DNA from: Klebsormidium nitens
Taxonomy: Eukaryota > Plantae > Klebsormidiophyceae
Length of the DNA: 64,000 nt
Assembly (NCBI GenBank): GCA_000708835.1
Contig: DF237033.1
Coordinates: 62,001 to 126,000 of the forward strand
Direction: 5' to 3'
In this document: positions 1 through 64,000 of the stretch, piece by piece
Layout: each line of letters starts with the position of its first letter
Position numbering within the stretch: position 1 is the first letter of the stretch
Notes under the pieces: generated by a model
What the model saw: only the letters and a program-made list of their open reading frames with translations
What the model was told of the DNA's origin: nothing
Database searches by the model: none
Translations under genes and position numbers: made by a program

Positions 1-510
1 TTCCAACCGAAAAGTTCCCTTTCCACAAACTATTGAAAAGAATTCTTGCTCTGCTATTTTCGGGCTTTCTTCTCATTTCCGCTACTTATTCGAACTCTTG
101 CAAACGAGTAAAAAGATTGAAAGGCAGTTTCTGTAATAGAATCGACCGGAGGCGTACAAGAGAAACGTCCGTTCTTAACCTTGACCCAGCTTTGGGAAAA
201 ACACCGACTGCCAAATTTCCTTCCTCATATCTGCCTTTCTCGTAATCCTCCCTTCCTCTACAAACGAGAATCGGTCTTAACAACGGTTCGTGAATCACTC
301 TGCCTCTCTTTCTCGCAGGTTGCCAACCAAAAGCGCTTTCGGCGACAGCAAGCCCCCTTTCTCAGAGACCACATCCGCTCTAAGAATTGATCGACCTCGC
401 TTAGATCAATACCAACTGCAAGTCTCCTTTCTCCGTCTCATTACTCCCTGCCTCTGCTTTAGACGTTCTTAGAAACGGGTCTCGATTTACTCCGCCTCTT
501 CTTCTCGCAG

Positions 511-3500
511 GTTGCGGGCATCATGGCGGGCATGGTCTTTATCGGTTTCTTCGCGGACCGCCTCGGCCGCAAGCGCGGCTCCATTCTGTGCGCGAGTATC
601 ATGCTGCTCGGAGCCGTCATGCTCATCGTGTCGGACGGTCCGGACCAGAAGGGCATACTACTCATGTACACCATCTCGCAGGTACGTACCGCTTTGAAGC
701 ATCGAAGAAAGGTCGAATGATAAGCCGAAACGATACGACGCAACCGCAATAAGAAGGTCAGGGTTATTTCGGGGAATGGCTTTGGTAGGGGCGTGCAGCA
801 AGTGCTTTTCGGGATAATGGGTTTCTTACCAGTCGAACCGTATTCGGATATCTTTTGAGATTCGTCTTTAATCAAGAGGATGTCTACGTCCTAGCTTGTG
901 ACTTTGCAGCGACTTCGACTTCAGAAGAAGTCGTTACAATATTCGCGACGAAAAACTCACGTGCCCCCTTTCATCGGGCTGTCCATTAAGAGAGGCACAA
1001 TGAGCAGAAGGGCACCGATGCTGAAGGCAGGCGTTACGGGTCACACGAAGCTTTTCTTAAAACCTCAGAGCTGCACATTCAAGTAACTTTTACGCGGAAG
1101 GCCTTTGCACACTCTTGCGAAGGATCAGTACGTCTCGAAAGCTGCACAGTCAAGTTCTCTCGAGTCTGCCTTTTCCAGAGAAACCCGTCTTTACTTCAGA
1201 ACCTCTGACCTCTGGCACAGCTGGTCTTAGATTTGGGCTTGAGGTGGATAAGCCCCGCCGCTTCCACTTCAGGGTTTGTATTGTTTGCTCCGCACTCTTC
1301 TAGAAAAGCCCACGTCTACGTCGCATCCTTGTAAGAAACTTCTGGCTGCTACCAGGCTATCTTAAAGACTATCAGTCTCAAATTATAGCTCAAAGCCCTG
1401 CTACTTAACCTGGCCTCCAAGGCTGGTTATCGCCCAAGTCTGTTTATTGGACATGTCTCCACTTTCTTGTCGACTCATAACAAAGCATAGTTAACAGCCA
1501 AATTTCCTGTGTTTGCAGCTGGTTTTCGGTTTGGGCGTGGGGGGTGAATACCCCGTCGCGTCATCGTCCGCGGCCGAGCGCGCGGAGGCCGACAAGGCGC
1601 TGCAGGACCGCCGCGGCGAGACGGTCGTGCTGACGTTTTCCATGCAGGGCGTCGGCAACGTTGCTAACGTCATCGTCCTCATGATTTTGCTGGCGGCGTT
1701 CAACCAGAACGGCCCGACATACGATCCCACGGTACGTACCGTGTTTGATGACGGGGGAAAGGTTAACCAAGCCTGGTTAGATATTCGTAAGATGGTCTTG
1801 AACCAGACAAAACGGGCTGAGTGATGGCTCGTTAACCAGGTTCGGTTAGGCGCGAAACCTTCCTGTGAGTCAATATTTGTGACTGGGCGGTTCGTACACA
1901 GCTCTCAATCTTTACGAAACATTGAGTAGGTTGCTACTCACAAAGACTCAAAATCGTTTACCAAGCCGGATTAGGTTCCGGTTAGACGCTCTCCCACAAA
2001 ATAAAGCTGTTTATCAGCAGACGTTCTTTAAGGTCTGCATTCGTGAAAAAACTTTTAGCGAAGCTCTCCAAACGTATTTTGACCAGTACTCAAGGATTGC
2101 CGGGAAAGCAAACCAACGCACGAGCAACAGCCCCATGCATACTTTTGGGAATCGGCTCCTATGGTCTGTCAACCGGCCTCAAACCGGAATCTAGCTCCGT
2201 TTCATCTGGAGTGATGTACTTCGGCTGGGCTCTTTACCGGCACGACCGCGTCCTGTGCTTCGTACTTGTTTGAAAAGACGCGGGTAATTTTGAACCCTTA
2301 AGCGCGATTTTCTCTGGAGAGCCAAATTATTTAGGCTTGTTACCGAGCCTGGTTAGCATCCAAACCCTTCTCTACTTTACAGCGCCTAGACTGGGTATGG
2401 CGCCTCTCGTTTGCGGTCGGCCTGATTCCGATCTTCATCATGCTCTACATTCGCATCTTCAGGCTCAAGGAATCGTCCATTTGGCAGGGTGAGAAACTGT
2501 TCTTCAGAGCACTCCAAGGCTTAGGCCGGTTATCTGTCCGATGCTCAGACTCAAGGCTGGTTGTTCAACTTGGGAAGCAGCAAAACTTTCTCTGATCTCC
2601 CTTCCAGCGAAGCGCAAATGGAATCTTTGTTAGAACCCGCTTATCTGCCCGACGACCAGTATCAGGGCTGGTTAGTCAAACCGGGTAGTGAAAAATCGTC
2701 CCTGTGCGGGTCTGTTCCGGCGAGCACAGAATTGACCTACAAAATCGCCCGCCCATCTGTCCGATAACCAGACTCAAGGATATTAATTCTAGCCCTGGTT
2801 AACCCAACCTGGTTAGCATCAAAACCTCTCTGTGCGTCTTTCTCCCAGCGAAGCACAACAACATGGCGAAAGCGGGGCTGAACGACAGCTTCACGATGCA
2901 CAAGTTTTCGTTGCTCATGTATCACTATTGGCACCGTCTGCTGGGCACGGCCGTCAGTTGGTACGTGTGGGACATCACCTTCTACGGGAACAAGCTCTTC
3001 CAGGTAATCCAAGGTTGTCTGGTTAAGGATTTCTGGCTGTTAACCGTGGCCGGTTACGGGTTTGGTTAGTAGCTGCTTTTGCCAGTTGGTACGTTTGGGA
3101 CATCATCTTTTCGGAATCAGCGCTTCCAGGTAAACCAAGTTTGTCTGGTTAAGGCTTTCTTGGCTGTTTACCACGGCCGGTTACGGGCTAAACGTTGATT
3201 AGTAGCTGCTTTTATGTTCTTACGTGCGGGACATCACCTTTTACGGGAACAAGCTGTTCCAGGTAAACTCGTATTCTTTTAGGCGGTAAACCATACCCGG
3301 TTACGGTTTGGTTAGTAGCTGCGTTCATGTCAGTTGGTACCTGTGGAACATCACCTTTTACGGGAACAAGCTGCTCCAGGTAAAAATCATTCGCCAAATC
3401 CGGCGCTGTCTGACTGACATGCTGGCTCGCCCCTCAAAGTGGGCGTCGGGGTTTGCCTGACTTCGATTTCAGAACGCACAGGTTTCCGGTCTCAACCAGA

Positions 3501-6418
3501 TTCCTTGAAACCAGGCGCTCTAACCAGCTCGTGATCAGCTTCGCTATTTAACTGAAGCCTGACCAAGCTTGAAGGGTCTTTATCTCATTTGTCGACCTCC
3601 TTTTCGTCTGCAAGGCACGGTTATCGAGATCGTTGTGCAGTGGGTCCCCTTAGCTCCATTCGAAGAACGAGCATCCAAACGGAGCCTAACCGGGCTTAGT
3701 TAACGATTGATTTCCATGCGGCAACCACTTTTCTATATGCGGGGCACATCTACCAAGTTGCTCAGATATTTCCCCTATTATTTTCTTTCCGGCTGGTGAA
3801 CGAGCATCTAACCAGAGCCTAACCCAGCTTGTTAGTCGGTTGTTTTCCAATGTTAACCTCGTTCGCGTGTGCAGGGTACCTTCATCAAGATCATCGTGGG
3901 TCCCAATGTGGGTCTCCTCACGACTGTGGAGTACACGCTTCTCAACGCAGTCATTGCCCTCGTCGGTTATTACTTCGCCGCGTTTACCATCGATAAGCGC
4001 TGGATGGGAAGGACCAGAATGCAGGTGGGCCCTCTAACGAGTTTTTTGCCTTTAACCAAGGATTGTTCTGGGCTGGTTCTGGGCTGGTCTGGAAAGTCGT
4101 TTTGTGTCCGTTAAGCAGAATTGAGCGGTAACCAGCCTCGGAACAAGGGTTACTTGTCCGATAACCTCCTAAGAGTCAAGTCTGGTAGTTTGCTAGGTTA
4201 GCAGCCATAATTTCCCATGTTAAGATCTTTATTATTCTCAGGATTTCGAAGGGTCTGTTGGGGGAGAGTGTGTCTATAACCTTCCGTTCCGTCACTCCTC
4301 GTTTCGTTGGTAGAAGCATATCTCAATGAGCTTACACATGCTTGTTAGACGCTCCTCTTCTCACGTGCTCGGTGCTGTGATTGTTCTAGCTTCGCAACAC
4401 TAAGCTGTTCTACAGAGCTCCCTTCATAGATACCCGTCAAAACAGCTGAAATTAGTTTTCTTCGATGCAGCTTCTGGCTCGAACATACAAGAACGTTCGC
4501 TTTCTGTGGCGCTTTTTGCCATAACGAGTTACTATGAACAGGGAGGGTGGGTTCTTGCGTATGCCGGCATTCGTTGCTAATCGAAGTCGGCAATTTATCG
4601 AAACAATTTCTGTACTTGGCTCGTCTCCTGTGCAGATCATGGGCTTTGCCTAAGTTTTCGTGCTGTTTCTCCGCGAAATACCTCGATAATCCGCTCGCCT
4701 CTTATGCAGATCATGGGCTTTGCCTGGGTCTTCGTGCTGTTCCTCGCGTGCGCGATATGGTACTCGGACCTCATCAAACCGGCGCACATCCACGTGTTCC
4801 AGTTCCTGTACTATATGAGCTCCTTCTGGGGCCAGTGGGGGCCCAACTCAACGACGTGGCTGCTGCCTGGAGAGATCTTTCCGACCGAGACGAGGTAAAC
4901 CAATTTTGACACTAACCTAACCTCGCGGCCAGATCTTTGCCCGAGAACTGAGACGAGGTAAACCTAATTACCTACATTGACTTAAGTCGGCAACCTGGCT
5001 GCCGCCCGCGGAGAGTTTCCCGACTGAGACGAGGTAATCCCAGTTCTGCAAAGTAACCTACTCGTCTTTCTGGCTGCCACCGAAACAATAAGTCAAACCT
5101 TGTTCTGCACACTAGCCTCATTCCGAAATTTTGCTACTGCCCGAGGAGATCCTCTCGAGCGAGACGAAGTTTACCTGAGTATGCACACTGACCTAACCCA
5201 GCAACTTGGCTGTCAGTGCTCTAGTAGAGCTTCCGAATGGGACGGGGTGGTCTAGTCGGGCACACTGACCTAGTTACTCAACAACTTGGCTGCTGTCCGC
5301 GGACATGATCACCCTGCTGAGACAAGGCAAACCCAGTTTTGCACACTAACAGGGCTGTGAGCGGTGGGCGCATACACTAGCATAGGGTGCGTGCGGTTGC
5401 AAAAAGCGTGACAATTAAGGTTCGGATCTTGTTCTTCACCAGCGCAACTAACATCATATCGTTCAGAGTCAAGATCTCTCAAAGCAGATGACAATGAAAC
5501 GTGATTCGTACGTAGATTGAGCGCTTAATCCTTCCGTTGAAACATCGCCCTTTCGCCAGTTCTTCTGTTGTTTCAGATCACGCGGTTCTTTCCTGCTATG
5601 AACGACTTCGTTTCTGTTTCAGGGCTTTCACTCACGGCATGGCCGCTGCGACGGGCAAGGCGGGTGCGTTGACGGCGGGGCTCTGGTTCGAGCATCTGTC
5701 CAATCAGAGCAGATTCTACGTGTGCGCCATTTGCGGGGCCATTGGTGAGTGGGACGGTCAGTACATAACCGGCCTCTACTTGCGCAAGGCCGATGCGTGC
5801 TGGTAATTTGCTTCGTACAAAGCTAGGAACCGCTAGGAAGGAAACTGGGGTTAGTACAAGGTTAACGTTGCCGCCCCTTTGCAGGTCTCTCCTTCACCAT
5901 CGTCTTCGTGCCGGATATCACCGGCCTCGACCCGCGCGAGGCCGACACGCGCAAATTCTTCCTTAACCACAAGGCCAGGAACCCGAGATTAGCACAAGGT
6001 TAACGTTGACCTCCCCTTTGCTGCGCTGCAGGTCTCTCCTTAATCATCTTCTTCGTGCCGGACATGACGGGCCTTTACTTGCGCGAAGCTAACGCGCGCT
6101 GGTTCCTGCTTCATCACCATGCTATAAGCCTGGGGTTAGTGCAAGGTTAACGCTGACCTCCCCTTTGCAGGTCTCGTCCTAACCATCGTGTTTGTGCCGG
6201 ACCTTACGGGCCTCGATTTGCGCGAGGCCGACGCGCGCTGGTTCATGCTGGTGGACGGCAGAAGCAGCGAGTACGTGGGCGAAGCAATCAAACCGCGCCA
6301 CCTGTCGCTCTGGGAGCGAATCGTCGGGTACGGAAAAGTTTACGACCCGTCGGCGCCCAAACTGGACCTCAAGACGCTCTCGATGGAGAAGAAGCTCGCG
6401 CAGAAACTGCAGATTTAG
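511..6418 (+). CDS. PHT1: PHT1/PTA-type inorganic phosphate:H+ symporter (MFS), 5'-partial; exons 511-681, 1519-1731, 2383-2488, 2849-3003, 3875-4024, 4710-4894, 5623-5744, 6171-6418 (450 codons in window)
   Basis: All introns are GT..AG and phase-consistent. The translation contains FFADRLGRKRG, GLGVGGEYPVASS (PHT1 GG[DE]YP signature), WDITFYGNKLFQ, WGQWGPNSTTWLLPGEIFPTETR and THGMAAATGKAGA, all typical of plant/algal PHT1/Pho84 transporters. TAG stop at 6416-6418. The first exon(s) lie upstream of the window. Confidence 0.9.
2952..3390 (+). repeat. Donor-junction echo array of PHT exon ending at 3003 (3 decayed copies)
   Basis: Copies of TACGTGTGGGACATCACCTTCTACGGGAACAAGCTCTTCCAG|GTAA end at 3129, 3262 and 3379 (spacing ~117-133 bp). 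Confidence 0.9.
4625..5310 (+). repeat. Acceptor echo (4635) and donor echoes (4957, 5033, more decayed ~5165) around PHT exon 4710-4894
   Basis: TGCAG|ATCATGGGCTTTGCCTAAG at 4631-4654 copies the real acceptor but contains a stop. GAGACGAG|GTAA recurs at 4957 and 5033. Confidence 0.85.
5845..6250 (+). repeat. Acceptor echo array of the last PHT exon (2 copies plus the real site)
   Basis: CAAGGTTAACG..CCCCTTTGC(...)AG|GTCTC..ATC..GTGCCGGA..GGCCT..GCGCGA occurs with exon-like starts at 5885, 6032 and 6171 (real). Confidence 0.9.
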
Positions 6419-8576
6419 CGCGATCAGGGGCGTGCGCGCGCGCGCATTAGGAAGGTATTGTTTGGGGGGTTCAAGTTACTTATGACGGGTTACGGGCTGG
6501 TTAGAAGCTGGTTCTAAGTCCGCTGACCAGAGTCGCACAGTTTTCAGACCTTTACAACGCGGTTATTGTTTCAGAACCTTACTAGAGTTTGGTTACTGAG
6601 CTTGGTTATCAGCCAAACCCAGCCGGTAACTTTGCTGCGGTCGTTCTATTACATGAACATGGGCGTAGATGCTTTAAGAGGCAGCTATTTTTCAAGGAAA
6701 TGCCTGTTGTAGACCGTACCGTGAGATTTGGGTGACTACGAGTTGAGCTCAGGTCTAGCTATCCTTACCGAGCTTGGAAAACCGAAGCCATGAGAGACTT
6801 GGGTGCCGTCGTTGATATGCACTCAGTAATCGACGCACTTGGTGATTCTTGATAGCACGACACCGCTTCAAACATACATTGCATTAGACGCCTGTATCTA
6901 GCTCCTATATGTTCAGACGTCTATGTATTGACATTGTTGGAATTGCTAGGAGTTCAGAGTTATCATAAGGACGGGCACCGTTTATGTACATCTCCAGTCT
7001 CCGTCCTACACATCTACTTCACTTGCACGATCCGGGCTTTTCCGAAAAGAAGATATCAGAACTCCTTCGAACGGAAATGGCCTCAGACGGCGCGCACGTA
7101 CGACGCGCTGCCGGTTGTTGCACGGCACGGTAACCTAGGGGGATCCCCATCGGGCCGGCTACGTGACCAAAATCTGCACACTTTATAGTAGCCGCTTTAG
7201 AGCTGAGTCCTTGGGATCAGTTGATCGAATAAAGAATGATCATTTGCCTGGCTCTATTATATTTGCCTTCCTCTTAATAGAGCCAGGCCGGCTGCAGCAA
7301 GGGTCTCCAAAGCTTAAGTTCAGCCCCGGCGCAGTGTCTAAACATCTTAAGATTCTGGATCTTTCTCTGAAGGAATCTGCTCATGATCGTCAGCATCCGT
7401 GATGCACAGGCACCATCTGACCGAGTCACGAACTGCAACCGCGCAGCCGCGCAGGTGCCGCGCAGCCGTAAGTTCAAGTTGGTATCATGCCCACTGATGA
7501 GCGCTGCATCATTGCCATGGCACGCTAGCTAGCCTGCTCCCCTTATAGTGCAATGATGATGGGCTTTAATTTACACGTGCCCGCTGATCCAAACTTAGAT
7601 GTTGATTCGAATTTATGATGCTTGCACGGTACGTTAACTAAGTATAAGCTTCAATCCTTGTGAGTGCCTACCTATTTAACTTAATCATTCGTATCATGCG
7701 TCTGCTAAACACATGCAGGGGATCATGTGAATGTAACTACCTCTTCTGACTCGATCAGTAATTTTAAGTACGTTATTCACTACCGTAATCATGGTGTACC
7801 GGCCGGCGGCCACCGGGCCTGGCCGGGGGGCATGTGTGCATTCGCGGCAAGCTGCGGCAAGCTTGGGGCCAGCATGCAGAAACTTCATACAGATTTTGCA
7901 CCGACCGTACTTGAAAAACACATACAGTCATGGGCCGGTGAGCATGATCTTCGATCGATAAGTACGTCAAACAGCGCGCCGGGCCGTCGCGGCCCGGCTT
8001 GATACCGTACGTCCATGAGCGTACGTACGGGTCCGTGTATGTACGTCATCGGCACTGCAACTGAGCCTGGTCGGACGATATGATGTATATTCTCGACTTC
8101 TGGCAAAACTTCCTTGCGTGAAACGGTATCGTTAAAGCTGTTGGTTCAATGGTTGAAGTGACTCATCGCATGCCCGCCGCGCTGCTGGGGAGTTCAGAAT
8201 GTAAACGATGGTATGACATTGAACCAGAAGTTGTGCATGTACCAGGTAAGGTACATGCAAGGTGGAGGCACTGGCCGTTCCGCCGCTGTGCGCTTCTTCA
8301 CGAAAGCTCAGACCCCGGGTCCCAACAACTTTGGGCCATCAATCAAACACTGAGTTATCCGTACCGTTCACCTCCGTGTCTGTCAGTGTCTGCACACACT
8401 ATTGGAAATGAAACCTTACCTCAATCTTGACACAAAACCATCATGAGACATGGTCCCCAAAAATGTCATCTGCCGTCCAAAAGCATGGCGCCTGGCAGTT
8501 CTTAGTAGCAAAAACACCTCCAAACGCATGCGCCTCAAAAGCTGATCAACAAAAAGTCTCCACAGCCATCACACGC

Positions 8577-11500
8577 CTACTTCTTTTCCATGTCATCCTT
8601 CTTCTGAACCGCCGCAATCAATCCCTCGGAAACCGAGCCATCCTTTTCCAACTCTGCATCATTTGCGCTTTGTACATCCGTAGTGACAAGATTCGCCCTA
8701 CTCGATCCGGTCCCCGCACTTCTGTCATTCCCGTTTGAGCCCACTTTTCGAGGCCTCTTAAATATGCCGGGTACGGGCACACCCGCGAGAAAACCTCGCC
8801 GATCTCGTTGCTCTACTGGTACACTCGCAGGCCCTGTCTCGCCCGCCGCTGCTCCAAAACGCCCACTGGCACCGCCCACACTCCCCGCCAACGGGGCCTC
8901 TCCTTCCCGTTGCGCCGGTTCCGTTTCACTCTTGCGCAGCGTTGCTGCCACCGACTCCCCAACCCGCTCACTCACTCCTTCCTCGCTCGCATTTTTCACT
9001 GGTTGACCCGATCCTTCTTTGCTTGGTACTTCCCCCTTGTGCCCACTAACCGTGTTGACAGATTCTTTCGTGACCCCTTTCTCACTCCCTTCTCCCTCCT
9101 TGCTTTTCCCAGGCCAGGTAAATCCACCAACCGAATTCAGCCCCTTCCTCTGCTTGTCAATCCTAGCTACCAGTCCCTTCAGTCCCGTTTCCCCCCTCAC
9201 TTCTTCCAACTCGACCTTTCCCAGGGTCTGAGTCGACCCCTCCTTTTCCAAACCCCCTACGTACCCCTTCTCGTGCGACCCGCCAACCCTACCAGTTATT
9301 CGCCCGGTTCCCGCTGTTTCTATGTCCGTTACCGTTTCCGTTTCCGTTTCCCTCTTGTTCCGCCCGCCAATCCGCTCGACAAGACCCTTCACGCTTCCAG
9401 CAACCGTACTCCGCTGACCGGACGTCCGGGGCTTTGAGACGCGCGTCCGAAGGTCCGACAAAACCGTTCGTAACCGGGGCAGCTTTTCCCGCAGGTCGGG
9501 CAGCTTGGAAAACTGGGGAAAGACGGATCGCCGCTGATTGGCTTCCGCTTCTTCCAGCGCCCGGAGCTCCGCTTCCGCTGTTGCCTGAAACGGAACGGAA
9601 TGCTAATGTTTGCTTTTGATCCAGTAAGTAACTGCGGCGAAAGAAGAATTCTGGATACGCGCGCTCGTTCCGTTGACAATTGAATGCAGCGAAGAGAAAC
9701 GAGGCGGCTCAGGTGCGCTCCAATCTCCCCCTCATTCCGCTCCGTTCTCCAACGCTCATCCCGCTCCCACCTCAAACCTTCTCCTTCAAACTCATGGCAA
9801 CATTGGGAATCCGCTTCGATGTTTCTTTCGCCTTTCTTTGAGGGCCGGTGCGGAGACAACGACGGCTTAAGGCAGTACAAGACAGCATTGCGTTTCGTAG
9901 CGTTCACGTGACGAAGCTAAGCATTCAGACTGCTTCCCAGACAAAGAGACTTGTTTCTCCACCCCCCACGGATGGTTGACGGATCCATGCGTAGACATTC
10001 AAGAACCCTAAGTTTGCGAAAAGCTCAACACTTACCGCTGCTTCGCGCGCCTGCCTCCGGTCCTAGTCTTTGACCGCGCACTTCGCCAGCTTTGTTTCCG
10101 CAGAGGTCACCCGATTTTTTTTTAATGGAAGCAAACACCTATAAACGCAAACTTGCACGATATAGAAGAACCTACTTTGCAAAAGCCCAACACTCACCTC
10201 CGCTTCGCGCGCCTGTTTCCGGTCTTGATCCTCTATTGCGCGCTTTGCCAACTCTCGTTCCGCAAAACGACCCGCTCCGTTGCCCCATAACCCAATTGCA
10301 GCTTGACAAAGCAAGTGCAAATCTGAGAACTTGCTCATAAGTCACCTCCCACTTCACGCGCCTGTCTCCGATCTTGATCCTCCATCGCGCGCTTTGCCAG
10401 CTCGTACCTCGCCAAAGCCACCGGGTTATCAAAAGTGCAAGCCGACTTGTTCGATAGAAAATCATTTTAGGAGCAACCAAAACCCTTAGCAAAAGCCCAA
10501 CACTTACCTCCGCTTCGCGCGCCTGCTTCCGGTCCTGGTCCTCCATCGCGCGCTTTGCCAGCTCGTATCCCGCGAAGTTCATCGCCCCGAGGGGGGCGAT
10601 CCAGAAGAAGCGCGGCAGAGCGCCCTTGTAGAGCGCCATGACGCCCTCGTTCTTCAGGATGTGCACAAACGTCGCTCCCATGCTGCTCGCCACGCCTGGC
10701 AAAAGCACAAGCTTTTTATTTTCATTTTCTGAACCTGAATGTTTTGCGGTGTTTGAAGATACATATTTCAAGGATTGATAATTTGGTGGTTCGAGTTTTG
10801 GAGTCGAGGCAAAAGAGCGCCCCCTTGTAGAGCGCCGTCACGCCCTCGTTCTTCAGAATGTGGACGAACGTCGCTCCCATGCTGCTCGCCACGCCTGGCA
10901 AAAGCACGACAGTACGCGTTTCGGAAAACATACTTCAAAGAGTAGGGGTTAGGTAGTTCGGGTTTTGAATGCGTCTGGGTAGAAAGAGCGAATTTCCGTA
11001 AAGCGCCAGAACGCCCTCGTTCTTTAGATTGTAAACAAACGTCGCATCCCATGCTGCTAGCCCGCTTGGCACTAACGAAGTCGATTCACTTCAAGCTTTT
11101 GGAACCATGTGTTTTGGGGGTGTTTGAAGTTCCATACATCTAGGGTTGGGGGTTCGCAATAGAATGTGAATAAGTTTAGGCAGAAGAGCGCATCCTTAGA
11201 GATCGTCATGACACCCTTGTTCTTCAGAATGTGGACGAACGTCGCTCCCATGCTGCTTGCTACGCCTGGCAGAAGCAGACGAGTTTGGGAACAATTCCCT
11301 GCGTTTGCAATCGCGTCTTCGACGGGTTGAAATTTCGGTACTTCGGTATGTTATTGGTCCTGATTCTCGCACTCCTCGTCGAAGGCCATCACTGCCTCGC
11401 TCTCCAAGATGACAATGTACGTCGGCCTTAAGGAGGATCAAGAGGGGCGTCTTGACAACTGCTAAGGTCTTGAGCTGAGGTGTCGATCGGGTTAGGATTC

Positions 11501-14500
11501 ACTGTGCGCAAGGAAAACGAGATATACGCTCCTTGGAGAGGCCATGACGCCCTGGTTCTCCGGGACTTGTACAAGTTATGCGCCCATGCTAAAAGGAACG
11601 CACTTCAGGCTTTTCAGGTTTGTCAGGACGCTATTAGCTGCCGAAGATTCAAAACTCCAAGTTTTGAGAGGCTGATGTTTAGAGTTTCAAAAACAATAGG
11701 ATTTACGGCAGAGCAGTCCTCTGGCCTCGACTCGTTCTATATCAATGAACTTGCTTCCCTTGCCGGAGTCCCGTTCTGCCACAAATTGGTGCGATACCTA
11801 CCCGGCTGCGCTGTCATCATCCTCGTCTTGATGACGTCAAAGGGGGTGGTGGTGACGGCAGCAAGGCCCCCGGAGAACCCCCCGACAGCAATCGTTTCCC
11901 ATGGCTTCAGCTCTCGTCGAATCCCTGCGGGAAAGCAAACCCGATGTTAGTCCGTGTTTGTCTGATGCTTTCAATGAGAAGCGGCTGTTCCTGGTTCTTT
12001 CACAGTATGCTTGGCTTACTTTGAAGCCGAATTGACAGCGAAAGTAACTGCTCGCCTGCCTTACCTGATAAGTTACTGAACCGGATCCCTGTGAAGAAGT
12101 TGTTCCTGACCAGTACAGTCAGAGCAAGCGAATCGGTGAAACGCAAAAGCTTCGAGTGCGGATTGAATAAACGCAGTGAGCACTCCGCTGTGTGACTCCT
12201 CCAATAACAGGACGAACAAGATGGTACGCTTTTCATGTAGATGGAAGAGTACAGATACGGCAGCCAAGAAAGCAGCCTGATTTGCTGTCGCACCTTTCCG
12301 TACGCCCTTCTTGATCTGCTCATAGATCATCATCCCAGCCACGTAGAACGGCACTTCTCGGAGAAGCGTCGCGGTCGTTCCACGGAAGAAGCCCGGAAGG
12401 CCGTCGCTCCTGAAAGGAAGGAGGGTGAAAGATTGAGATGCCAATCCTAAACCTAAAACCCTACAGCCTCCTCTTTTCTTCAATCCAACTCAGCCTCTAG
12501 GAAGTTCCGAAGACCCAGCTTTTCAGGGAAAATAAGGAATACAAATCGAGGCGTGCTACGAGTGTCACGGTTGTTTTACGGAAGAAGCCCGGAGGCCGAC
12601 GCTCCTAAATGAAAAGTTGGTGAAAGTCTGAGAAACCAAGCTCTGCCTCCTCCTTTCTTTGCTCCAACCCTCAGCCTCTAGAAGATCACGGGGACCCAGA
12701 CGTTTCAGAAACGGAGAGTCTTAGTGAGGTATACGACTGGGAACACCAACATTCGCATGTCCTATCGTTCAAGGTCATCCAAGGACAGCTAATCAAGCGA
12801 AGCAGATACAGTCCAAGAAATTGAGCGAAAGTAAGGTTTGATCTAACCTCTGGGTTTGATGTGAACTTTAAATACACTGTTGACGAATCAGAAAACGAGC
12901 GTAAGCACCTCTCGGCAGAGAGGCGATCATTCGTGAGAAGGCCGATGTGTTCGTTCTACAAGACCAGTCTCGTCCTTCGCAATAGATACGCCGAGCAAAG
13001 GAGCACATAGATGTACAACCCGCGACCTGGAACAACAAGTCGAAGCTCTGCCCTGACTTTGTCAAACCAAGAACTACTCTGAGCTACGTTTAGACTAACG
13101 TCCATATCATCCAAAGTTTGACCCTCGAAATCAAGGCCTCCAGACGCAACTAGACCTGGCGGAAGGAGAACGTGGATTGCACTTTGCAGTCCTAGACCCC
13201 CACACCACCTGGTCCTCAAGGCGCGTAACTGGTACTCTCGGCGGATTGACCCGTCAGCCGCTTTCGAAGCCGATCTACAGCATGAAAGCTGCTTTGCTAG
13301 GTTGCGAGAAATCCGGCAGTGACATTACCAGACTGGTTCTCGGGCACAAACTACCAAATGGTGTAGGGGATCGAAACTGCAAACTGCAGTCCGCGTTCTC
13401 CTCCCATCCGTTCTGACAGCCGCCGTCTGGGAGCTCTCATCGTTTCAGGTCGACAATATGTTTCCGTCCTAGCTTCCTTCTGAGTCTTTTTCACACAGCC
13501 TCTGCAGAAGAACCATGGTGAACAGCCTCCAAACGCGATAAGTAGCTGACCTGTACGTGCCGATCGCAGCTGCCTGCCAGTTGTCGTAGAGCCCCGCCTG
13601 GCACCGCTGCTTGATCACCTCGCAGGGGATGCGCAGCGCAGTGCCCATGAACGTGCTCGTAAACGACGCCAACGACTGCACCTGAGCAGGAGAGTGGAAG
13701 ACGTGGGTTTGAGAGCATGTCGAGATATTCAGGTTTCTCTGACTTTGTTTTCTCCTTTTATTTCTCACGGACGCCAGCAGCGCACCTGGAGATGAGAGAT
13801 GCCGTAGAGAGCTGCGTATGGAAAGAACGAGACTTCATCACAGGTGGTTTGTGTACCTCTAAAGGTTTTGAAAATGACGCCAACGACTGCACCTGAGCAG
13901 GTACAAGAAGACGTGCTGTTGCGACTTCACAAAAGCTTCAATGCAACGGTTATTAAAAGCGTGCCTTTTCCTACGGAGAACCCTCCATACACCTTGGGAG
14001 TGGATAAGGGCCGTGCAAATTAAGGAATGTGGTCGTAAACGAGGCCAACGATTGCACCTAAGCAGTAAAGCGAGCGACATGGTGTTGAGAACCTGTGATC
14101 CGGACTCGTCGGGCAACGCGTACATATCTTCCCCGTGTATCAAGACATGTGCATTCAATCGTTTTGGGCTCAACGTTCATCAGGTTTCTCGTCTCCTACG
14201 TTCATCGTCCATCGCCGTTTTCCAACAAACTAAGGATCATAAACCACATGTGGTGACACTTCCGAAGATCTTCGCATCGCCCTCTCGTTCTGGTGTTCGA
14301 GAAAAGGTTCACGTCGCTTCTGGACCAAACGCACCGTTGCCTTTCACGAGCATTACCGTTGCACCCTCCGAGGATTCCGGCATCGCCAGAACGTTCTGGT
14401 GTTCACATTCTGGAACTTTTGAGACTTGAAACCATTTCACATGTTCACGTGACCTACCTGCATTTCCGGAATGTCCGGGGCCACGTTTTTCAGCACCGCC

Positions 14501-17500
14501 TTGCTCGCCTCCAGCATGCCCGTCCGAAGGCCCTGCCTGCAGAGTGCATTCAACACAATCAGTTCGACCCTTCTTGATCCTGAAAAGGATTCTCCTCTGC
14601 TTTCGCTCTTGTCCGAGCACGTTCCACCTCCCACATCGTTTGCGTCATATTTCTCAACCGTTCCACTCAACGCCCTGTCAACGGATGACCTCTGCAGTAC
14701 ATTCCTAGCACCAAAACACTACCCGAGCCCCAAGCAATAAAACTGCATCGCTAAGCAAACATTTCTCCCGTCTCAAAGTTAATCTCTAACCTTTTTGCAC
14801 TCGGCCGAGTATCCCTACCGCACCTGTGAGCCCAATAAACGACCTGGTGTCAAGGGACTCACCCCGCAAACTGGCCCGCAATCGCTGGCACCGCCCCTCG
14901 GTACAGCCCCCGGGCGCCAATCTCGGGGAGCTGTTGGACCAGGTCTCGCAGAGACATGGTTGATGCTTGCACTCTCGTCTGGAAACCCAAGTCGTTCATC
15001 GTTAATCATCGTCGGTTACGAGTAAAGACAGGCGTCAGCAGAAGCAAGTCCTGACCTAAAGTTTACCGTGACCATAGGGAACAGATCTAGATCTCGACCG
15101 GGTCCGACGCGCCAGACCATCAGGGATTCCAGAATTATTTTTGGGCGGCACAAATACAAAACTGTACTCCGTACAAAAACTGAAAGCTGGACGCGCGTTC
15201 AAAACCCGAGCTTAAGCTATTGGGTATGACAAGCCTGTCAGAGAAGCTCCTGACCCGAAAAATCACGGGATGAAGCAAGCTGACTGCAAGTCTTTGCTAT
15301 CAGATACTTCTGGCGAGCTCGACAGCTGGAAGGTGGAGTCTGGAAGTAGAAAGTTGCAAACGACCACCTTCCTCGTGTCGACTGGCTGCAGAAGAAAGTA
15401 AGGACTGCGCATAATCGAGGCCTCTACGTGTCGGTCTGGAAACCTCCTGAATCGAAAATCGCAACTAACTTCGAGCCTTTCATCTCAACTGTATCTGGAA
15501 TAGCCAGGAAATGAGATACCTGCGTTTTAGACACGGCCCACCTTCATAGTGTCGACTGGATGTAGAAAGAAAGTTGGGATCGCACAAGCAAGGCCTCCCG
15601 CCAGAGCCGATTTCAGCACGCTTCCAGTGGCAACAGCAGGGGCATAGAGGGGAACCACGGTAGCCGCCTCAAACCACACGGTGCTGCACGAAAGAAGTTT
15701 TGGTGTTTGGCATTTGCATTTCGTCTCTGTTCCAATCTTCTTCTGCTAAATGTTGCTAGCATGTCTCGTCGGAAGTCCACTCTTCAATTCGACACGCTCC
15801 CAGTGACAACAGCGGGGGCGTAGAAGGGACCCACAGTGGCCGCCTCAAACCACACGGTGCTGCACGAGAAAAGTTTTGGTAATTGGCGTTTGCTTTGTCT
15901 TTATTCCCATCGGTTTCTGCTAAATCTTGCTAGCATGTCTTTCGGAAGTCCACTCTTGTGGATTTGAAACGCTCCAAGTGGCAACCGCGGGGGCGTAGAG
16001 GGGAACCACAGTTGCCGCCTCAAACCACACGGTGCTGCACGGGAGATTTTTTGCTATTTGGCGTTTGCTTTGTCTTGTTTCCATCGGATTCTGTTGACTT
16101 TTGCTAGCACGTCTCTTCGGGAGTCCACTGTTGACGCTCCCAGTGCCAACAGCGGGGGCGTAGAAAGGAAACCACAGTAGCCGCCTCAAACCACACGGTG
16201 CTGCACGATAGAAGTTTGGGTGTTTGGCATTTGCTTGTCGTCTTTGTTCCGATCGATTTCTGTTGTGTTTTGCTGGGAAGTCTCGTTGGAAGTCCACTCT
16301 TGACTTTGAAACGCTCCCAGTGACAACAGCGCGGGCGTAGAGGGGAACCACAGTAGCCGCGTCAAACCACACGGTGCTGCAAAGAAAGATCCCTTCGGTA
16401 TGTATCGTCTCCTGATTTTGTTTGATCCTTTTCTGTTGCCTTCTTCTGAGTTTTCACCGTGACCTTAAGAAGCTCCCCTTAGCTACAGCAAGGGCGAAGA
16501 GAGAAGCCACAGCGGCCGCCTCGAACCACACGGTACTGCAAAAGAAACATATATTCGGCCTCTGGTGTATTCTCTTTGTCTTTGATCCTTTTCTGTTGCG
16601 TTTTGCGAGCGGATTTTTCTGAAACTCCACCGTAACCCTCAGAAACTCCCCGTAGCGACAGCAGGGGCGTGAAGAAGTAGTACCGTGGCCGACTCTAAGC
16701 ACACGGTACTAAAAGGAAGAACATTGGATTGATAGCATTTGCTCGTCAAAGGTGTATCCTTCTCGGTTGCTTTTTGCTAACGGGTCTTTCTAGCTTTCCG
16801 CTTTAATGGAAAGATGTCAGGCGCGAAGCAGGTGGCGCAGCCCATGCATGACAGCCACAACAAAATACTTTGCAGGCGCCAGCCGACGATCCGGGTGATG
16901 TCCTACTGTTTCCTTTGCTACTCCTACCGAGCACGTTCAACTTAGACAGCAAATCAAAGGAGCTGGAGTACTGCTCGCGCACCTGGTAAGGGGTTCGAGA
17001 CGCCTGAGTAAGTGGCGGACTCTTCGAGAACATCCTACGAAACGTTCTAGACACTCCGTATTGAGCCCAAAAGAAGGAAAGGCGCTGACCTCGGGTGATC
17101 TCTTAGGCGTTCGGGGGGCAGCAACAGCAGGAAGTTCCGGAACTGTCCATAAGCTATCTGGCCGTCGGCTTCTCCCGTCAAAAAGCGCATCTGCAAAATG
17201 GACTGACATTCTCAGGACAACCTTCTTCGCTGTAAAGCCAGCTACATTATCTTCTGCGATAGGTTATGACCCGCTTTCGGACGATGCTGGAGTACGAGTA
17301 CGTGCTGGCAAGCTTGGAACGGGTACCCTTTCGCGGGGTTCGAATCACGTTCTAACAATTCAAACGAAGGCGACAAAGCATTCTTCTGAGCACACCATTG
17401 CAGGCTCTGTCGACCGGATATACCCCACGTCAGCATCTTCAAAGAGCTCTCCACAGAACGAGACTCCTAATATGTCTTCAACCCAATGCACAAAAAATAT

Positions 17501-20194
17501 AAAACTCTCACTAGAGCATATCTGCTCCGGTCCATCTTTGGCAACCGGTTACGTTGCAGGCTTGCCTTGACGTGAATCCGTCTCAGTCCCCCGATAACTC
17601 TTACACCGGGCAAGATGCTGGAATCGGGCAACTTTCTTAAAGGTAGAACTCACCATAGCGTTTATGTTGCGGTCTGTCGTTGGCAGCCCGTGGCGCTGCA
17701 GGCTCGCCTTGATGTGGCTCCAACTCAGCATTCCAAAAAGCCCTAACCAAACGACACTCCCGAAGTTGCAATGATTATAGCCCCTAAAAGGTAAACCTCT
17801 CAACGTCGCATCTATCTTCCAGTCTGTCGTTGGCAGCCCTTCTCTGTGAAGGCTCGCCTTGATGTGTCTGCATCTCAGCATCCCAAAAAACTCGCAAAAG
17901 ACTCCCCAAAAACTTGAGCACCAAAGCCCCAAACGATATGATCCTCACCATAGCGTTTATGTTCCGGTCTGTCGTCGGCAGCCCATTGCGTTGCAGGCTC
18001 GCTTTGATCTGGCTCCGCTGCAGCGTTCCTGCCGAGTTCAAGTCAAGCGAGTTGTATGCCCGCAGAATCGCTGGTTCCCGCTCGTCCATCAGCGCTGAGA
18101 ACTCCTCCCACGTGAAGGACTTTGCAAAGAGGCCGCGCCGGACTTTGTGCAAGAACTTGCGCGCATACTCCTGGAGAGGAGGAGAAACTCCAGTTGTGAA
18201 TCTGGTCCACAACGGACGTGGAATTTAGCACATGAAATTGGGTTTTAGTCGTCCATCAGCGCCAAAACTTCTCCCACATGAAGGACTTTGCAGCGAGGCT
18301 GCGCCTGACTTTGTAAAAGTGCCAGACTTTGTAAAAGTGCACAATGATCTGCACGCATGCTTCTGGAGAGATGGACAACACCAATCTGAAACTTTTTCTG
18401 GCATGCAGACAAATGTTCCAAAGTGTTGGAAAACTTTGTGGGACGAAAGGCGGACTTTAAGCACTCACTTTCAAACGTGCGCCTTAGTTGGATCCTATCA
18501 ATCAACTGCTATATGCAGGGTAAAGAAAGCAGTTCCTGTATCGCTGACGTAACTGGGCAAGAAGAAGACAAGGGTTACGACTTAGGTGGGAGGAAACAAG
18601 TCCGCCTATTAACACTTCCGAGAGATCGAGCAGCTTACCTGAGGAAGCCGTCGACGCCGCATGGCTGCCTCAAGGTCTTCAAGCGTGACGTTCCCATCGC
18701 GGTCCGCGTCTAGTTCCTCAAAAAGGCGGCGGCCTGGTAGGGAACCAAACTCCGGGGTCAATGAGGTTGACTAAAACGGGTCTAATAGCGGATTCGATAA
18801 CGGGTTTGCTGACGGGTTTAACCGGTTTGGCAGAGTTATCTCTCGATGCAATTAGAGTAAGACCAAGGGACCAAATTGGCATGTAATGGGGACTAAGGGA
18901 AACTACATTGATTTGAGAGCGGTTTTGTCCATTCACCGATTGTGATAGCTAAGCAGGCGTGCAGGTTAGTATGATAATTCTGATCCCGTTCGATATTTCA
19001 TCCGGGAAAGGCCAAACGGGGTTGCTGCTTGTGGACGAGGGGGCGGTAAGCACACCCTTCAAAGCAAGAAGATAATTCAAAGAGAGTGGAAAATGCAGGA
19101 TTGAAACCCTCGCTGAAGAAACAGCGAATGGCCACAGGTTTCGAAAATGTGGAGCTTGTGGATGCATGGATGAGGGAGAGGCGTCGATCAGAATCAGGGT
19201 GCGATTCGCCCTTCTGAAGAACTTGGTGTGCTTGGCAACCTCAGAAGGCACCAGGGAAAAACGAAGTGACATTGAAGCCCTCCAGTGGCAAACCTGATAG
19301 TGAAAGAAAAGTATTGTCTGAGGAACAATAATGACAGCAGACTAGAAAACAAAGCACAAGAGCCCGACTCTCACCCTCCGCTTCAGTGTACCGGTAGAAC
19401 TCCTGCACCGACGACAGCTTCCGGCGGTCCGGATACGCCGTCTTCCGCAACGGCGGCAGATTGTCCATTACATTCGACGAGATTCCAGCCACCGCCAGTT
19501 TGACCGAATCCAAAACTGCCTCCGTTTGGCCAAGCAGCTGACTGGCCGTGCCAACCCCCCCCTCGGAGGGCTGCGCTTTCCCCCCCACCGGCGGGCTGAC
19601 TGTCGCACCCCCCTCGGGGAGCTGTGATTTTGCCCCCCCTCGTGACTGCTCTGCTTTTGGGGGGAGTTTCGACGGAGAGGGAAGGGATGCTTTTTGCGGA
19701 GAAGTGGATGGGGGGGGGTCGGTTTGGCTAAGCTGAGATCGCGAGCTGGTATTTGAGGAAGATTTAGAGTCCTGGTTCATGGGGTTGCTGTTTGAGGCGG
19801 CCCAAACCAGGGGGTTAGCGGAGATCCTGGCGGTTTGCAAGAGATTCGGTGGTTCGATAGACACGGATGGAAAGTCCGGTAGTTGCACCCCAAAGAAGGA
19901 GAATCTGCGTGCGCCAGCCTTTTCCTCTGTGGAAGAAGACCTTTCTTCCATTGCACCTTTCCGGAGATTGAAGTCTCCCCCAGCAGTCCAGTTCACAAAG
20001 GTGACTCCTCGTTGCATCCGCGGGTCATCGAGCTGGTCGGCTAACAGTGCGAGCGGGTTAGAGAGCGGGTTAGCGAACGGGTTAGCGAGCGAGGAAGGCA
20101 GCGGCCAATGAAAACCCTGGCCATGCTTGCTGTTGCTATTCGAGCCCCTTCCGTCTTCTGCTCCCTTTGTAAGGTTATTTCCCTTTCCCCCCAT
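8577..20194 (-). CDS. SAMTL: EF-hand-containing mitochondrial carrier family protein (At2g35800/SAMTL-like), ~1046 aa; exons (transcript order) 20194-19375, 18733-18639, 18170-17949, 17190-17090, 15683-15542, 14978-14863, 14536-14458, 13681-13551, 12409-12294, 11924-11802, 10695-10508, 9584-8577
   Basis: Twelve phase-consistent GT..AG exons (3141 nt). EF-hand loop DADRDGNVTLEDL, then SSVQEFYRYTEAEG and WFEAATVV, and three carrier signatures Px[DE]xx[KR]xR (HPVDTMKTRVQ, IPCEVIKQRCQ, TPFDVIKTRMM). The carrier domain ends RFFWIAPLGAMNFAGYELAKRAM as I recall for At2g35800. The last exon is a long low-complexity tail. Confidence 0.88.
10030..11600 (-). repeat. Donor echoes (~10346, 10198, 10036) and acceptor echoes (10894, ~11065, 11265, ~11590) flanking carrier exon 10695-10508
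   Basis: Repeated plus-strand CTTACCTCCGCTTCGCGCGCCTG (donor side) and GTCGCTCCCATGCTGCTCGCCACGCCTGGC (acceptor side), period ~150-200 bp. Confidence 0.9.
13660..14070 (-). repeat. Acceptor echoes of carrier exon 13681-13551
   Basis: GCCAACGACTGCACCTGAGCAG recurs at ~13878-13899, ~14043-14064 (one or two changes) and, more decayed, at ~13775-13790. Confidence 0.8.
15620..16715 (-). repeat. Seven-unit ~170-bp tandem array of the acceptor plus first ~60 nt of carrier exon 15683-15542
   Basis: GCCGCCTCAAACCACACGGTGCTGCA recurs with exon-start positions 15683 (real), 15859, 16034, 16200, 16376, 16535 and 16708. Confidence 0.95.
17640..18370 (-). repeat. Donor echoes (17654, ~17810) and acceptor echo (~18250-18370) around carrier exon 18170-17949
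   Basis: CTCACCATAGCGTTTATGTT.CGGTCTGTCGT.GGCAGCCC is duplicated at 17649-17690. CGTCCATCAGCGC..AACT.CTCCCAC.TGAAGGACTTTGCA is duplicated at ~18249-18292. Confidence 0.85.
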
Positions 20195-21699
20195 TCTTCT
20201 GCTCCTTCGCAACTAAGCCCTGCAGAACGTGTTGAGCGACCTGCAACCCAAAGGAAACACGTCATTACTTTTTTGGTGACTCCTAACTACTAGTAAGTCA
20301 ACCACTGTCCATTCGCTTCTCTTCTTAGACAGTAGAATCCCCTCCCAGAGACCTCTCTTTCAGCGACCAATGTGCTCTGGTTGGTATTCCCAAAATTTCT
20401 GGTCTCTCTCTGACTTCCTGGATGCTTGGGTATGGGAATCCGACCAACATCATCTTCGTGCCGATATGCACTGAAGGCACCCAGCAAAGCTCTGGTTGCA
20501 GCGCCATGTTCCAAGCAATTCAATTCATTATTCAATATGTAATTCAATATGTAACTTGTTCAAGAGACTGTAGTGTCTGCTAATTCTCAGGCGATCGTCC
20601 TGACAACTGCAAAGCGAGCCTCCTTGGGCAACCAAACATCAGCATCGCAGTAGTGAAACAGATGTGATGTCATTTGAGCCTTATCAAGTCGTAACAAAGT
20701 GCTTTGCTGATGTCAGCCCCAGAGATTAATGTGGTGCTCTTGCCAAGAGCTCTGGACTGTCTGATATGCATTCCCCTTCTTACGCATATCATCAGCACAA
20801 CTAAGCAAGAAGTATCATGCTTGTGCAGGTTGCCAGAAAAGACCTGTTTGGAGGATACTGAGACTGTGTGCACGAACTTCCATCTCTACAGTACAAAAGT
20901 TGACTGCCACATAAAGTGTGCCCACTGTTTTCGCAATGACTCTCTTGGAAATCTTTGTAGGTATACTGAGCCCCAAAACAGAAGACGTGCACGTCAACCA
21001 ATCGTCCATACCGTCAGCGGAGCATTTACTTCAGCAAGGTCCTGTGTGCCTGCTCATCCAAATATTTCTAGGATGGTTAAATAAGTTCGCCTTATATCAG
21101 AGTTGAAATTGGAACCAAAAGTATAAAGCTGGACCCAAACAATCACGCGCCCTGGGTTCGTGCCCAAACTAAAACCTTACTAGCCCCGCCTATCCCGAGC
21201 AAGATGTCTTGCTATATCTTGAGCTCTATTATAACTCACCAAGACCGGTGCTTATTTGCAAAGGTGCTTTGACAGCATGCGACTTGCAGCTTCACCCAAT
21301 TCAATTGTTCGTGCAAACAACAAAGTCAAGGAAGACGCACTAACCTTCTCAAAGTCTCAGCCCAAAGGACTCACCTGTTAGTCAAGTGTTTCCATCAATG
21401 CAGTCCCCCTCAATTTCCTTCAAACTCAAAGCCCTGAATTGGTCTGATAACCGACTTGTATGTACGCCACAGAGAAGATAGAAATGCTATCATCGAGCAT
21501 GCTGGTCTCGCAAACAGTAAATTCTTCAGCCTGCTCTGCAAGGAGAGCAAGCAAACTGGAGAGAGAAGGTACCCTTGGTCGCTCTGTGATATTAGGAAGA
21601 AGTGTCCGCTGCCACTCGCAACAGGTAGTCCAATGCGGCAATGCCAATGCCAATGCCAATGGCAAGGGCGCATTCGAGTCTCTGGATTTGACGAGGGTA

Positions 21700-21887
21700 G
21701 TCTCGATTTTATGTTGAGTCACGGCTATGTTGAGTTAGGTCATGCCCGGGGGACGGGTGGGGTTGGTTTGGGGGTTTAAGGGTGGGCACGGGTACAGAGC
21801 ATGTTAACCTTAGGTTTAGGTTTTTGGTTTGTTTGTGCCCGGGGTACTGATCTAAATCATACACCAAACTCAACATAAAATCGAGAC
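21700..21887. mobile_element. MITE copy 1 (188 bp, perfect 20-bp terminal inverted repeats)
   Basis: GTCTCGATTTTATGTTGAGT at 21700-21719 and its exact reverse complement ACTCAACATAAAATCGAGAC at 21868-21887. Preceded by TA, no coding capacity. Confidence 0.8.
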
Positions 21888-21957
21888 TTATTTTGACAAG
21901 GACGTAAGGTGGTGATTGTCACGTGACCACTCCGGTATCCCTATATCTGAGTGGATA

Positions 21958-22150
21958 ATCTCGAGTTTATGTTGAGTTTAATAGGTCTATGTTGAGTTAA
22001 ATCAAGTCCCCGGTCTCAAACAAACAAGAAACCTAAACCCACAGTTAACATGCTCCCCACCCGTACACTTCCTAAACCCCCAAAGCAACCCCATCCGTCC
22101 CCCGGGCATGATCCAACATGCACCTATAAACCTCAACATAAAGTCGAGAC
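21958..22150. mobile_element. MITE copy 2, inverted relative to copy 1, TA-flanked
   Basis: TA|ATCTCGAGTTTATGTTGAG ... CTCAACATAAAGTCGAGAC|TA. Its reverse-complemented interior aligns with copy 1 (CATGCCCGGGGGACGG.TGGGGTTG.TTTGGGGGTTTA...AGCATGTTAAC...GGTTTAGGTTT). Confidence 0.8.
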
Positions 22151-22578
22151 TAACGTGACGGTACTCAAGTCGAACTTAAAGTCGAAAGTTGGAAATTGAA
22201 TGGCTCCATGGACTCGGAGTGGACTCTGGAGTCTGGACTCAGGAGTTGCCACGCAAAGTTTCAGACAGTCAGCTGCATTATGCGCTGGCGGTTCTAGGCA
22301 TCATCAGATTCATCTGCTCCTCGGTGGCAGATCCATTGCAGAATCTGAGAAGGGAAGGGCTTCGGCAGGGCTGCGAGCTGGGCTTGCACACCCCGTAATT
22401 TTTTCGCCAAGAAACAACGCGCAGGAGGTCCGAGACCTTCTTTAACGTCAACAACATTGTATCAGTTCTGGGCTTTAGTCCATCCGGGGAGGCCCCTCTC
22501 TCGTTAGATCTCGCCACTGCAGAGGGCGTAGGGCGGTACATTTGCTAGATCTAGCGGGCCCCCTGGAAATGCTGGACA

Positions 22579-24123
22579 ATGAAGTATTCAAAGTATCTTC
22601 CTTCCAGAGTGGGGAATGTCAAGTGGAACATGGTCGTGCCTGTAGTAATCTCCCTGATCTTTCTGATGATCCTGTGGCAGCAATTGGTACGTCGGTCCTC
22701 TCCAGACTCCTCCCTGCTGATGCGCTCAATTCCTCAGTCATACTATGTACCCACTGTTGCAAGAGATCTGCGCTTTCCCCCGGCCCGCAGCCGGGCTTTC
22801 CGCTGTAGCGATGCTCAAAGGGTTGGCCAAGCTGCCACCTGGCGCGCGTTGCTCGACTCTCAGGAAGTCTCGGTCAACTGCGCAGACTCCGTATACCTGG
22901 GCTTTGTGCGGGAGTTTCTGCAGGAGCAAGCGCCGGTGCTGATAAACGTGGGGGCAAACAAGGGGTACGGCATTATGCAATGGCTGATTGCATTTGACGG
23001 CAGTTTTGGGTTCAGTCTCAAGGACGCATATACTATGTATGAAAGCAGGTTCAAGGGGCAGCCGCGGTTATGCGGCGTGTGCCAAGATTGTGAGGAGGTG
23101 CCTCGCTCCTTGTCCCTCCTTTCCCACTCTGGTGTGAACTCCACTGCGACTTTGATTCGGAAACCTGTCATCTATGCGTTTGAGCCGGCCGTCAACAATT
23201 CATTGGTGCTAAAGGCACTCAAAGACATGATACAGTATCCAAGTGTGGAGATCATTCGCGCCGCAGCTTCCAACGTCACAGGGAAGATGTACTTCACAAA
23301 TTGTGCAGCGGGCCAGGAAACATGCCGGCTCGTTGCGGGTGCTGGCAAGGGTACCACAGTGATTGATGCGACAACCATCGACAGGTTCTTGCAGACGCGA
23401 AATATCCAGAAGGTGGACATATTGAAGATCGATGCAGAAGGGTGAGATCCTGCTCAATCATTCAAGGCCCTTTTTGTCAGTTGATTGTAGTGTCTGTTCA
23501 GGATTGTCCCGGCATTGCTCTTGGTGGACTTATGCAAACGAAGTCGGTTGACCAGGGGCTGTGAGACAGCAGAGCGATTCTGAAGGTGTTTCCGTCTTCA
23601 TATCACTTTCATACCAAAACTCTCAAAAAGTCTCATTTCCCCTCCGCAAATGCATCTGTAGATACAAAGCAGACAAGATGTGTGGCCAGACTGTCACAAA
23701 CAAAATGAGTCCCTGGTTTTCTTCTTTGTTCAATGTAAACAAGGTCTCTGTGTTTCCTGTAGCTATGATCCATTGGTCTTGCAAGGCGCCCAATCGGCAC
23801 TGGCGCTGCATAAGATACGGGTTCTTGAATTTGAGTATCATGAGATCGAGCAGTGGGGGGCATGGAGACGGGGTTCTTCTTCCTTGGAGGAGGTGACTGC
23901 CTGGTTGGATGACCTTGGGTACGACTGCTACTTGGAGAGTGCTATGAATAAAGTGACCAAAACAGGTGCGACGCTGCAATTTGACCTTGTAAGGCTTACA
24001 GGATGCTGGGATTCCCGCTTAGAAATCAGAAAGTGGTCCAACGTAGCTTGTGTCCTACGAGAGGAGCTCGAAATGAGCATGATGTTCTTCAAGGCAAGTC
24101 GTTGGTTAGACCTATATATCTGA
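22579..24123 (+). CDS. FkbM-family (Methyltransf_21) SAM-dependent methyltransferase with N-terminal membrane anchor, 407 aa; exons 22579-23441, 23763-24123
   Basis: FkbM motifs VLINVGANKGYG, IYAFEP and VDILKIDAEG|YDPLVLQGA, joined across a phase-2 GT..AG intron. Hydrophobic anchor MVVPVVISLIFLMILW gives a type II membrane topology. Confidence 0.88.
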
Positions 24124-25610
24124 CTCAGCGGGAATATTTATCGCCCCTTTTTATTTGTGGAACTTAGTCTGTTGACAGAATATTGACGCCAAACTTTGAG
24201 GCGATCGATAATAGCCTAGCGAGGCTGCAGTGAAGAAGGATAAGATCGTCCACTGCAAGTGGGCGGCCCAATACTGGACCGTGAAATAATCGCTGAAGCT
24301 GTCTAGTGTGCGACCGCTGGTAGCCTGTGACTAACACTTGACATTGAACCATATTTCCTTATTGTTACTGACTAACTTAACCTTTGAGGTCATTCATTCT
24401 AGATGTACTGTCGAGGTCACAGTCCCGGCCAGATATTCAATCGACGTGTGTGTAAGAACTTTGACGCCAAATTGTGGTTTGTTAAAGATTTGCTTGACTT
24501 CTCCGGCTCCATTCTGCCAGCTAGTCTGTGTCATGCCAGCTTGCACGACGTCGTTACAGCGCCGGCCAGGTCTTGGCCGGGATGTATCCTAGCCTGATGT
24601 ACACCGTACGCCTGCTGCCGGGCAGATACGTGCACTCGCGTCGTGCCGGCGCCTTCAATAAATGACAAACTTCATTGCGAATATATATTGTACGCGTGAT
24701 CCCGGTGCATGCATTGCTAGTATATATGTCGGACTTAACGCAGGGCGATCGACTCGGTTCAATCAATTATGAATTGTTACGGTATTGTTGTGCAACAATT
24801 GAACGTTGTTCTAGCGAGGCTAGAGAACCTCAGTATTGAATCATGGAGCTAGAACTTCAACGGTGACAAATCTCGATCATGCTCATGCAAGCTCGCGATT
24901 CGATCGTTGCACCCCCTGGCATTGTTGCGCATTCAACAGTTGGGTTAATTATGGTTGGGTTACACTGACCATATCTACTAGCTGCATACCGTCGATCTGC
25001 TGCGTTTCCTCTATATCAAGGGCCTGGCATCATTTCCGACTACGGTACGTGGGTTCAATATATGATCGGCTGTATATACATAGCTGGCTACTATGAGGAC
25101 GTGCGTACGTTATAGCTCGCGCCAGCTTTTGCCGTCGACATTCAGATAATCAAACAACAAGACCCTTTGCCATAAACTCCGCCGTTCTGTTCATAGGAGA
25201 TCATTGGTTGAACCTTCTTTCACGGCACGACAAAGCGTCATTCAATGACTGCTTATACAAGATTGCTCAGTCAACAATGCATGTGACTTGATTAGGTAGG
25301 CTCCTCAAAGTGGACCTTACGTTGCGATTAATGAGCTTCCGCGACTAGATGTTTGTAGGGTCTGATGTCACGGATTCATGCCGGAAGGCTAGATTATGAA
25401 CTATGGCGGGCCGCTGTTGAACTGAGTTCGGCAGTCAGATTCAGTACAAATGTGTTACCTTTACCGCGGGTGTCTACACTGCTCGACATAATCGTCCTTC
25501 CGCTACTGTGAATACCAGTATAATGCAAGAACCGCAGATGTGCGGCTCAGGTTGCACCTTCCATTTTCCGAAACCCGGTATTAATAATCTTACAATGCTC
25601 TGATTCTACT

Positions 25611-28600
25611 TTACACTTTGCTGTCGTCGACCATGCGGAGCTCCCCGCTGTTCACCCGTTGCAGAAGCATCGGGCTCGTCTCGCCATCCTCCTTGGCATC
25701 CCCGGCGTTTATAACCCGTTTGATCGCATTCGTCGCAGCGGCCCGGATGACGCTCTCCGGTTGGAGCTTGCTTTTGCCCCCGTACTCTAGCGCCCAGCTG
25801 TACCCCAGCATTCCGGCGATCGCCAGCACGATTCCGCCCACGTTCTTGAGGCTCATGGCCTGGTGGAACACCGCCCAGCCGAGAAAGAGAATCAGGACCG
25901 TCTTGATGTGACCGACGACCTGCACGGGCATGAGTTCGAGGATGAGGTACAGAACCCCATTGCGGAGAGATTGACAGCTAGAAAAATCAGGTCGGTCTTG
26001 ATGTGACCAGCAATTTGATGTGACCAGCAACCTGAGACGGGGATGAGTTCGAAGACTGAGAACAAAACGCCGTTCCACAGAGAGCGGACGGAAAGCTCAC
26101 GACGGTCTTGATGTGACCGACGACCTGCACGGAAGTACATTCAAAAGGATCAGATGACGCTCATGATGTGGCCGAGAAGACAAGACGCCTTGCGAAGGTA
26201 GCAACAGAAGAGTTACAATGGTTCTGATGTGACTGACAACCTGCACGGGAATGTTTGAGTATAGCCGCCCAGCCGACCTACCGTACCGACGACGAGACAA
26301 GAAGAACGCGACCGTCCCTTGTTGAGTGACCGACCGACCGCGNGACGGAGGTATGTNNNNNNNNNNNNNNNNNNNNCCTNTCCCCTGTGTGCCTTGCCTC
26401 CCACGACTTCTGATGTGACTGACAACCTGCACGGGAATGTTTCGAGAATTGAGGGCCCCATCGCCATTCCCGAAGCGAGCAACAGGAAAGCAGGACCCTC
26501 TTGATGTGACCGACGACCTGCACGGGGATGTCTTGAAGAGTGAGAAATAAACCCATTTGCGAAGAGAGCGACAGAAGAATCAGGTCGGTCTTGCTTTGAC
26601 CAGCAACTTGATGTGACCAGCAACCTGAGACGGGGATGGGGTTTGAGGAAGAGAACGCCGTTGCGAGGGAGTAACGGGGATCGGGACGGTCTTGATGAGA
26701 CCGAAGACCTGCACGGGGACGAGTTCGAAGACTGAGAACAAAACGCCGTTGCGAAGAGAGCGGACGGAAAGCTCACGACGGTCTTGATGTGACCGACAAC
26801 CTGCACTGGAACACGTTTGAAGAAAAAAAAAACGCTCTTGATGTGGCCGAGAAGACAAGACGCCTTGCGAAGAGAGCATCAGAAGAGTTACAATGGTTTT
26901 GATGTGACTGACAACCTGCACGGGTTGAAGATTGAGGGCCACATCGCCACTCCCGAACGGAGCAACAGATAATCAGGACCCTCTTGATGTCACCGACGAC
27001 CTGCACGGGGATGTATTGAAGAATGAGAAATAAACCCATTTGCGAAAAGAGTGACAGAAGAATCAGGTCGGTCTTGATGTGACCAGCAATTGATGTGACC
27101 AGCAACCTGGGACGGGGATGAGGCGAAGATTGAGGAAGAGAACGCCGTTGCGAGAGAGTGACGGGGATCAGGACGGTCTTGATGAGATTGACAACCTGCG
27201 CGGGGATGAGTTCGAAGACTGACTGAGAACAAAACGCCGTTGCGAAGAGAGCGGACGAAAAGCTCACGACGGTCTTGATGTGACCGACAACCTGCACGGA
27301 AGTACTTTCGAAGGATCAGATGACGCTCATGATGTGGCCGAGAAGACAAGACGCCTTGCGAAGAGAGCAACAGAAGAGTTACAACCGTCTTGATGTGACC
27401 GACAACCTGCACCAGCAATCACTTGCAGGATAAGTTGAGAAGCAGAAAAGCGAAGTACATGCCGCTCTTCAACAAATAAGAAGTCGACTCGGAAAGAAGT
27501 CAGAAACGAGTCTCTTGTGCAGAACAAGAAGCCCTCGTGGTGGCAGTGTTAGACGGACGAGGTCAAGGGTGAGGCGAGTGAGTAGAACAGATTGAGGAGC
27601 TGTGCAAATGAAGAAAGGAACGGGCCGATCTTGGCGGAGACAGGGTCGACGTCGAGGGGCTGGAAGATTCCAAGTTGCCGCTAAACGAGCCTATTTGCGG
27701 ACCGCTTTGTCCAACGGGACAGCTAAGGTGTGAATTTTTGCAAACGTCCCAACCGCTTCCTCGCTCATAAACGAGCAGTTGAGCCAACACTGAAACTCAT
27801 ACCTTTGAAGGCAACTCCAAGAGTGTCAACGCAGAGCTGTAGTTTCTGGACAAAAAGCGTCTACGAACTAGAAAGGAGATGAAAGGCCCCAGACTCTCGC
27901 CTGGTTCCTTGATATCGAGGTTAAATGGCGCTTTGGACCTGACCCATCTTTGCATATCCTTGCAGAAAGTTTCGCAATGTGAAGCACGACAGTGGAACGA
28001 TGACGTAAGCCCGACAGGCAAGCGCCGTATGGCAGCTCCTTCTCGACAGATGAATAATAAGAACAATTACCTGGAAAGTTACAGCGCTGAACCGGCCGAT
28101 GCACATGAACTGGCTGATGTTGCAGAAGACGGCGAGCACACAGGAGAGCCCGATGAACATCTGCATAAGCGATGGGACGATTGCGCGTCAGTTCTCAAAT
28201 AGAGCACAGCTCGTCAACTCAACGACGACTGACTGATAACGTCCGCGATCGTCGGCGCCCTTTTCGGCTCGGCTCTGGTTGCTGACGTCAACGATGTCAG
28301 CAATCAGACGGCGCTTTTGGGCGCTCTCACGCGCCGGGGGTCAGCTTACGCAAAGGCATCAACAAGCCCGCTGAAAGCCAAAGACTGAAAAGCCGTGCGA
28401 GTGCCCGTGGTACGAACAATCTGCTCGGCGTTGAGTGATAACGTCAGCGAAACGGGTCTTGAGTGACGTCAGCGCAAGTAAAGGGTTGAGCTGGACGACT
28501 TGACGGTGGCAGAGCTGCACATCGCTCGGGCCTATTCTTTGAATGCTAACGTCAGCGATGTGACCGCTGAAACGGAATCTCTGGGTGCTCAAACAATCAT

Positions 28601-31600
28601 GTCATTTCCGGAGACCTTCCTTGACCACCCGATGGGAACTCAGAAAACCGGAAGGGCATCAATTCAGTAGAGAAGTGTCTTCTTCCGAGTGCCCGCTTCT
28701 CAAGATCCATGGGTTTCAGGACTGTACACTAATTGAATAGTCTTTCCCTTGAAGAGCGACTATTTGGTCAAAATGCGCCAAAACTTACCAGGGCTGGAAC
28801 GGAGAACGGGTAGTCGATGACCCGGCGGCTCGTGAGGAAGTAGTCGACGAAGGGGCCCATGACCGTGAGCGTGACGGCCTGGATGGGCGCGACTTTGCCG
28901 AGGAGCTCGAAGGACGTCACGCCGTGCTTCTTTTGGAGGGAGCCGATGAACTGGCACGAAAGAGTTATGAGAAGCTTAAGAGAACATTCTTTTGGAAATT
29001 CCTTTCAGTGCACACTCGCTTGTTGTGTCAGTGACACAAGTTTGGCGCTCTGCTTCTTGCTGCGGAAAAGTTACTGAACTTTGCGGAGAATACGGCCAAG
29101 TCATAGGGTTCGTTGAATCTGATCCGCTCAACGAGCCGGAGGCTTCCTGCGACTCCTACACTCTGCTGATGAGAAGGAAAGGGGCCACAGCTGTTTGCTT
29201 TCACGCCTCGTAACTTCGCCGTGGTTGTTCTGGAGGGAGCCGATGAACTGGCACAAGAACAAGAGGCAAAACGGCTTGACGCGAATCTTCCAACCGGCCG
29301 TTTCGATTCAATTCAGTTTCGACACGGCGCCTTTTGCTCGTTTATCAAGTATTGATTGGCTATTAATCGAAGTAGCTTGAGAGTCATTTGAACGCCTCGC
29401 CTTCATCAATACGGTGGCAGAGGTGCGGGATCCTGCGCCGGCTTCTTCCAAAGAAACCCGTTGGCAGTGAAGAGAGTGCCTCAGAAAAACAATTAAGAAA
29501 GTGTAACACATTGAAGATCAACCAGCTGTTGGTCTTACAAGCAGGTAGTCGCAAGATGGGTCGCAAAGGCTCATTCGGAGCTCTTGGATCTATCTCAGCG
29601 AACCATTCTGAGCCGTAGGAGCTGCCTGAATGCGAGTGGAATGACGGCAGAAAAGTGGCCAAAGTTTTGTTGCCACCTGATGACGACATCGGGTTTGAGC
29701 TCTTATGACCTGAAGGGTTGATTCATTCCCTAAATAAGGGACCTGAAGCTGACGACAATGACGGCGGTCAAGCCGTTCATCCGATACAGCACAACCTGAG
29801 CCGTTCGATCCGACGGAGGGTTCTTTCCAGCCTCGCAATCTGCCCGAGGAACAGAAGCCATCGCTATCGCTGATTGCACTCAACTAACTCTCTTGGTACA
29901 CTCAAAACGTTACTCTCTGATGAGCTCTCTGATGAGCCAGGCAATCCTTCCATGCCTTACAAATTGCTGAAGGAACGTGGAGACGCCGCTGCTGACCGTA
30001 GTCAGTCTTTCAACAAACATTTCGAGCCGTTCGATGATTCAAGACTTTGTTGCGAGCTACGACCTGTTGCATGGACGTAAAAACGACGGCGGTCACGGCG
30101 CTCAGGACCCCCGGCAAAGTTGACGTTCACGTCCGTCACGGTCACGATTTCGGTCAGACTCAAACCCCAAAATTTTACCCAAGCAACATGTGACCCGTCC
30201 GATGAGCGAACGGTTTCTCCCTGAGCCTTACGATCTGCTGGAGAGACGTCGAGACGACGGCGATCACGGCAGTCAGGAGTCCGGCAAAGTTGACGTTCAG
30301 GTCCGTCACGGTGACCACCCCCACGCCCAGTAGCACGACGGCGATGGATGCCTTGACCTCAGCGGAGAAGGTCTTGCCGTGGATGAGGTACTCGAAGACG
30401 CAGCTCACTGGGATCATGCTCAGCTTTGAGATCTGCAGATGCAGCAGGATATCAGTTCAAAAACATTGTTCTGGAGATGGAAAGATTAGATCGTCGCAGG
30501 AACACAGTTATGCTTTTGACTCCAGCCGTTGGTTAAGGCACCCGATAGTGCAGCTCACGAAACCCATGCTCGGTTCTGGAATCTGCACATTGAACTGAAG
30601 CAAGACGACCTTTCGAAGGGAGGAAAGACTGGTTGCAGTTTGACCGGGTCTGCCTTTGACATCAGCCCTTGGATGAGGTATTGAGACGCAGCTCACTGGT
30701 ATCATGCTCAGCTTTGAGATCTGCAGACTTAAGATTGAGAGTCAACCTTGAAAGGAGAACAAGAGGTTTAAGATCAAAGTAAACGGGTTCAGCTGTGGTC
30801 TCAGCCGTTGAATGTACTCAGAATGGCATTTGACGGGGATCGTGCTCAGATCGAAGATCTGCGGATGAGGGTATACAATGAGCATCTGGAGAGGGAATAA
30901 TGTGATAAAAATCAAGCCTCGGAAATTGAAGCACACCTCGAAGCTGCACTTTTCGGCAGAGATTGATCTTGTAGATTGCGCAAATCTCGGTGTTCCTGTC
31001 ATTCGAAAGACCAACTCTGGTCCTGCATTCAAGCATGCTGTTGGCTATTGGTTATGTACATTTCATGAGGCCTCGTTAAAAGTGCTTGGCATGCGAATCA
31101 GGTTCTATTCAATCGCGTCGCCCCTTGTGAAGCTTTCGGCGAAGCTCGATCTCCCTTCAAGCCTCTGAGCCAAAGCGTTCTGGTGTCACATCGAGGAGTT
31201 TTGACCGGTCTCAGAGCACTTCAAAGACATGCAGCTCAAGTGATTAGAGCGATTGAGCTAGCATTATGCTAGCAATCATCCCGCCGTTCTCTGTGTCTAA
31301 GATACTAGCATCAACCCAACTCCTCAGGTCTGAAAAGATACTGTGGCTATTTGGACCTTGCGCCGCATCCTTCTCCAGGTTAGCAAGTACCAGATCCGCA
31401 GCTAACTCCACACCAGTAGGCACACCTGCTCGGATTCTTGAACAGCTCTATCCGCCCTGATAAGCACTCGCAGGTTGACCATCTTCAAAACCTCCAAAAC
31501 CACATTGATGCAAAAAGCCTACAAAGAACAATAAGGATGATGACAAGCTCGTCTCACCTGATAAAAGCCGACCGAATTGAGCATCAGGCTGACGTTCATC

Positions 31601-33622
31601 CCCACAATGGAGCAGTTTGCCATGACCGTGAACAGCAGAATGTCCCAGAACGGGACCGTCTTTCCGGACGACATGACGCCTCCCGACGCCTTTCCGAGGG
31701 CCCCCGCCAACGACGTCACCAGGAAGTGCATCGCGGTTAGCGACGTGGCTGCAAAGGCGCGGAAGCGACGTCAGCATAAGTGGGGTAACGTCAGTAGGAC
31801 AAGCTCCTATTCAGAAAGTGCATCGCGGCCAGCGACGTGGCTGCAAATATGCAAAAGTGAGGTCAGCATGAGCGGGATAAACGTCAGCAGGCCAGGCTTC
31901 TGGTCCAAATTGCATCATGGTCAGCGACGTGGCTGCAAATTGCAGGAGTGACGTCAGCATAAGCGGGATAACGTCAGGAGGACAGGCTTTTGGTCAGAAA
32001 GCGCATGATGGTCAGAATTGTTGTTGCCAGCGAGTTGGAAAGGAAGTGAGTAGAAGCTGCTCGACTCCTGGCTGAGTCTGGTTGAAAGGAGGTCCAGGCT
32101 GCACTATCTCTTCTAGAAGGCCTCTGGTGATTGGAAACCAGGATGGGTTAGGTGGTCCACTTTGACTGGAGGTGGGAACAGAGACAGCGTCAGCTTGACA
32201 AGATCCCTGTAGTTGCTGCAAAGAGGCACAGATTGGCATCAGCAGATGAGGTATGACATGAGTTGCTCCCCTTTGCTGTTAGCCTGGACTGCTTAAGGAG
32301 TCCCTTGTGACCGTTGGACCAAATGTCAATTGTCACAGGGAAGATCTGATGGTCTGTTCTGTGGCTGTGAACAGTTGAGGGAAGAGGCATTATTGACTCT
32401 TTTGGCTGCGAACATGATTGCAGGAGGTCATTGATCACTGCTGACGCTCTTTCCTTGCCCCGCCCTTTCATCAGCAGCTACTGAATGCCGTAACTGATGC
32501 AGCAAATCCTCCCATGAGATGAGGTGTCAGCTTTGTCAGGCTTGGAGCTGTAGCTGAATGGCATGAGCTGGAGTTGAATCGTCAGGCTGGGAGGGAATTT
32601 GAAGAGAAAAATAGTGGACAAAATAGAATACAAGGTGGCTGTCAAATCACACAAGACTCTTTACAAGAACTGGTTTCGGTGGAAGAAAGAGAAAACAGAG
32701 GAAGGCAATGCTGCGATTTGAGCCAGATTGCGACAAAGAAGCCATCACTGTGCCGTCAATCTGCTCCCAAACTTTATTGAAGACCTGATCAGCAGTGCCG
32801 TAGCTGATGATAAGGCAAACTCAATACTTTCAAGCACCAATCAGCAGTGCCGTAGCTGATGATAAGGCAAACTCAATACTTTCAAGCACCAATCAATCAT
32901 TTCTGACTCTATATGCACATTTTCAGCTGAACTGAGCTGAGCTGAGCGTAAGATTGCGCGCTTTGACATGGATGCCCATATCACATTATGCAGCTGGTGA
33001 ATCCAGCTGGGGATTTGCACTTGGGGTTTCCTGAGATCTGACACGAATCCCTCAATCAGAGAGCGAATGGTGATCAACCATAGTCCAGATCTCACGGCTC
33101 AGCTTATTCTAACTCATGTTTAGATTCTGTAAATTCAAATAATGCTGTAAAGATCAACTGACAGATCAGGGATCTCAACTGTCTGCTTTGGAACAGAACT
33201 CAAAGAAGACTCATTAGAGGTCAGTCTGAAGAAAGAGCCCGGTTGTAGGGACACCTGCGGTCTGTCAACGATGCCATGATAAAAACCGTCGAAGTGGACA
33301 TGTCCTTCATCAGAGATGCATAACATGAACTTTGTAATGCAACTGCCACAAAAGAATTCCTGTTGAGACGTGCTCCAAGATGGCTAATTCTACATCATAA
33401 CGAATAGAAGGCTCTGAGAGTGCCTGGCTTTTGCCTTCTGAATACATCAAAGAAGCCAGGGAACACTTTCCGGCATGCTCATGTCTGCTTGGATCAGCAG
33501 TACTTACCAAATTTGAAGTCGAAGACGGAGAGCACTTGCTTGTTAGCAAAGATGATGCCCACCGAACTGCCAATGTTGAGGGCCCAGACCCCGACATCTG
33601 ATAAGAGTTTCCGCTTCTCCAT
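25611..33622 (-). CDS. URGT: UDP-rhamnose/UDP-galactose transporter-like nucleotide-sugar transporter (TPT/NST family), 355 aa; exons 33622-33508, 31748-31558, 30432-30232, 28950-28789, 28160-28071, 25919-25611
   Basis: Phase-consistent model: MEKRKLLSDVGVWALNIGSSVGIIFANKQV, NSVGFYQ|ISKLSMIPV, SLQQI|FIGSLQKKHG..SFELL, LAVFCNISQFMCIGRFSAVTFQ|VVGHIKTV. These blocks closely match Arabidopsis URGT proteins as I recall them. Confidence 0.92.
26357..26376. other. Assembly gap (20 N)
   Basis: Run of N, with isolated ambiguous bases on either side. Confidence 1.
26377..26408 (+). other. Untrimmed Roche 454 (Rapid Library B-type) adaptor sequence; assembly artefact
   Basis: CCTNTCCCCTGTGTGCCTTGCCTCCCACGACT directly after the gap. 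CCTATCCCCTGTGTGCCTTG is the 454 B primer, and the full 32-mer matches the RL adaptor as I recall it. Confidence 0.88.
29750..30870 (-). repeat. Echo copies on both sides of URGT exon 30432-30232
   Basis: GGATGAGGTA..GAGACGCAGCTCACTGG.ATCATGCTCAGCTTTGAGATCTGCAG is copied at ~30670-30726. CCGGCAAAGTTGACGTTCA.GTCCGTCACGGT is copied at ~30110-30142. Confidence 0.85.
31725..32020 (-). repeat. Acceptor/branch-point echoes upstream of URGT exon 31748-31558
   Basis: GTGCATCGCGG..AGCGACGTGGCTGCAAA recurs at ~31818-31847 and ~31912-31939, each with CGTCAGCAT (CTGAC branch-like motif on the minus strand). Confidence 0.8.
32788..32891. repeat. Perfect 52-bp tandem duplication within URGT intron 1
   Basis: ATCAGCAGTGCCGTAGCTGATGATAAGGCAAACTCAATACTTTCAAGCACCA occurs twice, with no mismatch. 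Confidence 0.95.
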
Positions 33623-36081
33623 AACTGACGATCAGCGCAAAACCGTCTGCTAAAGATCAATTTTGTGATTCAACTTGGGCTCGATGCAAGAGACGTTGCT
33701 CCTCCTGCGATTTTAAGCTCTAGCTACTCTTGAGGGCGCACCTCAAAGACTGCTTTTTGAGTCGATGCACGCGAGAAAGGACATGGCCGATCTGCAAGAG
33801 TACTCCGGTGGTATATGTCCTGCCACATCAGTGCCGATGTAAACAGCAGCATTTGGTCCTGTGACCGCGTTCTCAGGCTTGAGCGTCTTCTTCAAATACT
33901 ATGGCAGCCGAGAATCTTTCGAAGGCACTCCGCGCGTTGGGATCTCCGCAACCCCGCTGCGCGCAGCGCAACCCTTGCAGAAGAGCCAAGAAAGGAAGCA
34001 ATGCCGCAAAATTGGAGAAATTCTTGTGAATCTCCATTTTCAGCGAGCGCGGGCCTGCATCATGGCCTTGGCCGCAGTCTGCGGTGTCTTCTTCGCAGAG
34101 AATACTCGTGGCCGGTCGTCGGGCTCGGTACAGGCTTGCTCTAGTTTTGCGTTCATATGGTGTCAACCCGATGTGGTTCATCCGTTCTCCATCTGCCTGA
34201 CACTAAAGTATTGCGGCCTGCACGGGGATCGAGCCCTTGGCCGGCCGAGAAACTCTATGTACCTAGTACAGGTCTGTGCAACTTTTCCTGGCCTCTACGG
34301 AAGTGTCAAGTTGTCAACGGTACGCTGGCACGTACGTGCTTGAGTAGCGGGCCCGGTAATGTCGGTTCGTTCGGTGCTAACTTCAAGGCTGTCCGACGTG
34401 ACGTCACATAGCGTCAGCGTGCTGCGTAATGCGCGGCCGACGGACTCAAGCGGCTTTAGCACTTCTGTACCGGTCACCTCTAACCGATCTCTGTCGTAAC
34501 GGCGCATCACCCACTCCAGTCTGCGTAAGTCTTGATACCTATACCGGCCTATCCGGAACCACCGTGGGTTATCTCAAACCGAATGGAATAAGCCGGTCTC
34601 TGCTCGGGGGCTGAGTCCTGAAATCTGACTGTCGAATTGAAACTAGAACGACGGGAACTGGAATCAATCGCCGGTACATATATGTCCTGCTTGGAACAGT
34701 TAGTACCGAGCCAGCCTTTAACATGGTACCATGACGGTGACGGTACCGGTTGATAATGATTGACGGTGCCGAGTCGGTTACGCAACCGCGTGCCCTCGAT
34801 GCCGTCGGATCGACCAATGAAGCAGACTTCTTCCGTCGATAAATCGAAGGATTGGGATGGACGGTGCAGATCCATTATCGTATAGGTCGTACTCGATCTG
34901 GGCACCTTGTCGGACGTAGACGTCACCACCATTCCCAAGTTGATTCCCGATCAATATTCATGCCAAGTGTGCTGCTCAGGAAGGCTGTGAAGCAAAACGG
35001 TCTTCTCTTTTGCATGATGTTGCATCCTTGCACTTGCAAGTTGCAGCGGCGAAGTGTAGCTTGCATGTTTTGAAGCCTCCTCATCCTGCCAAGCCGGCAG
35101 GTGCGCTTAAGAAGCAATTTTTTTGTTGACCACTTCCATTCTACTCTTTTATGCTGCACCTGAAGGAAGCAATCTGCCTTGCTGCTGACTAGAGTTGCAG
35201 AGGGCCACGCAAAAGTAAACCATGCAGATCTTGTTGTCTCTGTCCTAAGCTCGGTTTACGCTGCTGCTGTGTGCGCAAGGGTAAGCAAGGCAGCTGATGA
35301 GTTGCTGATTTTAGTAGAGGGAGTGAAACATTCATCTATTTTTCGCTTGCTTCCATGGACGCCTTCTATCAGCGTCCTCCAAAGAACTTTCATAAGCTGG
35401 GACTCTTAAGAAGGGTTTTCTTTGTGTACTGATGCTTAAGAAGACTTATGCTTCGTTGACATGTAGCAACAATTTGAAGCAGAAGCTCCGTGACTACTAG
35501 AAAATGTTTGAAATTTGAGGCGGTTCTAGAGTTTGGTTGTTGACAGGTGCTCGCAACAGGGGCATATTTTGCTCATCAAAGTTTCTGCCTTCCCAAAACC
35601 AAAGAAATATTGGACATACTTTCTAAGCGTCTGCCATACTAGGAAGTTTGCTACAGATTATGCCTTTTGTCTCTGCATACATAAGATTAGAGTTTACTAG
35701 TGTTAGGCTCCCCTTCGAAAGCATGGGTCGCCACCTCGTGCGTTAGCGTCTTCCAGTGATCTGGAATTGATTGCTTTTCCTCTTCTGCAGTTGCCGCATT
35801 TCCTACATGAGAGGATCAGCTGCCTCTGTTGACAGCACACTTAGGCAACCTCTCCCCAAAGTGCACCACCACTGATCAAACGCCTCACATCAGGACGGGA
35901 CACCTAGTCGTCACTTTCTTGACATCGGGCACGCTAGGCATAGGCCAGCAGCAAGGGTACCAAATAAGCCTTGTTGCCTTGTGCACCCTCTAAAGCTCGA
36001 CCACTCAACTTTAGTGGCAGTTAGACGGAAGCAGGTTGCACGCAATTTTGAAATCACCTCAAAGCGCCGCACTTTTTTGAA

Positions 36082-39000
36082 ATGGGGCCCGCTTTGCACG
36101 CAGAAGGATCTGGGCCAGAGGTCGATAGCATCCTGTCGGACGTGCGACTATCTTCCAATACCAGTCCCGAGCCACATCATCGCCACATAGGAGTCCCCTA
36201 CCCAGAAGCGTCAGGGTCCGAGCCTCGTGAAATCGATTTCCTTTTGTCCCGCTCTGAGGCGCCCATTCACATTGGACACCGGCATGAGGTGCCCGTTCAC
36301 ACTGGCCGGCAACATGTCCACTCACAGTGGAGTGACGGCGATGACAGCGAAGGGGAGGAGGAGCGGCTACTTCTGGAGGGGCCCGTTCACACCGGACGGC
36401 AGAACGGGGAGGTTCTTCGCGCCGGAAACCAACTCGAGGGGCACGTTCACATCGGTTCTCGGCACAAGGTCGTCAGGTGGAGCGACGGCACTGAGTGGAG
36501 CGTGGAAGAAGGGATCGGTGTGAATGGGGCCTCGAGGCGCCAGGTGTTTGCTGAGGTGGCGAAGCAGGGGGCGCTTGCGGGTCCGATCATGGGGATGAAC
36601 GTCGTGTGGTTTCTACGGTCGATTGTGTCCATGATTTTCCTGGGGAGACTGGGCGAGCTGGAGCTGGCGGCTGGCTCGTTGGCTATCTCGCTGGCAAACG
36701 TGACTGGTTACAGGTGGGAACGGACTCACAAACGGTTCTAGGTGGCTTAACGGTGTCTTCTCTTCAAGTGCCTGACAATTTTTTATCCATCTTTCTGCCA
36801 AGCCTTGGTTGGCTCCAGATGGAATCATTCTCGCTTTGCCCAAGTTGGATTGAGAAGTTTGTCAAGAATGGAGAGTGGTCAGGATCCAAGTGGACGCTTT
36901 GATTTTTGTCTGCTCCGCTGAAATATCTCATTGGCGGCAGGGGGCAGGTACAATCCTGATGTGTCATAGTAGAGGTTTTCAGACTTCTTGAGATTTTCGA
37001 TACAGGCGTGCGCACATCTATGGTTCTGTAGGTGTTCATGACAAGCGTGTCATGCTTTCCTGGATGATTTGCTGGGCAGTTTTGTTCCATTCTGAAGAAC
37101 ACAGATCATTAAAAGCAGAACCCATCTCGCCGTTCACTGCTTGCGACACCTTTCGTAGACCCTTTTTTGGGGATGATTCACTCTCCCAAACGCTTACTTC
37201 AAGCGTCCGCGTAAGCATTTTGGTAAGGTATTAGAGAGCGGTTCTGAGATTTGGATCAGGTGAACAGCACGCTACCATGCACATCAGAGTGTATTCTTCT
37301 TGAGTTTCTGCCCCATCTCCCTTTTCGAGTCTGCATCCTGTAAGTTTCAGCAACGGGTTTTGAGCTTCTTATCTACCAAGCCCATGGCGCTAGGCATCAG
37401 CAGGTCTCTTTTTCCCTGTCAGATAGAAGGGTTTCATTCTCACTTAGTCGAACTGAAGTCTCTTATCATAACCAGCCAAGCGCTTATTATCACACTGTCC
37501 TGCAGCATCTTGTTCAGATTGGCGACCAGTTGAGAGTCCCTTATCTTCCAGTTAAAACGGCTCAAAGCACTATCACAAAACGGCCGCATTTGAACTTGGA
37601 TTGCTCAAAGGACCCAATTTTCGCACTGCCGATTCTGATGTTCTTTACTTTCTCCTGCGCAGCATTTTGTACGGCCTCTCGACCGGCCTCGAGCCCCTCA
37701 TCTCCCAGGCCTACGGCGCGAAGCGCTACCACACAATGGGCCGCATTCTGAACCGAGGGATCGTCATTCTCCTCTTTGCTTGCATTCCGATTATTGTCAT
37801 CTGGGCGAACGCGGAAAGTTTGCTGCTCCTGATGAAGCAGGACCCGGGCATTTCGCGAGAAGCGGGGCGGTACCTCCGGTGGATGATCCCCGACCTAATC
37901 GCGCTTGCGGGGGCGCAGCCAGTGCGGGTGTATCTGCGGTCACAGGTGGGGAATCCAACTTCGTCCTTACTTGTTACGGTTTTCAAGCTGCTTTTTATGG
38001 AGGGGGCCGCTAGTCTTGTGCGGAAGGAGGGGCGGTATCTCCGTTGGATAATCTCTGACCTGATTGCTCTTGCGGCGGCGCACCCAGTCCGGGTATATCT
38101 ACGATCGCAGGTGCGTTGAAACCATTCTCCTATCTCTTTACGGGCTTAAGAGCGCTCGAGTGTCAGGTTTATAGAGTATTCTTGCTGCTTCTGAGAAAAC
38201 AGGACTGACTAACGTTCTTCATGAAGTGGGGAGGAATCCTTGGTAGCTGATGCCCGACCTTATCGCTCGTGGAAGGGACGCAGCTGATGCGGTTTGACTA
38301 CGGTCCTTGCAAGTGCGAGATCATTAGCTTCTTCCCCGCCTTCAGACCGGACTTGGAGGGTGCCGGAGGGTTAGGTCTCTACGTATTCTATCTGCTTCCA
38401 ATGAAGCAGGGTGCAGACATTGCACGAAAAGTCGGTGGTATATCTGTCCGCTTATCCATGCGCCAGTACTGGGCTTCAACAGTCCATTCCCCGATCAACT
38501 TCTTTCTCAGTCTCGGCCTCAAGTTGGGCGGTCAACCTTCTGGGTAAGAACAATTCATAGGCAAGAGTTGCGCCCATCTGACATATCATCGTTTTGCTTG
38601 CATCGGGGATGACGTTCCCGCTCCTCCCGTGCGCGGTGATTGCCTTCATCTTCCACGTCCCGATCAACTTCCTGCTCATCTTCGGTCTCAATCTGGGCCC
38701 TATTATTCGCATCGCAATCGAACTTGCGCAATCATAGCGCACAACTGAACTGATTTTCATTCGCATACCAGGGCTTAACGTTTCCCCTCAACCCGCGTGC
38801 GGTCATCGCCTTCATCTTCCACGTGCCCATCAACTTTCTTCTCATCCCCGGCCTCACCTTTGGGCCCTATCCCTTTTTCTCCTCACAGCCACCTCAACTG
38901 ATCACAATACGTCTTTGTGCAATTTTTCAGGGTCTGACTTTCCCGCTCATCCCGTGCGCGGTCATTGCGTTCACCTTCCACGTGCCCATCAACTTACCTG

Positions 39001-42000
39001 TCGTTCGGGCCTCAAATTGGTCGCTTTCTTTTTCTTTCCTCACAACCCGCGCCTTAAATCTGCATTCGTGACAACTCCTCCTTTTTGCAACTCAGGGCTT
39101 GACGTTTCCGCTCATACCCTGCGCGGTCATCGCCTTCATCTTCCACGTGCCCATCAACTTCCTGCTCATCTTTGGCCTCAAGTTGGGCGCTGCGGGGGCG
39201 GCTCTCGCGTCTGGCGTCACGGATTTCAACCTGCTGTTCCTTATGGTTCTCTACATCCGCTGCTTGGGCGTTCACAAAAAGTCGTGGACCGGATTTTCAA
39301 TACGGAGCTGCTTCTCGGAGTGGGGGCCGTTCCTGCGGTACGTCGGCTTTCTGCTCCTAAATTCTTTTCCCCAAAGTTGTGGGCTTTTCGAATTTGAGGA
39401 ATCTGGTTTCATTCCAAAAGGGTTTGGAGACTTCAACCTGCTGTTCCTCATGGTTCTGTATATCCGCTGCCTGGGCGTGCACAAAAAGTCGTGGACCGGA
39501 TTTCCAATACGGAGCTGTTTCTCGGAATGGGGGCCGTTCTTACGGTAGATTGCATTATTCTCGGTTGCCTGTCTTTTGAGATGATTATTTCCAAAGGGTT
39601 ACACTAATTTCAACCTGTTGTTCCTCATGGTTCTTTACATCCGCTGCCTGGGCGTTCACATAAAGTCGTGGACCGGGTTTCCTCGAAGAGCTGCTTTTTG
39701 ATATGAAGTCGGTTTTGCGGTGAGCGGGGTATTTCCGGGCGGCTTTTCTCTTCGAGACGGAGGCTGAAATCTTCTGACTCTCTTGGCAATGATCGAAGAC
39801 AGAATTGGCACGTTAAGGTTGACCAGATTTGCCTTTGAGCTGCTTTCAAAGGTGCGGCAATGGCTGCAATGAGAGGATCACAGAATGTCTGACTGCCAAC
39901 ATCAGGTGCGATCAAGTTCAAAGAGCGAGGCTTTCCTCTGTAATCGACTTCGCCTCTCCCTGCTTGGCTCCCTTTGGTCCACCGCCCATACCCTCAGCTA
40001 CATCTGTGATTGCCCGTCGTCCAAGCTTTGCGTCTTTTCAGTCGGTGCGTCTCTTCTGAGGCGGTGCTTTTGACTCGGTCAACCGGGACCGAAACAAGGG
40101 GCTCGCACAGGATTCCAGTTAATGCGAAATCGAAACGCACCGGTTATCCGAGCACTTACCCGTGTCACCTGCTGCAGATTGGCGGCGCCTTCCTGTGTTG
40201 CCACGTGTCTTGAGTGGTGGTGCTACGAATTGCTGCTGCTCTTTGCGGGCTTGCTGAAGGTAAGCTGCGTCCCTCTTTTTGTCGTCTTACCTGCCCGTTG
40301 AGACCTATGACCTAGTTCGCTTTCGTTTCATTGAACCTGTCTGCACGACCTCCGTTTGGTTACGAGCGCTATTTTGGTTGCTTCTGTGGATCTCTTCGAG
40401 ATTTTCACTTTTTCAATCCTGTCCTCGAGTGTCTTGTGTCTTGAGTCAATGGGCTCGTTTGCAAGTTCTCCGTGTGCTTACACGCGCTTGTTCGGATGCT
40501 TACTTGAATCTTGTGTTGGTAATCTTTACTTGGCCTTCGATTTGCGACATTGTCCTGCTTGCGTTTCGCTTTACCGACTCGTCGTTTGCAAGTTGCCCAT
40601 GTTTTCAATAAGAGCGCTTCTTCGGTTGTGGATAGGGTAGACCTATTTGTCCTTTCTCCTCTTAAGAATCCCATCCGGCTATATTGTGCGTGAAAGCTGT
40701 CGAAACGCGGCAAGTCACATGCACCTTTTTCGCATGAGGTCCCCAGTCGCGCTCAAGTTATGGTTTCTCCCAAGCTTTCTTCCTCCCTTATTTCCGTTTC
40801 TCGCATGCAAGCCGGTTATTTCGCTGTTTCCATTTGCTCTTCCGTTCCCCTCCACAGGAATCCGTCCAAGAAACCGGCACCTCAGACTCTTCATCTATGG
40901 GTTCGAGTGTTGGATATTTTCAGGGTTTCCACGATGATCAGTGTAGTCTTCCTCGTCGTTCCGGTCATTCCGTCATTCCGTTCCACGAGCAGGACCTTGT
41001 CCGATGGAACGTCACGTTAATCGTGTGTATTTATCCCAGCGACACTTGATTCGTCGGTTCAATCTCTAGGTTACGTAAGGTGTAAAGTGCAGCTGTTTTT
41101 AGGCGTTCCGGTCATTCCGCTGTTCCGCTCTGCTCCGCAGGACCCCGTCCGCTCGATCGCCGCCATGACCGTTTGCCTAAACCTCGACAGCCTCTGTTAC
41201 ATGGTTCCCACCGCACTGAGTTCCTCCCTTAGGTGAGCCCAAACGTCTCCATAACCCGCCGCCTTTTCCCATAGCTTATGGTTGGCTATCATACCTTATT
41301 GCAGAACCCCGTGGAATCCGTAGCCGTGATGTCGGTATGCCTCAACTTCGGCGCGCTCGCGTACATGGTCCCCGCAGCGATGAGCTCGTCGTTGAGGTGA
41401 GGGGGGGTCGTTTTCAGTCGCTTTTTGGGGGGGCTGGTATGAACGAGAGGTGAGTGGTGGTGATTTCCAGTGGGGTTTTCGTTGTGACTGGATACAAAGT
41501 GGTCCCGTTGTGAGCGGGCTGGTTCACTCGTTGGCGGGGTTTGTGCAGAATATTGGAGGTAGGGAGAGGTAGTCTTGATCATCCTGTAAAGCGGTGAGGA
41601 CGAGGCATTCAGGGTTCAGGATTTCTCAGATTTTGGTTCAGATTGTTAGGGTCTTTATTACAAGTCTCGAAGCGACGTCTGCTATGGTTCTTGGGGGGAA
41701 AGATTATGTAAAGACCATGGAAATGCATCTGGAAAACGCGCTTCGGTATAGCAAGACTTCTGACTGTAGATTCTATACCGATAGGCGCATGGCTCGTTGC
41801 AGACAGACTCTGCTCTGCAAGGGGACCCTTGTCTCCTTCTGTGCGGGGTTTAGCGTTCTCGCTCTGTTGCTACAGTCTAGATCCAAGTCGATATCTGCAT
41901 CGCACAGATTGTCAGCAAGCTCGGTGCGAAGAGCCTTTGCTTTTGATTGATCAAGTTGGCCTTTCGTAACCTGTTCAGGGCTGACGTACTTTTATTCCAG

Positions 42001-43936
42001 TTTTCTTCGAGTCAACGACATTCCCTGTCGCTCTCGGAACCAGAGTTCTCGTCTCCAGCACGCGTTTGGGGACCGAGCTTGGGTGCAAATGGCCCTTCCT
42101 TTGCCAAGTTGATTGCACAAGTCAAGTACTTTCCTTGTTCACCTTCTGTTGATTCATGACCGACACTTTGTTGGCCCTTTCCGCAGCACGCGACTCGGCA
42201 ACGAGCTCGGCGCAAACAGCCCTTTCTCTGCTAGGTGAATCACCCTACTGAGTACTTTTCGATTTAGTTCTGGGAGCTCAATGGACAACTACGCTGAAGT
42301 AACCCTGTCCTTAACCGCAGTCCCTAACCCACTCGTTTCCTTCTCCTCAGCCCGCGAGTTGGTCGGGCTCGGCGCAAACAGCCCTTTCTCCGCTAGGTTA
42401 ATCACCCTATTGAGGTCTTTTCGATTAGTTTTTGGAGCTCAATGGACAATCACGCTGAAGTAACCCTGCTCTTATTCGCGCCGCTCGACCTACTCTCTTT
42501 TTGCCTTTTTCGCAGTGCGCGAGTTGGTAACGGGCTCGGCGCAAACAGCCCCTTCTTCGCCCGGTTGATCACGCTACTGAGGGGTTTGTTTTTCGTATTT
42601 GGAGCTCAATGGGCAACTACGCTGAAGTATCCCTGCTCCTAACCGCGCCTGCCTAACCTACTCTTTTTTTTGCCTTTTTGGCAGTGCGCGGGGTTGGTAA
42701 CAAGCTCAGCGCAACCAGCCCCCTCTTTGCCCCGCTGGCCACCTTATCGTACACTCTTTTCACCCGTTTTTGGAGCTGCAACCAAGCTGACTGATATAAC
42801 CCTTTTTCAAGCGCGGTTCCTGATTCTCTTTCTGTTTCCCTTTCGCAGCGCGCGCGTCGGTAACGAGCTCGGCGCAAACAGCCCCTTCTTCGCCCGGTTG
42901 GCAACGCAAGTGGCCGGTTGGCTGTCCGTCTTTCTGGGGGGCGTTTCCGCGCTCATCCTGATACTGACACGTCACCAGATCGGACGGCTGTTCACCGATA
43001 ACGAGGACCTGCTGAAAATGATCGCTAGTATCCTTCCGCTTGTGGCGCTCTGCCACGTGGCAGACAGCCCGCAGACGACGCTCTCGGGGGCTCTCCGGGG
43101 GATGGCGCGGTGAGTTCACAAGCCCCGGGCACCAAACCAAAAATCCTAACCCAAGCAACCGTTCGCTCCACGGGCATACCCACCCTAACCATCGAACTGA
43201 CCCTACGCGTCACTTGCGAAAGTACTTGAATCTGCCAGACGTCGGATGTAAAGGGTCCAGATAACGACGGATGCAGGAAGGATGACCGTCTAAAGCAAGA
43301 AAGTTGTCGTATAGCTGAAAATGGGATGCGATATTCGTCTTCAGTCAAAGTTTTGTTTTGTGCGATGGAAGGGCAAACCCTCTCGATTTGTATCGGTACT
43401 TCGCATGGCTTGTTACCCAAGAGATGGGGGTACCTTTATCGCCATTTCCAGCCTAGTCATGTTTCCAGGATGTGCGTTGCAGTCTTCGCTCACAAAGCAT
43501 TCTTCCTTCATGCCGCACTTCACCACAATACTTGGCAATCTTGAATAGACGTGACCCAACACAAAGGGCTCTGGCGCTTTCTTTCGGCGCTGATGCGTTT
43601 GGTTCTTGCAGGCCCACTATTTTCCTGGTGATCAACCTGGCGTCGTACTACGGGTTTGGCATGCCGGTCGCCCTCTTCCTCGCTTTCCACGCCCACTTGG
43701 GAGTGCCCGGAATGTGGATGGGCCTTTTTTGCGCGCAGATTGTGCAAGTAATCTTAGTGTGCGCGATCGTTTTCCGAACGGACTGGCCGATGCAAGCGGC
43801 AAAGGCCCAGGAATTGACGTGTCAGATCGATGAGAATGATTCGAAGGAGTCGACAGAGAGTCTGCAGAAGGGGCTTGAGATGGGGGATGTTGAGAAGCAG
43901 GAAGTTTCGGATATATACGGCCACGAAGACGACTGA
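36082..43936 (+). CDS. DTX: MATE (DTX) efflux transporter, DTX48-56-like, ~638 aa; exons 36082-36713, 37663-37945, 39096-39337, 40178-40259, 41141-41232 (or alternative 41305-41396), 42849-43109, 43612-43936
   Basis: [77 protein letters not shown] and YYGFGMPVA are MATE motifs. The model is phase-consistent (1917 nt). The ATG start is the most 5' in-frame one and is less certain. Confidence 0.92.
37946..39725 (+). repeat. Echo arrays around MATE exons 2 and 3 (donor echo 38110; acceptor echoes ~38606, 38771, 38930; donor echoes 39544, 39719)
   Basis: Copies of YLRW..DLIALA..PVRVYLRSQ|GT, AG|GLTFPLIPCAVIAFIFHVPIN and FNLLFLMVLYIRCLGVHKKSWTG..GPFLR|GT, period ~160-207 bp. Confidence 0.93.
41305..41396 (+). 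CDS. Alternative (putative mutually exclusive) MATE exon 5b, NPVESVAVMSVCLNFGALAYMVPAAMSSSL
   Basis: TTATTGCAG acceptor and AG|GTGAGG donor. Exactly 92 nt, same phases (0 to 2) as exon 5a (41141-41232), open frame, 19/30 identical residues. Confidence 0.75.
42040..42910 (+). repeat. Acceptor echo array of MATE exon 6 (5 copies plus the real site)
   Basis: CAG|.GCGCG..T.GG.AAC.(A/G)GCTCGGCGCAAACAGCCC with acceptor AG ending at 42058, 42186, 42350, 42515, 42684 and 42848 (real); period mostly ~165 bp. Confidence 0.93.
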
Positions 43937-45466
43937 TAGATGCGCGCGGATCGATTGAGAACATATATGGGCGGACGACACCAGCCGACTTTTAGTTGGG
44001 TTACCATGAAAGAGGTATTGAATCTTGAAATCGGAGCAATTGAGCTTGTGACATGCTGGTCCCGCGGTGTCAAGAAGCAAATATATGAGCTATCCAGGTG
44101 AGAGTTCCAACACCGTCTGTTTTGACGGCACGTTTTGGAGGCAGTCAATATAGAAGCAAAACCGATATCTTAAACCCGGTATCTGAGCCTTCAGAGTGAT
44201 GTTTGCGTGGCCGGCTTGATGAAAAAATGGTATTACTGCATGAAGCGGACACTTTGCAGCATACCGTCAAGGCTCTACTTACTGCCTTAAGATTGGCATG
44301 CACATGCGTGCCCATTGTGATGATTGCCTATGAGCTGCATACTGTAGCACGGCCGGGCCACCAACCGTGGCCTACTTAGCTTAATGGAATCAGCCACTTC
44401 CGAAGCGCATCATTTGCTTGAAACAATTGAGCTACTAGCGCGGCAAGGTCAACTTACAATGATACCGTACGGACTTTATGGAAGTGCTGGCATTACTCTC
44501 GGTGTGATGCACGTACGGAGATTCGCGTACGTTTCAAGTTTATGTAGTACCATGGGTCCCTATGTCACGCATGCCCTGCGCCCCGGTGCATGCATAATTG
44601 AATACTAGTGCCATGTATGATCGTACATGTCGCATGCATGCATGCAATTGTTGTGCGCCGACGTTAATCAAATCAGAATCTAATTAACCATGCACATTAT
44701 ATTCATGAATAATGGCGCCGGGCATCATTTGTTAAGAGCCGCCAGGCTTTCATGAGTCCGCAGGCATGCATGAGGCACTTGCTAGCTAGAGTAATTTGTT
44801 AGCATGCAGTCTAGGTTACTTGCATCCACCCGGACATGACTTACAACCGTAGCAAGTTGTAGAGTCAAGAACACCCATCCCGGCTTGGCCGGAGGCCGTG
44901 CTCAATGGCTGAATGAGGCTAAGGGCGTTAATAAATTGGAAGTTACCATGCATCGCATTGAGTATGCTTCCAATTTTAATGATTTTGCGGTGGCCAGCCG
45001 CGCGGCGGCTTCTGCACTCCGGCCGATCCTCCCAAGAGCTAGATCCAGAGCGCACTGAAAACGCGTATATATGCTGGCAAATTGCATGAAATGATCGAGC
45101 CGCCATATCCGACAACAATAAGATCGAAACTCTGTGATACCGTAGTACACCTCAGCTACTCATTGGGTTTGCAAACCAACTCAAACGGGCCTTCGTTATC
45201 CTATGGATGCGGCCTGAGATCGTGTCAAGCTCCGAACCAGGCCCGAGCTTACAAAACCGTCCTGTGGATATCGTTTCTGGAAGTCACGTTGCTGGACTCA
45301 ACGTAAGCCAGTCGTAACACCTAAAGTACACATTGGGCCATAGCTTATAGGCAGCGTCTAAAGCCCCCCTAGGCAAGTCAACCACAACCGCGACTGCGAG
45401 CAATCTAACCTAACGTATCCAGCCAGTCCACCGACCGACCAAACTACCGTGCGCGCACACCGCCAT

Positions 45467-48400
45467 CTAAAGCAGAATCTGCCGTTTCGTGTCTTCCTCG
45501 GCGCCCCCGAGGGTACGCAAAATGGTTTCCAAGCGCACCATGACCTCCTCAAACGTCGGCCGCTTTTGCGGGTCGTCCTGCCAGCAGTCCTCTGTAAGGC
45601 GAACGAGCTCCGGGTCCCATTCTCCTGCAGCGATCGGGGGCCGTAACCCGGCGGCGACGGAGGTGATCACCTGAGGCTCGTGCACACCCTGCGGACAAAG
45701 AACGTGCTCATTCAGACCTACTCTTCCTTTATTGCTTATCTGCTTGCAGTGATGTTACCGAGTGTCAGTCCTGTACTACGATTCGTGTACCTACCACGAG
45801 ACGAATACAAACGCGAGATGAAGGACAGAATGGGGAGACCGTATCTCGAGTGTTCAAATCAGCATGAGATACGAGGTTATGCGGAGCTTTGAAGCGCCAG
45901 AGCACGACGATATCCTTGAACACACCGCCCATGAGACTCTCTGTTCAAGAAGCTCACAAACAACGACGCCGAACCTTAAACGTCGCAATTATGGTCGACC
46001 AAGAAGGTCCCGGGGCTTGAAAGACCCATACCCAACCCAAAGCTCTGAAAAAGTGCCGCAACGTTTTGCAACTCACCGTCCAAGTTGAAACCTTACCCAA
46101 TTTTGACCACCCTGAATCCAGCAAATGTGAGTTCATACCGTCATTTTTACTCACCGCCCAAGGAACTTCTCGGAGGAGCAGCTTCCAGGGAGTGACGCCA
46201 AAGCTGTAGACGGCGCAATTTTGATCGACCTCCAACGGGTGCCGGAATTTTAAGAAGATTACGCAACCCAAAATCGTGAACTAAATACCGCAAAATCGTA
46301 AATAAGTGCCGCGAGATCGTCTATTACTCACCGCCCAAGGAACTTTCCGGGCAAGCAGCTCCCAGAGAATGACGCCGAATCTGTAGACGTCACACTTTTG
46401 GTCGACAATGGACGGGTGCCGCAATCTTTAGCACCTTTACACAACCCAAAACCTTGAACCAAGTGCCGCAAAATCCTAATCAAGTGCCGCGAGATCGTCT
46501 GTCACTCACCGCCCAAGGAACTTTTCGGGCGAGTAGCTCCCAGAGAATGACGCCGAAACTGTAGACGTCGCACTTTTGGTCGACCATCGACGGATCCCGG
46601 AAGACCTCGGGGGCCATATAGGAGATGGTCCCCGCGGCGCGAAGCGTGGAGAGGGGCCGCTTGCTGGACTTCTGGTTTAATAACCGAGACTGCCCAAAGT
46701 CGCACACCTGGCGAGAAAGGATTGGTCAAGGAATCAAATCTACAATATTGTATTTCTTGTTCTAAGTTTTGCAGTGTTATGTTAGAAAGTGATTGACAAA
46801 CGAACTGTTGAAAGCACCATTTTCAGGTTTCCATGAAGGGACCGCTTGGTCAACTTCTGGTTTATAACCGGGACTGCCCAAAGTCGCAAACCTTGCGGCA
46901 AGCAAAAATGGTTGGTCAAGAAAATGAGGATTGTGTCCTGTCTGATTCTCAAAGGGGGCCGCTTGCTGAATTCGATAGCGGGAGCTGACCCAATCGCACA
47001 CGCGGCGGCACATGGAACAACAGATTTAGAAGACGTGGTACTGATAGGAGCCTGGAGAATGCAGCCAATTACTTCAGATATCACGAAGGGTCTGCTTGCT
47101 GGAAATTCGAACTTCGATGACGGGGACAGCGCCAATGTTGAACGTTGGGGTGCAGGGCAGAACAGTAAATAGAGAACAGAGGAATAGGATTCGAGGAATG
47201 CGTGATTTTGTCGTAGAGTCTTGGCTTTTAGGCAGGAACTGCAAGACCGCTGAGTTGCGGCGACGGGCAGAGACAATAGAGGTACAGGAATCTGGGTATA
47301 CGGAAGTGGATGTTGATGTCCAGAGTGACTGGTTTCCAATTGGGTCTGTCAAAAGAGGACTGAGAACCTTTCAACTCTGCGATTTGTGGGCTCAAAAGTC
47401 TTGACATGCACTTGATATCAGGCTTGAATATAAACAATCACGAGGCGCAGGGTCTCTAATTCTCCGAATTTGAAAAACGGCTCACCTTGACAGTATTATC
47501 CAAGCCCACAAGCAGATTGCCCGTCTTCAGATCCCGATGCACCTGCATGGGCAAAGGAGATAGTTTATAAGCTTGGGAGCGGGCTTTAAGTCTTACGAGA
47601 GCTGCAAGCGCTAATCGCCGACGAAAGCGGATGTTTGCAAGGCCAGAACGACGAAGGCATGAGGACGCCACCCACAGAAAGAGCAGCAGTCAGGCGTGCG
47701 CGCGTGAAGCCAGCCAAAATGGTTGACTTCACTGAATTTTAGAGCTTCCTTTATAACAAGAAAACGCTCGCTCTCGTTTGTCAAGAGTTAAGAAAGAAGG
47801 CGACCCCGACGAAAAGGCGCAGCAAGTGTGAACGAAGAAGTAACGCGACTTCGATGCCAAAGGTTTCCCCGGTTGGCCCTGAAGAACGAGATCCGAAATC
47901 GGGGGGAGGGAGACGGCTCACCAGTCCTTGCAGATGCAAGAAGCCCATCCCTCGCGCGACCCCGAGCGCGTACGAGAGGCGCTGCGAGAGACTGATGGGC
48001 TCAGGGGCGTGCTCGCGATGAAGCACGTCGAAGAGACTCCCGCGAGCCAGGTACTCAGTGACGATGTACACCTGCTAGTAGAAAGTACGTGCAGAGTGAG
48101 AAAAGCCCAAGTGGTTTTACGTGGCATCTGGTTCCAAACCTCTGGAATTGACGTCGCTTTCAATGTGCAATAAGCTGATGGGCCCAGCGTGCTTAAACGT
48201 CGAAGAGACTCCCACGCGCCAGGTACTCGGTCGCAATGTACACCCGTAATACGACAGATGCCGGGCCAGTTTCCCAGGAATTCAAAGGGTTTAGTGATCC
48301 TTAAGACTGGCGGCTCATGGGGTGGTGAAAGACGTTGACAAGACTCCTGTGCGCCTCAATTATAATCACATTGTGCACATGTGAAGACGGAATATGTGTT

Positions 48401-51400
48401 CATTGCCTCCGGCTTGGAAGAGTTTGAGCTTTCGAGTGAGACTCTCAAGCTCACTGTGCACTCGAAAATAGCCAAGAAGCTCCCCCACAGGAATTCCCGG
48501 TCAGTGTAACTTCGGAAAAAGGTATTTGGGTCCTGGATTGATATGACTTTCCGCCTTCAAATTCCTTGACATGTTTCAAATTGGACCTATAACCACAACC
48601 CCGGAGCCCTTCTCCACTTGGACCATAGAAACATTACCGTTACCGATCTGGCATGATGCCGAAATGCCGCAGTCCGCATGTTCGCAGACTCGGATAAGAT
48701 TATGTCTGGATCCAGTGCAAAGCAACGTCAAATATCCCCAAGTAGAGAGCGGAACATAACATAACTTTCTTCCCTCGGAACATAACTTTCCCCCCTCGGA
48801 ACATAACTTTCCCCTCTCGGAATCTTCAGCTGCTGTAATATCAACGGTTGACACACATACAGCTGACACACATACAGAGAAACAAAAGAAGGAACTTGAT
48901 AAGCGTCACGCACCTCCCTAGACGACGGGACTTCGACTGCTGCCATGAACAGCACAATGTTGGGATGCCGCAATTTCCGCAGGATCACGATTTCGCGCCA
49001 TACGCTCGTGAGGCCCTCGCCCTCAATGTCCGGGATGACCTTCACCGCAATGTCGGTCCCGAGCCAAACCGCATGGTAGACCCGCCCAAATGAACCCTGC
49101 AGACAGACATCCGTTCTTGTTCAGTTTTCGCCGTTTCCGTTCCGTTTCATGAAAAGTTGGTTGAAAGTTACAGAGGTTGATGCACAAACCTTCAACACAA
49201 TGTCGATCCCGAGGCACACCCCGTGGTAGACCCGCCCAAACAAACCCTGTGGACAGAGATTCCGTTTTCGTTCCATCGCCGTTCCGTTCCGACCCTGATT
49301 CCTGCTCATTTGTCTTCTGGATGCCACGCCGTATGGAAAAACAAGCCACACAATTCACCAGATCCAGTTTCAAACCACAGGGCATCAAACGAACCTGCAG
49401 ACCGCCCAAACGAACCTGCAGGTAGAGAATCAGTCTCATTCCTTTTTCGTTCCGTTTCAATTTCGTTTCTGAGTCTGCGTCAGAATTCCTAATTTGTATG
49501 GCCGCACTGCCGAAGCTCCACCGCATGGTGAACATGACAAAGAAACCCTGCAAAGAGGACTTCAAGTTCCGTTTGCTTCTGATTGTTGAGTCCTGCTCTA
49601 TTCACACCCCCACAGATCGCAACGAAACACGTCATTCTTACCTAATGCCGCACGGTCCGTTGGCTCGAAGCAGCGCTGCAGGTGCGTTCTCTTTCTCGTT
49701 CCCTTTCCTTTTCCGATTCGTTTTCGTCCCCATTCCAGATTCTCTCGCGTTCTAGCTCGGTTGATCAGAAAGATGATGGTCTGACCTTTACCAAAGCGCC
49801 CGCCCCCCAGTAGGACTGCCCAATCCGTCCGGGCGGGATACACAACTCAGAGCAGCTTTCTACCTTCCAGAAAACACAGTTCTGCGTATGTTCCATGTGA
49901 TCTCCAACTTTGAGTTCTCTACACGGCTCAAAGAAACATATCTTCTCGTAGCAGACTGCTTAGAATGCAAAGGCCCTAATATAGAAGTTTGCACTCAGCA
50001 GAAACAAGTCCAGACAACGACAGAGCCTCCATCAAAAGACCTCTGAACGGCGTTTGCACCCGCAAAAACGACTCTGATTTTGAAAGAGCTCCGAAAAAGG
50101 GCAACGCACCTGCCCTAGCAACGTCCCCAGCTTGATATGCTCGGGATGCATCTGCAGCTCCCCCCCCATCATCCAGCTCCGGTACTTATCCGACGCCGTG
50201 TCCTGCTCCCGCCCCCCCTGATGCCGCCACAAAGGGACCCCCCCATTCCGCGCTCCCGTTTCACCCCCCCCAACCGCCGGCGTTTCCGGACCCCCCCCCA
50301 GCGGCTGCGGACCCAACGACGAGGCTTCTGAGCTGCCCCCCCAGATCGACCCTGCGCCCTCGATCGTTACGGGGGGTCTGTCGAACCCGCCCGGCTGACG
50401 GTTCTGTTCACCCCCGGGTTGATACACAGGGACGCCCTCCGCATGATCTGCCCTTGGGGGGGGCCAGGGGGCGTGGTTTTCTGCCTCCCCCTGGTAATTC
50501 AGCAGCTCCGCCGAGCTCTTGTCCGAACTGCCCCCCCAAACGGAACTTGCGACGTGCATCGTCATGGGGGGTCGCTCGAGGCCCCCGTCCTCGCCACCCC
50601 CCCCAATCGTGGCCTCTTCATGGGGCTCCCCCCGAGCCGTCATCTCCACGTCGCCACCCCCCCACTCCGGATTGTTCGTCTCCGCCAGGTTTTTGTCCAG
50701 GAAATGGGTCATCGAAACCGGCTCGAAACCCGTCTCGAAACTGGGCACGCGGGTGCTTAACCCGGACGGGTTTTCCATCTCGTCGGCTAAGGCTTCGGAC
50801 CGCTGGAACGTCTGAGCAATGAGGCTCATCTTCGGACGCTCTAGCGGGTCAGCCTGCACAAAAACTTTGTCGACTTTTCATTTCCGTTTTGTACCTATCG
50901 AAAGAGATTAGAAAGCTGGAAAAGCAGCATGTAAGAGGTGGGGAATTGAGCGGACCAGGATCCAAAGTTAACCATCACCGTGAAAGGTGGGCAGACCAAA
51001 ATTCGCGAGCATCTTTCACCCGCGATGAACATACCTGGCTTGATCCTTTGCGATGGCCGGAGTCATCATTGAAAGGGCCCATGGCATGACGAACTTCTTT
51101 CTTGCATGCATACCCACCACAACAGCTCCAGAAAGCTCCCCTTTCTAGCCCTACACCTTGAGATTTCCTCCCTCTTCTTCGTAGTCACACCAACTCATCT
51201 GGTCACTAAAATACAGTCTTGATGAATTGAAATTATCTACAAAATTATTTAGCAAGTAATGTCCCGTTGATTACCTGCATGCACATGGCCGCCGCCGCGA
51301 CCGCCCCCGACAGCTCCGCCTCCTTGAAGCGCCCCCCCAGCCGCACGTCCAGGAGCTCCGAGACGTGACCCGTGGTTAGCAGACTGACCGCCTTCCTAAC

Positions 51401-54400
51401 CAGCTGCTGCGGCGCCTCCCCTTTCCCCAACGGGTGCCCCCGGATGAGCTCAAACAGCAGCACGCCGAAGTCGTAAATGTCGTCGACGATCGAGGCGGGT
51501 TTGTCCAGGTAGGTGCACAGGCAAAAGTCGGTTAAGAAGGGTTTGCCGCCCTTGCCGAGGATAACCCGGGAGGAGGAGAGGAAGCCGTGGGCGAGAACGG
51601 GGCGGTGCTCTTCGTGGAGGTATTGAAGCGCCGAGGCGACTTCAGTCATCACACGCCACCTGGAAGAGAAAGAGTTTGGGTTGCTCTCGACCGCACTCGT
51701 GACCCAGGTTAGGAAAGTGTGCTGACCCGTAATAAGCGCGATTCCGGAAGCGCGTGCTGACCAGCGTTCGGAAACGTTGTGATTGAATGAACAGTGACTA
51801 CTTAGGGATGAGAATGAGCACCGAAAGAGACAATACACGGACTGATGGGCAACAGGTTCAAGCACATTCAGCACAATCAGCACAATCAGCACGGCTATCT
51901 TTGATCATTGTACGCTCCTTGAGAGATCAAAACATGGAAAGCACTCCTGACCATGGTGCTCCACGGCGTAACATATTACCAGGGTCTGTCTAAACAATTC
52001 AACACAGAGGGATGAAACAAGAGCGATACCGAAGGAGATAAAGAACTAGAAAAGAATCAAGAGAGAAGGGGCTCAAAAGCTCGACAAAAAGCACAAGGAA
52101 AGCCTCTACAATCCACCAACCCAGCATCCACTTTTGAACGAAACGACGCCGAGATGTGGGGCAACAAACGAGCAATTCCAGACCTCTTCGTCTTTGAGTT
52201 GACTAGTTACGTACCTGGCGGTCCAATTCAGGAACAACACGCTCGCATCCTGCTCCCCTGAAAACGCCTTCACCGCGCCCCCATCCAAGGCGTCCCTGAC
52301 AGTGATCGGAATCGTTTGCCCAAAACCCTCCCAGACGATAAAACAGGACCGGTTCTTGGCCCGGTTGTAAGCGCGCACTTTCGCCAGGTTCGGGTGCTGC
52401 GCCCAATGCATCGCCCCGACCGCCGCAAGAAACTTCTGGGGGCCTATTCTCACCCCCTTCTGCTCTGGGGGATCCCCCCCGGCCACAACCCGTTGCTTCC
52501 TCCGAAACCCGGGGAATCTCATCCTCAGAACCCCTTTTCTCTGCGGTTCATTTCTTCTAGGGGGGAGCTGGCGCACTAGGACGGCAGTCAAGGAGGTGTA
52601 CCCCCGATATAGGCAGCCGGGGCTAACGGAACTCTGGAGTGTGAATAGGTCCCGGATGCTGTTGCTGCTACTGTTCATGAGCAGGAGGGATGTTCGCGGG
52701 TCTTGCCCGTCCACGAGCAAAGGCTGACCTTCCAGGCAGTTCTCGATGGCAAAGTTGCTGGTCATCTGCAAAGGACATGAAAGAAAGCATCAGGAAACTC
52801 AAAGCTCTACCATTTGAATACGAATCGAGTAATACTCAATTCGACGACAGCAACCCCTCGAAGTTGCTAATCATCTGCAAAGGACAGGATCGAAGGAATG
52901 AGGGATATAGCAGCTCCCAAGTCAGCCAGCGACTTTAAAATAGTGTTCAAGTCAGCAGCAACTCTTTTAAGGCAGTTCTCGATCGCGAAGTTGCTAGTCG
53001 CCTGCAAGGACAACACGGGTGGCGCTTTGGCGCAACCCCACCTGCTTCAGCTTGCTGATGCTGTACTGCGGAAGGTCTCCGGCCATCGCCTCGAACTGCC
53101 ACTCCTCGTGCGGAACCTCGTCCTTGGGCAACCGCTTCCAGTGCTCCCGTTTCCTTCGCCGCCGGTACCACCACCCCGCGACTAGTGTTCCAACCACCGA
53201 AAAGACGACGATCAACACGATCACAGAGATGTACTCAGCGACCAAGCCGCCCTTGTCGGTCTCGTCTGCACCAGGAAAACAGATGTTTGCGTCAGCCGAG
53301 AGTTGCAAGTACCGCGGATTCTTGCTGTTCAGAATGCTGTAGTTGAAAGTCTTTACAAGTTAGCGATGAGCACGTGAAACGGGGGTGCAAACCTGGAGAC
53401 AACGAGGAGCCCCAGAATTGAAGACGGACGAGGCACTTTGCAGCACAGAGAGGAAATGAAGCGAAGGAAGAAAGCAGAGTGACGGAGATGGATTGATGAA
53501 AAAAGATCGAGACAGACCTGAAGCTTGACATGTTAGGAGCCGCGCTACAGAAGCAAACGACTAATGGAGCGTAAAAGAAGCCAGTGCTGACTCAAGAACC
53601 AGGCCCAAAGATATAGCAACAAGAGATGGAAAAAGACGACGAAGTCGATCAAAGTCAGGTGTATACTACGGACCTGGAGGGGGCTGCAGCGGTAGTCGGG
53701 GGTCCGATCGGAACGGAAACGCCCCGGGGTCCACGGACCGCTGGGGGGGGGTCTGCTCGACCTGCCGGTAGAAGGCCGCGCACGCCCCCGGGGAGCGCTG
53801 ACTTGGCGGGGGGGTCAGCTCCGACGAATAGTCTAGGCAGTTCTCGCCAAATACTCTCGCGTCTAGATACTCAAAAAAGGAGGGCAAGCTGCCGTTGAGC
53901 CAGTTGCCGCGGAGGTTCAGCGCGAGCGGCGGCGGCGGTTGGCCGGTCGCGTTCAGCGCCTCGGCCAGCTCCTGGGCCGCGAACGCGGCCGCCGCGATCG
54001 AGCTGTTGCCGAACGTGTTGGGGATCGGGCCGTGCAGCGCGCACCGGTCCAGGTACAGCACCGTCAGGTTCGGCAGCGCCGCTAGGGCCGGGGGGATCAC
54101 CCCCTGCAGCCCGGGGTTGTCGCTCAGCACCAGCTGCTCCAAGTGGGGGAGTCCCTCAAACTGGACTTCAGACATGTCACCCTCGATGACCGTGTTGCTT
54201 AGGTCGATTGCAAGCACGTTGACGCCGAACACGTGATCGCACGTGACGCCTTGCCACCCGGGCGAGCCCGGAGTGCACGGGTCTTCGGAGTCGAACCAGC
54301 CGTCGGGGGCCCACGCGAGGCGAATGCCTTGGAGGACGCGGCGGTCGGGCCGGTTGCGCGTGTACCAAGCGTTGCACTCTTCCTGGGGGCGCTGTGTCGC

Positions 54401-56318
54401 GTTGACGGAGGTCTCCATGCAGTTGCCACGCACCTGCAAGATGGGATGCGGGGTCAGATTAACCTTCTCGCAATTGTCCTCCTTTCTGACTAACAGCATA
54501 TCCTCTTTCTCTTGCAATCTATCATTGTTGAAGAATCCCATACACAAAAAGTCCCCCTGCCTTCCTTTTGTTGGAAGAACGTTGGAATGGGGGATAACCG
54601 AATCACTCCCGGGAGGGAGTGGCATGAATGGGGGGCTGCACTTTGTGTTTGAACAACAGTCTCCAAGAGTTTCCGAGGTCGCTATGTTGCCCTGACGTAG
54701 CTCTTCATGCAGAATGCCCTACATTAGTACCAGAAGCGGATGAAGTTGCAAAGTCCTTGAGGCTGCCACTCAAGTTGAACATCCCGGTATTGAGAGCACA
54801 TCTTGCGAATCCGAATAGCTCGACAACGTCTGGTTGTGGTTGCCGCTTACAATGCGGGGGCCGCAATTTTGCTTGTAAACAACATGCTGCTCTTCAGAAG
54901 AACTGATGAGAACAAACTAGCTTCCAGCAATAAGATAGAGTGCCCAGCATTATAAGAATAGCCTGCAAGAGCGGGGAGTGGCAATGCCGACAAGCAAGAT
55001 ACTTCATATACAAGGACAGACATGACTGTAGATTTTATGATTTAAGGTAAGGAGAACACAGGCCCGTGGAAGTGTGCCCATTTTGAATCAATTTGTCAGA
55101 ACTCGCTGTCAGAGATGCGTCCCTGAACAGCACATGCAGAGGAGTGTCGGAAAGAATGGAAAGTAACAGATGAAAGAAAGAAAAGAATCAACAGGGTTGC
55201 AAATCGATGTCAGTATTAGTTTCCCCTTCAGTCTAGTCGTACAACATACTCACATCAGAACATGTCAACTTCAGTCCTCTGGCAGGAGGGCCGCTCCGAT
55301 GCCACCTTAGAGTTAGACCCCCTTAGAGTTAGACCCCTGACATTCTTGACAAGAGCCAGCAACAGAAACTCAAGAGAGTGTTCTGGATTCAACAGGTCAC
55401 AGTGAGGCAGGCATGATGCGATGTTGCCAGCTCAATCATGCAAAAGCTCACTGATATGACAAAGTGAGCGACGCTCACCATGATCGGCTGCTTGAGCCGC
55501 CCAGCCAGCTCCTCAGGCACTTCTCCCGTGAGGAAGTTGTCCTGAACGTTTAAACTCTGCAGCCCCAAAGGCTGGCCCCCCGGAGTGATCGGCCCCGAGA
55601 GCTGGTTCCCAGACAGGTCCAACTCTGTAAGGTTCACGCACGCACGTATGGCGAACGGGAGGGGGCCCGTGAGGTTGCTGCGAGTGATGACTAGCGACTT
55701 TAGGTTCATGAGCCGGCCCAAGCTGTCCGGCAACTTTCCAGTCAATCGCGTGGAATCCAAACTGACGCCCTCGAGTGCGGACAGGTCGCCGATCGCCTCT
55801 GGAATGGTGCCGGTCAACACTCTCCCGTCGCCAAATGCCAGGTACGGGTTCGTGAGGAACGCTACTCGCTGGCGGATGTCGCTCAGCGAGCAACGGACTC
55901 CGGGCCAGGCGGAGGGGCCGCAGGGGTTGAGGGACTCGTTCCAGAAGCTAGGGGCTATGTTCCAGGCCGAGCGGAGCTTGAGCAACGAGCCGAGGTCTTC
56001 GTTCGCAAGCGGGGGCTGCGCCGAGAGGATCTTTCCGGGCAACGTGCTCCCGTTCATCTTCGCCTCAGAGTCTACTAGCTCTCGTCCAGACACCCTCCCT
56101 AGTCTCATGCTCCCTAGCTTTGTGCTCCCTGGTTCCGTGCTCCTAAGTTCTATGCTCTGCGAATCGCTAAGAGCAGGTTGGGAGAATGGAGCAAGGCCCC
56201 CTGCTGTTAACCGCCTCCCTCCAGAGCTACCTAACGCACTCGCGACTGTGCACAGGCTGGCGACTATTCCTAAGCAGCAGAAGACCAGCAGGCTGGAAGC
56301 CATTATACGCCCAGCCAT
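45467..56318 (-). CDS. LRR receptor-like tandem kinase: signal peptide - two LRR modules - TM - RLK/Pelle-type pseudokinase - linker - Raf-like (CTR1/EDR1-type) kinase, ~1437 aa; exons 56318-55479, 54433-53674, 53265-53042, 52765-52215, 51659-51275, 50853-50110, 49096-48914, 48071-47922, 47542-47486, 46707-46510, 45688-45467
   Basis: Eleven phase-consistent GT..AG exons (4314 nt). Signal peptide [21 protein letters not shown]; plant LRRs ([27 protein letters not shown]); [25 protein letters not shown] followed by RRRR; RLK juxtamembrane [19 protein letters not shown]; degenerate kinase 1; intact kinase 2 ([66 protein letters not shown]). Confidence 0.85.
46065..46900 (-). repeat. Donor echoes (46332, 46155, ~46077) and acceptor echo (~46850-46890) of kinase exon 46707-46510
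   Basis: ACTCACCGCCCAAGGAACTT..CGG.C.AG.AGCT.CCAG.GA.TGACGCC recurs with ~178-bp period. GACTGCCCAAAGTCGCA is duplicated at 46871-46887. Confidence 0.9.
49050..49560 (-). repeat. Acceptor echoes of kinase exon 49096-48914
   Basis: GGTAGACCCGCCCAAA..AACCCTG recurs at ~49225-49250, with further decayed copies at ~49390-49420 and ~49520-49555. Confidence 0.8.
52735..53010 (-). repeat. Acceptor echoes of pseudokinase exon 52765-52215
   Basis: AAGTTGCT(G/A)(G/A)TC(A/G)(T/C)CTGCAA at 52765 (real), 52874 and 53001. Confidence 0.85.
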
Positions 56319-57754
56319 ATTCACTTCCCCCCTACTTACATCTGTGGGGGGTCTGCATTATACTAGATTGGTTCACCTGCCTTGCCTGCAAGTAGAAGAG
56401 GGTTCTCAATATAGAGTAGCACGATCCGCTTGCGAGGGACTTGGAAGCTGAATGCGCGTTCTTAGATACTCAGCAATTTTATCTCTAAAATGTTGTATTC
56501 CTTCAATCACAGGTTCATGGCAACTTACAAAGTTCATACTGGAAGGAAATACTTTGACAGACAAATTCGACACGAGTAAAGAGTAAACAGCCAATCGTAA
56601 TATCTACACAAGTAAACAGCCAACCGTAATCAAGATCACCTCTGTACACATGTTGGGGAATCTGCCAAGCTGGGGAAAAACGCTAGACGTGGCTACTGTT
56701 TCTGTGATAACCTCCAATGTAGGGTTTTCGCCCAATTTTGTGACCATGTCAGCAGTGTGCCTCAACCTTCGCTAAAGTCGATGCCCCATGCAAAGGAAGA
56801 GGGGGTTGCCTTTCAGCACTCCCCCTGAATTGTGCAAACACAACGAGCAAAATATTTCTACACTGTCTTCTTTCCAGAAACAACGTGCAAAAGTACGGAA
56901 CAAAGTCCAGCTGAAAACAGACCACAATCATGACACCGACAAGACTGCAGCCACCAGACAGATATTAGAGTGCAAGAAGTCCACACACCAGGCAAACACT
57001 TTCTCCCAGCCCGTTTTGATTTTAGCATGTAACCAAATTCAGCAACAAAAGCTCCAAAACTGAGGCAGAACATACTCGCTAGCCAGAATACGCTGTGACA
57101 CAGCAAAACAACCCATGCGACAGCCTGGAAAAGTCCTCGTCCCAAGATTGAAGCCCAGAGCAAGCTCACCCGTTCCATACGAGCATCCTCAAAAATAAAG
57201 CACCCGTCCTTGGCCCTCCACAAGCTGATTATGCCACTGGCCAAGCTTTCAGCTATCCATGGCGGCCACATGTAAATGAGCGCTACGTAGTGTACCATGG
57301 TGGTCAATGGTGGTCCCTCTACTCACGAGCTCGGGAATGCCCCTGATGCAACTTCTCTTGCCCATACCGGTATCTCGCGTTGCTCGATATTTTGTGTCCG
57401 AGCACGTATGGGCCGGATGTGGGGCTGTATTCAGGACATTCGGCTCAATATGGCCATGGGTTTATATTGTGGGTGCCTAGGTTTACGCTCGGGGCCGTCT
57501 CAGCTTGTCTGACCGTTTATACCATATGTGCAGTTGAGAATGTCCAAATATAAAAGTTTACAAGGAAATATACGGTATCCTGTCACCTGTGCTCCAACCC
57601 TAGCTAGCACTGCCAAGCAGTAAACCCTGGACGGTGCTGGGTGGACCTCGCGAAGCGCCCGGGAGACATGTACTAATATAAATATGAAGGTTGATGTGGG
57701 TTTCAGGGTGGGTTGGGGTTCGGAGCGACGCAATTAGTGTCTTGGTTAACGAAA

Positions 57755-57913
57755 NNNNNNNNNNNNNNNNNNNNNNNNNNNNNNNNNNNNNNNNNNNNNN
57801 NNNNNNNNNNNNNNNNNNNNNNNNNNNNNNNNNNNNNNNNNNNNNNNNNNNNNNNNNNNNNNNNNNNNNNNNNNNNNNNNNNNNNNNNNNNNNNNNNNNN
57901 NNNNNNNNNNNNN
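57755..57913. other. Assembly gap (159 N)
   Basis: Run of N. Confidence 1.
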
Positions 57914-59718
57914 TATAAAATAAATTGATTGATTGATTGACGTTTGGGGCGAGGGGCGCCGCCAGGCGTCGCTTGCCTTTCCGAAGGTTCAACTTGACAC
58001 ACTGTCTCTTTGGAAGATTCAAAATGATGGTTGTGTCAAATCGCCAGAAGCGTGCGTACGGACTGAGGCAAGAGTCAGCAAGGACCTGACACAGGCGAAT
58101 TCCATCAATAATAATTTATGACAAAATCAGGATCAGATGTTGATCCTGTTGTTGAGGATTGAAGGCCATGGCGTGGGCATTGGGCACCATGCTTTCTGCA
58201 AGTTGCAAAAGCTGTTTGTAAAGATGGGCAAGCCACAGTATTTGGCATCTGAAGCTCGACGTTTCTGACTGATTCGTAAAGGTGCATGATCTACTTTCCA
58301 AAACGGGGCACTTCGACGTGGGTAGACTTTGGCGTCAGGTGTTGAGGAATATCCTGCATTGACAATCAGGTGCAGAAACACCTCTCCTTTTGGAGTCCAC
58401 CGCCTTTCTATGTGCCGTGTTTGATTTGCTGCTTGTTGTTCTGCAATATCGCAGTGGTGCAATCTCCGATCTCCTTTGGCTAGAGATGCCGCTGCAGAAG
58501 CACAAACTACTTTGAATGTTTCCATAATGTGAGGATAGAACAAAGTGACGTGATCATCTAGTGTGCAAGTTTAATGGCATCAGGAGCTCCTTTCTAAGGA
58601 AATTGTGATGCTTCCCCGAAGTCAAAACAATAAGGGCCCTGGACAAGAGTTCTGGTTTCAGTACTCATTCTGCGTATGGGGCAGCTGACAGATGGGAAGG
58701 AGTCAGACGCTTCCCTCAAGAGATGAGCTGAGATTCTCGTCCTCCAAGTTGGAGAGGTTCCAGAGGTTTCATTCATATCGGCACTTGCTACAGTGCTTTT
58801 CACGAATAGCCTTCTTTTGCTCTCTGTTGATGAATTGCTAGGCAAAACAGATGGGGGTTTCGTGCATCCCTATGTCTCTGACTCCTGTTTTGTGCCTTGA
58901 AAACTCAAGTTGCCTTCTAAAGGCAATTGCTGGGGCGGAGTCAATGGCGCCTCGCTCTTTTGCTTACCCAGCACAGTAGCTTAAGCAATGCACCACTTAC
59001 AGCAAAAATTACCCCCAAAAGTGGCAGCGGCATTCCTTTGAAACATACACTCGCATTGACATCTCATTACGTCTAGCTGCTTCGACCACCTAAGTCACAG
59101 GTTTAGATCCCTATGTGCACTTACAAAGTTAGGTTGAGCAAGAACAAAACCATCTGTCAAGGCAGTGGCAGGGCTTTATTGGAAGGGCTGCTTAAAAAGC
59201 CTTCGCCATTTGGCGATGTTGGGCTATCGGCACTTTTTGAAGAATAGTAAACAGTGTGCCATCCCATTTCTTACAGGCCATATATACGACGAGCCTCCTT
59301 CTGAGAAGTTGAGGTGAGGAATCACGAAGAGTTCCAACATAAACCTTGGCACTTTACTTGGTGCACAAGACATCCACTCTTTTAGGGCTCAATACCCCCC
59401 AGCAACAAAAACAGGAAACATGACTTGAACTGGAGTAACTGTCTGGCAAGGAGTGTCAGTCTTTGCACTTAAACGGCATGATCTTGATCCTGCCTGGCAA
59501 AGCTAGTTCATTTTGTTCAATCTTGACACATCAACTCGAGCGCTGAGCTTGTTCTGAAGCTTGTTACATGAAGCTTCTGAACATGGTTTCATAAACTCCT
59601 CAAGACCAGTGCGCGAACGGATCTCAATCAGAGACCGTTTCAGCGTCAGAGCAGAAGGAGTCTTCAACTGTTGTTACTTGTATGTTCTCACTCAATTATT
59701 GGTGCTTGTACTTTCAGC

Positions 59719-62700
59719 ATGGAGGGCGCTGGGTGGTCTGACAGCGATCAGGGAGCCTACACAGACAGCGATGACGAGTACCCTGACCATGTGGCGACTG
59801 CACGCGAGCATGACGGGCCTAGATACAAGGTGCACACAACAATCTCAAACTCCCACCCAGATCAATCCTGCCTGTACAGTATGAGGAAGATCATGGAGAT
59901 GCCTAAGTGTGCTCAGCGATTGTAAAGCCAACTCCAATGTCTTGCAAAAGGGGGAGAGCCAAACTATCTCTGCTGGCCAAGACGGCCAAATCCTTTCTGA
60001 AGGTTGGTTTATGTTCCAAAGAACCTAGGGGGAGTCTCATGGCGAAAGTGGCCACTTGACAATCAGGGCCATGAGTACGACTTTGGTACGAGTTTGTTTA
60101 GCTTGAATTGTCGACCAACGCTTCTTTCTATTGCCTGCAGGTCATCGACAAGACAACTCTCCTTTCTGCACAGGTGAGAGTTGAGCAAGACTGATATAGA
60201 CACTGGTGTGTTTGCGGGTGTAGAGGAGCTACCATCTAAAGCTAATTGGCGAACACGACTGCAAGTTTGCACCCTGAGTACGAAGTGCGGAAGGGATGCA
60301 GTACAATCCACTTGTCACTAGGTCTTGACGCAGAAGCTATACCTTCTCAGACTGCTTTCGTTGGAGACCATACTTATTGGTGAAAGTCGAGGAGTTTTCG
60401 TTTCTGATGGTGCAGTTTTGTTGACCCTCGCGTTAATCTCCTCTTGCTCAGAACACCTTCTTGCTGATCTTAGATGACTGTTTCAGTCCCGTTGGACGGT
60501 CTTCCAGAGTCAGAGCTTTTTTCGACCGTGCGGTGAGTTTTTGCTTCACTACTAGCGGGATTTTGCAGCTACTTGGGCTTTACTCCTGTTGCTCGATTGC
60601 CAGCCTTTGTTGCCGCCTGACATGGCGTCACTTGTTTTGCAGTGCCGGGACCTGAAGCAAATCCAAGATGTCCTGGGGATCCGTCTCCAACATGCAAGGA
60701 GCCTTCTAATTCACCACCGATGGGACGTGGAAAACCTTTTCAGTGCCTTGGCCGAGCAGGTCCGTTCGGGAACTTGTATTTTATGAAGCTTCTTCCTTTG
60801 CGTTGATTGCGGCAAATGCGTCTATCATGCGTGTCGTGCCAAAAGTGGAAGAGCATGTTTCCTGCCACCTTTGACGCTGACCGTCCTTGAAGGATCTGAG
60901 ATGCATTCCTGTAAAGAAACACGTCTTGTTTTTATCAGTCCTTGTGCTTATTGACTGAGTTCCTTCTCCATTCTGGGGGAAGTCTGACTCTCAAGCACTG
61001 GCTTCGCATGCTGACTCTTCGGCCACCATTGTCAGCTGTGCTTGAGCCGGCTTGTTAAGCATCACAACAACACACTTCAAGTGCTATGAGTACAATCTAG
61101 AGCAGCATTCTCCGGATTTCTTGGTTAGATAGGGGCGCGCTCGCGTGTCGGGGGTGCGGGAGGTGCAGGGGGGGATGAGGGGGGTTGACCCCCTACCCCC
61201 GGCCCTAGTTGTTGTTGCTGACCATTTCGTGCTGTCCGATCATCACCTGTAGGGTGGATGATATGCAGGTAAGTAGCCTCCAGTCGAATAAGATATGGCC
61301 TTGACCCGATCACGCTTTTGCAGGGCGAGGAGCGCCTCTTCCTTGCCGCCGGCGTGCCCCCTCGTTCGATGCACCGGCGCGCGAGTGGCCCGAAGGAAGC
61401 TGAATTCACGTGCGGGACGTGCTTCGATGACGTTCCTGCAGACAGCGCCACAGTCATGGACTGCTCGCATATCTACTGCAACGACTGTGAGTGGTCTCTT
61501 GTCAGGCCTGCCTATGTTCCTTGGGCCTGTACCAAGGTGTGGTTCCGTAGAAAAGCACGTATGTCTCGGTGAAGCTACAATGAGCTGGTCCCTTGAGGTG
61601 TTGGCTCTTAGACGTCTGCAAGGAGTCTGTTCAGCCTCAGATCCGTTCTAGCTCCGGGTATGCCTTATATCTGGGCCGTCTAAGGTTTGGGCCGCAAAAG
61701 TATCCAAGGTCTCTAAGTCCGCCACCCTGGGGTGCGGATCGGACCACAGACGTGCTAAGGAACGTGCATGATTGGCGATTGCAACTCCAACGAAACGGAG
61801 AAACATCTTGATCCAATATCAGCAAGATTCTGCAGCCTTTAGTCGCACGAAACCCTGAAAGCGTGTCCCGCAGGGTGGACCACGCACTTCCTGATGAACA
61901 AAGGCCAGCATTACGAGCCTGGATGAAAATGCAAAGCGAATGAAACGTAAAAGAAACATCTCGATCAGATATCAACAAGAATCTGCAGCCGCTGATCGTA
62001 CGAAACGTTCAAAGCGTACCCCGCAAGTTGGACCACATGTTTCCTGATGAAGCTTCTGGAGGGCCAGAGCCGCCGCATCACGTGTACGGCTGGCAAAGTA
62101 AAAGCTAACGACGAGGACTAAACTTTCGGAACCACCCTTTACAGCCGTTGAACCCATGAGTTCCGCAATTCGCGAAGATTCTAACAGCCTGAAAATCTTT
62201 TACTGCAGGTTGGACGACGTACTTTCTGATGAAGATCCGTGAGGGCCAGAGCCGCCGCATCACGTGTACGGCTGGCAAAGTAAAAGCTAACGGGACGAGG
62301 AGTAAACTTTCGGAACCACCATTTCCAAGATTTAACAGCCGTTGAACCCATGAACTCTGGGATTGCAAAAGATCCCAACAGTCTACAAATCTTTTTACTG
62401 CAGGTTGGACGACGTACTTTCTGATGAAGATCCGTGAGGGCCAGAGCCGGCGCATCACGTGTGCGGCTGGCAAAGTAAAAGCTCACGACGAGGAACAAAC
62501 TTTCGGAACCACCATTTCCAAGATTCTACAGCCGTTGAACCCATGAATTCCGGGATTTGCGAAGATCCTAACAGCCTACAAGTCTTTTTACTGCAGGTTG
62601 GACGACGTACTTTCTGATGAAGATCCGTGAGGGCCAGAGCCGGCGCATCACGTGCATGGCCCACAAGTGCAACGCCATCTGCGACGAGGAGAAAGTGCTG

Positions 62701-63697
62701 AAGCTCGTGGCGGAAGCGGACCCGCTCGCCGTGGACCGCTACGAGCGCTCGCTGCTGGAGTCGTACATCGAGGACAACAGCAAGGTAGGAATGATTGCTT
62801 CTTGTGACCTTTTTTTATCTTGCGGGCAGGTAATCTGTGCGGCTCCTTCGTTCGTTTCCTAATAGGAGGTTGCTGCTGCTCGGAGCTCACAGGAAGGTAG
62901 GCAGATGGCGTTCGCTGCTGTCGGTATCCCCTCAACAGCGTTTGCTGGCGGAGCTCAATCGTGCGGACAAGCAGACCTCGCGGTGGCTCTCGCCGTTTTC
63001 GTTTAGCCGTACCATATTCCTGGTAGTGCAATGGATCCCACAATCAATAACGAGCAGCAAGGTAACTCTTTCGGCCGTGCATTGTCTTCTCTTGGTACGT
63101 CAGTTCTGCTGAACCGGCAACTTTATCTTCAAATGGTTATGGTCATAGCCACTTCTTCATAAATCATGCCGGAAAAGCTGAATCTGGAAGCATTCTGTGT
63201 TTTGCTAAGTCCAGTGGTGCCCCAAAGTCCCCGCGGCAACGCCCTCCTGGTCGGAGGCTCGGAATTGGACTGAGCTTTCCTTGAGAAAATGAACTTCGAA
63301 ACTCTATCTGAAGAATGGTGATTCTTAAAAGATCAAGTGGTGCCCTAGCAGCCCGCACTGCTGCAACGCCCTCCTGGTCGGAGGCCCAGATTTGGACTCA
63401 GCTTTCTCTGGAAAAAAGGAAACCTGAAATTATTCCCAAACGACTCGTGGATCTGTACAGGTCAAATGGTGCCCCAGCGTCCCGCACTGCGGCAACGCCC
63501 TCCGAGTTGAGGGCGAGCCTTACGTGGAGGTGCAGTGCACGTGCGGGCTGACGTTCTGCTTCAACTGCGGCCTCGAAGCGCACTCCCCCTGCTCGTGCGA
63601 CATCTGGCGGCGGTGGGACGAGAAGTCGCGCGACGAGTCAGAGACGGTCAACTGGCTGGTGGCCAACACGAAGCCGTGCCCGAAGTGCGGAAAGAAG
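59719..63697 (+). CDS. ARI: ARIADNE-family RBR E3 ubiquitin ligase (ARI1/2-like), 3'-partial; exons 59719-59829, 60141-60173, 60643-60759, 61324-61486, 62597-62784, 63461-63697, continuing beyond the window
   Basis: Acidic N-terminus; ARSLLIHHRWDVE; RING1 CGTCFDD..DCSHIYCNDCW; EGQSRRITCMAHKCNAICDE; YIEDNSKVKWCPSVPHCGNA; IBR CTCGLTFCFNCGLEAHSPCSC; start of RING2 TKPCPKCGK. Phases are consistent. Confidence 0.92.
61860..62660 (+). repeat. Acceptor echo array of ARI exon 62597-62784 (~193-bp period)
   Basis: CTTTTTACTGCAG|GTTGGACGACGTACTTTCTGATGAAGATCCGTGAGGGCCAGAGCCG.CGCATCACGTG with exon-like starts at 62209, 62404 and 62597 (real); decayed copies at ~62027 and 61874. Confidence 0.95.
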
Positions 63698-63955
63698 GTG
63701 GGAGCTCGGTTTTCAGATCAATTGTTGAGAGATTACTTCGAATTTCATGGTATATGATCAAGTCGTGCGACAAATCGGAGACGGTCAGGTGGGTGGTGGC
63801 CAGCACGAAGCCGTGTCCGAAGTGCGGGGAGAAGGTGGGAACTCCGCTCTTAGAGTTTGATATTTGCGGAGATCCTCCGAGAAAAGGTGTCTTCATTCTG
63901 GCGTGGTGGCGCACACGAAGTCTTGTGCAAAGCTGGAAAGAAGGTGGGAGCACAC
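63195..63955 (+). repeat. Acceptor echoes (~63208, 63332) and donor echoes (63834, 63943) of ARI exon 63461-63697
   Basis: GTGGTGCCC....GCAACGCCCTCC copies upstream. ACGAAG.C.TG...AAG..GG(A/G).AGAAG|GTGGGA copies downstream. Confidence 0.88.
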
Positions 63956-64000
63956 GTTGTTAGATTGACTATCGAGAAATGTTTCCAAGCCTCTCAACGT

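What the first reader, a model, noticed from the sequence alone, without database searches (positions are those of the whole stretch)
41141..41396. Candidate mutually exclusive exon pair swapping the TM8 region of the MATE transporter
Seen: exon 5a (41141-41232, DPVRSIAAMTVCLNLDSLCYMVPTALSSSL) is followed 72 nt later by 5b (41305-41396, NPVESVAVMSVCLNFGALAYMVPAAMSSSL). Both are exactly 92 nt, phase 0 to 2, with AG/GTGAG sites and open frames. Of the 19 identical residues, 10 use different codons, so silent sites have diverged heavily while length, frame and splice sites are kept, unlike the partial echoes elsewhere. Including both exons frameshifts the gene (92 nt). The 72-nt spacer is far shorter than any other intron I modelled here (shortest 276 nt). 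Established: equal-length, non-triplet duplicated exons separated by a very short intron are the classic mutually exclusive exon signature, and such exons are regarded as rare in plants. Inference: the swap changes the TM7-8 loop and TM8, including Asp vs Gly (NLDSL/NFGAL) two residues from the position aligning with human MATE1 Glu300. The two isoforms may differ in substrate or ion coupling.
Basis: partly seen in the sequence, partly recalled or inferred. Interest (0 to 1): 0.85.

Follow-up and report, generated by a model that had tools for sequence, protein, structure and literature searches.

The report
Either-or exons in algal MATE transporter
A toxin/metabolite exporter gene (MATE family) of the green alga Klebsormidium nitens holds two twin 92-base exons, and RNA carries one or the other but not both, giving two versions of one membrane helix, only one of which is in the public annotation.

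Summary
Exons 5a (41141-41232) and 5b (41305-41396) are both 92 nt, phase 0 to 2, with cag|...|gtgag sites, and are 65% (nt) and 63% (aa) identical.

- **RNA:** assemblies from four studies show exon4>5b>exon6 in all four runs. Two independent runs also show exon4>5a>exon6. No 5a>5b joint was seen. 5b is the major form.
- **Frame:** including both exons, or neither, shifts the frame.
- **Annotation:** the public K. nitens protein (638 aa) equals the 5b isoform exactly. The 5a isoform is unannotated.
- **Conservation:** a related alga's contig keeps both exons (92 nt each, same sites) although its introns no longer align. dN/dS is 0.10 (5a) and 0.04 (5b).
- **Structure:** exon 5 encodes the first three quarters of TM8. 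The swap changes the equivalents of AtDTX14 Asn281, Ser290 and Gln296.
- **Origin:** the 164-nt spacing lies in the range of this genome's local "echo" duplications.

How exclusion works is unresolved; a short spacer plus frameshift/NMD is my best guess. The scan has already reported similar either-or exons in other genes of this genome, so this is a new member of a known kind.

The parts
36082..43939 (+). MATE (DTX48-52-like) transporter gene of Klebsormidium nitens, 7 coding exons in each isoform: 36082-36713, 37663-37945, 39096-39337, 40178-40259, 5a or 5b, 42849-43109, 43612-43939
   Evidence: The spliced 5b model is identical over 638 aa to the NCBI 'MATE efflux family protein [Klebsormidium nitens]' P0152. 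GT..AG joints in RNA contigs support the introns from exon 3 onwards. The AF2 model has 12 TM helices.
40178..40259 (+). Exon 4, the common upstream exon (end of TM7, with the CLEWW motif and Glu398 = AtDTX14 Glu265)
   Evidence: Its donor at 40259 joins to 41141 or to 41305.
40957..41027 (+). Decayed partial copy of the 5a acceptor region and first ~35 nt of 5a; not seen spliced
   Evidence: Local alignment score 57 against a shuffle maximum of 36. The in-frame reading hits a stop (read from the sequence). No joint to it was found.
41141..41232 (+). Exon 5a, the minor and unannotated alternative (TM8 version with Asp414, Arg417, Thr423, Leu428, Asp429, Cys432)
   Evidence: Joints 40259>41141 and 41232>42849 occur in runs X1 and X11, from two studies. 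The ortholog 5a' at L001 8594-8685 gives dN/dS 0.10.
41233..41304 (+). 72-nt spacer intron. The conserved AGCTTAT at 41273-41279 is a likely branch point for the 5b acceptor, 45 nt from the 5a donor and 26 nt from the acceptor.
   Evidence: AGCTTAT is the only block shared with the relative's 96-nt spacer. No 41232>41305 joint was found.
41305..41396 (+). Exon 5b, the major alternative and the one in the public annotation
   Evidence: Joints 40259>41305 and 41396>42849 occur in all four runs. P0152 carries 5b. The ortholog 5b' at L001 8782-8873 gives dN/dS 0.04.
42849..43109 (+). Exon 6, the common downstream exon (end of TM8 with the NELG gate residues, TM9, TM10)
   Evidence: Its acceptor at 42849 is joined from 41232 or from 41396.

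Best explanation
5a and 5b are a genuine mutually exclusive exon pair in the Klebsormidium nitens MATE gene. An old local tandem duplication of a ~164-nt unit copied the whole 92-nt exon together with both its splice sites. Each mature mRNA takes one copy.

The two proteins are each 638 aa and differ at 11 residues, in the last loop residue and the first 29 residues of TM8. TM8 lines the C-lobe cavity and helps form the extracellular gate. The conserved differences between the two versions are Arg vs Glu/Gln, Ile vs Val, Ala vs Val, Thr vs Ser (AtDTX14 Ser290), Leu vs Phe and Cys vs Ala. In addition, 5b has Gly at the AtDTX14 Gln296 position of the hydrogen-bond network beside the proton-binding Glu/Asp pair, where 5a has a polar side chain. 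The isoforms therefore probably differ in substrate preference or proton coupling; this is inferred, not shown.

Exclusivity is most likely enforced by two things together (inferred). First, the spacer is very short: about 45 nt from the 5a donor to the candidate branch point. Second, any mRNA with both exons or neither is frameshifted, carries an early stop, and would be open to nonsense-mediated decay.

Shown here: the sequence anatomy, the splice junctions, the frame consequences, the conservation and purifying selection, and the annotation status. Inferred: the functional difference, the exclusion mechanism and the origin by the echo-duplication process.
For: - **RNA junctions:** both junction pairs have GT..AG ends. 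The 5b form is in 4 of 4 runs at contig depth 31-151. The 5a form is in X1 (depth 68/76) and X11 (7.9/7.9), which come from two studies. No 5a>5b joint was found.
- **Reading frames:** both single-exon isoforms give an intact 638-aa frame. Including both exons or skipping both gives early stops.
- **Annotation:** P0152 from K. nitens is identical to the 5b isoform and sits in a cluster of size 1.
- **Conservation:** the relative's contigs L001/L002 keep both exons at 92 nt with cag|...|gtgagg sites, while the flanking introns do not align. Each exon groups with its ortholog: 5a-5a' 24/30 aa, 5b-5b' 27/30 aa, cross pairs 17-20/30. dN/dS is 0.10 and 0.04 at dS ~1.1, with Fisher p = 2e-5 and 1e-7.
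- **Family fit:** both exons score alike against a MATE family profile, 41.3 and 39.9 bits.
- **Structural mapping:** an ungapped alignment to AtDTX14 places exon 5 on residues 281-310. All named key residues are conserved except Gln296 (roles from PMC5696359). In the AF2 model TM8 is helix 415-452 with pLDDT 90-98.
Against: - The RNA evidence comes from assembled contigs, not raw reads. Rare double-inclusion or skipped forms could have been dropped, and depths are only rough.
- 5a was not recovered in 2 of 4 runs.
- The 5a junctions rest on short bubble contigs with 28-30 nt on each side.
- 5a evolves faster than 5b (7 vs 3 nonsynonymous changes), and its Asp429 is Ser in the relative.
- The relative's spacer is 96 nt, probably long enough to splice, so steric exclusion cannot be general.
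- There is no protein-level or transport evidence for either isoform.
- Only one related genome could be examined.
Confidence: 0.8

Rival explanations
1. 5a is a leftover copy from this genome's local exon-edge duplications. It is occasionally spliced in by mistake, and only the 5b protein matters.
For: The gene is full of unused partial exon copies. Decayed copies of the 5a acceptor lie just upstream. 5a is the minor form, is missing from the contigs of X15 and X19, and is absent from the public annotation. It also changes faster than 5b.
Against: 5a has kept its length, frame and both splice sites, with dN/dS 0.10 against its ortholog, while neighbouring introns diverged beyond alignment at dS ~1.1. 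Six residues that distinguish 5a from 5b are the same in both species. 5a makes up roughly a fifth to a third of the junction depth in two studies. The other echo arrays are lineage-specific, whereas this pair is shared.
Confidence: 0.12
2. Both isoforms are made and translated, but the swap is functionally neutral. The pair persists because losing either copy has no cost, or because each copy has become needed only for expression level.
For: Most of the differences are conservative (I/V, A/V, T/S, L/M). No functional data exist. Both versions fit the family profile equally well.
Against: Neutral redundancy would not keep dN/dS at 0.04-0.10 in both copies over dS ~1.1. It would also not keep the same version-specific residues in two species. 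Three of the changed positions are named gate or network positions in AtDTX14.
Confidence: 0.15
3. The apparent 5a transcripts are an assembly artefact, or come from a second locus or strain, rather than from alternative splicing of this gene.
For: The 5a joints have only 28-30 nt on each side. One contig per run fits two places of the stretch.
Against: The flanks match exon 4 and exon 6 of this locus exactly, and the middle matches 5a exactly (all contigs are 99+% alike). The same form appears in two studies. 5a and 5b are only 65% identical, so they cannot be confused at 95% likeness. No close paralogue exists in the protein collection; the next best hit is 48% identical.
Confidence: 0.03

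Closest known systems
Mutually exclusive exons born by tandem exon duplication in animal membrane-protein genes (e.g. SLC25A3 exons 3A/3B, and the alternative exon pairs of voltage-gated Ca and Na channels); general class as in PMC5740500 and PMC8373072. The specific gene examples come from my own knowledge.
   Same: Adjacent homologous exons of equal length and phase, with one used per mRNA. The swap replaces one transmembrane segment while leaving the fold intact. Both copies are conserved across species.
   Different: This case is in a streptophyte alga, a lineage where internal mutually exclusive exons are rarely reported (PMC3923563). It is also in a MATE transporter, for which I found no such report. 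No regulatory RNA structure or tissue programme is known.
Steric-hindrance mutually exclusive exons (alpha-tropomyosin exons 2/3 type); from my own knowledge
   Same: The intron between the twins is very short, with the candidate branch point only ~45 nt from the upstream donor.
   Different: The minimum donor-to-branch distance in this alga is unknown. The relative has a 96-nt spacer (~66 nt to the motif). Exclusion may therefore rest on frameshift and decay instead.
Splice-junction 'echo' arrays of this genome (earlier scan notes s1-316217, s1-277635)
   Same: A local tandem copy with a spacing of 164 nt, within the 92-193 nt range of arrays in this window. Decayed acceptor copies lie next to 5a.
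   Different: Echoes are partial, unused and lineage-specific. Here the unit contained the whole exon with both splice sites, both copies are used, and the pair predates the split from the relative.
Eukaryotic MATE transporters AtDTX14 (PDB 5y50) and human MATE1 (9r10); land-plant DTX48-52 clade
   Same: Sequence match E = 3.5e-41 over the C-lobe, ungapped. Glu265, Trp266, Asp383, Asn406, Tyr410, Gln443 and the gate residues are conserved. The model has 12 TM helices.
   Different: There is a long disordered, His-rich N-terminal extension of ~125 aa. The Gln296 position is Gly or Asp depending on the exon. Land-plant relatives have a single copy of this segment, fused to the next coding block.

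Membership tests
Mutually exclusive exon pair (tandem-duplication type) | Neighbouring exons are homologous | tested here: met
   65% nt and 63% aa identity. Both match the same 30 columns of a MATE profile, at 41.3 and 39.9 bits.
Mutually exclusive exon pair (tandem-duplication type) | Same length, same phase, each with its own acceptor and donor | tested here: met
   Both are 92 nt, phase 0 to 2, with cag|...|gtgag sites.
Mutually exclusive exon pair (tandem-duplication type) | Mature RNA joins each exon directly to the common flanking exons | tested here: met
   Joints 40259>41141, 41232>42849, 40259>41305 and 41396>42849 are present.
Mutually exclusive exon pair (tandem-duplication type) | Never both and never neither in stable mRNA | tested here: inconclusive
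   No 41232>41305 or 40259>42849 joint was found in four runs. Contigs drop rare forms, however. Both forms would be frameshifted.
Mutually exclusive exon pair (tandem-duplication type) | Both exons maintained by selection in relatives | tested here: met
   L001/L002 keep both exons; dN/dS is 0.10 and 0.04. Only one related lineage was available.
Steric-hindrance type of exclusion | Donor-to-branch-point distance below the spliceosome's minimum | tested here: inconclusive
   The distance to the conserved AGCTTAT is ~45 nt in this genome and ~66 nt in the relative. The minimum for this organism is not known.
Competing RNA structure (docking/selector) type of exclusion | Conserved complementary intronic elements | tested here: not met
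   Only chance-level inverted repeats were found, and none is shared between the species. Local folds are no more stable than shuffles, z = +1.1 and +0.6.
U2/U12 splice-site incompatibility type of exclusion | One intron with U12-type sites | tested here: not met
   All sites are GT..AG with GTGAG/GTAAG donors and no ATATCC/GTATCC motif.
MATE transporter, eukaryotic subfamily (PF01554) | MatE domains, 12 TM helices, C-lobe acidic pair | tested here: met
   P0152 carries PF01554. The AF2 model has 12 TM helices with mean pLDDT 80, above 90 in the core. Glu398 and Asp516 correspond to AtDTX14 Glu265 and Asp383.

The most novel reading that the evidence does not exclude
Klebsormidium's habit of making ~90-190-nt local tandem copies at exon edges acts as a generator of either-or exons whenever the copied unit holds a whole short exon. 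In this MATE gene the resulting switch toggles Gly against a polar or acidic side chain at the Gln296 network position beside the proton site, together with two extracellular-gate residues. One gene would then yield two exporters with different ion coupling or substrate range, used in different conditions.
Probability: 0.3. Interest if true: 0.75.

Novelty: new member of a known kind. Interest (0 to 1): 0.58.

Why it matters
Internal mutually exclusive exons are scarcely documented in the plant lineage. This pair has junction evidence from independent RNA data sets, and its two copies have been kept apart by selection since before two algal lineages split.

It adds an unannotated protein isoform to the reference alga for studies of the move of plants to land. 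It also offers a natural two-version experiment on MATE helix TM8. The same protein backbone carries either Gly or Asp at the position of AtDTX14 Gln296, and Ser or Thr, and Asn or Asp, at two predicted gate positions.

Taken with the other cases the scan reports in this genome, it supports the view that local tandem duplication of short exons is an active source of protein diversity in this alga.

Tried and rejected
- **Searches with the 30-aa exon translations against solved structures** gave nothing because the queries are too short. I mapped through a Selaginella homologue and then through P0152 instead.
- **A degenerate DNA pattern for the exon core** found no match in metagenome contigs, although it matches L001/L002. 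That collection simply lacks those samples.
- **The search for related loci with exon 6** returned only distant relatives (48% identity or less), all with a single copy of the segment. These are useful as outgroups but not as close relatives.
- **A search for full-length close relatives of P0152** gave none above 48% identity. Conservation therefore rests on one related lineage.
- **Competing RNA structures** were looked for with inverted-repeat searches and local folding in both species. Nothing was above chance.
- **A first fragment-tiling alignment (A1)** was misaligned by the N-lobe/C-lobe pseudo-symmetry and was discarded. A3 was used instead.
- **A worry that the TM10 acidic residue was missing** was rejected. 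Asp516 aligns with AtDTX14 Asp383.
- **Literature searches** found no paper on mutually exclusive exons in Klebsormidium or in MATE genes.

Full report
**1. The observation**

The two stretches are as described.
- 41141-41232 and 41305-41396 are both 92 nt. Each is preceded by cag and followed by gtgag, and 72 nt separate them.
- They translate in phase 0 to two related 30-residue peptides.
- 60 of 92 bases and 19 of 30 residues are identical, and 10 of the 19 identical residues use different codons.
- Differences fall 10/5/17 on codon positions 1/2/3.
- A degenerate pattern for the shared core matches only these two places in the window, against none in shuffles.

**2. The gene and the organism**

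I built the gene model from splice sites and RNA joints: exons 36082-36713, 37663-37945, 39096-39337, 40178-40259, 5a or 5b, 42849-43109 and 43612-43939. With either exon it gives an intact 638-aa frame. With both exons or neither, the frame shifts and stops early.

A profile search tiled from the window's exons recovered P0152, NCBI's 'MATE efflux family protein [Klebsormidium nitens]', 638 aa. It is identical residue for residue to my 5b isoform and differs from the 5a isoform at 11 positions. This has three consequences:
- The window is K. nitens.
- The public annotation holds only 5b.
- P0152's 90% cluster has a single member, so a full-length 5a isoform is not in that collection.

The nearest land-plant proteins are DTX48-52-like, at 48% identity or less over this region.

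**3. RNA evidence**

I laid contigs from four runs of four studies on 38200-44100. The contigs are spliced, so they are RNA. After the stated cut shifts the joints are:

| Joint | Runs | Contig depth |
|---|---|---|
| 40259>41305 and 41396>42849 (5b) | all four | 151, 31, 36, 36 |
| 40259>41141 and 41232>42849 (5a) | X1 and X11 | 68/76 and 7.9/7.9 |

- All joints have GT..AG ends.
- No 41232>41305 joint and no 40259>42849 joint is listed.
- In X15 and X19, long contigs (2474 and 878 nt) carry exon 4-5b-6-7.
- The 5a form sits on short bubble-type contigs with 28-30 nt of each flanking exon, which is what a de Bruijn assembly produces for an alternative exon.
- In X11 the two 5a joints have the same depth, so they most likely lie on one contig. 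That is my inference, because the piece itself was not listed.
- 5a is roughly a third of the junction depth in X1 and a fifth in X11, and was not recovered in X15 or X19.
- Contigs show presence, not absence, and their depths are rough.

**4. Conservation**

An exhaustive search with exon 6 found genomic ORF fragments that are 84% identical. Their contigs, L001 and L002 from two JGI metagenome samples, hold the orthologous gene of a related alga.
- Both exons are present there: 5a' at 8594-8685 and 5b' at 8782-8873. Each is 92 nt with cag|...|gtgagg sites.
- Exons align at 76-86% nt identity, but the introns do not align at all.
- Each exon is closest to its own ortholog: 24/30 and 27/30 residues, against 17-20/30 for cross pairs. 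The duplication therefore predates the split.
- Nei-Gojobori estimates give dN/dS 0.10 for 5a and 0.04 for 5b at dS about 1.1. The excess of synonymous change is significant, with Fisher p = 2e-5 and 1e-7.
- Six residues that tell 5a from 5b are the same in both species: R vs E/Q, I vs V, A vs V, T vs S, L vs F, C vs A.
- In 41 distant MATE loci the segment is single and continuous with the next coding block. The pair is therefore specific to this algal lineage.

**5. What the exon encodes**

P0152 aligns without gaps to AtDTX14 (5y50) from TM7 to the C-terminus, at E = 3.5e-41. P0152 numbering equals AtDTX14 numbering plus 133.
- Exon 5 covers AtDTX14 residues 281-310.
- The AF2 model of the 5b isoform (pTM 0.75; pLDDT 90-98 in this region) has TM7 at 381-409, a loop at 410-414 and TM8 at 415-452. 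Exon 5 therefore encodes the last loop residue and the first 29 residues of TM8.
- Every residue that the AtDTX14 paper names is conserved except Gln296. The named residues are Cys263, Glu265, Trp266, Gly277, Asn281, Ser290, Asn316, Gly319, Asp383, Arg394, Asn406, Tyr410 and Gln443.
- The exon swap changes Asn281 (N in 5b, D in 5a), Ser290 (S vs T) and Gln296 (G vs D).
- In that paper, Asn281 and Ser290 belong to predicted extracellular-gate pairs. Gln296 is part of the C-lobe hydrogen-bond network around the proton-binding Glu265/Asp383, and the C-lobe cavity lies among TM7, TM8 and TM10 (PMC5696359).
- In the relative, 5a' has Ser at the Gln296 position and Tyr at the Asn281 position. What is conserved is 'Gly in 5b, a polar side chain in 5a', not the Asp itself.

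A functional difference is a reasonable inference, but it is untested.

**6. Origin**

This gene is full of partial, unused tandem copies of exon edges, spaced 159-170 nt apart. Across the window such arrays have periods of 92-193 nt.
- The 5a-to-5b spacing is 164 nt. In the relative it is 188 nt, because of a 24-nt duplication of the donor region.
- Decayed copies of the 5a acceptor lie upstream at 40957-41027 and, more weakly, at 40815-40867.
- The other arrays differ between the two species.

I infer that the same kind of local duplication once copied a unit containing the whole short exon, and that this made a usable pair.

**7. How exclusion works**

This is not settled.
- The spacer shares only AGCTTAT with the relative's spacer. 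That motif is a plausible branch point, 26-30 nt before the 5b acceptor. It lies ~45 nt from the 5a donor here and ~66 nt in the relative.
- I found no conserved complementary elements, no unusually stable local fold and no U12-type splice sites.
- My best guess is a short spacer that disfavours splicing between the twins, plus loss of frameshifted products by nonsense-mediated decay.

**8. Novelty**

Mutually exclusive exons from tandem duplication are a known kind. In plants they are rarely reported (PMC3923563). I found no paper on them in Klebsormidium or in MATE genes. Earlier notes of this scan report similar pairs in other genes of the same genome, so this is one more member of a set rather than a lone oddity.

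Noticed in passing
window 41397-42848: The intron between 5b and exon 6 is covered by contigs at depth ~35 in X1 and ~4 in X11. The gene's other introns are at 4-12 in X1 and 0 in X11. One contig runs unspliced into exon 6 (42538-42876). This suggests slow removal or partial retention of this intron.
   Followed up: no
L046 6940-7180 and 7450-7506 (NCBI assembly GCA_017506865.1, protein P0050): A distant MATE gene in another organism has a near-identical tandem copy of the same TM8 segment (31 aa, one residue different). Both copies are included in the annotated protein. There is also a partial copy of the next exon's start. It could be an independent young case of the same duplication.
   Followed up: partly
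window 38605-38701 versus 39095-39191; L001 3828-3924: The farthest unused copy of the exon-3 start is 88.7% identical to the relative's real exon and keeps an open frame. The real K. nitens exon start is 83.5% identical. The gap is only 5 of 97 sites, so it may be chance.
   Followed up: partly
window 42113-42848 versus L001 10000-10330; L001 4125-5690: Echo arrays are lineage-specific. K. nitens has four acceptor copies before exon 6 and the relative has none. The relative has a long row of exon-3 donor copies spaced ~113 nt apart.
   Followed up: partly
window 41204-41206 and 41368-41370; L001 8657-8659 and 8845-8847: Residue 22 of the exon is Val in both K. nitens copies and Ile in both copies of the relative. 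This is a parallel change or a small gene-conversion tract within an otherwise diverged pair.
   Followed up: no
window 36082-36460 (protein residues 1-125): The N-terminal extension is predicted disordered (pLDDT below 50). It holds repeated His-rich motifs (HIGHRH, VHTGRQ, VHIGSRH) that are partly kept in the relative.
   Followed up: no

Follow-up and report, generated by a model that had tools for sequence, protein, structure and literature searches.

Within the 64,000-nt stretch of contig DF237033.1 from Klebsormidium nitens that we analysed (the window, in whose positions all coordinates are given), the minus strand carries a coding sequence, 56318-45467, whose 11 coding exons total 4314 nt and encode 1437 aa with no internal stop; every intron has GT..AG borders (Table 1). 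The protein comprises, in order, a signal peptide, two LRRNT-capped LRR blocks, a TM helix, a degenerate RLK/Pelle-type kinase domain (K1), a linker of ~200 aa and an intact CTR1-like kinase domain (K2). The non-coding 5'UTR exon is spliced to 56385, since the sequence that hangs over at 56386 in RNA contigs of three runs maps uniquely to 57171-57200, and it holds an upstream ORF that starts at 57307 and stops shortly past the splice (listed as ORF 56858-57307 in the genomic sequence). The 3'UTR reaches at least 321 nt below 45400 (RNA contig X9 record 18). A search for a paralogue within the 64-kb window found none.

Table 1. Exons of the receptor-kinase gene, in transcript order, with the protein parts they encode and the evidence for them
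Feature	Positions	Strand	Content and evidence
Non-coding 5'UTR exon (twelfth)	57171..57683	-	Far end approximate: 513 nt of RNA contig past the joint
Exon 1	55479..56385	-	5'UTR 56385-56319, ATG 56318, coding 56318-55479; RNA contigs over 55476-56386
Exon 1, encoded parts			Signal peptide aa 1-~29, LRRNT_2 aa 106-144, first LRR block aa ~170-275; Pfam and hydrophobic N-terminus
Exon 2	53674..54433	-	Second LRRNT_2, second LRR block and Cys-pair Pro-rich stalk, aa 281-533; Pfam, RNA junctions
Exon 3	53042..53265	-	TM helix, basic stop-transfer RRRRKR, juxtamembrane segment ending YSISKLKQ; RNA junctions
Exon 4	52215..52765	-	RLK-type juxtamembrane motif and degenerate K1 N-lobe; alignments to relatives
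Exon 5	51275..51659	-	K1 C-lobe; weak Pfam PK_Tyr_Ser-Thr match (E 2.9e-4), alignments
Exon 6	50110..50853	-	K1 end 50853-~50809, linker ~50808-50179, K2 start ~50178-50110; single open frame
Exon 7	48914..49096	-	K2 Gly-loop, IAVK lysine, alphaC; best PDB match CTR1
Exon 8	47922..48071	-	K2 hinge, alphaD-alphaE; Pfam PK_Tyr_Ser-Thr
Exon 9	47486..47542	-	K2 catalytic loop; junctions in RNA contigs
Exon 10	46510..46707	-	K2 DFG, activation loop, APE and a further 11-residue motif; best PDB match CTR1
Exon 11	45467..45688	-	K2 C-lobe end, C-terminal tail, stop codon; Pfam PK_Tyr_Ser-Thr

RNA contigs from four runs, each from a different study, contain all ten coding introns exactly as modelled, and the phase-consistent 11-exon gene of the preliminary description is upheld by these junctions together with the open coding sequence and its GT-AG borders. 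Single contigs of 3257-3942 nt span exon 6 to the 5'UTR, others, at most 1250 nt long, begin in the 3'UTR, cross exons 11-7 and reach exon 6, and exon 6 is joined to both exon 5 and exon 7. The same description had proposed one transcript across the gene: its ten coding junctions are all found, but a G-run-rich segment of ~90 nt inside exon 6 (50163-50252) is spanned by no RNA contig in ~40 indexed runs. In all four runs aligned, contigs break off at 50162 and, across the gap, at 50253-50611, and the best indexed run holds at most 56% of the words of 50111-50400. Such breaks are what two transcription units would leave, with a receptor-pseudokinase mRNA ending and a Raf-like kinase mRNA beginning inside exon 6, and the fusion would then be an artefact of reading the genome. 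We regard this as very improbable. The gap lies within an open frame, and the splices that connect it with K1 upstream and K2 downstream both preserve that frame; RNA depth is similar on its two sides (~110 versus 130 in run X1), and three runs of 7-8 G in the uncovered stretch, together with an upstream break that shifts from run to run, are expected of poor reverse transcription or assembly. Four related loci keep the segment in one long ORF, its frame intact despite many indels at 32-55% linker identity, which is not expected of UTR or promoter DNA between genes; the 28 residues ahead of K2 are nearly invariant. A single unbroken transcript is thus very strongly implied, though its continuity over the linker is inferred.

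The related loci, four in number and distinct from the one in the window, lie on five contigs from environmental and Logan assemblies (L001, L005, L002 and L003/L004, the last pair being one locus) and are collinear with it across the whole protein. Identity is 40-60% in K1 and linker and 76-94% in K2, and the architecture is kept in two subfamilies found in related genomes. Because a single uninterrupted ORF (402-593 aa) in L001-L005 extends from K1 over the linker to the first part of K2, the fusion is independent of splicing, and the earlier statement that the two domains join inside one uninterrupted exon agrees both with these ORFs and with exon 6, which is one frame from the end of K1 to the start of K2. 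The linker is of low complexity (G 18%, E 11%, P 10%) and contains two copies of a conserved short motif, RPP(M/V)T(M/I)..A(S/G)S(I/V)WGG, at 50574-50530 and 50379-50335. An exhaustive representative search with exon 6 returned only three homologues, each a contig ORF the size of an exon, and a word-index search with P0001, a homologue of K1 and the linker, returned four proteins; a metagenome scan with alignment A2 gave no match in a collection apparently free of samples bearing L001-L005.

All parts of the protein are under purifying selection. NG86 gives K1 an omega of 0.115 for L001-L005 and of 0.174 for L002-L003; the values are 0.04-0.17 for K2 and 0.3-0.7 for the linker, and dS is saturated between the window and its relatives. 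A pseudogene or decaying locus is ruled out by these values and by expression. We are confident, short of certainty, that one expressed gene at this locus encodes a type-I membrane receptor in which an LRR ectodomain is followed by an RLK-derived pseudokinase (K1), a linker and a CTR1-like kinase (K2).

The extracellular and membrane parts have the layout of an LRR-RLK, with a signal peptide, LRRNT_2-capped extracellular LRRs and a single TM helix. Pfam finds LRRNT_2 twice, plus LRR_1, LRR_8 and LRR_4, and the two LRR blocks, tandem duplicates that are 30% identical to one another, form an ectodomain whose modules bear nine N-glycosylation sequons. There are exactly two hydrophobic segments, aa 1-33 and aa 537-568, and the TM helix (aa 545-567, ~53233-53165) is the sole internal 19-mer with a Kyte-Doolittle value above 1.6; families and segments alike support the order signal peptide, LRR, LRR and TM that had been read from the DNA at the outset.

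K1 is a predicted pseudokinase, alike at all five loci. Its N-lobe reads AVLVRQ / LVRQL for VAVK and FLAAV for the alphaC Glu motif, and has a lineage-specific insert of ~26 aa; its C-lobe reads AHGF for HRD, SSSRV for the catalytic-loop Asn motif and DFC for DFG. Because only ~12 residues separate DFC from the DIYDFG motif, the activation segment and APE are absent. K1 thus lacks five catalytic elements (beta3 Lys, alphaC Glu, HRD Asp, catalytic-loop Asn and DFG Gly) in addition to its complete activation segment, and these losses include every one listed in the preliminary description (VAVK to VLVR, HRD to HGF, DFG to DFC, no GTxGYxAPE). The K1 substitutions are conserved at all loci (LVRQL, FLAAV, HG[FML], SSxRV and D[FA][CG], with the activation segment absent throughout), as are the K2 catalytic motifs.

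Some kinases that lack canonical residues are nevertheless active, as the documented atypical activity of the plant pseudokinase ILK1 illustrates (PMC9403797), and K1 might likewise have atypical kinase activity or act as a nucleotide-binding switch, phosphorylating or priming K2 in an RSK-like, two-step intramolecular relay. Purifying selection on K1 and the retained DFG Asp (in DFC/DAG) would fit this idea, which we nonetheless hold to be quite improbable: five catalytic elements, the entire activation segment and APE are lost together in every family member, and the Gly-loop region has no evident compensating Lys.

The predicted pseudokinase K1 is of RLK/Pelle type, as the earlier reading had it, judged from PDB matches and Atlas neighbours rather than from a tree. 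Exon 4 by itself gave no Pfam match, but the homologue P0001 has 56 PDB matches, all to RLK, RLCK or IRAK proteins (no Raf and no other TKL), the best of which include the pseudokinase NFR5 and BAK1, and the language-model neighbours of K1 in the Atlas are streptophyte RLK/RLCK clusters. An AlphaFold model of P0001, built on a 4-sequence alignment, has a pLDDT of 32, too low to be of use. K1 and K2 align over merely 84 aa at 32% identity and differ in their best families, which rules out a tandem duplication as their origin.

K2, by contrast with K1 in family, is a CTR1-like Raf/TKL kinase, probably of the group B type, judged from PDB ranking and motifs rather than from a tree; this accords with the complete Raf-like CTR1/EDR1-type kinase first described. 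Its catalytic motifs (GxGxxG, VAVK, HRD, DFG, APE) are all intact. CTR1 is the top PDB match for the exon 7 piece (E 4e-13, with KSR2 next at 1e-6), for the L002 piece homologous to exon 8 (6e-14) and for the exon 10 piece (6e-13), making it (3ppz, 3p86) the best solved match for three of the four K2 pieces, at ~60% identity and ahead of MAP3K12, KSR and RAF. The exon 11 piece has weak TKL/TK-type matches, with TAK1 best and with TAK1 and tyrosine kinases ahead of CTR1, and the Atlas neighbours of a 74-aa K2 piece are generic kinase fragments. The three pieces represent the N-lobe, the catalytic loop and the activation segment, and for the N-lobe and activation segment the ~60% refers to the CTR1 kinase domain. 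Known B-group Raf-like kinases, CTR1, EDR1 and their relatives, are soluble and have long N-terminal regulatory regions of EDR1, PAS or PB1 type; here the N-terminal 1145 aa consist instead of the LRR ectodomain, TM helix, pseudokinase and linker. Those kinases are recruited non-covalently, CTR1 by the ethylene receptor for example, whereas K2 is continuous with a transmembrane LRR receptor and its pseudokinase.

We found no description of the LRR-TM-pseudokinase-Raf architecture in full-text searches of the accessible literature, in keeping with the first impression that none was known. Its receptor half resembles the pseudokinase LRR-RLKs BIR2, GHR1 and STRUBBELIG (and, for the kinase part, the LysM receptor NFR5) in its signal peptide, LRRNT_2-capped LRRs, single TM helix, RLK-type juxtamembrane motif and RLK/Pelle-fold domain without catalytic residues. 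Those proteins stop after the (pseudo)kinase and signal via separate partners, whereas the present protein continues on the same chain into another complete kinase, one from a different family, and K1, unlike known pseudokinase LRR-RLKs, lacks the entire activation segment.

With the plant tandem kinase proteins (TKPs: RPG1, WTK1/Yr15, WTK3/Pm24 and Pm36 WTK7-TM) the protein shares two tandem kinase-like domains on one polypeptide, one of them a pseudokinase, and an origin by fusion, not duplication. Characterised TKPs are RLK-type pairs without an ectodomain (PMC8761531). The preliminary description had known TKPs mostly pairing RLK/Pelle-class domains; to say that they pair RLK-type domains exclusively would be slightly too strong, as the census in the Yr15 paper includes some TKP domains of MAP3K-raf type (PMC6170490). 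The present gene has an ectodomain, and its domains do not both come from RLK subfamilies such as WAK, LRR_8B or RLCK; TKPs are angiosperm resistance genes, and here an RLK plus Raf-like pair stands behind an LRR ectodomain, under purifying selection, in an algal-type lineage. A decoy-type immune receptor, in which K1 would be an integrated decoy mimicking the RLK kinase domains that microbial effectors target and K2 would fire once K1 is modified, would fit the pseudokinase-kinase tandem order, for which such a mode of action is proposed in the TKPs of wheat and barley (PMC8761531). This seems quite unlikely to us, given that K1 evolves slowly (omega ~0.1-0.17) and is kept in two old subfamilies, unlike fast-evolving decoys, and that the protein has its own ectodomain and TM helix, mostly missing from known TKPs.

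In arrangement, though only as an analogy, the protein resembles animal receptor guanylyl cyclases and JAK kinases, the former with the identical order of ectodomain, TM, pseudokinase and effector. In both groups a pseudokinase lies N-terminal to the catalytic output domain and gates it; homology to either is limited to the kinase fold, and in place of their cyclase or tyrosine kinase the present protein has a Raf-like kinase as output. JAKs are non-membrane-spanning proteins with FERM and SH2 domains and a tyrosine-kinase JH1, whereas Pfam finds only LRR and kinase families here, so that the JAK likeness is confined to the order of pseudokinase before kinase. The JAK-like regulation of K2 by K1 put forward earlier is an inference.

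On the reading of K1 as a pseudokinase, ligand binding to the ectodomain would alter how the receptor oligomerises, whether with further copies of itself or with a co-receptor, and K2 domains would thereby meet and be activated by Raf-type dimerisation and trans-autophosphorylation. K1 would phosphorylate nothing; placed between the membrane and the output kinase, it may have a regulatory or scaffolding role, holding K2 back at rest or docking partners, much as the JH2 of JAKs or, in receptor guanylyl cyclases, the kinase-homology domain. Characterised plant B-group Raf-like kinases do not work as classical MAPKKKs but target EIN2 (CTR1) or SnRK2s, so the direct wiring of a signal into a MAPK cascade through K2, also suggested at first, is doubtful; a B-group Raf-like substrate (an SnRK2-type kinase or EIN2-like target) would be likelier than a classical MKK.

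Responses to ethylene, osmotic/ABA responses and rapid auxin responses are under the control of plant Raf-like kinases, and few links to these from plant cell-surface receptors are known. A conserved, expressed protein in which a pseudokinase under selection covalently connects an LRR receptor with a CTR1-like kinase offers, in a streptophyte lineage that diverged early, a concrete receptor-to-Raf module open to testing, as well as a natural system for how a pseudokinase regulates an adjacent kinase. We tentatively raise the possibility that it is a natural 'Rosetta-stone' fusion, recording a direct coupling, early in the history of streptophytes, of an LRR receptor to a B-group Raf-like kinase, with an RLK-derived pseudokinase as allosteric gate. 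If so, plants would have their own version of the logic of receptor guanylyl cyclases or JAKs, and the fusion would predict a direct, RLCK-independent link from receptor pseudokinase to Raf-like kinase (and on to SnRK2 or EIN2-type targets), one that may survive non-covalently in land plants. Should the link be ancestral, receptor pseudokinases of the GHR1, BIR and SUB types would be candidate direct partners of land-plant Raf-like kinases; should it be a lineage-restricted invention, it would be a clear case of gene fusion shortening a signalling pathway.

Across 45467-56318, the open pieces of the minus strand agree with the preliminary description of one phase-consistent gene of eleven exons, and joining the exons after locating splice motifs (table) bore that description out: the CDS is 4314 nt (1437 aa) with no internal stop, all introns are GT..AG, and the ATG at 56318 is preceded by an in-frame stop 15 nt upstream. 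When RNA contigs from four runs, drawn from four studies, were placed on 45400-51399 and 50700-56699, each of the ten coding junctions appeared exactly as modelled in every run, and about 59% of sampled words of 50000-52800 were present in RNA runs of one organism filed under two or three labels, which equals the exon share of that stretch. Single contigs of 3257-3942 nt lead from exon 6 through exons 5-1 into a further non-coding 5' exon mapping to 57171 upward, and others of 641-1250 nt lead from the 3'UTR or exon 10 to exon 7 and then 53 nt into exon 6.

Exons of the receptor gene and the degenerate copies of exon edges in its introns
Feature	Position	Strand	Basis or location
Exon 1	56318-55479	-	joined CDS model
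Exon 2	54433-53674	-	joined CDS model
Exon 3	53265-53042	-	joined CDS model
Exon 4	52765-52215	-	joined CDS model
Exon 5	51659-51275	-	joined CDS model
Exon 6	50853-50110	-	joined CDS model
Exon 7	49096-48914	-	joined CDS model
Exon 8	48071-47922	-	joined CDS model
Exon 9	47542-47486	-	joined CDS model
Exon 10	46707-46510	-	joined CDS model
Exon 11	45688-45467	-	joined CDS model
Echoes of 46504-46602	45920-46001, 46149-46247, 46326-46424		within introns
Echo of 46652-46713	46837-46897		within intron
Echo of 48025-48072	48197-48244		within intron
Echo of 49038-49110	49188-49260		within intron
Echoes of 52734-52771	52861-52916 and 52970-53007		within intron

The proposed single transcript thus stands at every coding junction but is uncovered at 50163-50252 within exon 6, the sole coverage hole in the four runs, so that we infer its continuity across that stretch. 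On one side of it the contigs stop at 50162, on the other at 50253, 50285, 50304 or 50611, and at most 56% of the words of 50111-50400 occur in any indexed run. That the hole separates two transcription units, rather than lying within one gene, strikes us as extremely unlikely; depth is alike on its two sides (about 130 vs 111 in run X1), and the coding strand there is rich in G-runs, with three of 7-8 G between equally deep flanks. We read the hole as a failure of reverse transcription, sequencing or assembly within one gene. The stretch itself may form an RNA G-quadruplex or represent a homopolymer artefact.

Two runs hold unusual contigs. One of 1806 nt (run X9) carries the same 30 nt (53718-53747) at its start and end and links mid-exon 6 (50304) back to mid-exon 2 (~53739), both non-splice positions; this join is absent from the other three runs and could reflect either a chimera produced by template switching or a circular path through the assembly graph. 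Low-depth contigs of run X3 (~7 vs 110) over 49434-50138 cross the boundary of exon 6 and intron 6 and therefore represent unspliced RNA. Retention of intron 6, if translated, would meet a stop after about 30 more codons and yield a receptor-pseudokinase without the second kinase. The 5'UTR, which takes in 57171-57307 and 56385-56319, is long and spliced; an upstream ORF from 57307 crosses the UTR splice and ends a few codons later, and two more short upstream ATGs lie directly before the main ATG. These elements may exert translational control.

The ectodomain carries LRRNT_2 and LRR matches in Pfam, in two sets, with nine N-glycosylation sequons, and the protein has exactly two hydrophobic segments, a signal peptide and a TM helix (aa 545-567). 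For the first kinase domain (K1), the kinase match of Pfam in exon 5 is weak; exon 4 and the linker gave no Pfam match of any kind. Tested through a contiguous homologue (P0001:1-310) against solved structures, K1 matched 56 sequences, all RLK, RLCK or IRAK (5xd6, NFR5, BAK1, CERK1, RIPK, IRAK3/4, FLS2 and SYMRK included), with no Raf or other TKL among them. The loss of catalytic motifs claimed for K1 extends to all five loci: Arg replaces the beta3 Lys (LVRQL) and the catalytic Asn, Ala or Thr replaces the alphaC Glu, HRD has become HG[F/M/L], and DFC or DAG stands in place of DFG. From that last motif to the DVYxFG helix there are only ~12 residues, so both the activation segment and APE are lacking. 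Nei-Gojobori omega for K1 is 0.115 between related loci L001 and L005 (dS 0.22) and 0.174 between L002 and L003, compared with 0.04-0.17 for the second kinase (K2) and 0.3-0.7 for the linker, dS being saturated between the window and every relative. Judged from sequence, K1 is a conserved, constrained pseudokinase; that it is atypically active despite these substitutions is very unlikely.

K2 had been described as a complete Raf-like kinase of CTR1/EDR1 type, a prediction that the searches sustain. Pfam matches are clear in exons 7, 8, 10 and 11, and Arabidopsis CTR1 is the top solved match for the N-lobe (E 4e-13), the hinge-to-catalytic-loop piece taken from L002 (E 6e-14) and the activation segment (E 6e-13), at ~60% identity, followed by MAP3K12, ZAK, KSR and RAF; the last exon, which matches TAK1 and tyrosine kinases (E 1e-4), is weakly informative. 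All catalytic motifs of K2 are retained in all loci. By their matches, K1 and K2 are a fusion of two families. An origin by duplication was rejected, as the two align over only 84 aa at 32% identity. The Gly-, Glu- and Pro-rich linker between them bears two copies of the conserved RPP(M/V)T(M/I)..A(S/G)S(I/V)WGG in the subfamily of the window, L001 and L005, and a single related copy of this short motif in L002 and L003.

Searched exhaustively with exon 6, a set of 1.84 billion representatives yielded only three true homologues (P0001-P0003), and a word search supplied one more (P0005), all ORFs called on long genomic contigs from two JGI environmental samples and one Logan assembly. By tblastn, the model is fully collinear with L001, L005, L002 and L003/L004, in the order LRR block 1, LRR block 2 with TM, K1 with linker, and K2 exons. 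In every related locus, the counterparts of window exons 4, 5 and 6 lie in a single unbroken ORF of 402-593 aa, which closes with the same pre-K2 sequence (26 residues) and then runs into an intron. The K1-K2 junction is therefore independent of any splice, as had been argued from the window, and its frame is preserved despite many indels. We place the family in Streptophyta by the ZF-HD gene adjacent to L003, the LRRNT_2 caps and the language-model neighbours of K1, which are streptophyte RLKs. Within that group, a klebsormidiophycean-type alga is a tentative source, given GC near 51%, introns of 0.3-1 kb and the many RNA studies filed for one strain under two names. The ZF-HD dimerisation-domain gene lies at 245-601 of L003 and L004, ~4.6 kb upstream of the homologue's first LRR ORF, and is a useful marker of the streptophyte origin of these environmental contigs.

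Window introns 53673-53266, 52214-51660 and 51274-50854, after exons 2, 4 and 5, are missing in both subfamilies, at each of the four related loci, where the flanking exons are fused into a single ORF, which suggests their gain in the window lineage. L002 and L003 also lack the intron between exons 8 and 9. Introns of the receptor gene also carry degenerate echoes of exon edges, adjoining splice site included, at distances of 110-240 nt from the true edge. These echoes share 61-89% identity with it and some contain stop codons; the major RNA contigs leave out every one.

Taken separately, both halves are ordinary, a plant LRR-RLK with a pseudokinase on the receptor side and a CTR1-like kinase domain on the output side, and plant tandem kinase proteins (TKPs) are an established class. 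A decoy receptor resembling TKPs is a very unlikely reading of this gene. An ectodomain, TM helix, RLK pseudokinase and Raf-like kinase in one chain, conserved and selected, appears to be a new combination, and our full-text literature searches returned no description of it. Similar fusions may exist in annotated land plants, because some TKP domains belong to MAP3K-raf families (Yr15 paper, PMC6170490) and a soybean kinome paper gives, without detail, 74 multi-kinase-domain proteins.

From the observed parts and their conservation we infer a mechanism. Raf-family kinases, CTR1 included, are activated through side-to-side dimerisation, and the Arg at the Raf dimer interface would correspond to that of KLRHPN in K2, which offers a lead. 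Characterised plant B-group Raf-like kinases target EIN2 or SnRK2s, and a MAPK cascade as the receptor's output is uncertain. In the simplest working model, ligand would alter receptor oligomerisation and so bring K2 domains together. Since K1 is inactive but selected, we propose that it would serve as a gate or scaffold, much as the kinase-homology domain does in receptor guanylyl cyclases, or JH2 in JAKs.
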